Assembly: GCA_963827755.1 (NCBI GenBank)
Contig: CAWHCQ010000021.1
Span: 96,001 to 160,000, forward strand
From: an uncultured Gammaproteobacteria bacterium
Lineage (GTDB): Bacteria; Pseudomonadota; Gammaproteobacteria; UBA9214
DNA: 64,000 nt
Direction: 5' to 3'
Shown here: positions 1 through 64,000 of the stretch, piece by piece
Layout of the letters: every line of letters starts with the position of its first letter
How positions within the stretch are numbered: the first letter of the stretch is position 1
Made by a program: the position numbers and the translations under genes
Notes under the pieces: generated by a model
What the model saw: only the letters and a program-made list of their open reading frames with translations
Database searches by the model: none
Told to the model about the DNA's origin: nothing

Positions 1-271
1 GTATAAGTATTGCAAGCTTATCCCGCCAGGATTAAGGGCTGCTTAAAACTCGCGGCGTGCGAGGCCTTCATGCTTCACAGCTGGTAGCGGCTATTTTCAA
101 TTGCCGGGCGTCGGTTAGGGACGGACGGCACACATGTGAACCACAATATTATTGCTTACAATAAAAATGTACATATAAAAAACAAAAGCTTATAAAATAT
201 TAGCCGTTATGCCATTAATAATTCGGCCATTCTACCCGACTTCGAATTGGCGCCGGCGCTGCCGGTATTGA

Positions 272-2693
<2,422 letters not shown>

Positions 2694-2727
2694 TCTAGCG
2701 CCCTGTAGTTAAGCGGCTCATTATACC

Positions 2728-3807
2728 TTATCGCGCCGCTCGAATGTCGCCATGTTCCACGTGAAACCTGCGCGCGTCCTGCCGATCCTCGACATCGATC
2801 GCGGCGGCATCGATGGCCGTCACAAACACCTGGGTCGCCAGCGACCGCAGCGCGCCAAGGATGCGCGAACGGTGCCCGGCGTCCAGCTCACTGGACAGGT
2901 CATCGAGCAGAAAAGCACCCATGGGAGCCTCCCGGTCGCGTTGCAGTTTGACCTGGGCCAGCAGGAAGCCAACGGTCATGGCCTTTTGCTGCCCGCGCGA
3001 GCAATGGGCGGCAACACTGTGGCCATCGATCGACAGGCTGAAATCGGCACGCTGCGGTCCAAAGCGGGTATACCCCCGCAACCGGTCTTTCTCCAGCGCA
3101 CTCACCAGCACCTCGGACAGGTCGGCATTGGCCGGCCAGCCCGGCTGGTACCTGAGCGACACCTCTGCCCCGGGCAGGAGGTGTTCAATTTCCTCTCGCA
3201 GGCGAGGCTCCAGGGATTCAAAATAACCCGCGCGCAAGCGGTGCATTTGCTCGGCTGCCTCAAGCAGTTCCGTATTCCAGGCATGGATCGCCGCTGCCGC
3301 CTGCTGGGTCCGCAGTGCAGCATTGCGTTGACGCAGGGAACGGTTGTAGCGCTGCCAGGTTTCCCGGTAGGTGTGTTCCACGTGAAACAACGCCCAATCC
3401 AGCGCTTGGCGCCGATAGCGCGGACCACCACTGAGAATCGTCGGGGTATCGGCACTGATGACCTGTACCGGAAAACGCCCTGCCAGGTCCGACAGGCGCT
3501 TGATGGGTTGTCCATCGAGGTGAACCTGCAGACCGGCTGCCTGACGCTCGATGCCGATCGGCAGGGTCCGGCCCTCCACCTCACCTACCCGCCCAACCAG
3601 TCGATAGGAGGATTCCCCGTAACGGATGGCCTGCTCGGACACAGCGGTCCTGAAGGAGCGTACTCGCCCGAGGCAATAAATCGCCTCCAGCAGGCTGGTC
3701 TTGCCGGCGGCATTTTCACCGGTGATCAGGTTCAGGCCGGGTGAAAAGGCAAGCTGGCTGTGCTGGATATTACGAAAGTTTTTTATTTCAAAGGACAACA
3801 GGACCAT
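2728..3807 (-). CDS. recF: DNA replication/repair protein RecF
   Basis: NFRN motif, Walker A GENAAGKTS, SRGQQK and LLDDLSSELD; lies between dnaN and gyrB; start set at ATG 3807. Confidence 0.96.
   Translation of the reverse strand: MVLLSFEIKNFRNIQHSQLAFSPGLNLITGENAAGKTSLLEAIYCLGRVRSFRTAVSEQAIRYGESSYRLVGRVGEVEGRTLPIGIERQAAGLQVHLDGQPIKRLSDLAGRFPVQVISADTPTILSGGPRYRRQALDWALFHVEHTYRETWQRYNRSLRQRNAALRTQQAAAAIHAWNTELLEAAEQMHRLRAGYFESLEPRLREEIEHLLPGAEVSLRYQPGWPANADLSEVLVSALEKDRLRGYTRFGPQRADFSLSIDGHSVAAHCSRGQQKAMTVGFLLAQVKLQRDREAPMGAFLLDDLSSELDAGHRSRILGALRSLATQVFVTAIDAAAIDVEDRQDARRFHVEHGDIRAAR
2753..2768. promoter_or_regulatory. parS centromere site 1 (inside recF)
   Basis: TGTTCCACGTGAAACC versus consensus TGTTNCACGTGAAACA (1 mismatch). 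Confidence 0.85.
3374..3389. promoter_or_regulatory. parS centromere site 2 (inside recF)
   Basis: TGTTCCACGTGAAACA, full match to the parS consensus. Confidence 0.9.
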
Positions 3808-3869
3808 GGATGGTGTTGGCATTGCCGGGGCAGCGCCTGGACTGGATGGGCCGCAGTGAGTGCGGGCCA

Positions 3870-4971
3870 CTAAAGCCGCATGGGCATGACCACATAGCGG
3901 CAATCCTGGCCACCCGGGTTATTGATCAGGGCACTGCTGTTGGCATCGCTCATCTGCAGTTCCACGTCCTCGGTCTCGATGACATTCAGCACGTCGAGCA
4001 GGTAGGTCACATTAAATCCCACCACAATGGGTTCGCCCTCATAACGCGCCTCGATTTCTTCGACCGCTTCCTCTTGCTCAGGGTTATGTGCTTGAATTTT
4101 AATGTTATTTTCAGAAACATCGAGGCGTATGCCACGGTATTTTTCATTCGACAGGATCGACGTACGGGTGAGTGCCTGGCGCAACTGGTCACGCTTGATC
4201 ACCACGCATTTGTCGGTCGATTTCGGGATCACGCGCGTGTAATCCGGAAAGCGGCCGTCAATCAACTTGGAGGTAAAACGCAGTTCAGCGGTGCTGATGC
4301 GGATATGGTTTTCGCCGATTTCGATCTGCAACGTACTGTCGTTTTCGTCCAGCAAACGATGTAATTCCTGGATACCCTTGCGCGGCACGATCACCTGGGG
4401 ACCGCTGCTGTCGCCGACATCCACCGCCAGCTCGCACATCGCCAGCCGGTGTCCGTCAGTGGCGACCGCGCGTAACACGCCTGCGTCGGCTTCCAGCATC
4501 AGGCCGTTCAGGTAATAACGGACATCCTGTTGCGCCATGGCAAAGGCGGTGCGCTCAATCAGGCCGTGCAGATCTTTTTCAGCGATGGAAAACTTGCGCG
4601 CACTTTTAATCCGGTCGACAACAGGAAACTCGTCGGCCGGTAATGTCGACAGGGTAAAGCGGCTCTTCCCCGAGGTGATATAGCAACGATCTTTTTTTAC
4701 GGAAATATCGATCTTCGCCTCTTCCGGCAGAGTGCGGCAGATATCGAGCAGTTTACGTGCCGGCAAGGTGATATCACCGGTCTCGGTCACCGTGACTGCA
4801 ACCTGTGCCTGTAATTCCACTTCCAGGTCCGTTGCGGTCAGTCTTGATATTTTTTTTCGTCGTCGTCAGCAGAACATTACCCAGCACGGGTAGTGTTTGA
4901 CGTCGTTCAACGACACCGATGACTTGCTGAAGGGGCTTTAAAAAGACTTCTCTTTGAATACTGAATTTCAT
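3870..4971 (-). CDS. dnaN: DNA polymerase III beta clamp (+1 indel near 4845)
   Basis: MKFSIQRE...VERRQTLPVLGN joined to TATDLEVEL...ATDGHRL...VVMPMRL. Confidence 0.96.
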
Positions 4972-5179
4972 AAGTATAAAAAATAATATCAAGTTATATA
5001 TGTTTTATAGTTGTGTTTATTAGTCCAGCCAATATCTGTGGACAAGCACGTAAACACCCCTGTATTCATAGCACTACACGACCTGACAGTTTATGTTTAA
5101 TCGTGTGACGACCTGTGTGCGGGCTGTGGATAAAAAAGGATAACTTTGTGTTTGCAAAACCATCCACAGCTTGTCCACA
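4972..5179. promoter_or_regulatory. Candidate oriC: AT-rich element plus DnaA boxes
   Basis: AT-rich 4972-5025; boxes TGTGGACAA 5037-5045, TGTGGATAA 5125-5133, CCATCCACA 5160-5168 (degenerate) and TTGTCCACA 5171-5179. Confidence 0.8.
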
Positions 5180-6514
5180 TTATGTTGTCAAGGTTCTCAA
5201 CAGATTGTTGTAATCCTGGTTCATGCGCGCATCACTTTCACGCAGTTCGGCAATCTTGCGGCAGGCATGCAACACCGTGGTGTGATCACGTCCGCCAAAG
5301 GCATCGCCGATCTCCGGCAAACTGTGCGTGGTCAGTTCCTTGGCAAGTGCCATGGCCACCTGGCGCGGGCGCGCGATCGTGCGTGTGCGTCGTGCCGACA
5401 ACAGTTCGGCAATGCGAATTTTATAATATTCAACGACGACCTTCTGGATGTTGCTGATGGTGACCAGCTTGTCCTGCAGCGCGAGCAGGTCACGCAGGGC
5501 TTCCTTGGCAACATCCAGGGAAATCGGCTGGCCGGTGAAGCGGGCACTCGCGGCAACGCGCCGCAGGGCGCCTTCCAGCTCGCGGATATTCGACTGGATC
5601 CGCTTGGCGATGAAGAAGGCCACGTCGCTGGGTAAATCAATGCCGGCCTGCTCGGCCTTGCTCATCAGGATGGCCACGCGGGTTTCCAGCTCGGCCGGCT
5701 CGATGGCCGCGGTCAGCCCCCAGCCAAAACGCGATTTGAGGCGTTCCTCAAGGCCGCTCACTTCCTTGGGATAGCGGTCACAGGTCAGGATCACCTGCTG
5801 CTGGCTCTCAAGCAAGGCATTGAAAGTATGAAAGAATTCTTCCTGGGAGCGCTCCTTGCCGGCAAAAAACTGGATATCATCGATGAGCAGGGCATCGACG
5901 GTGCGGTAGAAGCGCTTGAACTCATTGATGGTGTTGTGCTGCAGGGCCTGCACCATGTCGGCGACGAAACGCTCGGAATGCAGATAAACCACACGTGCAG
6001 AGGGGTTGTTTTGCACGATCAGGTTGCCAACGGCATGCATCAGGTGGGTCTTGCCCAGGCCGACACCCCCGTAGATGAACAGCGGGTTGTAGGCACCGCC
6101 GGGGTTTTCCCCGACCTGCATGGAGGCGGCGCGCGCCAGCTGGTTGGATTTGCCGGCGACAAAGCTGTCGAAGGTGAATTCCGGGTTCAGGCTGCTCTTG
6201 TGGTGCACCGCGGGTGCGCCGGTGTGGCCGCCCGGTTCCGGGGCCATGGGTGCGGGAATTTTCTGGGTGCTGCCGATATCGAGTTGCACGCGGGTGTGGC
6301 AGTCAGGCCCGATCTGTTGCAGGGCCTCGGAAATGGTTTTGAAATGGTGCTTGCGGACCCAGTCGAGGACAAACTGGTTGGGGGCAAGCAGGCGCAGGTC
6401 CTCCCCGGACTCGACGGCGTGCAGCGGGCGTATCCAGGTGTTGAATTGTTGCTCCGGCAGCTCATTTTCCAGACGAACAAGGCACTTTTGCCAGAGCGTC
6501 ACATCCACTGTCAT
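5180..6514 (-). CDS. dnaA: Chromosomal replication initiator DnaA
   Basis: [25 protein letters not shown] and [11 protein letters not shown]. Confidence 0.99.
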
Positions 6515-6577
6515 CCCCCCTTTTTCTTAGTATGACCAGCTCAACCGAGGGGGGGATTCTATACCTGTCGAATAAAG

Positions 6578-6586
6578 TTATCCACA
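6578..6586 (+). promoter_or_regulatory. DnaA box in the dnaA promoter region (autoregulation)
   Basis: Perfect TTATCCACA next to a minus-strand TAGAAT -10 element. Confidence 0.75.
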
Positions 6587-6713
6587 CCCTCTCCCAAGTC
6601 ATTGAGTCTATATATCAGTTGACAGTACAGCATTGAAAACAGTACTCTTTGCGCCCTTTTCTGCTCAGGCAGGAAGCGATTTCAATCGTGTAACCACATA
6701 GAAGTGATGTGTC

Positions 6714-6848
6714 ATGAAAAGAACCTATCAACCCAGCAACCTGAAGCGCAAGCGCACCCATGGCTTTAGAGCCCGCATGGCTACCAAGAACGGCCGCCGT
6801 GTCATTAATGCGCGTCGTGCCAAGGGCCGGGCCTCGCTGACCGTCTGA
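6714..6848 (+). CDS. rpmH: 50S ribosomal protein L34 (absent from the ORF track)
   Basis: Hand translation gives [44 protein letters not shown]; upstream TTGACA-N18-TACTCT at 6619-6648. Confidence 0.98.
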
Positions 6849-6854
6849 TCTCCC

Positions 6855-7232
6855 TTGTGTCCCGGCTCAACGCGTTTCCCACGGCGGGCACGCCTGACAG
6901 AAGCGGATGACTTTGGGAAGGTTTTCAAACAGTGTAACTATCGGCTGAGCGATCGCTGGTTTACCCTGCTGGCGAACACCGGCCCTGTTGATCAGCCCCG
7001 GCTTGGACTGGCAATTTCACGCAAGGTCGCCCGCAACGCGGTCGCCCGGAATCGCATCAAGCGGGTCATACGGGAAAGTTTCCGCCACTGGCAGAGTCAC
7101 CTGGATTCGCTGGATATCGTGATACTGGGTCGTGCCGGTGTCAGCACTCAACCCAACCATGTGCTCAATGCAGCCCTGGAAAAACTCTGGACACAGTTGA
7201 TCGAAAAATGCGCTGGCTCATCCTCCAACTGA
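6855..7232 (+). CDS. rnpA: Ribonuclease P protein component
   Basis: RLGLAISRK...AVARNRIKRVIRESFR motif; synteny. Confidence 0.95.
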   Translation: MCPGSTRFPRRARLTEADDFGKVFKQCNYRLSDRWFTLLANTGPVDQPRLGLAISRKVARNAVARNRIKRVIRESFRHWQSHLDSLDIVILGRAGVSTQPNHVLNAALEKLWTQLIEKCAGSSSN

Positions 7233-7444
7233 TACGCGGTTATCGTTACCTGCTGAGTCCCTGGCTGGGCAGTCATTGCCGCTTCTATCCAAGCTGTTCC
7301 TGTTATGCGCAGACGGCCGTCGAGCGTTACGGTGCGTTGCGCGGCACGGCCATGGCGGTCATGCGCCTGTTGCGTTGTCATCCGTGGAGTGCGGGCGGCA
7401 TCGACGAAGTCCCCGAAAAAGAGGCCGGCCACACGCATGGATAA
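7208..7444 (+). CDS. yidD: Membrane protein insertion efficiency factor
   Basis: CRFYPSCS...RCHPW motif. Confidence 0.95.
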   Translation: MRWLILQLIRGYRYLLSPWLGSHCRFYPSCSCYAQTAVERYGALRGTAMAVMRLLRCHPWSAGGIDEVPEKEAGHTHG

Positions 7445-9095
7445 TCAACGCTTGATACTTTTCGTGGCGCTGTCCTTCGTCATCCTGCTGTTGTGGCAGG
7501 CCTGGCAGGAAGATTACGGGCCGCGGTCAGTCGAGACGCCCGCACCGGCAGCCACACCGGCGACGCCCGCAACCGGCATGCCTGCGATCGATGCAGCGGA
7601 TGACATCCCCGGTGCCGTGCTCGAGCCTGCACAGCCCGGCGCCGTACCGGAGACGGACCTGCTGAAGACCGGCAAGAGTATTAGCATAGAAACCGACCTG
7701 TTCAGGCTCAAGCTCGATACCACCGGCGGGGATATACGCCAGGCCGACCTGCTTGCCTACCCGGCAACCACCGACCCGGATTCCCCGCCCTTCCGCCTCT
7801 TGAATGACAGTTTGCCGAACCTGTTTTTTGTGCAATCGGGCCTGCGTACCCGCTCCGGTACCGAGCCTACCCACCATGTCGTCTACAGCGCGGAACAGGA
7901 CCACTATCGCCTGGCGGATGCTGCCGACGAGTTGCAGGTAGCCTTAAGCTGGCGCAGCCCGGAAGGTGTCGAGGTGATCAAGCGCTATACCTTTCACCGC
8001 GGCAGTTACGTGGTCGATCTGGAACACGAGGTTCGCAATGGCAGTGGCAGTGACTGGCAGGGCCGCCAGTACCGCCAGTTGCAACGGACCCAGGTGGCAG
8101 AAACCGGGCAGAGTACTTTTATATATACCTACATGGGCGGCGTGCTTTACAGCCCGGAAGAAAAATACGAAAAGATAACGTTCGAAGACATGGTCGATGC
8201 GAATCTCGATCGCAGCGTCACCGATGGCTGGGCAGCCATGCTGCAGCATTATTTTGTCGGCGCGCTGATTCCGGACCGCGGCGAGGAGAATCGTTATTAC
8301 ACCAAGACCCTGAGCAACGCGCGCTATGTCATCGGCCTGATCTCGCCGACGCGCAGCATTGCCGCGGGTGACAGCGCCACGTTCACCAGCAAACTTTTCA
8401 TCGGTCCGAAACTGCAGGGCAAGATGAAAGAGGCTGCACCGGGCCTGGAACTGACCGTCGACTACGGCCTGCTCACGGTGCTGGCGCAACCGGTATTCTG
8501 GCTGCTGAAAACACTGCACGGTTTTCTCGGCAACTGGGGCTGGGCCATTGTCTTCGTCACCCTGATCATCAAGCTGGCCTTCTACAAGCTGTCCGAGACC
8601 AGTTATCGCTCCATGGCCAACATGCGCCGCCTTACCCCGCGGCTGAAATCGCTGAAGGAGCGTTTCGGCGACGACCGCCAGAAGCTCAACCAGGCGATGA
8701 TGGAGCTGTACAAGAAGGAAAAGATCAACCCGCTCGGCGGCTGCCTGCCGATCCTGGTGCAGATCCCGGTGTTCATCTCGCTCTACTGGGTGCTGCTGGA
8801 AAGCGTTGAACTGCGCCAGGCGCCGTTCATGCTGTGGATCACCGACATGTCCGCGCAGGATCCGTATTACATCCTGCCGTTGCTGATGGGCGCCACCATG
8901 CTCATCCAGCAGAAGCTCAATCCCGCACCAATGGACCCGATCCAGGCCAAGGTAATGATGGCGTTGCCGGTCGTGTTCACCGTGTTCTTCGCCTTCTTCC
9001 CCTCCGGCCTGGTGCTCTACTGGGTGGTCAACAACACCCTCTCCATCGCCCAGCAATGGATGATCACCCGGCGCGTCGAGGCCGGCGCAAAGTAG
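7437..9095 (+). CDS. yidC: Membrane protein insertase YidC
   Basis: MDNQRLILFVALSF start; GNWGWAI, NPLGGCLP and GLVLYW motifs. Confidence 0.97.
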   Translation: MDNQRLILFVALSFVILLLWQAWQEDYGPRSVETPAPAATPATPATGMPAIDAADDIPGAVLEPAQPGAVPETDLLKTGKSISIETDLFRLKLDTTGGDIRQADLLAYPATTDPDSPPFRLLNDSLPNLFFVQSGLRTRSGTEPTHHVVYSAEQDHYRLADAADELQVALSWRSPEGVEVIKRYTFHRGSYVVDLEHEVRNGSGSDWQGRQYRQLQRTQVAETGQSTFIYTYMGGVLYSPEEKYEKITFEDMVDANLDRSVTDGWAAMLQHYFVGALIPDRGEENRYYTKTLSNARYVIGLISPTRSIAAGDSATFTSKLFIGPKLQGKMKEAAPGLELTVDYGLLTVLAQPVFWLLKTLHGFLGNWGWAIVFVTLIIKLAFYKLSETSYRSMANMRRLTPRLKSLKERFGDDRQKLNQAMMELYKKEKINPLGGCLPILVQIPVFISLYWVLLESVELRQAPFMLWITDMSAQDPYYILPLLMGATMLIQQKLNPAPMDPIQAKVMMALPVVFTVFFAFFPSGLVLYWVVNNTLSIAQQWMITRRVEAGAK

Positions 9096-9203
9096 GCTGC
9101 GTTCCACGCACTACTGACGTTGTTCGTGGTATGTACAACGCACCCTGCAAACGTCCTCTGCGCCCTGAATGACTGCACACCACGCATCCAGAGACAGCAC
9201 CGC

Positions 9204-10550
9204 ATGACCTTCGACACTATCGCCGCCATCGCAACGCCTGCCGGTCGCGGCGGCGTCGGCATCGTGCGCCTGTCCGGGCCCGATGTACCTGTGATCGCAG
9301 AAAAACTGCTCGGCACCCTGCCACGACCGCGTTATGCGGAGCTGCATGATTTTCGCGATGCCGACAATACACTGATCGACAGCGGCCTGGTATTGTACTT
9401 CGCGGCACCGGCCTCCTTCACCGGCGAGCATGTACTTGAACTGCAGGGTCACGGCGGCCCGGTGGTGATGAACCTGTTGCTCGCGCGCGTGCTGTCACTC
9501 GGCGCGCGCCCTGCCCGCCCAGGTGAATTTTCCGAGCGCGCGTTTTTGAATGACAAGCTCGACCTCGCCCAGGCCGAGGCGATTGCCGATCTCATCGACA
9601 GCGGCACTGCCCAGGCCGCACGGGCGGCGGTGCATTCACTGCAGGGTGAATTTTCCGGGCGCGTGCATGCGCTGGTGGAATTGCTCACTCAAGTGCGCAT
9701 GTACGTCGAGGCAGCCATCGATTTTCCCGAAGAGGAAATCGACTTCCTCTCCGACACGGGTCTTGCGCAGCTGCTGGCTCGATTGCGGGCGGACTTTGAT
9801 GCGTTGATCGCAGGCGCACAACAGGGCTGCCTGCTGCGCGACGGCATGACGCTGGTGATTGCCGGACGACCGAACGCCGGCAAATCGAGCTTGCTGAACG
9901 CCCTCTCCGGCCGCGACGCGGCCATTGTCACGGAAATTCCCGGCACCACCCGCGACGTGCTGCGCGAATACATCCAGCTCGATGGCCTGCCGTTGCATAT
10001 CCTCGATACCGCCGGCCTGCACGACAGCGACGACCCGGTTGAACAGGCCGGCATGCAGCGCACCCGCGCGGCGCTGGTACAGGCCGACCGGGTGTTGCTG
10101 GTCATCGACGACCAGCAGGGTTTTACCGCGGCCGATGAAGCCATTCTCGCGCAGCTGCCGAAAAACGTGCCCGCGACCCATGTGTATAACAAAATTGATT
10201 TAACTGGCCGCAGTCCCGGCCTGGATACAGTGACCGGAGAACCCGTCGTCGCCCTTTCCGCACAGAACACTGCCGGGCTGGACGCATTGCGCGCCTACCT
10301 GAAACAGAGTATCGGTTACGCCGACCAGGGCGAAGGCGCATTCAGCGCACGGCAGCGGCATCTCGACGTGCTCGAGCGCGCGCAGACGCATTTCGAAACC
10401 GGTGTCGCCCTGCTGGAAAGCCGGCGTGCCGGTGAACTGCTGGCCGAGGAGTTGCGCCTGGCCCAGCAGCGGCTTGGCGAGATCACCGGCGAGGTCAGCA
10501 GTGACGAACTGCTGGGCCGGATTTTCAGCAGTTTCTGTATCGGCAAGTGA
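9204..10550 (+). CDS. mnmE: tRNA modification GTPase MnmE
   Basis: [33 protein letters not shown] and C-terminal FCIGK. Confidence 0.98.
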
Positions 10551-10605
10551 GGGTTGCGCCCTATCTGATGTATATTTAACCCGGCACATCATGGCGGAGG
10601 CCTTA

Positions 10606-11064
10606 ATGTCGGCAGCACTGCAAGCCATACTGGACCACCCCGCTTTCCCGCAGCGCCATGCCTGGTGGCGCGAGGACTTTGGCCCGGGACAGGCCATCGT
10701 CGAGGAAAACCACCGCAGCCGCGACCTGTTCATGATTGAAAGCGGTGTCGTGCGCGTCAACAAGGACATCGCCGTCACCGAGGAGCGGCACATGCAATCG
10801 GGGCTGCTGGAGCTGAGCAAGGGCGAGATCTTTGGCGAGCTGTGCCTGTTCGGCGATGTCGTGCGCAGCGCCTCGGTCGTCGCCCTGACGCGCGGGGTGT
10901 TGATCCATGTCGACGGCATCCTGCTGGCAAAATTCATGGACCAGCATGTCGAACAGGGTTATGCCCTGCTGAAGGAATTTTTCATCCACCATGCGGCCAT
11001 GCTGAGCGATGGCAATGAACGCTACAGCGCGCTCTACGCCCGGCAATTGCTCGAGGATGACTGA
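10606..11064 (+). CDS. Stand-alone cyclic-nucleotide-binding domain protein
   Basis: GEIFGELCLF...RSASVVA phosphate-binding cassette; GGAGG SD before ATG 10606; no HTH. Confidence 0.8.
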   Translation: MSAALQAILDHPAFPQRHAWWREDFGPGQAIVEENHRSRDLFMIESGVVRVNKDIAVTEERHMQSGLLELSKGEIFGELCLFGDVVRSASVVALTRGVLIHVDGILLAKFMDQHVEQGYALLKEFFIHHAAMLSDGNERYSALYARQLLEDD

Positions 11065-11235
11065 CGCTGAACCGCGCTTGTGCAGCCCTGTCGAACGCCC
11101 GCCGCAACCGTCCCGGGCAAGCCCCGAAGGCACAAAATCATCAAAACACCAAATTTAGATACCACCTCAAAATGTAATATATATAATTGTATTTATTATA
11201 TATATTGTTACATATCCCCGTGAGTTTTTACGCGA

Positions 11236-12123
11236 GTGGCTGATCCAGAAAAAATGAGCTCGCGCGAGCTGGGGCTGGTGCTGGCGCAGCAACTGCTCGA
11301 TGTCGAGGACCTGCACTACGGGTTATGGGACGCGGACCTGGCGCTGTCGCTCGCCAATGTGCCCGTCGCCCAGCAGCGTTACACCACCCTGCTGCTGGAC
11401 CTGCTCGCACGGCTGCTGGCCGGTATCGAGCGGCCGCGCGTTCTCGATGTCGGCTGTGGCACCGGGCACATGCTGGAGCAGTTGCTGGCGCACGGATTCG
11501 CGGTTGACGCAATCAACCCGTCCGCGCATCTGAATGCGCAGGTGCGCGCGCGGCTGGCGAAGCTCGATGCCGGTGCGACCCGCCTGTTTGAGTCCACCTT
11601 CGAGGCGCTGCCGGCGGACGCCTGCCGGCACCGCTATGACCTGCTGCTGTTCAGTGAAAGTTTTCAGTACATCCCGCTGCCGGAATTTTTTGCCAACAGC
11701 GCCCGCCTGTTGAAGACCGACGGTCGTGTAGTGATCTGTGATTTTTTCAAGACCGCCGCGCATTGTGACGGCGAGCCCGGCGACCGCAGTTTCAGTGGCG
11801 GCCACCTGCTCGACGACTTTTACGGGCGCGTCGCCGACGCCCCTTTTGAGATCGAACAAGATGAAGACCTCACCAGGCGGGTCAGCCCGAACATCGCCCT
11901 GCTCGATGAGTGGCTGACAGGGCGGCTGGCACCCGCCGCCGGGTCGATCGACCAGTACCTGCAGGGCGCCTACCCGAAGACGTCGGGCCTTTTGAAATGG
12001 CTGCTGCGTAAAAAGCTGGCGCGGGCCCGCTACAAGTACCTGTCCGGCAACCGCAGCCAGGCGGTGTTTGAGAAATACAAAAGCTACCGGCTGATCGTCC
12101 TGCGGGTTGGCCGGGGCGGGTGA
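11236..12123 (+). CDS. Class I SAM-dependent methyltransferase (LHYG.W type)
   Basis: LHYGLWD plus VLDVGCGTG motif I. Confidence 0.85.
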   Translation: MADPEKMSSRELGLVLAQQLLDVEDLHYGLWDADLALSLANVPVAQQRYTTLLLDLLARLLAGIERPRVLDVGCGTGHMLEQLLAHGFAVDAINPSAHLNAQVRARLAKLDAGATRLFESTFEALPADACRHRYDLLLFSESFQYIPLPEFFANSARLLKTDGRVVICDFFKTAAHCDGEPGDRSFSGGHLLDDFYGRVADAPFEIEQDEDLTRRVSPNIALLDEWLTGRLAPAAGSIDQYLQGAYPKTSGLLKWLLRKKLARARYKYLSGNRSQAVFEKYKSYRLIVLRVGRGG

Positions 12124-12497
12124 GTGGCGGGCATGCTGTATGCGGCGCCCGGTGAATATATAGGGTCGACTCAATATTTTTAGTCTGGCTACCTGTTAAA
12201 CCGGCGGAATTTCGTGAAAATACGAGCATTTATTGTTGTGGGCTAAAAATATATACATTACTATACTAAACAAGTTAAAGGATTATTATTAATACAGTTT
12301 CACCGGAAATATCTGCGGGTTAGCGGACGTCTCGGCGGACAATTAAACCCATCCAGGTCGCTTTTGGCGATAAACCACAGAAAAATATGTGTTTATACCG
12401 GGGTTGGCCGCCGCGTCAAGTGAGCAACCATTTTATATATATTAATCAGTGCTTTATAGATATATACTTCGATATAAATTTAGGGTAAACCATACTT

Positions 12498-13166
12498 ATG
12501 ACTGAATCCATACGCCCGACGCTGCGCGAACGCAAGTTCGCCAAGACCCGCCTTGCCCTGGCCGAGGTGGCCGCACAGCACATGGAGATGGCACCCTTCG
12601 AGACGATTTCCGTGAAGGCGCTGTGTGAACGGGTGCAGGTTTCCGAGGCGACCTTCTTTAATTACTTCCCGAAAAAAGACGACCTGATTGTCTACCTGGA
12701 CCATCTGTGGACGCTGGAGCTGAACTGGTATGGACGCCAGTCGGCAGAACAGCATGCCGGACTGGCGGTGATCGATGCCATGTTTCGTTACACCGCCATC
12801 CAGGTGCAGAAAAAGCCGGGGCTGATGGGGGAGATCATCGCCCACGAGGCGAGGGCAAGAACGCGCAGTGCCAACCCGAACATTACCCGGGCAGAGCGCA
12901 TGATGGCGTTCCCGGACCTGGACGGCATTGGCGAGATGGCGGATGACAGCCTCGAGCATATTCTGCGTGCGGCGCTGCAACAGGGCATCGACCGCGGCGA
13001 GTTGCCGGCCAATACCGCGGTGACGGCCGCCATGGTCGGTCTGGTGTCGATCTTCTACGGCGTACCGCTGGCCCTGCAGTACACCAACCCGGCGGCGATC
13101 GGTGCGATGTATCGCCAGCAACTGGCATTGCTCTGGGAAGGCCTGCGGGCCGTGTCTGCTAAATAA
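12498..13166 (+). CDS. TetR/AcrR family transcriptional regulator
   Basis: LRERK...ISVKALCERVQVSEATFFNYFPKKDDL HTH. Confidence 0.92.
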   Translation: MTESIRPTLRERKFAKTRLALAEVAAQHMEMAPFETISVKALCERVQVSEATFFNYFPKKDDLIVYLDHLWTLELNWYGRQSAEQHAGLAVIDAMFRYTAIQVQKKPGLMGEIIAHEARARTRSANPNITRAERMMAFPDLDGIGEMADDSLEHILRAALQQGIDRGELPANTAVTAAMVGLVSIFYGVPLALQYTNPAAIGAMYRQQLALLWEGLRAVSAK

Positions 13167-13370
13167 TCCTGAATGGAGGCTCGGCCGCCGATGCGGTCGC
13201 ATTGCGGTTGAATTGACGCGTGCAGGAGCGCATCGCAAGCGCAATTGACTCTGCTACATCGTAAAACAGGCCTTCCAGATGAAGGGCTCGCAAGGGGCGG
13301 TTGCGGTATATTATGCGCCTGGCCTGAAACACGGGTTACACCATCAAGCTTGCAGTGAGGTGCGGCGACC

Positions 13371-14042
13371 ATGAAGGAACTCGAGTTCTCGACAAAATAC
13401 GACCCTGATCATTCAAAAAACTATTACTTCAAGCACAAGCAGGGGTTACGGCGCCGGTTGACCACCTGGAGAGAGGTGTCGCTTGCCAGAAAGGCGCTGC
13501 AGATTGCCGGCGACCCGCGAACGATTCTCGACCTTCCCTGCGGTGCCGGCCGGTTCTGGCCGATGCTTGCCGAGGACCCCGAGCGCACGCTGTTTGCGGC
13601 GGATAACAGCCAGGCGATGATCGATGTCACTCAAAAATTCCAGGACAAGGCGCTCAGTGCCCGGTTTAAATGTTTCCAGACATCCGCGTTCGCCATCGAT
13701 ATGCCGGATGCGAGTGTTGATAACATTTTCTGTATGCGCCTGCTGCATCACATCGCGGAAGAAGCGGATCGTCTTGCCATCCTGAAAGAGTTTTACAGGG
13801 TCACAAAAAACTCGGTTTGTCTCTCGATGTGGGTCGATGGCAATCTCCAGGCCAGCAGGAGAAAACGGGTTGAAGCCAGGCGTTCGGCCTCGAGAATCAA
13901 CAACCGTATCGTGATCACGGCAGAACAGGCGGAGCGGGAGTACCGGCAGGCCGGTTTTCGCATCCTCGACCACCTCGACCTGTTGCCGGGGATATCCATG
14001 TGGCGCTTTTACATTCTCGAAAAGACGCCTGCCGGGACGTAG
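13371..14042 (+). CDS. Class I SAM-dependent methyltransferase, PA4379/WarA-like
   Basis: LEFSTKYD, ILDLPCGAGRFWP, FCMRLLHHI and SMWVDGN. Confidence 0.8.
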   Translation: MKELEFSTKYDPDHSKNYYFKHKQGLRRRLTTWREVSLARKALQIAGDPRTILDLPCGAGRFWPMLAEDPERTLFAADNSQAMIDVTQKFQDKALSARFKCFQTSAFAIDMPDASVDNIFCMRLLHHIAEEADRLAILKEFYRVTKNSVCLSMWVDGNLQASRRKRVEARRSASRINNRIVITAEQAEREYRQAGFRILDHLDLLPGISMWRFYILEKTPAGT

Positions 14043-14094
14043 CGGGGACGCAGACTGCCCGTTCTTCAACGGCCCGCAGGAAGCGGATAGTCAA

Positions 14095-15168
14095 TCAGGA
14101 ACCGGTCACCAGGTACTGGTGCTGCGTGCCCTGTTTCCAGTGGATCACATTAGCCATCGCCCTGCTGGCATAGATTGTCCCGTCTTTTGTAATCATCAGT
14201 ATTTCGTGGACATCCATTTTGTCTGCGATCATCTTCCAGTCCCTGGTCCCGGCGATGAGCAGCGTGGTGGCGGCGGCACTTGCGACCATGGCGCTTTTAT
14301 GGGTCACGGTTACTGACTGTATATCCTTCACCGGCAGGCCGGTGCGCGGGTCGACGATATGCCGGTACACGCGACCTGTTTTTCCGGCCGAATGATTGAA
14401 TGCGCGCACCGTGACCACTGCCTTGTCATCGATGTTTTCCAGTGAGGCTATCAATTCTTTCCCGAAGCGGCCGGGAATGCCGATCCACCAGTCATGATCG
14501 CCCCGCGTACCGATCGTGCGGACATTGCCGCCGATATCGATCATGGCATTGGTTACGCCGAGCGCGGCAAGTCGTTCGATGCCTTTATCCAGCGCAACGC
14601 CGCGGATGATGTCGGTGAATTCCAGTTTTACCAGCCGGTTCCGGCTCGAGACCCTGTTGCCCTTGATAACCAGGTCATCGATCGACGGCTTCTGCGAGAT
14701 TATTACTTCGACACGCTCGTTGACGAGACGCTGGACTTCATCCGGGTAGGGGGATTCACCGCATTCATCCTTGTCGCAATGAAATTCCCAGAAGGCCGTT
14801 AGCTGGCCCGTGGCAGGGTTGAACATTCCATCACTCAGGCTGGATAGTTTGCCGGCATTGCTGATCAGTTCAACGAGGGTGTCGCTGACCTCAATGGATT
14901 GCCCCTTACTGATGGCCTCGTTGAGGCGATGCAATTCGCCTTCCAGCTCGAAGGTGTAGCCGATGGAATCAAGCACCTGCAGGTCTTCTTCCACGCTGAG
15001 CGCAGCTGTTCGTGCTGCATCCGTTGGCTGACCGATAATGGTTATCTGCACAAATGTCCCGAGGGCATTTAACCGGTATTCGAAAGCGTGACCGTTTCGA
15101 TCGCAGCTTGTAAGCAGGAACAGCATGGTTAAAGCCACGAGGGTGGCGAGGGTGAGCTTGTTTTTCAT
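14095..15168 (-). CDS. ApbE-like FAD:protein FMN transferase lipoprotein with degenerate motifs
   Basis: Lipobox LTSC, G.FNPATG.L..FW, DIGGN, W.IGI, HIVDPRTG and SVTV. Confidence 0.8.
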   Translation of the reverse strand: MKNKLTLATLVALTMLFLLTSCDRNGHAFEYRLNALGTFVQITIIGQPTDAARTAALSVEEDLQVLDSIGYTFELEGELHRLNEAISKGQSIEVSDTLVELISNAGKLSSLSDGMFNPATGQLTAFWEFHCDKDECGESPYPDEVQRLVNERVEVIISQKPSIDDLVIKGNRVSSRNRLVKLEFTDIIRGVALDKGIERLAALGVTNAMIDIGGNVRTIGTRGDHDWWIGIPGRFGKELIASLENIDDKAVVTVRAFNHSAGKTGRVYRHIVDPRTGLPVKDIQSVTVTHKSAMVASAAATTLLIAGTRDWKMIADKMDVHEILMITKDGTIYASRAMANVIHWKQGTQHQYLVTGS

Positions 15169-15217
15169 GAAGACACCGGATGGTTTTATGAAGGCGTTGA
15201 TCATATGCATGCAGTTC

Positions 15218-15478
15218 TCAGAAATAGCCGGTGTTGATCCACATGTGGACCATGATGCTGGCTGTATAGCCTAAAGCTATTACCGGTGTCCAGCGCAAAT
15301 GTCCGAAGAAGGTATACATGCCGCGCGACAGGTAACCAACGGTGTGCGCGTCAGGTCAAGGCCATGGGCGCCCGTGGCTTCAGCGAGCCGGCAGCAATGC
15401 CGGAACAAGCAGCACAGCACGCCGGCCAGCGCGGTGAGACAGATGCTTGATCGTGAGTGTCTGTGTAAGGAATGGCAT
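15218..15478 (-). pseudogene. nhaD: Internally deleted remnant of a Na+/H+ antiporter NhaD
   Basis: Hand translation: leader...LDLT(A)HTVGYLS fused to RGMYTFFGHLRWTPVIALGYTASIMVHMWINTGYF*, resembling the N- and C-termini of proteobacterial NhaD. Confidence 0.7.
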
Positions 15479-15489
15479 CTTGGTTCTTC

Positions 15490-17448
15490 TCAGAAAAATA
15501 CATTCATTGTGAGCAGCATGACGACGAGGAACAGCAGCGTCATGATGCCGCCCGCACGCATGAAATCGGGTACCCGGTATCCGCCCGGCCCCATCAGCAG
15601 TGCATTCACCTGGTGTGTCGGGATCAAAAAGGAGTTCGATGTGGCAATGGCCACGGTCAGGGCAAACACGGCGGGGTCTGCACCTGCGGGAATCGCGAGA
15701 TTGACGGCAAGCGGTACCAGCAGCACCGTCGCGCCGACATTCGACATTACCAGCGTGAAAAAGGTCGCCAGCACGGCGAGCGCCGCCTGCAATACCCAGA
15801 CGGGTACCTCACCCAGTATTTCGAGCGTCTGTTGTGCTATCCACGCAGCGGTCCCGGTATTTTCAACGGCCATGCCCAGCGGGATCAGGCTCGCCAGCAG
15901 GAACACGGTTTTCCAGCTGACGGCTTCGTAGGCCTCGTCGATACTGAGCACGCCGGAGAGCACCATGCCGAGTGCGCCGGTCAGCAGGGAAACCGACAGG
16001 CGCAGGTCGGAGAACAGTACCAGGGACAATGCCACGAGAAAGAAAAACAGGGCGTGACCGACTTTTTGCGGGCGGGTCTCCTCGCGTGGATACTCGGTGG
16101 TTACGACGACAAAGTCACGGTTGGATTCGAGTCGTGCCAGTGCATCCCAGGTGGTATGCACCACCAGGGTATCGCCGGCCTGCAGGGGCATGTTGCGTAT
16201 GTCTTCACCTTCGCGCATCGTCTTGCCGGCGCGGTGCAGGCCGATCATGGCGAGGCCGTATGTTTTGCGCATCCATACATCACGTGCACTTTTGCCGATC
16301 AGCTGCGAGCCGGGCGGGATCACGACCTCGGCAACACCGGAACGGCTGGAGGAGAGTGATTCGCTGAAGTTGTTCAGGCCCGCAAGGCGTATCAGTCGAT
16401 ACTTGCCGACGAACTTTTCGACGTCCAGCGGCGCTGCCAGGATGCCGAGCACCATGTTGGCCTCGATGCCGACGTCGCGGGCCAGCGCACCCGGGCCGAT
16501 GCGGGTTTCCTTGTCGCTGCGCAGGGTGGCAATGATGCGTATATGCCCGGAGCTTTCAACATCGTCGAACATGAGGCCGACCAGCGGGCTGTCGGCCGGC
16601 ACCTTTATTTCAAACATCGCGTAGTCGATTCCGTAGACATCCTTGAAATAGCTCATGGTGTTGGAGGCGACGGTGCTGCTTTGGGACTGACCGCTCGGCA
16701 GGACATACTTGCCAAGCAGGAGAAAATAAATAATTCCCGTGGCCACCAGTGCCAGGCCGACCGGGGTGACGCTGAACAGGCCGAAGGCGCTCATTTTCTG
16801 GCCCGGCGGCAACGCCTGGTTGGACGTCATCATCAGGTCGTTGAGCAGGATCAGCGGGCTGGAGCCCACCATGGTGACGGTGCCGCCGAGGATTGCGCAA
16901 AAGCCCATCGGCATGAGCAGGCGTGACAGGGGCAGGCCCGAGCGCGCCGAGATGCGGCTGACAACCGGCAGGAACAGGGCGGCGGCGCCGACGTTTTGCA
17001 TGAAGCTCGAGATGATGGCAACGGTGCCGGAAATCAGCGGGATGATGCGTTTCTCCGTCCTGCCGCCGCGCTTGAGGATAATCCTGGCCACGGTATTCAT
17101 GACACCCGTTTTATCCAGGCCCTTGCCGACAATCATCACGGCAATGATGGAGATCACCGCGTTACTGGAAAACCCGTCGAACAGGTGTTGTGCGGGTACA
17201 AACGGATGATTGAGCCCGAACAGGGGCCCGATAAGCGTCATCAGTCCGAGCAGCACCATGATGCAGATGGCTGCAACGTCGACGCCGACAATTTCAAAGA
17301 CAAAAAGATAGATCGTCAGCAGCAGGATGCACGAAACCCAGGCGACTTCCGGCGTCGGAACGACACCGATGAGCAGATAGCCGATAATCAGAAAGACGAT
17401 GGCGCCGACAACGGGCTTGATCGAAGCCTTTATTGATGATCTGCTCAC
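15490..17448 (-). CDS. SLC13 family permease with TrkA-C (RCK-C) domains
   Basis: SSFMQNVGAAAL, GGTVTMVGSSP, two cytoplasmic TrkA-C-like segments, MSNVGAT and PTHQVNAL. Confidence 0.9.
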   Translation of the reverse strand: MSRSSIKASIKPVVGAIVFLIIGYLLIGVVPTPEVAWVSCILLLTIYLFVFEIVGVDVAAICIMVLLGLMTLIGPLFGLNHPFVPAQHLFDGFSSNAVISIIAVMIVGKGLDKTGVMNTVARIILKRGGRTEKRIIPLISGTVAIISSFMQNVGAAALFLPVVSRISARSGLPLSRLLMPMGFCAILGGTVTMVGSSPLILLNDLMMTSNQALPPGQKMSAFGLFSVTPVGLALVATGIIYFLLLGKYVLPSGQSQSSTVASNTMSYFKDVYGIDYAMFEIKVPADSPLVGLMFDDVESSGHIRIIATLRSDKETRIGPGALARDVGIEANMVLGILAAPLDVEKFVGKYRLIRLAGLNNFSESLSSSRSGVAEVVIPPGSQLIGKSARDVWMRKTYGLAMIGLHRAGKTMREGEDIRNMPLQAGDTLVVHTTWDALARLESNRDFVVVTTEYPREETRPQKVGHALFFFLVALSLVLFSDLRLSVSLLTGALGMVLSGVLSIDEAYEAVSWKTVFLLASLIPLGMAVENTGTAAWIAQQTLEILGEVPVWVLQAALAVLATFFTLVMSNVGATVLLVPLAVNLAIPAGADPAVFALTVAIATSNSFLIPTHQVNALLMGPGGYRVPDFMRAGGIMTLLFLVVMLLTMNVFF

Positions 17449-17547
17449 GTGCTACTCCGGTAAAAATATATGCACGGCAAAACCTTTATATGGCATTACT
17501 GTGCGGGACTGACCTGCAGGATATACGGTCCTGGCGACCGCGGTAAT

Positions 17548-17853
17548 TCAGGCGGGGTGAGGCGTCGCGGGCGGACCGTGGAGGATAAGGCTGGAGTACG
17601 CGTCACTGTTTGCAAGCGGTGATAATCCATTGCCATGAATTGCCGGGCCGGGGAATGGCGCTACGCTTGCAGGCAGGCACGGCACGCGGGATACAGTCTT
17701 GTCATCATCATCGGATGTGTCGGTTGCTTCTGACTTGATTTCTGTTTCCACCGGCGTGCACTCGGCCAGGCTGTTAACGCTGGCAGACAGGAAGACGGCC
17801 GTCAACAGCGCCAGCCACAGCCAGTGCGAGGATTTTTTACGGTCGGCAGGCAT
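17548..17853 (-). CDS. Small exported uORF with C-terminal HGPP motif; candidate arrest/leader peptide
   Basis: Signal peptide (RKK, hydrophobic core, SLA-E), acidic DTSDDDD tract, ends ILHGPPATPHPA*; about 100 nt upstream of the SLC13 gene. Confidence 0.6.
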   Translation of the reverse strand: MPADRKKSSHWLWLALLTAVFLSASVNSLAECTPVETEIKSEATDTSDDDDKTVSRVPCLPASVAPFPGPAIHGNGLSPLANSDAYSSLILHGPPATPHPA

Positions 17854-17903
17854 CAGTCGATTTTGCTCTCGGAACCGGTTTGCGGGGGCTTCTTGTCGAT
17901 AAG

Positions 17904-17932
17904 AATATAACAAGATAGTGATTTAGCGTCAA
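17904..17932 (-). promoter_or_regulatory. sigma70 promoter of the uORF-SLC13 unit
   Basis: Minus strand TTGACG-N17-TATATT. Confidence 0.65.
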
Positions 17933-18085
17933 AGCCGGCTGTTTCTCTGCGCGCGCTATCCGCTAACGGACCCGGGTGGACAGCGGTGCTGCGGCGGCTG
18001 ACTGGATGTGGCGGGGCCCGGTGGTGTGGCCACACCACGGCGGGATTTGCCCCTTTCAGGGGTTGCTGACTTGAGCGCCGGGCTC

Positions 18086-18685
18086 CTAGCGGACGTTGAA
18101 AGAGTCCCGCGCACTGTCGAGCGATTCCTGCCAGGCCCGGGTGAACCGTGGCCACCAGTCCGGTTGCCTGTCCTGCAACCATTCGCGGGATGCCTCGATG
18201 AACCAGCGGCCGATGGCGGGCAGGTTGTGCTTCCTGAAGTGTGCAATACGCTTGCCGATGCGCGCACTCAGCGGCGGCCTGGCAAGCATTTCCAGCAAGG
18301 TGTATTCGCGTTGCTTGGCGGCCCAGAGTTCACTGTTGATGTTGCGTTCCAGTTTCAACAGACGTTGCTTCAGCTGTTCCAGTTCCAGGTTCGGGGTAGT
18401 TGCCTGGTTTGTTTGCACCCGCATCTTGATGCGTTTTTCCAGCAGCGCGACGCGCTGCTGCAGGTTTTCAAGATCAATCGGGCCGCGCTGTGCCGGCATA
18501 TGCACGGTGCCGCTCTTGACCGGAAAGACCCTGGTTCCCGGAATGGCCGTGCCGGCGGATTGCCGGGCCGGGCGCGCCGGGGGGGCAGGGTGTGTGCCGG
18601 GTCGGCCATTGGCCCGGGCGGCGATATGGGCTGTCTCCTGTGGATCGGTATCGCTGTCAGTTTGGCCAAATTCCAGAAGCCTCAT
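18086..18685 (-). CDS. Hypothetical protein: Pro-rich N-terminus, coiled coil, Trp-rich amphipathic C-terminus
   Basis: Non-overlapping part of ORF 18086-19909; heptads LENLQQRVALLEKRI and LEQLKQRLLKLERNI. Confidence 0.65.
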   Translation of the reverse strand: MRLLEFGQTDSDTDPQETAHIAARANGRPGTHPAPPARPARQSAGTAIPGTRVFPVKSGTVHMPAQRGPIDLENLQQRVALLEKRIKMRVQTNQATTPNLELEQLKQRLLKLERNINSELWAAKQREYTLLEMLARPPLSARIGKRIAHFRKHNLPAIGRWFIEASREWLQDRQPDWWPRFTRAWQESLDSARDSFNVR

Positions 18686-18841
18686 GCCTTTTACCCTATC
18701 TTGTGTGATTTCCGGGATTCTACCACAATATGTACCAATATATAGTCTTTTGAAGCGCATTGATCCGCGACAGCCGCCGATTACCTGAATCGCGGTGAAC
18801 GGCGTAGAATCGCGGTTAATTTTTTTCAGCAGGCCTGGACA

Positions 18842-20734
18842 GTGACGGCACCCGCAAAAACATATGACGTGATCGTGGTCGGCGGCGGCCATGCAGGTAC
18901 CGAGGCCGCGCTGGCGGCGGCGCGGTCGGGTGCGCGCACCCTGTTGCTGACACACAACTTCGAGACCCTCGGGCAAATGAGCTGTAACCCGGCCATCGGC
19001 GGGATCGGCAAGAGCCACCTGGTGAAGGAAATCGATGCGCTTGGCGGGTTGATGGCGCTGGCCGCCGATCGGGCCGGAATCCATTTCCGGGTCCTCAATG
19101 GCAGCAAGGGCCCGGCCGTGCGCGCGACCCGGGCCCAGGCCGACCGGATGCTCTACCGGCAGGCAGTGCGCCGGCACCTGGAACACCAGCCGGGCCTGCA
19201 ATTGTTCCAGCAGGCCGTCGATGACCTGATCGTCGAGGGCGAGCGGGTCAGCGGTGTCGTTACCGCCATGGGGCTGCGTTTTTTTGCGCCCACCGTGGTG
19301 CTGACGGTCGGCACTTTCCTCGGTGGCCGCATTCATATCGGCAAGACCAGCACGGCCGGTGGCCGTGCCGGTGATCCGCCGGCCAATGCGCTGGCCGCGC
19401 GCTTGCGTGAACTGCCGCTGCGTGTCGAGCGCCTGAAGACAGGTACGCCACCGCGTATTGACGGGCGCAGCATTGATTATTCGCAGCTGCAGGCACAACC
19501 CGGTGACCGGCCATTGCCGGTGATGTCCTTTCTCGGCAGGCGCGAAGACCATCCGCGGCAGCTGGATTGCCACATCACCCGTACCAACAGCCGCACCCAC
19601 GACATCATCCGTGCCGGGCTGGCGGACTCGCCGATGTACAGCGGCGCCATCCAGGGGACGGGACCGCGGTATTGTCCGTCGATCGAGGACAAGGTGGTGC
19701 GCTTTGCCGACCGGGACAGCCACCAGGTGTTCGTTGAGCCGGAAGGGCTTGATACCCATGAGGTTTATCCGAACGGTATTTCGACCAGCCTGTCCTTTGC
19801 CGTGCAGGAACAACTGGTGCATTCCATGGCCGGGTTTGAATCCGCCCATATCACGCGCCCCGGCTATGCCATTGAATATGATTTCTTTGATCCGCGTGAC
19901 CTGAAGCACTCGCTCGAGACCAAGGTCATCAGCGGCCTGTATTTTGCCGGGCAGATCAATGGCACCACCGGCTACGAGGAGGCCGCCGCCCAGGGCCTGC
20001 TGGCCGGACTGAATGCCGCGCGCCGCACGCGGGACCTGGAACCCTGGCTGCCAGGGCGCGACGAGGCCTATATAGGGGTGCTCGTTGACGACCTGGTGAC
20101 GCTCGGCACCAGCGAGCCCTACCGGATGTTCACCAGCCGCGCCGAATACCGGCTGCTGTTACGCCAGGATAATGCAGACCTGCGCCTGACAGCGGTCGGG
20201 CGCGAAATGGGGCTGGTCGACGACCACCGCTGGGCGCATTTCAGCGCCAGGCGCGAGGCCATTGAAGCCGAACAGCAGCGCCTGCAAACCCTGCTGGTGC
20301 GCCCCGACACGCCGGCGGCGGACGGCCTCGCGGAAATACTCGATAAACCGCTGCGCCGCGAACAATATGCCCATGAATTGCTGCGTCGCCCGGAAGTCAG
20401 CTACCGTGCATTGACAGCGATTGAAGGCTTCGGACCCGGTGTTGCGGATGAGCAGGTGGCCGAGCAGGTGGATATCCAGGCAAGCTACTCCGGCTACCTC
20501 GATCGGCAGCTGGCAGAGATCGAGCGGGCGCATCACAACCGCGAACAACCACTGGCGGTGAATTTCGATTACAATGCAGTCCGGGGGCTTTCCAATGAAG
20601 TCTGTGAGAAACTGCTGGCTGTCAGACCGGAGACCATTGGTCAGGCTGCACGGATTCCAGGCGTCACACCGGCGGCGGTATCCCTGTTGCTGGTTCATTT
20701 AAAAAAACACCGGGCGTTGGCAAAAACCGCCTGA
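18842..20734 (+). CDS. mnmG: tRNA uridine 5-carboxymethylaminomethyl modification enzyme
   Basis: [32 protein letters not shown] and [16 protein letters not shown]. Confidence 0.99.
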
Positions 20735-20758
20735 ACAGGGCCACTACCATGACAGGTC

Positions 20759-21460
20759 ATGTATACCGGACTTTATAACCGTAAACGCAAGGGACGCAGC
20801 AACGACGCTGCCGACCCTGGTGAGTTGCTTGAAAACGGTATCTACGAGCTGGGTCTGGAAGAGCGCCTCGCCGGTGACAATCTGCTGATGGAGTATGTTA
20901 CCGAGCTGCTCAACTGGAACCGTGTCTATAACCTGACATCGGTTCGCAAACCTGCCGACATCATCACCCGTCATATCCTCGATAGTCTGACACTTGTTCC
21001 GCACCTGAACGGCGAGCGTATACTCGATGTGGGTACCGGCGCCGGCCTGCCGGGTATCGTTCTTGCAATTGCCTGTCCGGAACTTGAATTCGTATTGCTG
21101 GACAGCAGCAGCAAGAAATTGCGCTTCGTGCAGCAGACGCTCGGCATATTGCAGCTGGAGAATGTTACGCTCGAAAACTGCCGGCTGGAGGAATACCGGC
21201 CGGATGTCCTGTTTGACACCATTATATGCCGCGCCTTTTCAGACCTGCCGGATTTCTACCGCCATAGCGCTCACCTGTGCGCTGACAACGGCCGCATGCT
21301 GGCCATGAAAGGCGTGTACCCGATGACCGAAATCGAGTGCCTGAATGACAAGACCCTGATTGATGATGTCGTCGCACTGAAGGTGCCCGGCCTGGATGCC
21401 GAGCGTCACCTGGTAATCATGCATGCGGCGCAGGCAAACCAGGCCGCAGGTACCCAGTAA
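20759..21460 (+). CDS. rsmG: 16S rRNA m7G527 methyltransferase
   Basis: WNRVYNLT, HILDSL and LDVGTGAGLPG. Confidence 0.96.
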   Translation: MYTGLYNRKRKGRSNDAADPGELLENGIYELGLEERLAGDNLLMEYVTELLNWNRVYNLTSVRKPADIITRHILDSLTLVPHLNGERILDVGTGAGLPGIVLAIACPELEFVLLDSSSKKLRFVQQTLGILQLENVTLENCRLEEYRPDVLFDTIICRAFSDLPDFYRHSAHLCADNGRMLAMKGVYPMTEIECLNDKTLIDDVVALKVPGLDAERHLVIMHAAQANQAAGTQ

Positions 21461-21463
21461 CCC

Positions 21464-22273
21464 GTGGGACAGATACTCGCAGTCACGAATCAGAAAGGCG
21501 GTGTTGGCAAGACCACCACCAGCGTCAACATGGCCGCTTCGCTGGCCGAGACCGGCAAGCGCGTCTTGCTGATAGATCTCGATGCACAGGGCAATGCGAC
21601 CATGGGCAGCGGTATCGACAAGCATGATGTCGAAAAGACCGGTTACGACGTGCTGATGGACCACGCGGAAGTGCGCGACGTCACGCTGCATGCAAGCAGT
21701 GCCGGCTATGACCTGCTGCCGGGCAACAGTGACCTGACAGCCGCCGAGGTCGAGCTGCTGAACAAGGACAACGCCGACCGCCGGCTGCGCTCTGCCCTGA
21801 CCTATGTGCAGAATGACTATGATCTGGTGATCATCGATTGTCCGCCGTCGCTCAGCATGTTGACGATCAATGCGCTGGCGGCTGCGCACGGCGTTCTCAT
21901 CCCGATCCAGTGTGAATACTATGCGCTGGAAGGTTTATCCGCACTGCTGGATACGGTGGAAAAGGTGCGCGACAACATCAACCCGGAACTGGAGATAGAG
22001 GGCCTGTTGCGCACCATGTACGATGCGCGCAATAACCTCGCCAATGACGTGTCCGCACAATTGCAGCAGCATTTTGGCGACAAGCTGTACCGCACCATAA
22101 TTCCGCGCAACGTGCGCCTGGCAGAGGCACCCAGCCACGGCATGCCGGTCATCCGTTATGACAGGGGCTCGCGCGGTGCCATGGCCTATCTTGCGCTCGC
22201 CGGCGAATACAACCGGCGCCATCCCTCGGCAAACGTGGTGCGGGAAACGCAGACTGCCGGCAAGACAGCCTGA
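21464..22273 (+). CDS. parA: Chromosome partitioning ATPase ParA/Soj
   Basis: NQKGGVGKTT, DLDAQGNAT and PRNVRLAEAPSHG. Confidence 0.97.
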   Translation: MGQILAVTNQKGGVGKTTTSVNMAASLAETGKRVLLIDLDAQGNATMGSGIDKHDVEKTGYDVLMDHAEVRDVTLHASSAGYDLLPGNSDLTAAEVELLNKDNADRRLRSALTYVQNDYDLVIIDCPPSLSMLTINALAAAHGVLIPIQCEYYALEGLSALLDTVEKVRDNINPELEIEGLLRTMYDARNNLANDVSAQLQQHFGDKLYRTIIPRNVRLAEAPSHGMPVIRYDRGSRGAMAYLALAGEYNRRHPSANVVRETQTAGKTA

Positions 22274-22321
22274 TCGCGCAGTTCAAACCTGTAGTCGTCA
22301 ATCATTGAAACGGTAACCGAA

Positions 22322-23227
22322 ATGACAGCAAGAAAACGTGGATTGGGCAGGGGGCTGGATGCCTTACTTGGTTCGGCATCGCGCCAGCCAGATACGGCGG
22401 CGGAGCTCAAGGCGGTGCCGGAGACGGTTGTTGCCGGCCCGCCTGCAGACGGTACCCTGTGCGCATTGCCGGTTGATGTCATTCAGCGCGGCGAGTACCA
22501 GCCGCGCGTCGACATGCACCAGGAGTCACTCCAGGACCTGGCGGATTCCATTGCCGTGCAGGGTGTCGTGCAGCCCATCGTGGTGCGCACTATCGGCGAA
22601 AACCGCTACGAGATTGTTGCCGGCGAGCGCCGCTGGCGTGCCGCGCAAATGGCCGGACTGCACGAAATCCCGGCAGTGGTGCGCGAGGTGGATGACCGTT
22701 CCGCGATTGCCATTGCACTGATCGAAAATATCCAGCGTGAAAACCTCAACCCGCTTGAAGAGGCGCGCGCACTGGCGCGGCTCATCGATGAGTTTGAACT
22801 GACGCACGAACAGGCCGCCGCGGCCGTCGGTCGTTCACGCGCGGCCGTCTCGAACCTGTTGCGCCTGCTGGATCTCGATGACGGCGTCAAGGTTTTGCTG
22901 GAACGCGGCGAACTTGAAATGGGCCATGCACGCGCCCTGCTGGCACTGGCCGGCGCACGCCAGGTGGAGGCGGCCCGGCAGGTGGTTGCGCGCGGCCTGA
23001 GCGTGCGCGCGACCGAGGGGCTCGTCAGGCAGCTGCAGCAAAAACCGGCCAGCCGGACGACTCACGCCAGGCCGAAAGACCCGAATGTCCAGAGGCTGGA
23101 GGCCGACCTGTCTGACAAGCTCGGTGCCAGCGTCGTGCTGCGCCAGGGCAAGGGCGGCAAGGGCAAGCTGGAAATCAGCTACAACAGCCTCGATGAACTC
23201 GACGGCATTCTCGAGCATATCCATTGA
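22322..23227 (+). CDS. parB: Chromosome partitioning protein ParB
   Basis: GLGRGLDAL, GERRWRA, ENIQRENL and HTH GRSRAAVSN. Confidence 0.97.
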   Translation: MTARKRGLGRGLDALLGSASRQPDTAAELKAVPETVVAGPPADGTLCALPVDVIQRGEYQPRVDMHQESLQDLADSIAVQGVVQPIVVRTIGENRYEIVAGERRWRAAQMAGLHEIPAVVREVDDRSAIAIALIENIQRENLNPLEEARALARLIDEFELTHEQAAAAVGRSRAAVSNLLRLLDLDDGVKVLLERGELEMGHARALLALAGARQVEAARQVVARGLSVRATEGLVRQLQQKPASRTTHARPKDPNVQRLEADLSDKLGASVVLRQGKGGKGKLEISYNSLDELDGILEHIH

Positions 23228-23315
23228 ACCTGGAATACAGGGGGGGAGACACGTCGCTTGCGGCGGCCCCTCTTCAGCGCCGTGCAGATAAACGGCCGTT
23301 GTTTTCCCGAATTTA

Positions 23316-23345
23316 TTGACCCCACCTATAGACTCTTCTTATAAT
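23316..23345 (+). promoter_or_regulatory. sigma70 promoter of the atp operon
   Basis: TTGACC-N18-TATAAT. Confidence 0.7.
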
Positions 23346-23449
23346 CCCCGGCTGTCCGGATGCCGTTATCAGCGTCCTCCAGGCAATGACGATTCCCAGC
23401 GGCCATTTGGCTGGCCGCACGTAACTTGCTGATTAACAGGCTGAAAATA

Positions 23450-23820
23450 GTGCTTTTGGCGAGCGACACCCGCAAGCTGGTGATGCTTCAACTGCTGCTG
23501 GTTAGCCGTCACCTCAGTCGTTTTTTTCGTGATAGACGGGGGTTTTCAGGCGGGATCGGCTGCGTTTGGCGGTGTTTGCGCCTGCGCCAACCGGCTCTGG
23601 CTCGAATGGCGGGCACAGGTCTGCCGACCGGGGCCGGGCGCTCAGCGCCGGGCAGAGCATCCGCTTGCTGTATCGCACGGCGGTTGAGCGTTTTGTACTG
23701 GTCGGGGTGATGTTTGCGCTGGGCCTGGGTGTATGGCGGCTGGATCCGCTGGCGTTGTTAACGGGATTTATCGTGGGCCAGCTGGCCCTTGTATTTACTG
23801 CAACCGGAAAAACGAATTAG
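23450..23820 (+). CDS. atpI: ATP synthase protein I (2 or more indels; start uncertain)
   Basis: Hydrophobic segments across frames ending [13 protein letters not shown]...[14 protein letters not shown]; immediately upstream of atpB. Confidence 0.75.
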
Positions 23821-23822
23821 TC

Positions 23823-24666
<844 letters not shown>

Positions 24667-24698
24667 TTTTTACATTTGAACAGCACGTTACACTTTAG

Positions 24699-24950
<252 letters not shown>

Positions 24951-24983
24951 ACAGCGCGCTGAACTAACAGCAGAGGTTCTGAC

Positions 24984-25455
24984 ATGAATATCAATGCCAC
25001 TCTTATCGGCCAGGCAATTGCCTTTTTCCTGTTTGTCGTGTTCTGCATGAAGTTTGTGTGGCCACCGATCCTGCAGGCATTGCAGGAGCGCAAGGCAAAG
25101 ATTGCCGATGGCCTGGCGGCTGCCGAGCATGGCAAGCGCGAACAGGAACTGGCCGAAGAACGCGCCAAGGAACTGTTGCGTGAAGCCAAGGATCAGGCCG
25201 CAGAAATTATCGGCCGTGCCGACAAGCGCGCTGCCGAGATTGTTGAGGAAGCCAAGGATGATGCCAAGACCGAGGGCGCACGCCTGATGACAGCTGCGCA
25301 GTCTGAAATCGACACAGGAAGTTAACCGCGTGAAGGAAGACCTGCGCGGACAGGTGGTTTCCATTGCACTTGCCGGTGCCGGCAAGGTGCTCGGGCGCGA
25401 GGTCGATGAAAGCGCGCATGCCGAATTGCTGGACAAGCTGGCTGCTGAAATCTGA
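24984..25455 (+). CDS. atpF: F0 subunit b (+1 indel near 25314)
   Basis: [10 protein letters not shown]...KFVWPP; frame-corrected tail [11 protein letters not shown]...LAAEI* overlaps the atpH start. Confidence 0.94.
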
Positions 25456-25991
25456 TGGCCGAGGCAATCACCATTGCACGTCCCTATGCGCAGGCAGCAT
25501 TTATGTTTGCCAATGCGCATCACACGTTAAAAGACTGGTCGGACATGCTCGGCCTGCTCGCCGCTATTGCCGACGATGCTGCCATGCGTGACCTGATCCA
25601 CAGTCCTCACGTGAGCGACACACAGCTGGCCGACCTGTTTATAGGTGTGGGCGGCGACAAATTAAACGAGAAGTGCGTCAATTTTGTACGTGTGCTGGCA
25701 AGCAACAGGCGGCTGGACCTTTTGCCCGAGATAGCCGTGTTGTTTGAAATCCAGCGTCGCGATGCCGAGGGTACGATCCAGGCAGAACTGGTAACGCCTT
25801 TTCCGGCGACCGAGGCACAACAGGCCAGTGTCGTGGAAAGCCTGCGCAAACGCCTCGGCCGCGAGGTTGAGCTGAGCTGTTCGATTGACCGCGATCTGCT
25901 GGGTGGCGCCATCATTCGTGCCGGTGACCTGGTGATTGACGGCTCCGTGCGCGGCAAGCTGGAGCGTCTCGGCAACGCACTGACACACTGA
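25455..25991 (+). CDS. atpH: F1 subunit delta
   Basis: TIARPYAQAAF and GDLVIDGSVRGKL. Confidence 0.97.
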   Translation: MAEAITIARPYAQAAFMFANAHHTLKDWSDMLGLLAAIADDAAMRDLIHSPHVSDTQLADLFIGVGGDKLNEKCVNFVRVLASNRRLDLLPEIAVLFEIQRRDAEGTIQAELVTPFPATEAQQASVVESLRKRLGREVELSCSIDRDLLGGAIIRAGDLVIDGSVRGKLERLGNALTH

Positions 25992-26024
25992 CATATTTAA
26001 CGGGTTTTATCCAAGGTAAAAACT

Positions 26025-27566
26025 ATGCAACTCAATCCGACTGAAATCAGCGAACTGATCAAGAGCCGCATCGAACAATTCGAGGCCGTGTCCGAGGCGC
26101 GCACCGAGGGTACGGTCGTCAGCCTGACTGACGGTATCGCACGTATTCACGGCCTCGCCGACGTCATGCAGGGTGAAATGATTGAGTTCCCCGGCAACAT
26201 TTTCGGCATGGCGCTGAACCTGGAACGCGACTCCGTTGGTGCGGTGATCCTGGGTGATTACAAGGGCATCACGGAAGGCGACAGCGTCAAGTGCACCGGC
26301 CGTATTCTCGAGGTTCCGGTGGGTGAGGCGCTGCTCGGTCGTGTTGTCGATTCACTCGGTAACCCGATCGACGGCAAGGGCGCGATCGATTCTTCCATGA
26401 CATCGCCAATTGAAAAAATTGCACCGGGCGTGATTGAACGCAAGTCGGTTGACCAGCCGGTGCAGACCGGCCTGAAGTCAATCGATGCCATGGTGCCGAT
26501 TGGCCGCGGGCAGCGTGAGTTGATCATCGGTGACCGCCAGACCGGCAAGACCGCGGTGGCGATTGATGCCATCATCAACCAGAAAGACACCGGCGTTAAA
26601 TGCATCTACGTCGCTATCGGACAGAAGAACTCGTCGATTGCCACCGTGGTGCGCAAGCTGGAAGAGCACGGCGCCATGGAACATACCATCATCGTGGCCG
26701 CGGCGGCTGCAGAGTCCGCCGCGATGCAGTACATTGCACCGTATGCCGGTTGTACCATGGGTGAATATTTCCGTGATCGCGGTGAAGACGCGCTGATTAT
26801 CTACGACGATCTGACCAAGCAGGCCTGGGCCTATCGCCAGGTGTCACTGCTGCTGCGCCGCCCGCCGGGCCGCGAGGCCTATCCGGGTGACGTGTTCTAC
26901 CTGCACTCGCGTTTGCTGGAGCGCTCCTCGCGCATCAATGCAGCGGAAGTGGAGAAGCGCACCAATGGCGCAGTGAAAGGCAAGACCGGTTCACTGACCG
27001 CGCTGCCAATCATTGAAACACAGGCCGGTGACGTGTCGGCCTTCGTGCCGACCAACGTGATTTCCATTACGGACGGCCAGATCTTCCTGGAATCCGACCT
27101 GTTCAATGCCGGTATTCGACCGGCCATTAATGCCGGCCTGTCGGTGTCGCGCGTGGGTGGTGCGGCGCAGACAAAAATTATTAAAAAGCTCGGTGGCACT
27201 GTGCGCCTGGCCCTGGCCCAGTACCGCGAACTGGCGGCCTTCTCCCAGTTTGCCTCCGATCTTGATGAGGCGACGCGCAAGCAGCTCGAACGCGGCCAGC
27301 GTGTAACCGAGTTGATGAAGCAGAAACAGTATTCACCATTGTCGGTGGCCGAGATGGCGGTGTCCCTGTATGCCGCTGAAGAAGGCTACCTGGATGATGT
27401 CGACCTGAACAAGATCGTCGATTTCGAGCATGCCATGCATGCCTACATGCGTGCCAGCCAGGCGGCATTGCTCGACACGATCAACACGACGGGTGATTAC
27501 AACGATGAAATCGTATCCGGGCTGAAGGCCGCGGTCGAGGATTTCAAGCAGAACGGTACCTGGTAG
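26025..27566 (+). CDS. atpA: F1 subunit alpha
   Basis: GDRQTGKT and [21 protein letters not shown]. Confidence 0.99.
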
Positions 27567-27580
27567 TGGCAAGGTTTTTC

Positions 27581-27663
27581 GCAGCCCGGATGAAGCAAGG
27601 CACAATCCGGGAAAATGATAACCGCTTTCCGGATTGCGGCCATGCGGCTTCCATCCGGGCTAC
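27581..27663. repeat. REP inverted doublet, family B (G(T/C)AGCCCGGATG...AATCCGG)
   Basis: GCAGCCCGGATGAAGC...CAATCCGG followed by inverted CCGGATTGCG...CATCCGGGCTAC between atpA and atpG. Confidence 0.75.
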
Positions 27664-27696
27664 CGTGTTTTTGATCAGGGACAACAGGGCAGGGTA

Positions 27697-28557
27697 ATGG
27701 CAGGCGCGAAGGAAATCCGCACCAAGATTGCGAGCATCAAGAATACGCAGAAGATCACCAAGGCCATGGAGATGGTGGCGGCGAGCAAGATGCGCAGGGC
27801 ACAGGAGCGTATGCAGGCAACGCGTCCCTATGCCGAAAAGATCCAGAACGTGATTTCGCACCTCGCGCATGCCCATCCGGAATACCATCATCCCTACCTG
27901 GCAACACGCGAGACGAAACGGGTTGGCATGATCATTATTTCCACAGACCGTGGTCTGTGCGGCGGCCTGAACATCAATCTCTTCAAGTCGGCCCTTACCC
28001 GGCTGCGCGAATGGGATGAGGCAGGGCTGGAAGTCGACCTGACCCTGATCGGTACCAAGAGCAACTCCTTTTTCAAGCGCATGAAGTGTGATATTTCCGC
28101 TTCCGCCACTCACCTGGGTGATGCGCCATCGATCGTTGAGCTGATCGGCACCATCAAGGTGATGCTGGATGCCTATGAGGAGGGCCGAATCGACAGCCTT
28201 TATCTCGCACACAACGAGTTCGTCAACACCATGACACAAAACCCGTCGATCAAGCAGTTGATCCCGATCGAGCGCGAGCCGGACAAGAAACTGGAGACTC
28301 ACTGGGACTACATTTACGAGCCGGATTCGAAGCCGGTGATGGATTCCCTGATGATTCGCTACATCGAGTCGCTGGTTTACCAGGGCATGGTGGAGAACGT
28401 GGCCTGTGAGCAGTCGGCACGCATGGTCGCGATGAAGTCGGCGACCGACAATGCCGGCGACCTGATCGACGAGCTGCAGCTGATCTACAACAAGGCGCGG
28501 CAGGCAGCCATTACCCAGGAAATCTCCGAGATTGTCGCGGGTGCGGCTGCGGTATAG
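27697..28557 (+). CDS. atpG: F1 subunit gamma
   Basis: [20 protein letters not shown] and [13 protein letters not shown]. Confidence 0.98.
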
Positions 28558-28562
28558 AATAA

Positions 28563-30047
<1,485 letters not shown>

Positions 30048-30049
30048 TC

Positions 30050-30469
30050 ATGGCTATGACACTGCACATTGATATCGTCAGCGCCGAAGCCGAGATCTTC
30101 TCGGGCACGGCAACGATGGTATTTGCACCCGCCGAAATGGGTGAGCTGGGTATTGCTCCGCGTCACACGCCTTTACTGGCTCGTCTCAAGCCGGGTGAAG
30201 TACGCGTGCAAACCCAGCAAGGCGAGGAGCTGTCATTTTTTGTTTCCGGCGGCATGCTGGAAATCCAGCCGCACGTCGTCACCGTGCTTGCCGACACAGC
30301 CATTCGCGCGGCTGATCTTGACGAAGCGCAGGCGCTGGAAGCCAGGGACCGTGCCAGGAAGATGCTGACCGACAAGACGGCCGATGTTGATTATGCGAGG
30401 GCGCAGGCCGAGCTGGCACAGTCCATGGCGCAACTGGCGGCCATTCGCAAGTTGCGTGAAAAACCCTGA
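30050..30469 (+). CDS. atpC: F1 subunit epsilon
   Basis: DIVSAE...[12 protein letters not shown]...SGGMLEIQP. Confidence 0.97.
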
Positions 30470-30957
30470 TGTCCGATAGCGCTGTCGGCAGGGAGAAGGT
30501 CGTTACCTTCACCTACTCGATCTCGGACGAGTCCGGCGAAATTCTGGAGCAGTCGGATATACCGATCAGTTACGTTCATGGCGGCAAGCACGACTTGTTT
30601 GAAAAGGTCGAGCATGCACTGGACGGTTCCGTTGTCGGTGATTCCATCGATGTAAGGCTGACGCCGGAAGAAGGCTTTGGTGCGCATGACCCGAAGCTGA
30701 CTTATACCGATGACCTGGAGAATGTACCGCCGGAGTTCCAGCACATCGGTGCCGAGGTAGAGATGATGAACGATCAGGGCGAATCAATGAAATTCACCGT
30801 CACCTCCATCGAGGACGGCAAGCTGACCGTGGATGGCAATCATCCAATGGCCGGCAAGGCGATTATCTTCCATATCAAGGTCATCGACATACGCGAGGCA
30901 ACGCCCGCCGAGATCGCCAATGGCGTAGAGCCGATGGCCATGCCGGTGCTGCACTGA
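30469..30957 (+). CDS. FKBP-type peptidyl-prolyl isomerase (SlyD-like, no His-rich tail)
   Basis: YVHGG, PEEGFG, VDGNHPMAGK and IREAT. Confidence 0.9.
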   Translation: MSDSAVGREKVVTFTYSISDESGEILEQSDIPISYVHGGKHDLFEKVEHALDGSVVGDSIDVRLTPEEGFGAHDPKLTYTDDLENVPPEFQHIGAEVEMMNDQGESMKFTVTSIEDGKLTVDGNHPMAGKAIIFHIKVIDIREATPAEIANGVEPMAMPVLH

Positions 30958-31186
30958 CAGCTTGCCGGGCAGTCTCCATACAAAAAGCGACACGCGTCTT
31001 TGCGCGGGAAAACACGGCGTTTGTCGATGGAAAACAGTCGAGAAAGCATCCTGTAAAAAATCCCGGTGGCTTGCCGATAAGCATACGAGTCTGTAAATCC
31101 GTGCGTGTTGGGTGTCCTGCAGCATTCTTTATGTATACTCGGTGCTGATTTATGGCTCATTCAGGTAAGCAGAAAGTGAGTAGCGT

Positions 31187-32557
31187 ATGCCGCTGAGTAT
31201 TATTATTCTCGCCGCCGGACAGGGGACACGTATGTGTTCCGACCTTCCCAAGGTGCTCCACCCGCTGGGCGGGAAGCCGCTGCTGCATCATGTTATCGAG
31301 ACTGCACGCCGGCTGGAGAGCGAGGCTGTCCATGTGGTCGTCGGCCATGGCGCCGCTCTGGTGCGTGAAGCGACTCCCGACACCGATGTTCACTGGGTCG
31401 AGCAGGCCGAGCAACTCGGCACCGGTCACGCTGTTGCGCAGGTCATGCCTGCCGTCCCGGATGACCATATCGTACTGGTGATGTATGGCGATGTTCCGCT
31501 GGTCAGCACAGGGACATTGCAGCCCTTGTACGAGCTTGCCCGGCAGGGTTTCGTTGGTCTGCTGACTGCGGAGCTTGAAGACCCGACGGGTTACGGACGC
31601 ATTCTGCATCATGCCGATGGCAGTATCAGCGGCATCGTCGAGGAGAAAGATGCCAGCAAGTCGCAACGGGCTATCAATGAAATCAACACCGGTTTTCTGG
31701 CTGTCAGCGCAGCGCGTTTGCGTGGCTGGGTTGAGGCGCTCGACAATAACAATGCATCGGGTGAATTTTATTTAACCGATGTCATTGCAAGTGCGGTATC
31801 CGATGGTTGCGGCGTGCGCGGCATTTCCGCAGAGGATGTGGAGGAAGTACTGGGCATCAATGACCGCATCCAGCTGGCAGTGCAGGAGCGCTGCTTTCAG
31901 GAACGCCAGGCAATGGCCTGCCTGCAGGCAGGTGTCACGCTGATCGACCCGGCACGTTTTGATTTGCGCGGCACCTTGCAGGCCGGCCAGGATGTGGTCA
32001 TTGATGTCAACGTGGTGCTGGAGGGTGATGTCATGCTGGGTGACCGCGTTCACATCGGGCCCAACGTGCTCATGCGCAACGTGCAGGTTGGCGACGGGGT
32101 GGAAATCCTTGCCAACTGTGTCATCGAGGATGCCGTTGTCGGCAGCAACAGTCGTATCGGACCATTTGCGCGCATCCGTCCTGAAACAGTGCTGGCTGAA
32201 AATACGCATATCGGAAATTTTGTCGAGATCAAGAAATCAGATGTAGGTACAGGTTCGAAGATCAATCATCTTAGCTATATCGGCGATACCAGTGTGGGCA
32301 GCAGTGTGAATATCGGTGCCGGCACCATTACCTGCAACTATGACGGTGCAAACAAGCATCGTACGCTGATCGGCGATAACGTCTTTATAGGTTCCGACAC
32401 GCAACTGATTGCACCGGTCGAAATAAAGGATGGTGCCACTATTGGTGCGGGCTCGACGATTACGCAGGATGCACCAGCCGGTGAGCTGACGCTCAGCCGT
32501 ACCCCGCAGGAAACCATGACCGGCTGGAAGCGGCCACGCAAGAAAGACCGGGAATAA
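31187..32557 (+). CDS. glmU: Bifunctional UDP-GlcNAc pyrophosphorylase/GlcN-1-P acetyltransferase
   Basis: LAAGQGTRM, hexapeptide repeats and CNYDG. Confidence 0.98.
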   Translation: MPLSIIILAAGQGTRMCSDLPKVLHPLGGKPLLHHVIETARRLESEAVHVVVGHGAALVREATPDTDVHWVEQAEQLGTGHAVAQVMPAVPDDHIVLVMYGDVPLVSTGTLQPLYELARQGFVGLLTAELEDPTGYGRILHHADGSISGIVEEKDASKSQRAINEINTGFLAVSAARLRGWVEALDNNNASGEFYLTDVIASAVSDGCGVRGISAEDVEEVLGINDRIQLAVQERCFQERQAMACLQAGVTLIDPARFDLRGTLQAGQDVVIDVNVVLEGDVMLGDRVHIGPNVLMRNVQVGDGVEILANCVIEDAVVGSNSRIGPFARIRPETVLAENTHIGNFVEIKKSDVGTGSKINHLSYIGDTSVGSSVNIGAGTITCNYDGANKHRTLIGDNVFIGSDTQLIAPVEIKDGATIGAGSTITQDAPAGELTLSRTPQETMTGWKRPRKKDRE

Positions 32558-32562
32558 CAGCT

Positions 32563-34395
<1,833 letters not shown>

Positions 34396-34479
34396 TCAGT
34401 AAATTCAAGATGCTAGAGCAGTCTCCCGGGTAATCCCGGCCATCTCCCGCCGCCGGCGGCGCAGACCCCTCGCCGCTTC

Positions 34480-34534
34480 TAAGTTATTGATAATCAAACC
34501 TAAGTTTGCTTCGAAACCAGCTTGATGGTATAAT
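34480..34534 (+). promoter_or_regulatory. IHF-like site plus sigma70 promoter of the small Cys-rich ORF
   Basis: Reverse complement TATCAA-TAAC-TTA (34480-34492) fits WATCAANNNNTTR; TTGCTT-N17-TATAAT at 34506-34534 with TG extension. Confidence 0.6.
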
Positions 34535-34594
34535 TTCCTGCTGTACCTGCATGAGACAGCCGCCGCCTGAGCGGTTTATACAAGGAGTAGCACA

Positions 34595-34864
34595 GTGACA
34601 ATTGATTCAATGTTTTACTGCATTCCCCAGCAAGCCTATCTGAGTATCAGTACCTGCAAAAACCTGCGCGCGCGGCCGGTCGGCAAGGCGCCGGCTGGCG
34701 CCCCGCCAAAACTGATTGCCTGTGAGAAGTGCACCATGCACCCGTTGGTCGATATGTCAAAGATTCCAACGGTTACGCTGGAATCCTACCTCGGTGGCAC
34801 CCGGCCGAAGACGGCTAACCTGAATTCACCGAAAAATCGCAAGCTGCTGGCAGATGTAGCCTGA
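34595..34864 (+). CDS. Small hypothetical protein with 4 Cys (possible Zn site)
   Basis: AAGGAG SD and dedicated promoter; C-x11-C-x21-CEKC. Confidence 0.7.
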   Translation: MTIDSMFYCIPQQAYLSISTCKNLRARPVGKAPAGAPPKLIACEKCTMHPLVDMSKIPTVTLESYLGGTRPKTANLNSPKNRKLLADVA

Positions 34865-34884
34865 AACTGGCCGGCACCTGATCC

Positions 34885-35301
34885 CTAGTCGATGGGGTCC
34901 TGCCACTTGACACGGTTACTCTTGCGCCGGTCCCTTTGTTCGCGGCGCTCGCTGTGGTCCGCTTCAAAGCGGACAGCCGTCCTGGGGTCAGCTCCCTGGC
35001 GGCGTTCCTGGTAGCGCCGGTTATTCAAGCCGGCATACACACAACTGCAGCGCAGCGCCCTGCACCCCTCAACCGGCAGTTCGGGGACGTTTTCAAGCTC
35101 ATAAAAGCTGCCGGTAAAACGGCGTACGGCCTTGCAGTTGCCGTTGCGAATGGTAATGCCGCGGTAGCGTTTACTGCGGCGCAGTTTTTCCAGGGAGGCC
35201 GCCTTTTTCCTGCGCTGATATGTACCCGTACAGCTCCAGGCGAACCATGCCAGCCCGGCCAGCGGTATGCCAAGAATCAGCAGTGTGACAATATCCGGCA
35301 T
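34885..35301 (-). CDS. Membrane-anchored hypothetical protein with Cys cluster and (E/D/N)RR repeats
   Basis: AGGGAG SD; N-terminal TM helix; C...LP...C....CSC.Y; NRR, ERR, ERR, DRR. Confidence 0.7.
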   Translation of the reverse strand: MPDIVTLLILGIPLAGLAWFAWSCTGTYQRRKKAASLEKLRRSKRYRGITIRNGNCKAVRRFTGSFYELENVPELPVEGCRALRCSCVYAGLNNRRYQERRQGADPRTAVRFEADHSERREQRDRRKSNRVKWQDPID

Positions 35302-35428
35302 GGCTTTCTCCCTGTTCTGCAATATGCAGCAGCGCACGGTCTGCATTGATGTTATGCGCCAGCACCGGTGCAATAATACCACCCCATCGGAAGGGGGTGC
35401 GCCCTTCTTTTTGGTAGAATCCCTGCCC

Positions 35429-37602
35429 ATGGATGTTTCCCGGATTATTGAATCACTCAACGACGCCCAGCGGGAAGCGGTGTGTGCCCCGCCAGATCCC
35501 TTGCTGGTACTCGCCGGTGCCGGCAGCGGCAAGACCCGGGTGCTGGTACACCGGATTGCCTGGATGGTTGACGTCGAAGGCCTGTCGCCTTACTCGATTC
35601 TTGCCGTGACCTTCACCAACAAGGCGGCCGCTGAAATGCGCGGCCGGATTGAACACCTGATCGATAGCACCGGCGACCGGTATGTGGGTGGGCACCTTTC
35701 ACGGGCTGGCACACCGGCTGTTGCGCAGGCACTGGCAGGAAGCCGGGCTGCCGCAGGCCTTCCAGATACTCGATTCCCAGGACCAGTTGCGGCTGGTGCG
35801 CAGGGTGATCAACGGCATGGAACTGGACGAGGACAAGTGGCCGGCGAAACAGCTGCAATGGTTTATCAACGGCTGCAAGGATGAAGGCCGGCGGCCACAG
35901 CATATCGAGCACCGCAACGATCCGTACCTGAAGCGACAGCTGGAAATCTACCAGGCCTATGAAAACCTCTGCCAGCGTTCAGGGCTGGTCGACTTTGCCG
36001 AGTTGCTGCTGCGCTCACATGAACTGTGGCTGCAACAGCCGCAACTGCTGGCGCATTACCGGGAGCGCTTCAATCACCTGCTGGTGGACGAGTTCCAGGA
36101 TACCAACACCATCCAGTACGCCTGGCTGCGTATGCTCGCGGGGGACAGCGGGCGAATTACCGTTGTCGGCGATGATGACCAGTCGATCTACGGCTGGCGT
36201 GGTGCGAAAGGTGGAAAACATCCTCAGCTTCCAGAAGGATTTCGGGGATACGCGCGTCATCCGCCTGGAACAGAACTACCGCTCGACTTCAACGATACTG
36301 AAGGCCGCCAATGCCGTTATCGAAAACAATACCGGGCGCATGGGCAAGGAGTTGTGGACCGAAGGCAATGAAGGCGTGCCGATCCAGCTCTATACCGCCT
36401 ACAACGAACAGGATGAAGCGCGCTTTGTCACCGACCGCATCGAGGACCATGTCGACAAGGGTAATCCGCGTGCCGATATTGCGATTCTTTATCGCTCCAA
36501 TGCGCAGTCACGTGTCTTTGAGGAACGCCTGGTACAGTGCGGCATCCCGTACCGGGTCTATGGCGGCTTGCGTTTCTTCGAGCGCGCCGAGATCAAGGAC
36601 GCGCTGGCCTACCTGCGGCTCTGCAGCAACCGCAATGACGATGCATCTTTCGAGCGTATCGTGAATCATCCGCCGCGCGGCATCGGCGGCAGGACGCTGG
36701 ATGCCGTGCGCATGCAGGCGAGGCAGGACAGCCAGTCCCTGTGGGCTGCGACAATTACCGTGGTCAACGAGAAGCTGGTATCGGCACGCGCCTGTAATGC
36801 ATTGCTGGCTTTTCTGAAAATGATCGATGAAATGTCCGCGGGCCTTGGCGCGTTGCCGCTGGGCGAACAGGTGGAACAGGTCATGCATCCAAGCGGACTG
36901 GTCGATCATTTTACGAAGGATAAGGGTGAAAGGGGCCAGTCGCGTATCGAGAACCTGCAGGAACTGGTGAACGCCGCGCGCCAGTATGAATCCGATCCCG
37001 ACAGTGACATGGACCCGATGTCCGAATTTCTCTCCCATGCGGCCCTGGAGGCCGGCGAGGGCCAGGCGGATGCCTGGGAGGACTGCGTGCAGTTGATGAC
37101 ACTGCATTCTGCCAAGGGGCTGGAATTCCCGATCATCTTTCTCTGCGGCATGGAAGAGGGCCTGTTTCCGCATCAGCGTTCGGTGCAGGAGCCCGGGCGC
37201 CTGGAAGAAGAGCGTCGGCTTTGTTACGTCGGCATAACCCGCGCACGCGAGCAGGTGATCCTGACCTGTGCCGAACGGCGGCGCCTGTACGGCTCCGAGA
37301 CCTACAGCCTGCCGTCGCGTTTCATTGACGAGATACCGAAACAGCTGATTCACGAGGTGCGCCCGCGCCCGGGGATCAGCTCGACCAGGGCCATGCCTTC
37401 GGCCAATGCGAATGTTTATCCCGATGCAGACGATACGGGCCTGCACCTGGGCCAGCATGTGCGGCACAGCAAGTTCGGTGATGGCGTGGTCATGAACTGT
37501 GAAGGCCAGGGCAGTAATGCACGTGTGCAGGTCAATTTTTCACGCGCTGGCACCAAGTGGCTGGTCCTGGCGTATGCCAACCTGGAAAGCCTTGGCGTTT
37601 GA
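35429..37602 (+). CDS. uvrD: DNA helicase II (+1 indels near 35665 and 36207)
   Basis: AGAGSGKT, VDEFQDTN, LEQNYRST, MTLHSAKGLEF and EERRLCYVGITRA across three frames. Confidence 0.96.
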
Positions 37603-37656
37603 AGGAAGTCTTTTCGGGGAGGCGTTGAAGATGGTTGGCGTGCAACTCTGAATAAC

Positions 37657-38595
37657 ATGTTCAATAAAAATGTCCGTTTATGGATCTACGGCGTTTTTCT
37701 TGCAGTAGGCTCCGTACTCTTGTTCATGGGCGGCCCCGATTATTACTCATCCAGATCATTCAGGAATTTCTGGGATATCGGTCATATTGTCTATTTTGCG
37801 CTATTAGCTGGCCTGTTATCTCGATGGACTCTTGTCTCCCGAATGTCCCTCGCATGGCAGTGGACCTTTATTCTCGTTATTACACTTTTGCTGGGTATCG
37901 CGATCGAGCTCATGCAACATGGTACTGCGCGCATTCCGGACACAGGCGATGTGCTCCGCGACCTGACCGGCAGCCTTCTGGTGCTGGTTTTTGGTTCCCT
38001 GGGAGCGAAAGTACAACCTGTCAGCCGGAGGCTTTCCCTGCAGTCTGGTGTGTTGATGCTCATGCTGGTCCAGTTATGGCCTGTGACCAAAAGCCTGATT
38101 GACGAAACAATTGCACGGCATCAGTTCCCGCTCTTGTCTGGTTTTGAAACACCGTTCGAAATCGATCGCTGGGCAGGCAGTGCCGGGCTGTCTGTCGAAA
38201 CCATGGCTTCTATCTCTCAAGGCAAGCTGCTGAAACTGTCGCTGGGGACGGATCAATATTCAGGAGCGGCACTCAGCTACTTTAATGGTAACTGGGCATC
38301 TGCCCGCTCATTGAAAATCAGTCTCTACAATCCCGATGCAAGCCCGCTACATATTACTTGCAGGATTCATGATCTCCGGCATGCCGATGGTAATGAGGAA
38401 TATGACGACCGTTTCAACAGCAGCTTCCTCCTGATGCAGGGTTGGAGCCATATAGAAATAGATCTGGACGAAGTGGAAGAAAGCCCTGCAAGTCGCAGCA
38501 TGGATATGAGCCGCATTCGGGGGCTTGGAGTTTTTGTCGTGTCACTGCCCGCACCCAGGATTCTCTACCTCGATGAAATACGACTCCTTTATTGA
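37657..38595 (+). CDS. VanZ-like membrane protein with C-terminal beta-sandwich (CBM-like) domain
   Basis: GHIVYFA...IELMQ...R..D..D...D..G VanZ-like pattern; lower GC than flanks. Confidence 0.65.
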   Translation: MFNKNVRLWIYGVFLAVGSVLLFMGGPDYYSSRSFRNFWDIGHIVYFALLAGLLSRWTLVSRMSLAWQWTFILVITLLLGIAIELMQHGTARIPDTGDVLRDLTGSLLVLVFGSLGAKVQPVSRRLSLQSGVLMLMLVQLWPVTKSLIDETIARHQFPLLSGFETPFEIDRWAGSAGLSVETMASISQGKLLKLSLGTDQYSGAALSYFNGNWASARSLKISLYNPDASPLHITCRIHDLRHADGNEEYDDRFNSSFLLMQGWSHIEIDLDEVEESPASRSMDMSRIRGLGVFVVSLPAPRILYLDEIRLLY

Positions 38596-38781
38596 GCGTT
38601 AGGAATCCAGGTCGCGGCAGATGCGGTGGACATGCGTTGTTGCGAGCGGAAAAGGCACAGCTGCCAGGCGAAGTGCCGCTCCGCCGCAGGTCAGGTGACC
38701 TGGGCCCGGGAAACGCATCCGGTTCGTGCTACGCTTTAGCATGTATTCAGGCAAACCTGCACACCCCGAAGGAGAATCTTC

Positions 38782-39222
38782 ATGGCCGTCTATTCCAATA
38801 TACTGATCGCCGTAGACTTCACTCCTGCCACGGATGCTGTCACGCGGCAGGCAATGGATCTGGGCCGTGCCTTCAAGGCGCGGCTCAGCCTGGTGCATGT
38901 GGTTGAATTCGTGCCGCTGGACCTGTCCAACGACCTGGTTCTGCCGCAGGAGGTGGAGATCGACCAGGAACTGGTGAAGATGGCCGGGCAGCGTCTGCAG
39001 GCGCTGGCAGAAACACTGGGTGTCGATCAGTCAGCCTGTTTTGTCAGCCAGGGCAGTACCCGGCGCGAGATCATTCACCTGGCCAAAGAGCGGGATGTGG
39101 ATCTAATCGTCATCGGCAGTCACGGCAGGGAGGGAATCCAGCGGCTGCTTGGCTCAACGGCCAACGCTGTCCTGCATGGAGCACCCTGCGACGTGCTCGC
39201 GGTGCGGATAAAGGACGAATAG
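38782..39222 (+). CDS. Universal stress protein (UspA family)
   Basis: ILIAVDF and DLIVIGSHGREG...LGSTANAVLHGAPCDVLAV. Confidence 0.93.
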   Translation: MAVYSNILIAVDFTPATDAVTRQAMDLGRAFKARLSLVHVVEFVPLDLSNDLVLPQEVEIDQELVKMAGQRLQALAETLGVDQSACFVSQGSTRREIIHLAKERDVDLIVIGSHGREGIQRLLGSTANAVLHGAPCDVLAVRIKDE

Positions 39223-39402
39223 TGTGCCAGGGCAGCAAGATCGCCCGCATCAAGGCGCGCAGGTCCGGATTACTCCTGTGCCGTTTGGTGAAACCATTTC
39301 CTGGTGCGAAGGCAATGCAACCGGAGATGTAACTGCCAGGCGTCGCAACGGTCGGCATTCCTGCATCAACACTCACTGCTTTGCTTAAGGGCAAGACAAT
39401 AA

Positions 39403-39434
39403 AAAAGGGGTCCGTGTCGACACGGACCCCTTTT
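39403..39434. terminator. Bidirectional intrinsic terminator
   Basis: Perfect 32-bp palindrome AAAAGGGGTCCGTGTC/GACACGGACCCCTTTT between convergent genes. Confidence 0.85.
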
Positions 39435-39447
39435 ATGTGCAGGCAGA

Positions 39448-40626
39448 CTAGCCGCGGCTTATTTTTGCCGCCCAGTTGTCTGCAACGGCCTTGGCTGCGT
39501 CCCTGCCACCGAGACCGAAGGCGAGCGCTGCTGCAACCGCTACACTGCCGATGGTGAAGCCAAAGGCCATGGTGACGATATTGTCGGCGAGACCCATCGC
39601 CTTCAGGCCCATCGCCAGGACGAGGCCGAGTATTGCGATTCTTGCAATATTGGCAACGCCGCTGTTGCCGTGGCCAGACAGCTTGTTGTAGGCAATGGTG
39701 CTGAGGAAGTTGCCGATGATCAGGATCAGGCCGCCAACCAGCAGCCCGCCGCCGAATTGCAGAACTTTGGCGAACACCTCGGAGATGATTTCAATTCCCA
39801 GGATATTCACGGCAGCCGTCGCTGCGGCCACCATCGAGAAAAACATGATCGCGCCGCCGACAAGGCTCGTGGGCGTGAATGACTCCGTGAACATGCCCTG
39901 TATACCCATTTTCTGTGGCAGTGCATTGATGTTCATGCCTTCGAGGAGTCCGCTAAGGATGAAGATAACGAACTTCGCGACGAAGAAGACCACCAGCAGG
40001 ATGATGGCTGCGCCAATGATGTTGGGCACCGCGGCCATCAATTTCTGGATCATGGCGGATGCCGGGTCCGAGATTGCCGGAATATTCAGCACGCCGAGGG
40101 CGGAAACCACGATGGGCAGCAGGATTATCGCGAACAGCAGCGCGCTGCCGAATTTTGAGATCTTGATATCCTTGTTCCCGGTGCGCTCTGCCAGCTGCTC
40201 GTCCACCTTGCCGAGTCCGACGCCCGCCAGCTGGGAGACGATTTTTGCTATGACCCAGCCTGCGTAAGCGATGACGCCGGCACCGATGACGTTTGGTATC
40301 GCTGATGTAAACTTGCTCACCATGTCCTTCAAGGGTTCCAGCACGTCGGTCAGGCCGAAATGCTGCAGCACTGCCATGAGTACAAAGATGGTCAGCACTG
40401 CCTTGACCAGGGACGCGATCGGCGATGCCAGGTCCGTGACCGAACCATCATCGTTGGTGCGATGCAGCATCGAAACCTTTGTCAGCATTCGCTTGAAGAC
40501 GCCGACGATTAACTTGACGATAAAAAGACCGATAACAAGAATTGCCAGGCCGATCAATGCATGACCGAGCGCACCGGAGCCCGACGAACCCAGGACCCCG
40601 GTTATTTTGCTGATAATTTCATTCAT
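39448..40626 (-). CDS. CmpX/MscS TM-helix-repeat membrane protein
   Basis: Repeated PN(V/I)IGA..I....G units; C-terminal AFGLGGRDAA. Confidence 0.75.
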   Translation of the reverse strand: MNEIISKITGVLGSSGSGALGHALIGLAILVIGLFIVKLIVGVFKRMLTKVSMLHRTNDDGSVTDLASPIASLVKAVLTIFVLMAVLQHFGLTDVLEPLKDMVSKFTSAIPNVIGAGVIAYAGWVIAKIVSQLAGVGLGKVDEQLAERTGNKDIKISKFGSALLFAIILLPIVVSALGVLNIPAISDPASAMIQKLMAAVPNIIGAAIILLVVFFVAKFVIFILSGLLEGMNINALPQKMGIQGMFTESFTPTSLVGGAIMFFSMVAAATAAVNILGIEIISEVFAKVLQFGGGLLVGGLILIIGNFLSTIAYNKLSGHGNSGVANIARIAILGLVLAMGLKAMGLADNIVTMAFGFTIGSVAVAAALAFGLGGRDAAKAVADNWAAKISRG

Positions 40627-40788
40627 AATGTATTGACTCCCGTTGTATGTGTACTACTTGTGTTTGTTCACCCTGTATCTTAATCATAATGTGGTGCGCA
40701 ATGAATGCATGAATTGTTACATATTGTTTCCTGGCAGGCAGAAACCCCGTATTCCCGGTCTTTCGGGCTTGTGACTGATAGCCGCTTG

Positions 40789-41439
40789 CTAGCGCAGGAA
40801 AGAAATCATTTCCTCGCCGCGAGTCTCCTCATTCAGGTTTTTCCGGTATGGCGTAACTTTTGCAATCATGCTGAGATGTGGGTGATGAAAATAATATACG
40901 TGGTCGCCATCGACCCGCTGCTTCCTGATTAATTGCTGAATCGGACGTTTGGGTAATGAATCATCCGGGATTTTGCTGGACATCAGCAGAACGTCAATAT
41001 CAAGGTACAGGTCGTGCTCCATCTCAAGTTTTACGCTCCCGGCGATGCTTTTGCTCTGGCTGTTAACCATAGACTCGAGCGGGTAGGGGACTGAATTGCT
41101 GCTATCGTATGCGAGTTGCCGCCATGCGCGATGAAGCAGGACATTGTAATCACTCGATTCTTCAAGTGATTCGGAGATGTTCTTGAGCTGGTAGAACTTG
41201 TATGCGAGCTCGGTGAATTCACCTTCCGGAAAGGCGCGCTCACTGACAGGCAATTTTTTTGCTCCGTTTATGTTCGTATTTTCAACGCTGGTATTGTTTT
41301 TGTTGTTCAGGAATACGATGATTTCGACGTCATAGATCGGCGGATAGCCGGCATCTGCTGCCTGCAGGAACAGCATCGCAAGCAATATAAATGTTCCCGG
41401 TAATCCGATATTGCGTTTCAAACTGACTGCCTGAATCAT
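40789..41439 (-). CDS. CsiV-like periplasmic (peptidoglycan-binding) protein
   Basis: Signal peptide, YDVEIIVF, YNVLLHRAWRQ, G.VKL...LYLD and YYFHHP. Confidence 0.65.
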   Translation of the reverse strand: MIQAVSLKRNIGLPGTFILLAMLFLQAADAGYPPIYDVEIIVFLNNKNNTSVENTNINGAKKLPVSERAFPEGEFTELAYKFYQLKNISESLEESSDYNVLLHRAWRQLAYDSSNSVPYPLESMVNSQSKSIAGSVKLEMEHDLYLDIDVLLMSSKIPDDSLPKRPIQQLIRKQRVDGDHVYYFHHPHLSMIAKVTPYRKNLNEETRGEEMISFLR

Positions 41440-41543
41440 GGTTTAAGCCCCCTGGTTTCTGTGTCGAATTTCAGTCCTGAAGTAATACGCGATGTCATGA
41501 ACTCATCAATAAACCAGTGCACAGACTGTGCGCAAGGTCATGT

Positions 41544-44417
41544 TTAATTCGGCAGTACTGCGACTTCGGAAAGTGTTTCCTGCAGGACAAACAGGGCCGG
41601 TACTGTATTCGGCCGGCCGATGTGGTTGCCCTGTGCACGGTCGATTCCCATTTCCCTGAGGATGACCAGTGTCTCTGCATTTTCAACGCATTCCGCAACA
41701 GTCTTCTTGCCAAGTGCATGTGCGACCTGGTTCATGGACTCGACCATCGCCTGGTCAACAGAACTGTGCGCCAGGCCTTTAACAAATGAGCCATCGATCT
41801 TGAGCTTGTCCACAGCCAGGTGCTTCAGGTAGGCAAACGACGAAAAACCCGAGCCGAAATCATCGAGCGCAAACTGGCAGCCAATATCCTTTAATGCAGA
41901 GATAAATCTTTCGGCAGCGGCCAGGTTTGCAATCGCGGCAGTCTCGGTGATTTCAAATGTGATCCGGCCTGGATCCAGCTCGGTGGTGTTGAGCAAATCC
42001 TGTATCAGGGGCAGCAGGGTATGATCTTCAAAGGCCTTGCCGGACAGGTTGATGGAAAAATTGGCGTGTTGACCGCGGCGATGCATTTTGTCCAGTTGCA
42101 GGATGGCGCGCTTGACGATCCAGCGGTCGACGCTGTGGATCAGGCCAAAACGTTCTGCAGCAGGCATGAAGCCGCCCGGTAATATGACCTTGCCGTCATC
42201 GCAGACCATGCGTACCAGTACTTCATAATCGAGTATCTCTCCGCTGGCGACCGAGACAATGGGCTGGAAAACCAGCTGGAATCGGTCGTGTTCAAGCATT
42301 TCACGCACCTGTGCCGCCCATTCCATGTCAGCTGCCATGCCGTCCTTGTCAAGGTCGGCAGGATTGTAGAGGTGTGCACGGTTGCGACCCTGCTGTTTCG
42401 CCATGTGACAGGCAAGGTCAGCATGTGAAAGGACTTCTTCGGCGGAGCATGTGCTGTCGTCTATCATTGCAACGCCGATGCTGCAGCTGATGTTGAACGA
42501 CATGTCATTGTCGGCAAATTTGTAGTTATCACAAAGGGTGCGGAAGTTATCGGCGGCACGCAACACATCCCCTTGTGTAATGTTGTAGAGTAATAGTGTG
42601 AATTCATCACCACCGAAGCGGGCCAGCAGGTCACCTTCACGAACATGGGCGGACAGCAGCGTGGCAATATCAACCAGCATGCGATCACCGGCTGCATGCC
42701 CGATGGTGTCATTGATGTACTTGAACTGGTCAAGATCAATATAAAACAGGGCACAGCTCGTGCCGCTGCGTGCAACGCGTGCCACTGATCGCTCGAGTTC
42801 TTCCTGAAAATATTTCCGGTTGAACATTCCTGTCAGTGGATCATGATCAGCATGGTAAGAAAGCTGGTGCTGAAAAGCTTTCTGTTCCGTGATGTCACGC
42901 GCCATGCCACTTATATGAATAACCCTTCCCATTTGATCCTTGTGAGACTTGGCGCTGATGCTGAGGAAATGCGGTTTGCCTTCATCGTCGAGGTGTACGG
43001 TTTCAAACTGCACAGCGTCTGCGCCGCGCATCAGTGACTCGATTGCCTCCCGGTCGTTCGGCGGATGATCCGGTGAGCGAAACTCGTGCAGGTAACGCTG
43101 CAGCATTTTGTCCGGGCCATAGCCATAGATACCCTGGCAGGCGCGATTCACATACGTCAGGTGACCCCGGGAGTCCATGGTCCACACCATGTCATGCGCT
43201 GTTTCAACCAGGTCCCGGTAGCGGCTTTCTGCCTCGCGCAGGCGTAACTCGATTTCCCTGCGTTGGGTAATATCAGCGACCAGGCAGGTGAACATGTGTT
43301 GCTGCCCGATTTTCATATCGCTGATGCGTACAGAAATTTTCATTGCCGTGCCATTGCGATGACTGGCTTCAATTTCGCGTGCTGATGCTGTTGCCTGTAT
43401 CGCGCCGTTGACATCTGCGATTTCAGGCAACAGTTGCTGCAACGGACGCTGATGAATTTCACTCGCCTGGTAGCCGAATATTTTTTCTGCGGCGGGATTG
43501 AAGGTTTCTACCAGGCCGCTGGCGTTGATGACGATAATGCCCTCGGCAGCGGTTTCCACCACGGCGCGCATATGTGATTCCTGTTCATCCAGTTTGCGGA
43601 ATAATTTGCCAAGAGTATGGGTCATGAAGCCGATCTCGTCGGTTGACTGCGGCTGCAGCTTCGCCAGTTCTTCGTTTAACGAGGCGCCGTTGCTCATCAG
43701 CAGGGCCTGTATCGGCTCCAGTGCCTGGGTCATGCTGCGTACCGAGAACAGTGTGATGATGCCCGTGATACACACCAGCATCAGCCAGATGGCCATGTGG
43801 CCGGGTGTCAGCATGCCGGTCTGCAGCCACTGGTAATTCATCAGCAGGGTGTAGGACAGCAGCGGGACGAAACCGACCAGCAGCAGTATTTTCGATTTCA
43901 GGCTGACCTGGATCTTCAGCAGTGTCAGGTGGCCGGCCAGTTTGCCAATCTGGTCGAGTGCCAGCTGGTAGGTTGGCAGTCCCACCAGGGTGCCGACCGA
44001 GAGTTGCAGCAGCATCAGCTGGAAGAATGGCCCGGGAGCCGTGGCGATGGGTATGCCTGCCGCCAGGAAAAACACCGCGGGCGTGACCAGTGCATAGAAA
44101 AGGCAGTAGCACCAGTAATCCCGCGTGAAACGCGCCAGGTGTTGCTGCTCCAGGTCCGGGAGTTCGGCATCCAGCGGGCCATCACCGAGGACGTCAGGCA
44201 AGTTCTTGAAATAACTATAGAAATTAATATAGGCCAGCGACATGACCAGCAGCACAAAGCCAGCCAGGATGATGAGGGTGTCCGTGTTGTACAGGTCCTG
44301 GCGGGTAATGAGCCCAAACAGCAGGGCGGTGGATAATCCGGCCAGGGGGGCGAGCAGCAAACCTAGACTAATCAGCGAGATAAAGCGCCTGCGGATGATC
44401 TTGAGATCACTTAGCAT
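41544..44417 (-). CDS. Membrane PAS-PAS-GGDEF-EAL c-di-GMP enzyme
   Basis: N-terminal TMs, two PAS domains, REGD I-site plus GGDEF, EVLVR and DDFGSGFSS. Confidence 0.93.
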   Translation of the reverse strand: MLSDLKIIRRRFISLISLGLLLAPLAGLSTALLFGLITRQDLYNTDTLIILAGFVLLVMSLAYINFYSYFKNLPDVLGDGPLDAELPDLEQQHLARFTRDYWCYCLFYALVTPAVFFLAAGIPIATAPGPFFQLMLLQLSVGTLVGLPTYQLALDQIGKLAGHLTLLKIQVSLKSKILLLVGFVPLLSYTLLMNYQWLQTGMLTPGHMAIWLMLVCITGIITLFSVRSMTQALEPIQALLMSNGASLNEELAKLQPQSTDEIGFMTHTLGKLFRKLDEQESHMRAVVETAAEGIIVINASGLVETFNPAAEKIFGYQASEIHQRPLQQLLPEIADVNGAIQATASAREIEASHRNGTAMKISVRISDMKIGQQHMFTCLVADITQRREIELRLREAESRYRDLVETAHDMVWTMDSRGHLTYVNRACQGIYGYGPDKMLQRYLHEFRSPDHPPNDREAIESLMRGADAVQFETVHLDDEGKPHFLSISAKSHKDQMGRVIHISGMARDITEQKAFQHQLSYHADHDPLTGMFNRKYFQEELERSVARVARSGTSCALFYIDLDQFKYINDTIGHAAGDRMLVDIATLLSAHVREGDLLARFGGDEFTLLLYNITQGDVLRAADNFRTLCDNYKFADNDMSFNISCSIGVAMIDDSTCSAEEVLSHADLACHMAKQQGRNRAHLYNPADLDKDGMAADMEWAAQVREMLEHDRFQLVFQPIVSVASGEILDYEVLVRMVCDDGKVILPGGFMPAAERFGLIHSVDRWIVKRAILQLDKMHRRGQHANFSINLSGKAFEDHTLLPLIQDLLNTTELDPGRITFEITETAAIANLAAAERFISALKDIGCQFALDDFGSGFSSFAYLKHLAVDKLKIDGSFVKGLAHSSVDQAMVESMNQVAHALGKKTVAECVENAETLVILREMGIDRAQGNHIGRPNTVPALFVLQETLSEVAVLPN

Positions 44418-44679
44418 GATCGTGTCCTGGACTCTCCTCGCATTGTTGCCCCGGTCTTGTAGCGTGAGTGCCTGTATTTATATTTTTAGAATTAGTGTGC
44501 TAGAACCGATATCGGATCCGTTCGCTGAATACTATGTCATAACTATGTGTAATATCAAGACTAGTTTCCGATATATAACGGACGGCACCGGGCGGCGAGT
44601 GAAGCCGGCCGGGGCCGGCGTTTGTTACCGGGTTCCAACGTACAATGAGCGGCTTGATTGACGGCTGACAGGGATCGAT

Positions 44680-45789
44680 ATGAAAAGACGAAATTTTCTC
44701 GGCAAGGCCGGCGCCGGTGCGTTGCTGGCCGGTACGGCGTTGAGCGGTTGCGGCCAGGAGCAGACGGCTGCAACCGGCGCTGCCAAAGACGATCAGCAGA
44801 CCTTCAGCTGGAAGATGGTGACGACCTGGCCCAAGAACTTTCCCGGGCTGGGTACCGGCGCCAACAATGTTGCGCGCCTGATTGGTGAAATGAGTGGCGG
44901 GCGTATCGAGGTCAGGGTTTACGGCGCGAAAGAACTGGTGCCGGCGTTCGAGGTGTTCGATGCCGTGTCAGCAGGCACCGCGGAAATGGGGCATGGTGCT
45001 GCCTATTACTGGAAGGGTAAGAGTGAGGCCGCACAGTTTTTCGCGGCGGTACCCTTTGGCATGAATGCGCAGGAGATGAACGCCTGGTTGTTTTACGGCG
45101 GTGGTATGGAATTGTGGCAGGAGGTGTATGCACCGTTTGGCGTACTCCCGGCAGCTGCCGGTAATTCCGGTGTGCAGATGGGCGGCTGGTTCAACAAGGA
45201 GATCAATGACCTCGAAGATTTAAGTGGTTTGAAGATGCGCATTCCCGGACTGGGTGGCGAGGTGCTGAAACGTGCAGGCGGCACACCGGTACAGGTTGCC
45301 GGGGGTGAGATCTTCACTGCCCTGCAGTCCGGCGCTATCGATGCGACCGAATGGGTAGGGCCGTATAACGACCTGGCCTTTGGCCTGTACAAGGCGGCAG
45401 AATACTACTATTACCCGGGTTGGCATGAACCGGGCACCACGCTGGAATGCCTGATTAACCGGGCAGCCTTCGATGCCTTGCCTGCCGATCTGCAAAGTAT
45501 TGTTATGAATGCCTGCCGGGTAGTGAATGCAGACATGCTGTCGGAGTATACGGCGCGCAACAATATTGCACTGCAAACGCTGATTAGCGAACACGGCGTC
45601 GACGTCAGGGAATTCCCTGCAGAAGTGCTTGAGCGGTTGCGTGCGCTGTCAGAAGAGGTTGTCGCCGAGATAGCCGGCAAGGATGCATTGTCAGCCAGGG
45701 TATTCGAATCGTACCGGGGCTTTCAGAAGCAGGTGGTTGCCTGGCATGACATTTCGGAACGCGCCTATCTGAATGTACGCGCAGGCTAG
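44680..45789 (+). CDS. TRAP transporter substrate-binding protein (TakP-like)
   Basis: Tat motif RRNFL, lipobox LSGC, WKMVTTWP, KMRIPGLGG and YYPGWHEP. Confidence 0.92.
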   Translation: MKRRNFLGKAGAGALLAGTALSGCGQEQTAATGAAKDDQQTFSWKMVTTWPKNFPGLGTGANNVARLIGEMSGGRIEVRVYGAKELVPAFEVFDAVSAGTAEMGHGAAYYWKGKSEAAQFFAAVPFGMNAQEMNAWLFYGGGMELWQEVYAPFGVLPAAAGNSGVQMGGWFNKEINDLEDLSGLKMRIPGLGGEVLKRAGGTPVQVAGGEIFTALQSGAIDATEWVGPYNDLAFGLYKAAEYYYYPGWHEPGTTLECLINRAAFDALPADLQSIVMNACRVVNADMLSEYTARNNIALQTLISEHGVDVREFPAEVLERLRALSEEVVAEIAGKDALSARVFESYRGFQKQVVAWHDISERAYLNVRAG

Positions 45790-45823
45790 ACGTTGCTGGT
45801 TAATTGGTTGCTGCAGGATGGGT

Positions 45824-45886
45824 GTAGGAGCGGATCTAATCCGCGATTGCTGATAAAAAGGTGCAGGAGCGGATCTAATCCGCGAT
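45824..45886 (+). repeat. Two direct copies of REP family A
   Basis: GTAGGAGCGGATCTAATCCGCGAT (45824-45847) and GCAGGAGCGGATCTAATCCGCGAT (45863-45886). Confidence 0.85.
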
Positions 45887-45926
45887 ACGATGCCTGGAAA
45901 TTCCGCAGAAGAACCGTTTTGAACAA

Positions 45927-46499
45927 TCAGTAGAAGGCGTAACCCAGCCGGAACAGATGCAGGTTCATACCATCATTTGGTCTCTTGATGCCGGCATTCG
46001 AGATGTGCTGAAAACGGTAGGCGATTTCGTACTGGCCGTTGCCGCCAAAGCCGAGTCCCACACCAAGCAGAGAGCCGAATTGAAATGCAGTTGAATATTC
46101 CTGGTAACCCAGTTGTGTTCTTGAAAGCAGATGAGGGCCAACCCCGGCCTCTGCATAGGGTGTAACACCGCGGGAGAGATTGGCATCGCGTTGATAGCGG
46201 AGCACCGGTGTCAGGCTGAGGTCCATCAGTTCATTGTTTTTACTGTTAGTCAGTCCTGAATCCATATAGGCAAGTTCTGCATCCCAGTAGCCGCCGAGAT
46301 ACCATGCCCCGCCCTTGAACCAGGTGCGCTCCCAGCGGTTTTGCAGTCCCAGCCGGTAGATATCGGTATCGTTGGAGCTTTCATCCTGGCCGAAGGTGAA
46401 TGAGAAGGAATCGACCCAGCCGCTTGCGCCGGCGGCCGGGCTTAATGCCTGCGCAATCAGCAAGAGTGTTACGGCAGTCAGGCGGCGTAAATGATTCAT
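45927..46499 (-). CDS. pagL: Lipid A 3-O-deacylase/acyloxyacyl hydrolase (PagL family)
   Basis: Signal peptide, PYAEAGVG, STAFQFG, catalytic HISNAG..PNDG and C-terminal aromatic residue. Confidence 0.8.
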   Translation of the reverse strand: MNHLRRLTAVTLLLIAQALSPAAGASGWVDSFSFTFGQDESSNDTDIYRLGLQNRWERTWFKGGAWYLGGYWDAELAYMDSGLTNSKNNELMDLSLTPVLRYQRDANLSRGVTPYAEAGVGPHLLSRTQLGYQEYSTAFQFGSLLGVGLGFGGNGQYEIAYRFQHISNAGIKRPNDGMNLHLFRLGYAFY

Positions 46500-46562
46500 A
46501 GGCAGTCGTGGTGCACCATGTCGACAGTGTAATAATCGCACGGATCGGGTATTCAAGACAAA

Positions 46563-47951
46563 TCAGGTCATATAGATATAGTGTGGCAACCAGGTGGCCA
46601 GCTGCGGCCAGAAAGCCAGGATTATGAGCAGCAGCACCTGCAGCCCGATAAAGGGCATGACACCCTGGTATATGTGCCGGGTACTTATTTCTGCCGGTGC
46701 AACACCGCGCAGGTAAAACAGCGCGAAGCCAAAGGGCGGGGTGAGAAACGACGTCTGCAGGTTTACAGCAATCATGATGCCCAGCCAGACCGGGTCGAAG
46801 CCCATGGCCAGCAGCACCGGGCCGACAATCGGTACAACTACAAAGGTAATCTCGATAAAGTCGAGTACAAAACCGAGCAGAAACATCAGCAGCATCACCG
46901 CCAGCATGGCGCCGAGTCGGCCGCCCGGCAGGTCGACAAGCAGATTTTCGACCACGGTATCACCGCCAAATCCGCGAAACACCAGCGAGAATATCGAGGC
47001 GCCGATCAGGATCATGAACACCATGCTGGTGATGCGCGTGGTGCTGAGTGTTACCTCGCCAAGGATTGCCATGTTGAAATATCCCCGCGAGATCGCCAGC
47101 AACGCTGCACCGATGGCGCCGACCGAGGCTGCTTCGGTGGGGGTGGCGATACCGGCCAGTATCGAACCGAGCACCGCAACGATCAGCAGCAGCGGCGGCA
47201 GCAAGCCACGCAGGACGCGTACGAGCAGTGTCCCTGCGTCTGCGGAACCGGCGGGCAGATCAGGCAGGCCCGGCAGTGCATCCCGGCGCGTGTTGGCAAT
47301 ATATGTGAGATACAAAAGGTACAGGGAGACAAGCAGCAAGCCGGGTAGCAGTGCACCGGCAAACAGGTCACCCACTGAAACGGTTTTCGGCGAGTAGATG
47401 CCCATGTCGAGCTGCGCCTGCTGATAGGCCGATGACAGCACATCGCCCAGCAGCACCAGCACGATGGACGGTGGAATGATTTGCCCCAGTGTGCCCGAGG
47501 AGCAGATGATCCCGGTCGCGATACGCGGGTCATAGCCATGTCGCAGCATGGTTGGTAACGACAGCAGGCCCATGGTGACCACGGTGGCGCCAACAATCCC
47601 GGTGCTTGCGGCCAGCAGCATGCCGACGATGATGACCGAGTAACCCAGGCCACCGCGGATGCGGCCGAACAGCGCGGCCATGGTGTCGAGCAGGTCTTCG
47701 GCGATGCGCGAGCGTTCCAGCATGACACCCATGAAGACAAACAGCGGTACCGCGATCAGGGTGATGTTGGTCATGATCCCGTAGAGCCGGTTTGGCAGTG
47801 CGCCAAGGAAGGCCGCATCGAAATTGCCGGTCATCTGGCCAACAAAGGCAAAGCCGAGCGCCGTGCCTGCCAGTGTAAAGGCCACCGGGAAACCGCTCAT
47901 CAACAGCAGGCATACCACGACAAACAGCAGCAGCGGTATCAGCTCGGCCAT
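46563..47951 (-). CDS. dctM: TRAP transporter large permease
   Basis: AASTGIVGATVV, GTLGQIIPPS and NLQTSFLTPPFG. Confidence 0.93.
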   Translation of the reverse strand: MAELIPLLLFVVVCLLLMSGFPVAFTLAGTALGFAFVGQMTGNFDAAFLGALPNRLYGIMTNITLIAVPLFVFMGVMLERSRIAEDLLDTMAALFGRIRGGLGYSVIIVGMLLAASTGIVGATVVTMGLLSLPTMLRHGYDPRIATGIICSSGTLGQIIPPSIVLVLLGDVLSSAYQQAQLDMGIYSPKTVSVGDLFAGALLPGLLLVSLYLLYLTYIANTRRDALPGLPDLPAGSADAGTLLVRVLRGLLPPLLLIVAVLGSILAGIATPTEAASVGAIGAALLAISRGYFNMAILGEVTLSTTRITSMVFMILIGASIFSLVFRGFGGDTVVENLLVDLPGGRLGAMLAVMLLMFLLGFVLDFIEITFVVVPIVGPVLLAMGFDPVWLGIMIAVNLQTSFLTPPFGFALFYLRGVAPAEISTRHIYQGVMPFIGLQVLLLIILAFWPQLATWLPHYIYMT

Positions 47952-47957
47952 GGCGGG

Positions 47958-48485
47958 TCAGGTCTCATCCTGCCGGCCATGGCCGCTGATCAGCAGAATG
48001 CTTTTCAGGAGGATGGCGCAGCCTTGCAGCATCAACAGCACCGCCATTACCGGCATGGTTGTCTTCAGCAGGTATACCGCATTGAGTCCGCCGGCTTCCT
48101 GCGAACCTTCCCGAACCGACCAGGACAGGGCAACATAATCCAGGCTGGAGAAGAGGATAAATCCGCATACCGGAAACAGCAGTAACAGGGTTCCTGCCAG
48201 GTTGATCCATGCGCGGGTGCGAAGGCTTTGCCTGCTGTAGAAGATATCAACGCGCACATGGCCATCTTCTTTCAGTGTCCAGGCAGCGCCGAGCATAAAC
48301 ACGCAGGCGTGCAGGTAGGTAATGGATTCCTGCAGGGCGATGGAGCCGGTATTGAAAAGATAACGCAGCACCACGACGGTAAAGGTGATCAGCACCATTG
48401 CAAGCGTCAGCCAGGAAATAATGCGCCCGGTTATTTCTGCGAATCGATCAAGTTTGTTCGCGGTTGATTGCAGCAGCGGGTACAT
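47958..48485 (-). CDS. dctQ: TRAP transporter small permease
   Basis: VVLRYLF, HVRVD and four TMs. Confidence 0.92.
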   Translation of the reverse strand: MYPLLQSTANKLDRFAEITGRIISWLTLAMVLITFTVVVLRYLFNTGSIALQESITYLHACVFMLGAAWTLKEDGHVRVDIFYSRQSLRTRAWINLAGTLLLLFPVCGFILFSSLDYVALSWSVREGSQEAGGLNAVYLLKTTMPVMAVLLMLQGCAILLKSILLISGHGRQDET

Positions 48486-48536
48486 TTCAGTCGACAGTCG
48501 TGAAAACGGACACCGGGGTTGTTGGCGGTGCCGCTG

Positions 48537-48866
48537 CTACCAGCGGTGGATCATCCACTGGGGTACCATGATTCCCGGGTCCAGCTTGTTGTACCTGGAT
48601 TCCAGCTTGCCATCGCCGTCAGCGTCGATCAGGTAGTAGGGCAGGCCAATACCGGGAGTGATCTTGACCATGTAGAGCTCGCCATTCATGCGGTATTCCT
48701 CGATCGTGGCGCTGTCTTTTTTGATAATCCTGACTTCCGGCTCCATCTCTTCACCGGCGGGACCGGTCTGCGGCAGCGCGGGTGCGTTCAGCGGTTCCAG
48801 TACCTGTGGTTCTGCTGCCAGCGGCAGGGATGCTGCAAGCAGCGTGAACAATAAAATATTTCGCAT
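48537..48866 (-). CDS. DUF2782 family protein
   Basis: EEYRMNGELYMVKITP..G.PYYLIDADGDG; next to polA. Confidence 0.85.
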   Translation of the reverse strand: MRNILLFTLLAASLPLAAEPQVLEPLNAPALPQTGPAGEEMEPEVRIIKKDSATIEEYRMNGELYMVKITPGIGLPYYLIDADGDGKLESRYNKLDPGIMVPQWMIHRW

Positions 48867-48870
48867 GATT

Positions 48871-49006
48871 TTATTCCTGTAGTTCGAGAAGCTTGTTCCC
48901 GTTCCCGTTCGGAGGGTTCAAGGCCCTTGTGTTCATGATAATCTAAAATCGCGTCAACGACTTCCTTCGGGTCGTTCAATATCCGGAAACGGGTTTCGTT
49001 GCTCAT
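48871..49006 (-). pseudogene. Remnant of a LOG/TIGR00730 family gene (start fused to C-terminus)
   Basis: MSNETR-FRILNDPKEVVDAILDYHEHKGLEPSERERE-(shift)-KLLELQE*, resembling the LOG C-terminus at its usual polA-DUF2782 position. Confidence 0.6.
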
Positions 49007-49117
49007 GGCGGGTATTGTCGGGTCCCTGTTGGGGCTGCAGCGGCCATGTCGACCGATTTGTGACTGCTTTGATGATACCATGTTGCCTGCATATCAATTC
49101 GACAACAACAATCCGTC

Positions 49118-51836
49118 ATGCCTGAAAAACAGTCCGGACCCCTGATACTGGTAGATGGTTCATCCTATCTTTACCGAGCCTTTCATGTTCCCCAGCTGCA
49201 GCAACTGACCGACTCGCGGGGTGAGCAGACGGGGGCGGCCTACGGCGTTATCAACATGCTGCGCAGCCTGTTGTCCGAGTACCGGCCGGAATACATGGCG
49301 GTGGTATTCGATGCCCGCGGCAAGAACTTTCGCCACGAGATGTACAAGGAATACAAGGCCAACAGGCCGCCGATGCCGGACGAACTGGCCTCGCAGGTCG
49401 AGCCGCTGCATGCCATGGTGCGGGCGCTGGGTCTGCCGCTGCTGATCATCGAGGGCGTGGAGGCGGACGATGTCATCGGCACGCTGGCGCGGCGGGCCGC
49501 CGAACAGGGCATGCAGACGGTGATCTCGACCGGGGACAAGGATATGGCGCAACTGGTGGGGCCGCAGGTCACGCTGATCAACACCATGTCGCGGACCACG
49601 CTCGACCCGGCCGGGGTCGAGGAGAAATTCGGCATCCCGCCCGGGCGCATCATCGACTACCTGGCCCTGACGGGCGACAGCTCGGACAATATTCCCGGTA
49701 TCCCCAAGGTCGGGCCGAAGACGGCGGCAAAGTGGCTGACCGAGTATGGCTCGCTCGACGAAGTGATCGCGCATGCCGGCGAGATCAAGGGCAAGGTCGG
49801 TGAAAGCCTGCGCGACAACCTCGATACCCTGGCACTGTCGCGCAAGCTGGTGACCATTGATTGCGATGTGGCGCTGGAACAGGCGCCGGAGCAATTGCGC
49901 ATCCAGCCGGCGGACGTGGACGGCTTGCGGGAGTGGTATACGCGGCTGGATTTCAAGCGCTGGCTGGAAGAGCTGGGTGCTGGCGGGGAGGCGCCGCCAG
50001 CAACTGCCGACGGCGCCGCGACGAATCCGGAGTATGAAACGATTTTGACCCGGGACCAGTTTGCGGCCTGGCTGAAAAAGTTGGAGCAGGCCGAGCTGAT
50101 CGCCATCGATACCGAGACCACCAGCCTGGAATACACGGCGGCGCGTATTGTCGGCGTGTCGTTTGCAGTCGCGCCCGGTGAGGCCGCCTACCTGCCGCTG
50201 GCACATGACTATGTCGGTGCGCCGGAACAGCTGAACCGCGAGTCGGTGCTGCAGGAATTACGCCCGATACTGGAAAATAAAGATATCTATAAAGTTGGTC
50301 ATAACCTTAAATATGACAGAAATGTTCTTGCAAATCATGATATTAAATTATCAGGCATACGCTTCGACAGCATGCTGGAGTCCTACGTGCTGGACAGCAC
50401 CGCCACCCGCCACAACATGGATGCGGTGGCCCTGAAGTACCTGGGACACACCACCATCAAGTTTGAAGAGGTTGCCGGCAAGGGGAAAAACCAGCTGACA
50501 TTTAACCAGGTACCCATTGAAACGGCGGCCCCCTATGCCGCGGAAGATGCCGATATTACCTTGCGCCTGCACCAGGCGATGTGGCCGAAACTGAGCGCTG
50601 TACCCTTGCTGGAAAAGATTTTCATGGAGGTCGAGATGCCGCTGGTGACGGTGCTGTCCGATATGGAACAGACCGGTGTCGCCATCGATATTGCCATGCT
50701 GGAAAAACAAAGCGAGGAACTCGCCAGACGTATTTCAGAAATTGAACAGCAGGCCTGGGACGAGGCCGGGCAGTCGTTTAACCTGGGATCGCCGAAACAG
50801 ATCCAGGAGCTGCTGTACGACAAGCTGCAAACTGCCGGTCATTTCCAAGACGCCGAAGGGGTCGCCTTCAACGGCGGAGTCAGTCCTCGCGGAGCTGGCG
50901 CTGGATTATCCCCTGCCGGCCATGATCCTGGAGTGGCGCTCCTTCAGTAAACTGAAGTCCACCTATACCGACAAGCTGCCACTCCAGGTCAGCCCGCATA
51001 CCGGCCGCATACATACCTCTTATCACCAGGCCGTGGCCGCGACCGGTCGACTTTCATCATCCGATCCGAACCTGCAGAACATCCCGGTGCGCACCGGGGA
51101 AGGGCGGCGCATTCGCCAGGCATTTGTGGCAAAGCCGGGATGCAAATTGCTGGCGGCCGATTATTCCCAGATCGAGTTGCGCATCATGGCGCACCTGTCC
51201 TCGGACAAGGGTTTGCTGCAGGCCTTTTCGGAGGGTACCGACGTGCACCGGGCCACGGCGGCCGAGGTGTTCGGGGTGAAGCCCATGGAAGTCAGTGCCG
51301 AGCAGCGGCGCTCCGCCAAGGCGATCAACTTCGGCCTGATCTACGGAATGTCGGCCTTCGGGCTGGCGCGGCAGCTGGGTATCGCGCGCGGTGCCGCGCA
51401 GGAGTATATCGACCTGTATTTCCAGCGTTATCCGGGGGTGCAGAGCTACATGGAGGCCACTCGCGAACAGGCTCGCGCGCAGGGCTACGTCGAGACCGTC
51501 TTCGGCAGGCGCCTGTATTTGCCTGAAATCAAATCAAAAAATGGCCAGCGCCGGGCCGCGGCCGAGCGTACCGCGATCAATGCACCGATGCAGGGCACGG
51601 CGGCCGACATCATCAAGCACGCCATGATCGACCTGCATGCGTGGCTTGGCTCGGACACCGGCCTCGACATCACCATGATCATGCAGGTCCACGACGAGCT
51701 GGTGTTCGAGGTGGCTGAAGCCGACCTCGAGGCTGCCCGGGCGCCGATTACCGCGCATATGTGCGCGGCGGCCGATCTCAAGGTGCCGCTGGTGGTCGAT
51801 ATCGGCAGCGGCGTAAACTGGGACGAGGCTCATTAG
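49118..51836 (+). CDS. polA: DNA polymerase I (+1 indel near 50830)
   Basis: [18 protein letters not shown] exonuclease motif, [19 protein letters not shown] and QVHDEL. Confidence 0.98.
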
Positions 51837-51850
51837 TTGCGCCGCGTGGC

Positions 51851-51878
51851 GGAACCTTCAGCAGGCAAAGCGGTCACA
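51851..51878 (+). promoter_or_regulatory. sigmaE/AlgU-type promoter
   Basis: GGAACCT-N16-TCACA. Confidence 0.55.
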
Positions 51879-51884
51879 GAATTT

Positions 51885-51995
51885 ACGGAGGATCTGGTCC
51901 CATTCCCCCTCCCTGAATGGGATACCCTCCAGACCGATTCTTCGGAGTCGGGTTTTTAAGCCCCGGCATTTTTTCCCTGTTGCCGGGGCTTTTTT
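51885..51995 (+). ncRNA. Candidate ~110-nt sRNA at the Spot42/ErsA position
   Basis: Hairpin TCCCATTC/GAATGGGA with CCCCTCCCT loop, C(UUCG)G hairpin at 51934-51951, terminator AAGCCCCGGCA/TGCCGGGGCTT plus U-run. Confidence 0.6.
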
Positions 51996-52107
51996 ATACC
52001 CGTGAAGTGAATCGAATTGACGGCAAAATGTTGTTAAATACAACTTATTGCTGTGATATGCCTTTAATTCCATGAAAAGTGAAAAAGACATTCATAGCCG
52101 GCCCCGG

Positions 52108-52749
52108 TCAAGGATCCTTCGCGATGCCCGGGGCGGCTCGGGCCGGCTCGTCCGCCAATCCCAGCCACTGGTCCAGCACCTGCCGGACCTGTTCGCAGCC
52201 CTCGCGGTTGTGCGCAGAGAACAGTTGTACGCTGGCCTGGGCATGCCATTCGGGGAGTTGCTTGCGAACCTTCATCAGGGTGGCCCTGGCAGGTCCGCGT
52301 TTCAGCTTGTCGGCCTTGGTGAGCAGGACATGGGTCGGTAATCCGGCCGCATGGCACCAGCTGAGCACTTGCCGGTCGGTGTCCTTGAAGGGGTGGCGAA
52401 TATCCATTAACAGGATGACGCCGCAGAGCGACTGGCGGGTTTCCAGGTAGCGGGCGATATGGCGTTGCCACTGGATTTTCATTGACCTGGAAACCTTGGC
52501 GTAACCATAGCCGGGCAGGTCGACCAGTCTCAGCTGGTCACGCACCTCGAAAAAATTGATCTCGCGGGTACGCCCCGGGGCCTTGCTGATGCGTGCCAGG
52601 GACCTTTGCCCGGTTATCACGTTGAGTGCACTGGATTTTCCGGCATTGGAGCGGCCGGCAAAGGCCACCTCTGCGCCGCTATCCGCCGGCGCATGGCGTG
52701 CATCGGGCGTGCCGAGAATAAAACGGGTCTGTTGATAATGGTTGTTCAT
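52108..52749 (-). CDS. yihA: Ribosome biogenesis GTPase YihA/EngB
   Basis: GRSNAGKSS, PGRT, DLPGYG and TKAD. Confidence 0.96.
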   Translation of the reverse strand: MNNHYQQTRFILGTPDARHAPADSGAEVAFAGRSNAGKSSALNVITGQRSLARISKAPGRTREINFFEVRDQLRLVDLPGYGYAKVSRSMKIQWQRHIARYLETRQSLCGVILLMDIRHPFKDTDRQVLSWCHAAGLPTHVLLTKADKLKRGPARATLMKVRKQLPEWHAQASVQLFSAHNREGCEQVRQVLDQWLGLADEPARAAPGIAKDP

Positions 52750-52814
52750 GGCCGGGGTGTGCATTAAACGCGACCCGGCGTCTGTTTGAAAGTGGCCTGG
52801 CGCAGATTGTTCAG

Positions 52815-52843
52815 TTGACCCCTTGCGCTCAGGCAGGTATAAA
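52815..52843 (+). promoter_or_regulatory. sigma70 promoter of cytochrome c4
   Basis: TTGACC-N17-TATAAA. Confidence 0.65.
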
Positions 52844-52940
52844 AAGAGCCCTTTTTCGCCGCCACGCAGGCGCGTATTTTTACCGAGACATTGTCCAGCC
52901 CGCCGGAATGTTGGCAGGGCGCTACCGGAGCAGCATTGAA

Positions 52941-53552
52941 ATGAAGAACTGGCTAATTATCTCAACCACATTGCTCATCGCTGTCGGCATGGGCCAGGCC
53001 CAGGCCGCAGGTGATCCGCTGGCCGGCAAGTCGAAGGCGGAGCAGTGTGCGGCCTGTCATGGCGCGGATGGCAACAGCCTCAATCCGGAATGGCCCAAGC
53101 TGGCCGGGCAGCATGAAGGCTATCTGGTAAAGCAACTGTATTATTTCGAGGATGGCGAGCGGGAAAATGCCACCATGAAGCCGATGGCAAATGTACTCGA
53201 TGCACAGGGACGTGAAGATGTCGCGGCCTATTATGCCAGCCAGAAGGTCAAGACGGGTATGGCCGACCCCGAGCTGGTGGAACTGGGCGAGCAGATCTAT
53301 CGCAGCGGCAATGCCGTCAGTGGCGTGGCACCCTGCATGGGCTGTCATGGACCAAATGGTGCGGGCAATCCTGCCGCGCTGTACCCTGCATTGCGTGGTC
53401 AGCATGCCAAGTATGTGGAAAACCAGTTGCATGGTTTTGCCGAGGGCAAGCGGGTAAACGAAAATGCCAAGAAGATGATGCAGATCCTTGCCTCGCGTAT
53501 GACCAACCGGGAGATCAAGGCCGTCGCCAGTTACATTCAGGGGCTGCACTGA
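52941..53552 (+). CDS. Dihaem cytochrome c4
   Basis: Signal peptide, CAACH and CMGCH; yihA-c4-dsbA synteny. Confidence 0.93.
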   Translation: MKNWLIISTTLLIAVGMGQAQAAGDPLAGKSKAEQCAACHGADGNSLNPEWPKLAGQHEGYLVKQLYYFEDGERENATMKPMANVLDAQGREDVAAYYASQKVKTGMADPELVELGEQIYRSGNAVSGVAPCMGCHGPNGAGNPAALYPALRGQHAKYVENQLHGFAEGKRVNENAKKMMQILASRMTNREIKAVASYIQGLH

Positions 53553-53835
53553 ACAGCGTGCCCCGGCCTGTGTGACCCGGATTCCGCCGGGTTCTGCGTA
53601 GTTAACGGTTGTACATTTTTCGCCGCCCCCCGGATGTCGCAGCCCGGCGGAGAAGCCCCGGGATTCAGTGAAACCTGTGCGCTGATTGCGTGTCAGAACC
53701 TGCAGCCTTGCTGTACGGCGGTTGGCCTGGGGGAGTGTAACTGGCTTGAATGTCACCCGGTTAGCCTTTTCCGGTGTTAATATTTTTGTCAGGCCTGCAT
53801 ACCTGTGGTGAACTCTAAACGTGGAGTTGTTTATT

Positions 53836-54463
53836 ATGAAGACTGTATCAAGATGGATCTTTGCCCTGTTGTTGCCGATGCTCGTTTCGCTAACAGCCTG
53901 TGCAGAAGCTTATACGCAAGGCCAGGATTTACGAGCTGTCCAACCCGCAGCCGACGTCCAGCGGCGACAGGATCGAGGTGGTGGAATTATTCTGGTACGG
54001 ATGTCCGCACTGTTATTACCTTGAGCCCAACCTGAAGGAATGGCTGGCCAGCAAGCCGGATGATGTCGAATTCGTGCGCATGCCGGCAATTGTCTCGGCG
54101 AGCGCTGGGAATTTCTGGCGAAGGCCTACTACACGGCGGAATTGCTCGACGTTGTCGACAAGACACATATCGCCCTGTTTGATGCGCTGCACAGGGAAAA
54201 ACGGAAAATCACCGATGAGGCGGCACTGCAGGACTTTTTTGTTGCCCAGGGTGTCACTGCCGAGGACGTTCAAAAATACCTTCAACTCGTTTGCTGTGAA
54301 TGTGAAAGTCAACAATGCCAGGCAGATGACGCGACGTTATGCGATTACCGGGGTGCCGGCGATCGTCGTAAATGGCAAGTACAGTACCAGTGTGGGCATG
54401 GCGCGCGGCAATGAGGAAGTTATCAGGGTAATGAACTACCTTATTGAAAAGGAGCGCAAGTAA
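53836..54463 (+). CDS. dsbA: Thiol:disulfide interchange protein DsbA (about 3 indels)
   Basis: ELFWYGCPHC and GVPAIVVNGKY. Confidence 0.9.
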
Positions 54464-54585
54464 ATTCCGGTGACTGAAGATATACAGGGATTTGCCGACT
54501 ATGCATGAAAGGGTCGACAATTGTTCAGCGTCTCGCTGGTCGGCACGACAGAGTCAAACAGAATAAGGGATCAGAAGTAGTTATC

Positions 54586-55416
54586 ATGGCCGGTTCATCA
54601 ACTTCAGCGCAGCAGTTTTCCGGGTCCCGGACCCCGGATGGTGTGGATTTCAATATGGGTCAACGTATCCGCCTGCTCAGTTACAATATCCAGGCGGGTA
54701 TCAGGACGGCGCGGTATCGTCACTACATCACGCGCAGCTGGAAACACGTACTGCCCCATGCACAACGCTTCAGCAATCTTGACCGTATCGCACACCTGGT
54801 AAAGAGCTATGATGTCGTTGGTTTGCAGGAGCTTGATGCGGGCAGCCTGCGCAGTGGCTATGTAAACCTGACGCAGTACCTCAGCGAGAAGTCTGATTTG
54901 CCCTTCTGGTATGACCAGACCAACCGCCGTATCGGGCGTTTTGCCTCTCACAGTAGCGGTGTCCTCAGTCGTTTTAGCCCGACCGAGATTGTTGAACATC
55001 GCCTGCCGGGCCGGATTCCGGGGCGCGGTGCCTTGTTCATCCGCTATGGCTCAAAGAAAGATTCGCTGGTGGTGCTTATCGTGCACATGGCATTGAGTCG
55101 TCGTGTGCGCATGGTGCAGTTCGACTACATCAGCGAGATCGTCAATGAATACCGCCACGTTGTCCTGATGGGCGATCTGAATTGCGGCTCTGACAGCAAG
55201 GAAATGGATTACCTGATCAACCGTACCCTGATGCGCGAACCGGCCCATGATATGCACACCTTTCCCAGCTGGCGACCGCAGCAGAATATCGACCATATCC
55301 TGGTCACGCCGACACTCCAGGTCGACCACGTCAAGGCGCTGAACTTTTCCCTCTCCGACCATTTGCCGGTCGAGATGCAAATTACCCTGCCGGACTCGAT
55401 AGTGCTGGGTAGTTGA
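54586..55416 (+). CDS. Endonuclease/exonuclease/phosphatase family protein
   Basis: SYNIQ, LQE, GDLN, IDHI and SDH motifs. Confidence 0.9.
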   Translation: MAGSSTSAQQFSGSRTPDGVDFNMGQRIRLLSYNIQAGIRTARYRHYITRSWKHVLPHAQRFSNLDRIAHLVKSYDVVGLQELDAGSLRSGYVNLTQYLSEKSDLPFWYDQTNRRIGRFASHSSGVLSRFSPTEIVEHRLPGRIPGRGALFIRYGSKKDSLVVLIVHMALSRRVRMVQFDYISEIVNEYRHVVLMGDLNCGSDSKEMDYLINRTLMREPAHDMHTFPSWRPQQNIDHILVTPTLQVDHVKALNFSLSDHLPVEMQITLPDSIVLGS

Positions 55417-55522
55417 TAGGACTCACTGTCCCGATCTAGATAGGCACGCCCATCGTATTTCGCGCGAGCGGCAGGAACGATGAGACCGAAAGATCCTCCA
55501 ACCAGGTTGTCGGCCTGCTGGA

Positions 55523-55928
55523 CTAGATGTTTCTGTAGAGATCGTTCAACAGCAACTCCGCAAAACCGACGATACCCTTGAGTTCTCCGTAGTCGATGAC
55601 CGGCGCATAGGAAAAACCGAAATTGCTAAACAGGCGCGCACAGTAGCGGATATCCATATCAGGATCGACACCAACGACCGGCTTGGTCATGACTTCATAG
55701 ACGTTGACACGTTCGGGAGCACGGTCGACCGCCAGTACTTTATGTGCAATATCGGTCAGCAGCACGATGCCATATTCATCATTATCATGGCGTTTGTCGA
55801 CGATCAGGACACGCCTGCCGTACTTCTTTCATTATGTCCAGCGCCTCGTCTACCATGAGCATTCCGTCGACAAGCTGGTAGTTGTCGGTCATGACATCAC
55901 GGACGCGAATGATTTTTTTTTCACTCAT
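55523..55928 (-). CDS. CBS domain protein (indel near 55825)
   Basis: MSEKKIIRVRDVM...DEYGIVLLTDIA...VYEVMTKPV...IRYCARLF. Confidence 0.85.
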
Positions 55929-56274
55929 AGTTTTTCCTCCACATAGGGCCTAGCTTGGTGATCTGCCGGGCAACTCCGACGGCATCCTCGACATCGATCT
56001 GGAAGGCGATTCCGGACCCGGGGTTGCTGTCGAATTCACCTATACGTGCTATGGCTTCGAGGATATCACGGCTCATGTGCTCCTCGACGAGGAACATCAG
56101 CATGTCGCGCTGGGTTTCCAGGTTCAGGCCGAAAAATGTTTTTTCCACCTCTATACCTTCACCACGGACCTGGTTCAGCACGGTTGCGCCGGTTGCGCCG
56201 GCCTCGCGGGCGGTGTTCATGATCTTGTCGGTCTTTTCATCCCTGACCAGGGCAATGATTAATTTAAATTGCAT
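55921..56274 (-). CDS. PII-like protein (true stop probably 55925 after an indel)
   Basis: FKLIIALV, GATGATV...RGEG and GSGIAFQIDVEDAVG. Confidence 0.88.
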   Translation of the reverse strand: MQFKLIIALVRDEKTDKIMNTAREAGATGATVLNQVRGEGIEVEKTFFGLNLETQRDMLMFLVEEHMSRDILEAIARIGEFDSNPGSGIAFQIDVEDAVGVARQITKLGPMWRKNYE

Positions 56275-56299
56275 GGCTGTTTACCTCTCTCATCTGAAT

Positions 56300-57125
56300 T
56301 CACTTAATAATGCATCTGTCATTGCTGTCATTGCTGTCCTGCGACTGCTGGCGCTGTTGCCGCCTGTTCCACCATGCACCGAGTTGTGCATAGCCGATGA
56401 CGGAAATGATCGGGAACAGGCATGGCAAAGGCGATCAGCCCAAAACCGTCGAGCAGCGGGCTGCGTCCCGGAATGGTGCTCGCCAGCCCGATTCCGAGTG
56501 CTGCAACCAGCGGCACCGTCACGGTGGACGTGGTGACACCGCCCGAGTCGTAGGCCAGCGCGATGATCATGCGCGGTGCAAACAGTGTTTGAATGACCAC
56601 GACGATATAGCCGGCGATGATGTAGTAGTGCAGCGGGGTGCCGGTGACAATACGGAAGGTGCCGAGTGCAATACCGATGGCCACGCCGATCGCAACGGCG
56701 ACACGCAGGCCCCAGACGCTGATGGCACCGGCTGGAAACCTGGTTGGCCTTGATGGCCACGGCGATCAGCGCGGGTTCCGCAATGGTGGTGGAAAAACCG
56801 ATGGCCGCGGCAAACAGGTAGACCCAGGTGTAGTCGCTCCAGTGCAATGCACTGGCGGGCACGTGCAGCCGCACCGCTGATGAATGCCGGGTCGGTCAGT
56901 TGCTGTGCCATCAGCTTGCCGATCGGGAACAGCGCCTCTTCCAGGCCGACGAGGAACAGTGTCAGGCCAACCAGCACGTAGATAAAGCCGATCAGCACGC
57001 TTTTCAGGTTGCGGGATACTCTGGCGCAGCACCAGCAACTGGAAGCCGAAAATGATGGCAACGATGGGCAGGACATCCAGTACCGTCGACAGGCCCGTGT
57101 GTAACAGGTGTGCCAGCAGTTCCAT
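56300..57125 (-). CDS. DUF1538 family membrane protein, second paralog (several indels)
   Basis: [29 protein letters not shown] and DGFGLIAFA across frames. Confidence 0.85.
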
Positions 57126-57856
57126 CAGATGATCATGCCGTAGGCCATGACGAAGATCATCGGGGTCAGCGAGGCAAATGCGATCAGGCCGAAGCCGTCG
57201 ACCATCGGGTTGCGCCCCTTGATACTTTCGGCAAGACCGACACCGAGTGCCGTGACCAGCGGTACGGTGACGGTGGAGGTGGTGACGCCGCCTGAATCAT
57301 AGGCAATGCCGATGATTTCCGGTGGTGCGAAGGCCGTCATGATCACCACGCCGATATAGCCACCGATAATCAGGTACTGGATCGGCCAGCCCCTGACAAT
57401 GCGGTAGACACCGGCGACGATGGCGAAGCCGACGGACAGTGCCACGGTGATGCGCAGGCCCAGGGCATAGCTGTCGATGGCCTCGGGCTGGTCCGCGATG
57501 GCGCCACCAGCCGCCGCAATCCGGGCGGCCTCACCGGCCACCGCGGTCAGTGCCGGTTCGGCGATCGTGGTGCCGAAACCGAGCGCAAAGGCAAATACCA
57601 GCAGCCAGGGGAGGTTTGCCTTGCGTGCGAAGGCATAGGCAATGGATTCACCGATCGGGAACAGGGCCTGTTCCAGGCCGCGGACGAAAAACGCCAGGCC
57701 CAGCACGACCAGCAGACAGCCGCTGATCACGCGCGCCAGGTCGGGGAACGGCTGCTGTATGACGACCAGCTGGAAGAAGGCCACAACCAGGACGATTGGC
57801 AGCAGGTCGCGCACGCTGGAGAGAATGGAATCAATAAAGTGGCGTAGCTGTTCCAA
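57125..57856 (-). CDS. DUF1538 family membrane protein, first paralog
   Basis: [28 protein letters not shown] and [10 protein letters not shown]. Confidence 0.9.
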
Positions 57857-57976
57857 TTCTGCGGTTCCCCTGTTGCAAATGGTGTCTTTGCGATATCCTG
57901 CTTTTTATCGGTCGACATAACAGCCGTGCGGCAGCCTGTTTTTCCGGCATGCACGTATCATGGCAAGAGACGATAG

Positions 57977-58303
57977 ATGATAACTGGTTTGCGAAAATAC
58001 GCCTACCTGATTTCGGCGCTGGCCATTGCCTGCTTCTTCCTGTTTCCGGAACCGAGTATCGCGATTATCGGTGCCCTGTTGCTGCAGACGCTGGCCTTCA
58101 TCATGATTGCCGGACAATCGACGGCTGACGGTATTGTACTGACCGGTATCACGATACTCCTGATCGGCTTTATGCCTGCCGACCATCCGCTGATCAGGGG
58201 GCCGTATCTCGATGACATCAGGCCCTGGATTCTGGTTACCGGCATCGTTGTTCTCGTTATCGGCCTGCTGCTGATGCGCAAGCAGGTCCATCACGGCCAT
58301 TGA
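57977..58303 (+). CDS. Small hypothetical membrane protein (~4 TM)
   Basis: 108-aa hydrophobic ORF filling the intergenic gap. Confidence 0.65.
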   Translation: MITGLRKYAYLISALAIACFFLFPEPSIAIIGALLLQTLAFIMIAGQSTADGIVLTGITILLIGFMPADHPLIRGPYLDDIRPWILVTGIVVLVIGLLLMRKQVHHGH

Positions 58304-58342
58304 TCCTGCATAACCGTGGCAAGCAAGCCGCTGTCATGGCCG

Positions 58343-60822
58343 CTAGAGGTCCGTGTGCCGCAATCTCAGGGAATTGCTGATCACCGACACCGAGCTGAAG
58401 CTCATTGCCACGGCCGCGATCATCGGCGATAGCAATATCCCGAACAGCGGATACAGCACACCTGCCGCGATCGGCACGCCCAGCGAGTTGTAGATAAACG
58501 CGAAAAACAGGTTCTGCCGGATATTGCGCATGACTGCACGGCTCAGGTGCCGCGCCCGCACAATGCCGCGCAGGTCGCCTTTCACCAGGGTAATGCCCGC
58601 ACTTTCCATGGCGACATCGGTACCGCTGCCCATCGCAATGCCGACATGTGCCTGTGCCAGTGCCGGCGCGTCGTTGATGCCATCGCCGGCCATGGCGACG
58701 GTGCGGCCCCCGGCCTGTAACTGCCTGACGATATCCGCCTTCTGCTGCGGCAGGACCTCGGCCTCGACGCGGTCGATGCCGAGTTGTTCGGCAACGGCCA
58801 TGGCCGTGGTGCGGTTATCGCCGGTCAGCATGACGACCTCGATACCTTCCGCGTGCAGCTTGAGAATGGCCTCGCTTGCAGAGGCCTTGACCGGATCGGC
58901 CACACCGATCAGCCCGGCGGGCTTGCCGTCAATTGCAACGAACATGACGGTCTGCCCTGCCGCGCGTCCTGTTTCGGCCTGTTGTGCAAGGGTGTCAGGA
59001 TCGATGCCGAGATCTTCGAGCATCTTTCTGTTGCCAAGTGCCACCGGCCGCCCGTCAACCTTTCCGCTAACGCCCTTGCCGGTTAGCGCTGCAAATGCAT
59101 CCGTTTGCTGCAGGCTGATACCCCTGGCTTGTGCGCCTTTTACTATTGCCCCGGCGAGTGGATGTTCACTGGCGCGTTCCAGGCTGGCGGCGAGCCGCAG
59201 GACATCCGTTTCTGTAAAGTCCGCGGTGGTTTCGACGCTGACCAGCACGGGTTTTCCTTCGGTCAGTGTACCGGTCTTGTCGACCACCAGGGTGTCGACC
59301 TTCTCCATGATTTCGAGCGCTTCCGCGTTTTTGATGAGTACCCCCAGGGTTGCGCCCCTGCCGGTGCCGACCATGATGGACATCGGCGTGGCCAGGCCCA
59401 GTGCGCACGGACAGGCGATGATCAGCACGGCCACGGCATTGACCACGGCGTGGGCCAGCCGTGGCTCGGGGCCCCAGCAGGCCCGACACGACAAAGGCGC
59501 TGACCGCAACCGCGACCACGGCCGGCACAAACCAGCCGGCAACGACATCCGCCAGTCGTTGTATCGGGGCGCGCGAGCGCTGTGCTTCACTGACCATCTG
59601 CACGATTTGCGCAAGCAGGGTGTCACTGCCGACTTTCTCGGCGCGCATCAGCAGGCTGCCGGTGCCGTTGACGGTGGCGCCGATGACGGCGTCACCCGTG
59701 GATTTTTCACGGAGATGGCTTCACCGCTGACCATGGATTCATCGACCGCGCTGTTGCCGTCCGGTGACGACGCCGTCCACCGGGATTTTTTCGCCGGGGC
59801 GTACGCGCAGCACGTCACCGGCCTGCACCTGTTCGCAGCGGAATATCGGTTTCACTGCCATCCTCGTGAACGATGCGTGCGCGGTCGGGCGCGAGCCCCA
59901 TTAACAGCCTGATGGCGGCGTTGGTCTGCCCGCGTGCACGCAACTCCAGCACCTGGCCGAGCAGCACCAGGGCGACGATGACGGCCGCCGCCTCGAAATA
60001 GACGGCAACCGTGCCATCGGCATGCTGCATGACGGGCGGGAAGACGGCGGGTGCCAGCAGGGCGACGACGCTGTAGCTCCAGGCGACGCTGACACCCAGC
60101 CCGATCAGGGTGAACATGTTGAGGTTCCAGCTGAGTACGGATTGCCAGCCGCGTACCAGGAATGGCCAGCCACCCCAGAGCACGACCGGGGTCGCCAGCA
60201 AAAACTCGATCCACTGGACCCGCACCATGGTCAGACCGGCGGGCAGCAGGCCGGGCTGCATGTCGGCAATCATGGCGAGCACGAACACCGGCAGCGCAAG
60301 CAGCGTGCAGACCCGCAAGCGCCGGCTCATATCGATGAGTTCCTCGTTTTTTTCCTCGACGCTGACCGTGCGCGGCTCCAGCGCCATGCCGCACTTCGGG
60401 CAGCTGCCCGGTTCATCCTGCACGACCTCGGGATGCATCGGGCAGGTGTACTCGGTGCGCGTTTCCGGCGGGCGCACGGCTTCGGGCTCCAGCGCCATGC
60501 CACAAGACGGGCAGGCCCCCGGACCCTGCTGCCGGACCTCCGGACACATGGGGCAGATATAGTCGGTGGACGCGCCGGCTGGCGGTGCGGCCGCCGGTTC
60601 GGCAGGCGGGTTCAGGTAATGTTCGGGGTCGGCGGCAAATTTCCCCTGGCAGCCGCCGCAGCAGAAATAGTAATCGGTGTTTCGGTAGGCATAGTGGTGT
60701 TCGCTTGCCGTGGTGACGGCCATGCCGCACACGGGGTCAGTCAGCGCTGCTGTGGGTTCACCCTGTGCGTGACAGCAGCCCTGTTGGTCCACTGAACCGT
60801 CTGTTTTATTTCCGTCACGCAT
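58343..60822 (-). CDS. copA: Cu(I)-translocating P1B ATPase with YHS and CPMH metal-binding domains (4 or more indels at 59490-59835)
   Basis: DPVCGM...YYFCC (YHS), [31 protein letters not shown], and YN plus MSFSS Cu+ signatures. Confidence 0.92.
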
Positions 60823-61036
60823 GCTGGTCTCCTTTGGCGCGCGCCTGCTGGATCGGCGGGCAGGGTAGCGTACCGTAGGAGCAGAACACGCAGCAGTCCC
60901 CCGGCAGGGGTTTGAGCAGCGCGCCGCAGTGCCTGCATTCGTGGTAGTACAGGCACCTGTCCACGGGCATGGTCTCGCTGGACCGATGCCCGCATTGCGG
61001 GCAGGTCAGTTCCGATATCAGTTCAACGTCCGGCAT
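60815..61036 (-). CDS. GDCCVxC domain protein (all-Cys form)
   Basis: TCPQCGH...MP..RC..YHEC..CG..LKP.PGDCCVFCSYG..CPP; overlaps the copA start by 8 nt. Confidence 0.9.
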   Translation of the reverse strand: MPDVELISELTCPQCGHRSSETMPVDRCLYYHECRHCGALLKPLPGDCCVFCSYGTLPCPPIQQARAKGDQHA

Positions 61037-61413
61037 GGATGGCTCCTCTTTCTCACATTGTGGTCCAGTCATGCCCTGATAAATACATATTCCCGCCATC
61101 AACAGCGTAGCACCCCGCCGTCACGAGCGTAGCCCCTGCCATCTCCAGGTGGCATCCCGTCATCGCGAGCACAACACGGCAATCCCCCGAATTTGCCCGC
61201 TGCCCGAATGAGCGCCGCAGCGCAGTCCTTGAAAACCGCGCAGCCACGCTTTTGGCAGACGCACACGCTGCGGTATCCCTGCAAGCCATTGAATCAACAT
61301 CAAATACGGCTTATTGCCCCCCCGGCCGCCGTGTGCCCGCCTGCTCAAGCTTGTCAACATCCGGTCGTTATTATCGTGTAATCCACACTAATGGGTTGGG
61401 ACCGGTCCTGCCA

Positions 61414-63270
61414 ATGAATTTAACAAGCCTGAAAAATACCTGGAACAGGGAGCGTCTCGGGCTGCTGATGATCCTGGCCTCGCTGGGTGTTATTAGCGTG
61501 ATCGTCAGCATGCTGTTCATTAACCAGCAGCGTTCCGAAGAGGTCCATATACGCGAGCAGGGCGCCAGCCTGGTGCGCCTGCTGTCGCGGATGCCGTTCT
61601 CCGAGGTCGTCCCCGGGGATGGCTCGCAGGGCGTCCTCTCCGTGCTCGAGAATATCAAGGAGAGGTCGGCGTTCTCCTACCTCGCGATCGTCGATACCGA
61701 TAACCGTCTGCTCTCGGAGATTATCCTCCCGGGCGTGGTGGTGCCTGCTGCCCCGTTGTCGGCGAACCCCGCCTCCTGGCTCGGTGAGCGGATGCTCGCG
61801 CAGGCCGATAACGGAAACGAGATCACAGAATTCCATGCACCACTGCTCGATAACGGCCTGCTGGCCGGGCATGTCCGGCTCGGCTTTCTGAAGCCCGGCA
61901 TCGGGATCGGCATCGAACAGCTGCCGTTCCTCGCGACGCTGGCGCTGCCGATTTTTCTGCTGACGCCGCTGTTCTATTTCCTCGTGCGCCGCGAGGTGCG
62001 GCCGCTGCAGAAGGTCAACCGGCAACTCGACGAACTGGTCGAACGCGGCAGCCTGAACAAGGTGGAGATCAGCGCGACCGGTGAAATGAAGGAATTCATG
62101 GGACGCTTCAACGGGTTCATCGATTCGGCCCGCGAGCGGATCAACCGGCTGGAGTCGGAAAAAAATACCCTGGAAACGTCCACGAAGCTGCTTTCCTACA
62201 ACCGCTCGCGCATCGATTCAGTGCTGCAGTCCCTGCCGGATGCGGTCATGGTAATGGATGAGTCAGGTACCGTAAGCCTTGCCAATGCCAGGTTCAGGAG
62301 CCTGCTGGGTGTACCGCTGGAAAACGTCATCGGCAAGCGGCCGCTGGACTGGTCAAAAGACAAGAACCTGGTCGCCTTTCTGGCGGGCTGCAGCGGTAAA
62401 TCAGGCCGCGGCTTTAGCCTCGAAAGGTTCGTGTATTCGCCCGAGCGCTCGCCGGAAAAGTCGATCGCCGTCATGCCGCTGCCGCTGTTTTCTCCAAAGG
62501 ATGACAGCCAGGTGCTCGGTGCGCTGGTGGTGTTCCGCGACATTACGGCGGAAACACTGGCCAAGCAGAGCAGCAGCGCATTCGTTGCGCACGTCGCGCA
62601 CGAGCTGAAATCACCTCTGAATATTATTGCCATGTACAGCGAAACCATACTCGGAGAAGATGGCGAGAGTCCGGAATTCCGTATCGAGGCCGGCAATATA
62701 ATTCACGACGAAACAGAAAGGCTGTCGGGGCTGATCGACAACATTCTCAATATCACCAAGATCGAGATGGGCGGCATTGCGCTCGACCGGCAGCGCTGCA
62801 AGATCGGCGAAATGCTGCAGGATACCTTCGACGCCTGTGCCCGTGACATGCGCGGCAAGGAACTGGACCTGCAGATCAATATACCCCATGAGATGAGCGC
62901 GGTCTCGATCGACAAGAGCCTGCTGCGTATCGCGGTGAATAACCTGCTGACCAACGCCATCAAGTACAGTAACGCCGGCGGCCAGGTGACCCTGTCGGCT
63001 GAAGAGAACGATATCACCATTCTCATCAAGGTCAGGGACAACGGTATCGGTATATCAGCAGAAGAGCAGGAAAGGATTTTCGACAAGTTTTACCGCTCGG
63101 AGTCAGCAGCAGCGCAGAACCGCAACGGCCATGGCCTCGGACTGGCGCTGGCGCGGGAAATCGTCCACCTGCACCACGGCACGTTGAGGCTCGAGAGCAC
63201 GCCGGGCGAAGGCTCCGAGTTCGTAATCGAGTTCAGAAAAGAAACACAATTATTGAAGCAGGCGGTGTGA
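61414..63270 (+). CDS. Membrane PAS sensor histidine kinase
   Basis: Two TMs, PAS domain, H-box AHELKSPL, NLLTNAIKY, DNGIG and GLGL. Confidence 0.93.
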   Translation: MNLTSLKNTWNRERLGLLMILASLGVISVIVSMLFINQQRSEEVHIREQGASLVRLLSRMPFSEVVPGDGSQGVLSVLENIKERSAFSYLAIVDTDNRLLSEIILPGVVVPAAPLSANPASWLGERMLAQADNGNEITEFHAPLLDNGLLAGHVRLGFLKPGIGIGIEQLPFLATLALPIFLLTPLFYFLVRREVRPLQKVNRQLDELVERGSLNKVEISATGEMKEFMGRFNGFIDSARERINRLESEKNTLETSTKLLSYNRSRIDSVLQSLPDAVMVMDESGTVSLANARFRSLLGVPLENVIGKRPLDWSKDKNLVAFLAGCSGKSGRGFSLERFVYSPERSPEKSIAVMPLPLFSPKDDSQVLGALVVFRDITAETLAKQSSSAFVAHVAHELKSPLNIIAMYSETILGEDGESPEFRIEAGNIIHDETERLSGLIDNILNITKIEMGGIALDRQRCKIGEMLQDTFDACARDMRGKELDLQINIPHEMSAVSIDKSLLRIAVNNLLTNAIKYSNAGGQVTLSAEENDITILIKVRDNGIGISAEEQERIFDKFYRSESAAAQNRNGHGLGLALAREIVHLHHGTLRLESTPGEGSEFVIEFRKETQLLKQAV

Positions 63271-63272
63271 TC

Positions 63273-63680
63273 ATGAAGCGTATCCTGATTGTTGATGATG
63301 AACCACATGTAATCCGCGTGATGCGCCTGGCGCTGGAGCGGGCCGGCTACGAGATAAGGGAGGCGGGAAACGGCGAGGTGGCGCTGCAGCGCATTGCCGA
63401 GGAAATTCCCGACGTCATGATCACGGATATCGATATGCCGCGCATGAGTGGTGAAGCACTCTGCATGGAAATACAGCGCACGATGCCGGAGCGGACATTC
63501 CGCATCTACGTGCTGACAGCGCGCGCCGAGCTTGAACACCGCGAGTGGTCGGCAGCCATGCCCAACCTGGATTTTATGGAAAAACCCGTCAGTATCCGCA
63601 AGCTGATTGCGCGCCTGGAGAACTTTTTCAGGGATGACTCCGAACAGGACCAACAGCCACGGAGCATGACCGCGCCGTGA
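63273..63680 (+). CDS. Single-domain response regulator
   Basis: ILIVDDE, TDIDMP and KP motif. Confidence 0.92.
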   Translation: MKRILIVDDEPHVIRVMRLALERAGYEIREAGNGEVALQRIAEEIPDVMITDIDMPRMSGEALCMEIQRTMPERTFRIYVLTARAELEHREWSAAMPNLDFMEKPVSIRKLIARLENFFRDDSEQDQQPRSMTAP

Positions 63681-64000
63681 AGCCTGCCTGGTTCGATAGA
63701 TACTTTTTCCTGCTCGAACGGCTGGTGCCGCAGGCAGAAGGCCTTGTGGCGTGTGATGCGACGGGGAAGGTCATATCCATGCAGGGCGGATCAGCGGATG
63801 TCTCGGTTGGCGACTACCTGCATATCGGCCCCGGCAGCGGCGTAGACGACGCAGACCAGCCTGCCGGTACAGCTACACTGAATGCCGCGGACGGCAGCGT
63901 GCTTTTCCGTCGCGATATTTCATGCAGTACAGGCACGCATGCCGGTGCCTTGCTGGTCTATATGAGCCCCGGGTTCCCGGCGGATGATCACGCTGCAATT
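63677..64000 (+). CDS. Partial ORF running off the window end (probable signalling protein)
   Basis: GTG overlaps the RR stop (GTGA); frame open to the end, MKPAWFDRYFFLLERLVP... Confidence 0.6.
   Translation, partial: MKPAWFDRYFFLLERLVPQAEGLVACDATGKVISMQGGSADVSVGDYLHIGPGSGVDDADQPAGTATLNAADGSVLFRRDISCSTGTHAGALLVYMSPGFPADDHAAI

Follow-up and report, generated by a model that had tools for sequence, protein, structure and literature searches.

The window, by which we mean the whole 64,000-nucleotide stretch of DNA analysed, carries on its reverse strand a short leader ORF followed by a permease gene, an nhaD remnant and an ApbE-family gene:

17932..17904, reverse strand: sigma70-type promoter, with the -35 element TTGACG (17932-17927), a 17-nt spacer and the TG-extended -10 element TATATT (17909-17904)
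17853-17548, reverse strand: leader ORF, 101 codons, ATG start, TGA stop
17459-17456, reverse strand: permease ribosome-binding site (RBS) GGAG, with the GTG start at 17448-17446, 99 nt 3' of the leader
17448..15490, reverse strand: DASS/CitMHS-type permease with a TrkA_C domain, 652 aa
15355..15221, reverse strand: nhaD remnant, with an internal deletion
15210..14095, reverse strand: ApbE-family gene (FAD:protein FMN transferase family; Pfam ApbE, 3.7e-49)

An earlier note on this DNA had placed a sigma70 promoter ahead of a 101-aa ORF with a C-terminal HGPP six codons from the stop, and both were borne out. The promoter has 10/12 matches, and where shuffled sequences gave 0.5 +/- 0.7 sites, a promoter scan of the region returned 2. 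Judged by eye, 13 of 15 related loci have a similar element (TTGAC[AGT]-17 nt-GTT[AG]TATT) 5' of the ATG, with no clear copy in L018 and an incomplete one in L020. Translation of the ORF gave the C-terminus ...SDAYSSLILHGPPATPHPA followed by TGA, that is, HGPP plus six codons. The peptide matched no family in Pfam (E <= 0.01) or NCBIfam.

The downstream gene order given in the same note (permease with TrkA_C, nhaD remnant and ApbE, all on the same strand) was confirmed. The permease matched Pfam CitMHS (3.9e-73), TrkA_C (1e-12) and Na_sulph_symp (9.7e-12) and scored under the family cut-off of TIGR00785 (dass); its distant PDB relatives were VcINDY and SLC13. Over its last 36 aa the nhaD remnant shares 83% identity (E=1e-20) with the C-terminal end of the full NhaD of a relative, a protein that itself matches NF038006 (E=1.6e-196). 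Relatives have a full NhaD Na+/H+ antiporter after the permease, which makes the link to Na+ stronger than first claimed, and the ApbE gene neighbours the operon there too. The permease start was found in 27 of 28 distinct loci (L032 being the exception), with GGAGT and GTG in 27/27. Scanning the 99-nt spacer on the strand of the gene revealed no promoter-like site.

Distribution of the leader

The leader-peptide profile matched 18 of the 54 genomes of the order to which the window belongs (a single family); among 397 genomes of the same class but different families it had no match. The permease was present in 33 genomes, with the leader in only 18 and without it in 15, a count that speaks against the arrest reading set out below. 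Related loci were searched for with an 8-row alignment as query. The same permease lay 3' of the leader on the same strand in the first 8/8 and a further 7/7 loci inspected, and in all 15 the leader was a short ORF directly ahead of the permease gene. The spacer between them was 99-112 nt long; diverged members had one of 209-217 nt. Two genomes (G010 and G022) have lost the stretch between roughly codon 11 of the leader and a point beyond hairpin A, a structure described below, and retain the promoter and the permease RBS. These alleles are compatible with the leader being a dispensable cis-regulator.

An arrest-type motif at a constant distance from the stop

The C-terminal part of the leader comprises the following elements, the Pro/Pro site assignment being modelled on the toeprinting reported for CruR (PMC12992588):

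17607..17569, reverse strand: conserved motif S83-DAYSSLIL-HGPP95, with HGPP at 17580-17569
17574-17572 and 17571-17569, reverse strand: predicted P-site Pro94 and A-site Pro95, by analogy to RAPP peptides
17568..17551, reverse strand: six-codon tail ATPHPA, constant in length and variable in sequence, followed by the stop at 17550-17548

A [HR][GA]PP motif with a tail of 6 or 7 residues was present in 101 of 108 homologues (96 HGPP, 4 RGPP and 1 HAPP). A search of 5.8e9 proteins provided 82 homologues (HGPP in 80, RGPP in 1, motif absent in 1), of which 79 had a tail of exactly 6 residues; 1.84e9 representative proteins gave 32 matches, bringing in RGPP cases and the one HAPP. This recurrence of motif and motif-to-stop distance in relatives is far above chance. 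Among motif-bearing homologues the frequency of the commonest residue was 0.99 for H/G/P/P, 0.80 on average for the nine preceding residues and 0.35-0.47 for the remainder, with 0.35-0.39 in the ~60-residue mature body. The D, A, Y, L, H, G, P and P codons differ among relatives at their third positions, pointing to selection on the peptide itself. The check suggested in the earlier note came out in favour of its reading: across relatives the signal-like N-terminus and (R/H)(A/G)PP are kept and the middle diverges, the tail too being poorly conserved. This supports the proposed design of a signal plus (R/H)(A/G)PP near the C-terminus ahead of a regulated gene, as does RGPP at the same place in a diverged branch. 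In three metagenome loci (L037, L041 and L042) the stop comes one codon after HGPP.

RGPP occupies the same position in G061, G062, G067 and G002. The residues preceding the motif are nearly invariant in HGPP members and loose in RGPP members. HGPP has been reported as context-dependent and RGPP as tolerant of many contexts (PMC10951233, PMC12992588), and the contrast seen between the two branches agrees with this. Both HGPP and RxPP are published stallers that are described as under-represented in proteomes (PMC7897499, PMC10951233, PMC12992588), with RGPP described as giving the most stable arrest (PMC12992588). A RAPP-like motif is often insufficient, most E. coli and B. subtilis carriers having been reported to arrest inefficiently in vitro (PMC10987492).

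The Pro-Pro pair, invariant in 101/101 motif-bearing homologues, could in principle make the leader a sensor of proline or EF-P, with the speed of Pro-Pro translation reporting prolyl-tRNA supply or EF-P activity, both tied to osmotic state, and setting operon expression, export being irrelevant. The Salmonella mgt operons, with their proline-codon leaders, offer a parallel. Further prolines are common in the tail (51-53 of 101 homologues at each of two positions), and the operon handles Na+ and osmolyte-type transport. Nevertheless, we give proline sensing a very slim chance: it leaves unexplained the invariant H/R-G before PP, the nine conserved upstream residues, and the conserved signal-like N-terminus with its constant distance from the motif. 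Moreover, RAPP and RGPP arrests are reported to be refractory to EF-P (PMC12992588).

A signal-like N-terminus and an acidic zone

Two further elements lie in the N-terminal half of the leader:

17853..17764, reverse strand: signal-peptide-like N-terminus, residues 1-30, reading MPADRKKSSH, WLWLALLTAVFL and SASVNSLA, with E next
17724..17701, reverse strand: acidic tract TDTSDDDD, residues 44-51, 43-50 residues ahead of the P-site proline

The N-terminus consists of a basic n-region (K/R), a hydrophobic core of at least 12 residues and small residues ending in SLA before E31. Judged by eye, hydropathy and the -3/-1 rule only, it resembles the Sec signal that had been claimed, and it is kept across relatives. 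The acidic tract was likewise where it had been described; the two cysteines noted earlier (Cys32 and Cys59) do occur in the leader and proved not to be conserved in relatives. In a gapless family profile the hydrophobic core lies 66-84 residues ahead of the arrest proline and K/R are absent past the core. Positions 41-63 ahead of the proline are rich in acidic residues and almost devoid of K/R, with D/E reaching 63-65% at positions 42-44. Core, acidic zone and motif thus keep constant mutual distances. The leader has several sequence hallmarks of RAPP-like peptides: a C-terminal R/H/Q-(A/G)-P-P, conserved residues just N-terminal to it, and a signal-like N-terminus.

An ordinary small periplasmic protein, for instance a partner of the permease that serves as accessory subunit or binds ligand, would also account for some of this, with SDAYPSxILHGPP as a binding or processing motif and any pausing incidental. 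Such a protein would suit the strict co-occurrence of the leader with one permease clade and the combination of a signal-like N-terminus with a moderately conserved acidic region. We nevertheless judge it very unlikely, for good conservation is limited to the last 13 residues before the tail, with the body at the low values given above, and the tail is constant in length, not in sequence. The sole changing position in the diverged branch is H to R, still within the staller class. Finally, the peptide is lost and the permease retained in G010 and G022, and the 15 of 33 permease genomes without leader point the same way.

RNA structure of the leader and spacer

A stem-loop of three stacked arms (ATTAC/GTAAT, GCGG/CCGC and CAGGA/TCCTG) had been proposed to follow the leader stop. 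This did not hold: the spacer is predicted to fold differently (z = -0.9), and the outer arms are not conserved in relatives. Two smaller hairpins were found instead:

17541..17525, reverse strand: hairpin A, GCGGUC-GCCAG-GACCGU, beginning 6 nt past the leader stop
17504..17472, reverse strand: hairpin B, predicted, in the spacer

All cells of hairpin A were paired in 25/25 aligned sequences; it starts 6 nt past the stop (8 nt in one clade), with a predicted dG of -9.0 kcal/mol in the window and -8.3 on average. Loci of the RGPP branch have different GC hairpins, 6-9 nt past the leader stop. The early-stop loci L037, L041 and L042 retain hairpin A although their translation ends 15 nt further upstream. 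In hairpin B, three pairs were preserved through changes on both sides in an 8-sequence alignment.

In single-sequence folds the permease Shine-Dalgarno (SD) was mostly paired in 27/27 loci, with the arrest window as partner in only about 10. RNAalifold paired the arrest codons with the permease SD/GTG (95% of cells paired), and the covariation score of this helix was reached in 14 of 500 shuffles. In 22 of 25 sequences, however, other windows paired with the RBS at least as strongly. We rejected the arrest codons as a selected anti-RBS, as they were among the best RBS partners only in the clade of L004, L006 and L044, ranking 24-204 of 341-464 elsewhere. The fraction of synonymous recodings binding equally well or better was 0.05 in that clade and 0.12-0.79 in the other 22 sequences. 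A second anti-SD candidate, formed by the Tyr-Pro-Ser codons with 83% of cells paired, was also discarded, its covariation being matched by 277 of 500 shuffles, and no consistent anti-RBS was found elsewhere in the leader mRNA. When the footprint of a stalled ribosome was masked, predicted RBS openness was 0.23, up from 0.20, and only 4/25 sequences gained more than 0.1. RNA modelling therefore does not support simple unmasking of the SD by a stalled ribosome.

Proposed control of the operon by translational arrest

The most likely reading of the locus is that the leader tunes an ion-transporter operon by pausing its own translation. From sequence conservation and architecture, we consider it probable that the leader is a Sec-targeted RAPP-like (R/H-x-P-P) arrest peptide and that stall length sets expression of the downstream operon. 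Stalling would occur while the P site holds Pro94 and the A site the Pro95 codon, with the nascent chain gripped by its conserved SDAY(P/S)SxIL segment in the upper part of the exit tunnel. Two parts of the chain would then have freshly emerged and could engage the translocon: the signal sequence, some 70-84 residues back, and the acidic early-mature segment, some 41-63 residues back. Pulling force on the chain would release the stall, and stall duration would be converted, by a coupling step that we infer, into the expression level of the operon. Its ancestral form was presumably permease - NhaD Na+/H+ antiporter - ApbE, with nhaD here reduced to a remnant.

As to polarity, by analogy with SecM, VemP, MifM and CruR we lean slightly towards arrest turning the operon ON, a route that could involve RBS opening or protection against termination. 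The opposite polarity would arise if hairpin A and a U-rich tail formed a weak intrinsic terminator, arrest switching the operon OFF and efficient export switching it ON. With assumed ribosome footprint sizes, a ribosome that passes HGPP and reaches the stop would melt hairpin A (its first stem base lying at about +13 from the P site) and allow read-through. A ribosome held at HGPP would leave the hairpin free, about 17 nt past its leading edge, and transcription would end. Such geometry would account for the constant six-codon tail (79/82). The near-fixed position of hairpin A and its pairing in 25/25 sequences also speak for it, and the RGPP-branch hairpins at 6-9 nt agree with it. Furthermore, the 10 nt after hairpin A contain at least 5 T in 18/25 sequences and at least 6 T in 11/25. 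In the window, however, there are only 3 T in these 10 nt, no T occurs among them in the three RGPP-branch loci scored, and a terminator scan found nothing on the leader strand. The stems are also short (6-7 bp, about -8 kcal/mol), and the early-stop loci keep hairpin A regardless. Overall, we regard attenuation of this kind as unlikely.

Within the arrest model, a more specific proposal is that the leader gauges voltage or ion-motive force and feeds back on the Na+/H+ antiporter and the Na+-coupled-type permease. Membrane potential has been reported to draw acidic residues through SecYEG with enough strength to free a SecM stall (Ismail 2015 via PMC6028853). At arrest, the sole strongly charged part of the leader chain would be the acidic K/R-free stretch 41-63 residues from the peptidyl-transferase centre, a distance at which it would sit inside or at the SecY channel and directly follow the inserted signal sequence. 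Since potential pulls acidic residues, stall duration could read membrane potential, or Na+-driven SecDF activity as in VemP. We hold this proposal to be quite unlikely; if true, it would make the system a homeostat of the ion gradients themselves, not of the export machine.

Relation to known arrest peptides

The output of the leader differs from the export or insertion component regulated by SecM, MifM and VemP, the operon here encoding a DASS/CitMHS-TrkA_C permease, NhaD and ApbE. In SecM of E. coli, about 130 residues separate the signal from the arrest point, compared with about 70 in the leader. SecM also combines a signal with a C-terminal arrest sequence (RAGP) and a short tail, and is described as having Pro-tRNA in the A site and as opening, through the stalled ribosome, a hairpin that hides the secA SD (PMC7897499). 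An SD-hiding hairpin could not be demonstrated for the leader by modelling, and its SDAYxSxILHGPP departs from the SecM motif FxxxxWIxxxxGIRAGP, in line with the lack of any Pfam or NCBIfam match. VemP of Vibrio alginolyticus, a secreted arrest peptide of a marine host, is described as tying export efficiency to the availability of Na+ (PMC7897499). Its arrest sequence is unrelated to that of the leader and has no proline at the P and A sites, and its output is SecDF2, an export component, not ion transporters.

CruR (DUF2946) of Bordetella pertussis is, like the leader, the secreted or membrane-targeted product of a uORF with a C-terminal RAPP-type motif ahead of a non-Sec transport operon (PMC9426467, PMC12992588). 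The operon is that of a TonB-dependent transporter, and the same sources report arrest in the PURE system and motif-dependent regulation. CruR responds to copper by way of a conserved CXXC and works through Rho-dependent termination, whereas the leader has neither a DUF2946 match (Pfam, E <= 0.01) nor a conserved Cys pair. Its motif is HGPP, and by eye its spacer looks T-rich, not C-rich. ApdA, ApdP and the 'RQH' family, like the leader, begin with a localisation signal and carry R/H/Q-(A/G)-P-P close to the C-terminus, with few codons after it (PMC7897499, PMC10987492). Adjacent upstream residues are reported to be needed for arrest in the 'RQH' family, some homologues of which have HGPP (PMC7897499, PMC10987492). 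These peptides precede secDF, secA or yidC, whereas the leader precedes an ion permease and NhaD, and the four-residue motif is their sole sequence relationship to it. The same four residues were recovered in an E. coli random library (Tanner 2009; Woolstenhulme 2013), where HGPP stalling is described as depending on the seven preceding residues (PMC10951233, PMC7897499). Those stallers are synthetic, while HGPP in the leader is natural, conserved and joined to an export signal.

The earlier note knew of no described arrest peptide with this output. Our literature search, limited to article texts, likewise found none with permease, NhaD and ApbE as output; the general idea of RAPP-like uORFs ahead of diverse non-Sec genes, however, has already been published (PMC12992588). 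Until now, natural HGPP arrest peptides had been noted only among the variants of Sec-linked families; here HGPP is the family rule (96/101), and with its RGPP sister branch the family offers a natural contrast between a context-dependent and a context-tolerant staller. Should stalling be confirmed, secretion-coupled translational control would reach Na+/H+ homeostasis, and the leader would provide a compact 100-codon system of constant geometry for asking which force frees a RAPP-like stall. The natural deletion (G010, G022) and early-stop (L037, L041, L042) alleles point to informative mutants.

Among six arrest-like small ORF candidates in this genome, the leader alone looks real. In a crude proxy proteome of the genome HGPP was seen once where 6.0 occurrences were expected; as the remaining xGPP words showed the same depletion, that of HGPP is uninformative. 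A search for sequencing runs with the locus listed no RNA run; the DNA runs were labelled mostly as sediment metagenomes, with a few seawater and soil runs of small share.

The leader peptide and its promoter

A 101-codon frame on the minus strand, opening with ATG at 17853 and closing with TGA at 17550-17548, encodes the leader product MPADRKKSSHWLWLALLTAVFLSASVNSLA|ECTPVETEIKSEATDTSDDDDK...SDAYSSLILHGPPATPHPA. Its N-terminus runs from a basic stretch through a 12-residue hydrophobic core to small residues preceding Glu31. The window's leader has cysteines at positions 32 and 59, is acidic over residues 44-51, and ends in HGPP followed by six codons. A promoter scan identified one candidate site ahead of it:

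17932-17904, minus strand: promoter-like TTGACG-17-TATATT with a TG extension, 10/12 matches

The scan found 2 sites, against 0.5 +/- 0.7 in shuffles, and none on the leader's strand within the 99-nt spacer that separates leader and permease. Frame, promoter and HGPP end with its six codons were all as described in an earlier note on this DNA; the sole observation of that note that failed was its stem-loop as drawn, while its reading of the ORF as an arrest peptide gained the comparative support set out below. Between the leader promoter and mnmG lies a 138-aa ORF (18086-18502, minus strand) with no Pfam family at E <= 0.01.

Selection on the putative arrest motif

In all eight leaders of the genus, a signal-like N-terminus and a diverged middle precede SDAY[PS][SG]xILHGPP, which is followed by exactly six codons and TGA. 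A leader profile matched 82 of 5.8e9 proteins, the window's own leader included, with HGPP in 80, RGPP in one and neither in one; the tail after the motif comprised six residues in 79, three in one and seven in one. Searching 1.84e9 cluster representatives gave 32 matches, adding RGPP members and one HAPP. We anchored 108 homologues at the first proline in a gapless alignment and retained the 101 whose tail was six or seven residues long, dropping the seven in which the motif was absent or the tail of other length. The commonest residue reached a frequency of 1.00 at both prolines, 0.99 at Gly and 0.96 at His, with a mean of 0.80 across the nine residues N-terminal of the motif. Elsewhere the mean was lower, at 0.35 (positions 12-40), 0.39 (positions 41-63) and 0.47 (tail). 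Retention of a signal-like N-terminus and the motif around a diverging middle, which the earlier note had proposed to look for, was evident both in 8/8 genus leaders and in these mid-peptide frequencies.

In a 25-locus DNA alignment, the third codon positions of Asp, Ala, Tyr, Leu, His, Gly and both Pro vary while the residues stay constant, indicating that selection acts on the peptide. A diverged 105-residue leader with RGPP and seven further codons occupies the same place before the same permease in four related genomes (G061, G062, G067, G002); in this RGPP branch the residues preceding the motif are not conserved. Identification of the leader as a putative RAPP-like arrest peptide is well supported by this comparative evidence.

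Geometry of a putative export-coupled stall

Distances to the arrest proline are fixed, the family aligning gaplessly. The hydrophobic core lies at about positions 66-84 from that proline, ending at 69-75 residues in most members. Positions 41-63 form an acid-rich zone nearly without Lys or Arg, Asp or Glu being present in 63-65% of sequences at 42-44, and position 10 is nearly always Asp. At a comparable distance, leaders of the RGPP branch carry an acidic EPxxDD. The ribosome exit tunnel takes 30-40 residues. When a ribosome stands at the Pro-Pro codons, signal and acidic segment would only just have left it, which supports an export-coupled stall. A passage of PMC6028853, citing Ismail 2015, states that membrane potential pulls acidic residues through SecYEG with enough force to release the SecM stall. 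Given this precedent and the fixed distance of the acidic zone, a bolder idea is that the quantity sensed might be membrane potential acting on the acidic segment.

Natural variants also bear on the position of the stall. In three metagenomic loci (L037, L041, L042) a stop follows one codon past HGPP (HGPPA*), showing that the tail residues are not needed as peptide; their dispensability fits a predicted stall at Pro/Pro. The ancestral stop, five codons further, remains in frame at two of these loci and is mutated in L041, and hairpin A, a predicted stem in the spacer, is intact in both that were aligned (L037, L041). Promoter, permease ribosome-binding site (RBS) and roughly the first ten leader codons are retained in two genomes (G010, locus L059; G022, locus L062), flanking a natural deletion that begins near codon 11 and extends beyond hairpin A; what remains of the frame is short and terminates on the Shine-Dalgarno sequence (SD; GGAGTAA). 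At locus L020 (G006) the HGPP leader has a tail of seven codons and is followed by a spacer of 217 nt. ATG, GTG and TTG are all absent upstream of its hydrophobic segment, making it either a leader with an unusual start or a decaying copy.

Spacer hairpins and a possible attenuator

Two stems are predicted in the spacer:

17541-17525, minus strand: hairpin A, GCGGUC-N5-GACCGU, paired in 25/25 sequences
17504-17472, minus strand: hairpin B, three pairs of which keep pairing through double changes in the 8-sequence alignment

Hairpin A begins 6 nt after the leader stop, or 8 nt in a single clade. The hairpins that lie 6-9 nt past the stop in RGPP-branch loci differ from it and are richer in GC, so position rather than sequence is kept. 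Using the general ribosome footprint size and coordinates from the sequence, the first stem base of hairpin A would sit at about +13 from the P site of a ribosome whose A site contains the stop codon, and the hairpin would stay clear of a ribosome held at Pro94. Such an arrangement could also serve a terminator-based attenuator at hairpin A, of opposite polarity. At least 5 of the 10 nt after the hairpin are T in 18/25 loci, but only 3 in the window and none in the RGPP branch, making the attenuator a live rival but not a general explanation. In L032, a metagenome contig, sequence past the start of hairpin B is unlike all other loci and contains no permease start within the stretch examined downstream of the leader stop, which may reflect rearrangement or insertion.

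The permease operon

The downstream genes named in the earlier note (permease, nhaD remnant and ApbE-family gene) were all present, the first two being:

17448 (GTG start behind GGAG), minus strand: 652-aa permease; CitMHS 3.9e-73, TrkA_C 1e-12, Na_sulph_symp 9.7e-12
15221-15355, minus strand: nhaD remnant of ~45 codons, within the 280 nt separating the permease from the ApbE-family gene

The closest solved structures for the permease are distant relatives only (VcINDY, SLC13). In the remnant, a short N-terminal piece (PD..HTVGYL) is fused in frame to the final 36 residues, which match the C-terminus of a 486-aa protein from a relative at 83% identity (E=1e-20); that protein is NhaD by NCBIfam NF038006 (E=1.6e-196). 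Four relatives (G023, G064, G068, G013) have a full nhaD overlapping the permease gene end and followed by ApbE, G023 being among those retaining the 486-aa form; an ancestral operon thus combined a Na+/H+ antiporter with a DASS-type permease. ApbE directly follows the permease in the window's genome and in G012, G015 and G021.

The permease start is GTG and the SD GGAGT in 27/27 distinct loci with a located start, the window included. Strict retention of so weak a start suggests that initiation rate or RNA pairing may be under selection. One possible coupling route, on which the evidence is divided, is that a stalled ribosome would free the permease SD/GTG from a helix with the arrest codons. 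RNAalifold predicted such a helix alike in 8- and 25-sequence alignments, the His codon plus G (CACG) pairing with CGUG of the GTG start and the Pro-Pro codons with the SD; 95% of cells pair, against 21-49% in slid controls, and its covariation score was equalled or exceeded in 14/500 shuffles. The GTG/SD constancy also favors this route. Against it, both arms are constrained for other reasons, and in the SD arm no pair has changed at its two positions together. Only in one clade (L004, L006, L044) does the arrest window belong to the top-ranked RBS partners, ranking 24-204 of 341-464 windows in the remaining 22 sequences, and synonymous recodings bind the RBS as well as the natural codons do. 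The SD is mostly paired in single-sequence ensembles, yet with the arrest window in only ~10/27, and forcing a stalled-ribosome footprint open lifted mean RBS openness from 0.20 to 0.23, with a gain >0.1 in 4/25. No consistent RBS partner was found elsewhere in the leader mRNA; another possible anti-SD, located in the Tyr-Pro-Ser codons, lacked covariation.

Relation to known arrest peptides

Summaries in PMC7897499 and PMC10951233 list HGPP and RxPP as stallers from random-library selection, both dependent on preceding residues, and a passage of PMC10987492 names HGPP among motifs used in a search for Sec-linked arrest peptides, since it was found in RAPP-peptide homologues. Passages of PMC12992588 describe RAPP and RGPP as stalling in many upstream contexts, refractory to EF-P, depleted in proteomes and enriched close to the C-terminal end of small proteins, secreted or membrane-bound, whose ORFs precede genes of many kinds; TonB receptors, YcnI, PCu(A)C, PepSY and DsbA-like are the classes named. 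The same passages report CruR arrest at Pro/Pro codons, demonstrated in PURE. CruR is the worked non-Sec example: according to an extract of PMC9426467, RAPP arrest blocks Rho-dependent termination until copper relieves it. The main text of PMC12992588 makes no mention of SLC13, permease, symporter, TrkA or citrate, and a search of article full texts found nothing relevant tying HGPP or an arrest peptide to SLC13, NhaD or an antiporter. The leader's design is already known; the leader family and its permease/NhaD output appear undescribed. The family belongs to neither CruR/DUF2946 nor SecM. Nor does it fit a strictly defined Sec-monitoring class, since none of the genes it would regulate is an export factor.

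Distribution of the leader

Among 41 related genomes searched, clear leader homologues occurred in eight of the same genus, the window's included (E 1e-5 to 3e-65), each with the same permease ~100 nt downstream. A profile from these eight matched 15/54 genomes of the family, which are also the 54 of the window's order, and 18/54 once extended with diverged leaders. In a class sample of 400 scored genomes the window's was the sole match, with 0/397 from other families. The permease N-terminus is present in 33/54 genomes, so part of the permease clade lacks the leader. No leader-type ORF was found upstream of the permease in the inspected 70-77%-identity group (G047, G049, G065, G069, G001) or in G024 and G007; the upstream motif search left out G020, G014 and G004. 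The window's genome holds a second, weak profile match (L022, G000:C11:106225-106419, minus strand, E=0.001), broken by three stops. Leader-bearing relatives are labelled uncultured Gammaproteobacteria MAGs, one Ectothiorhodospiraceae, and the metagenomes listed as containing locus DNA are mostly labelled sediment.
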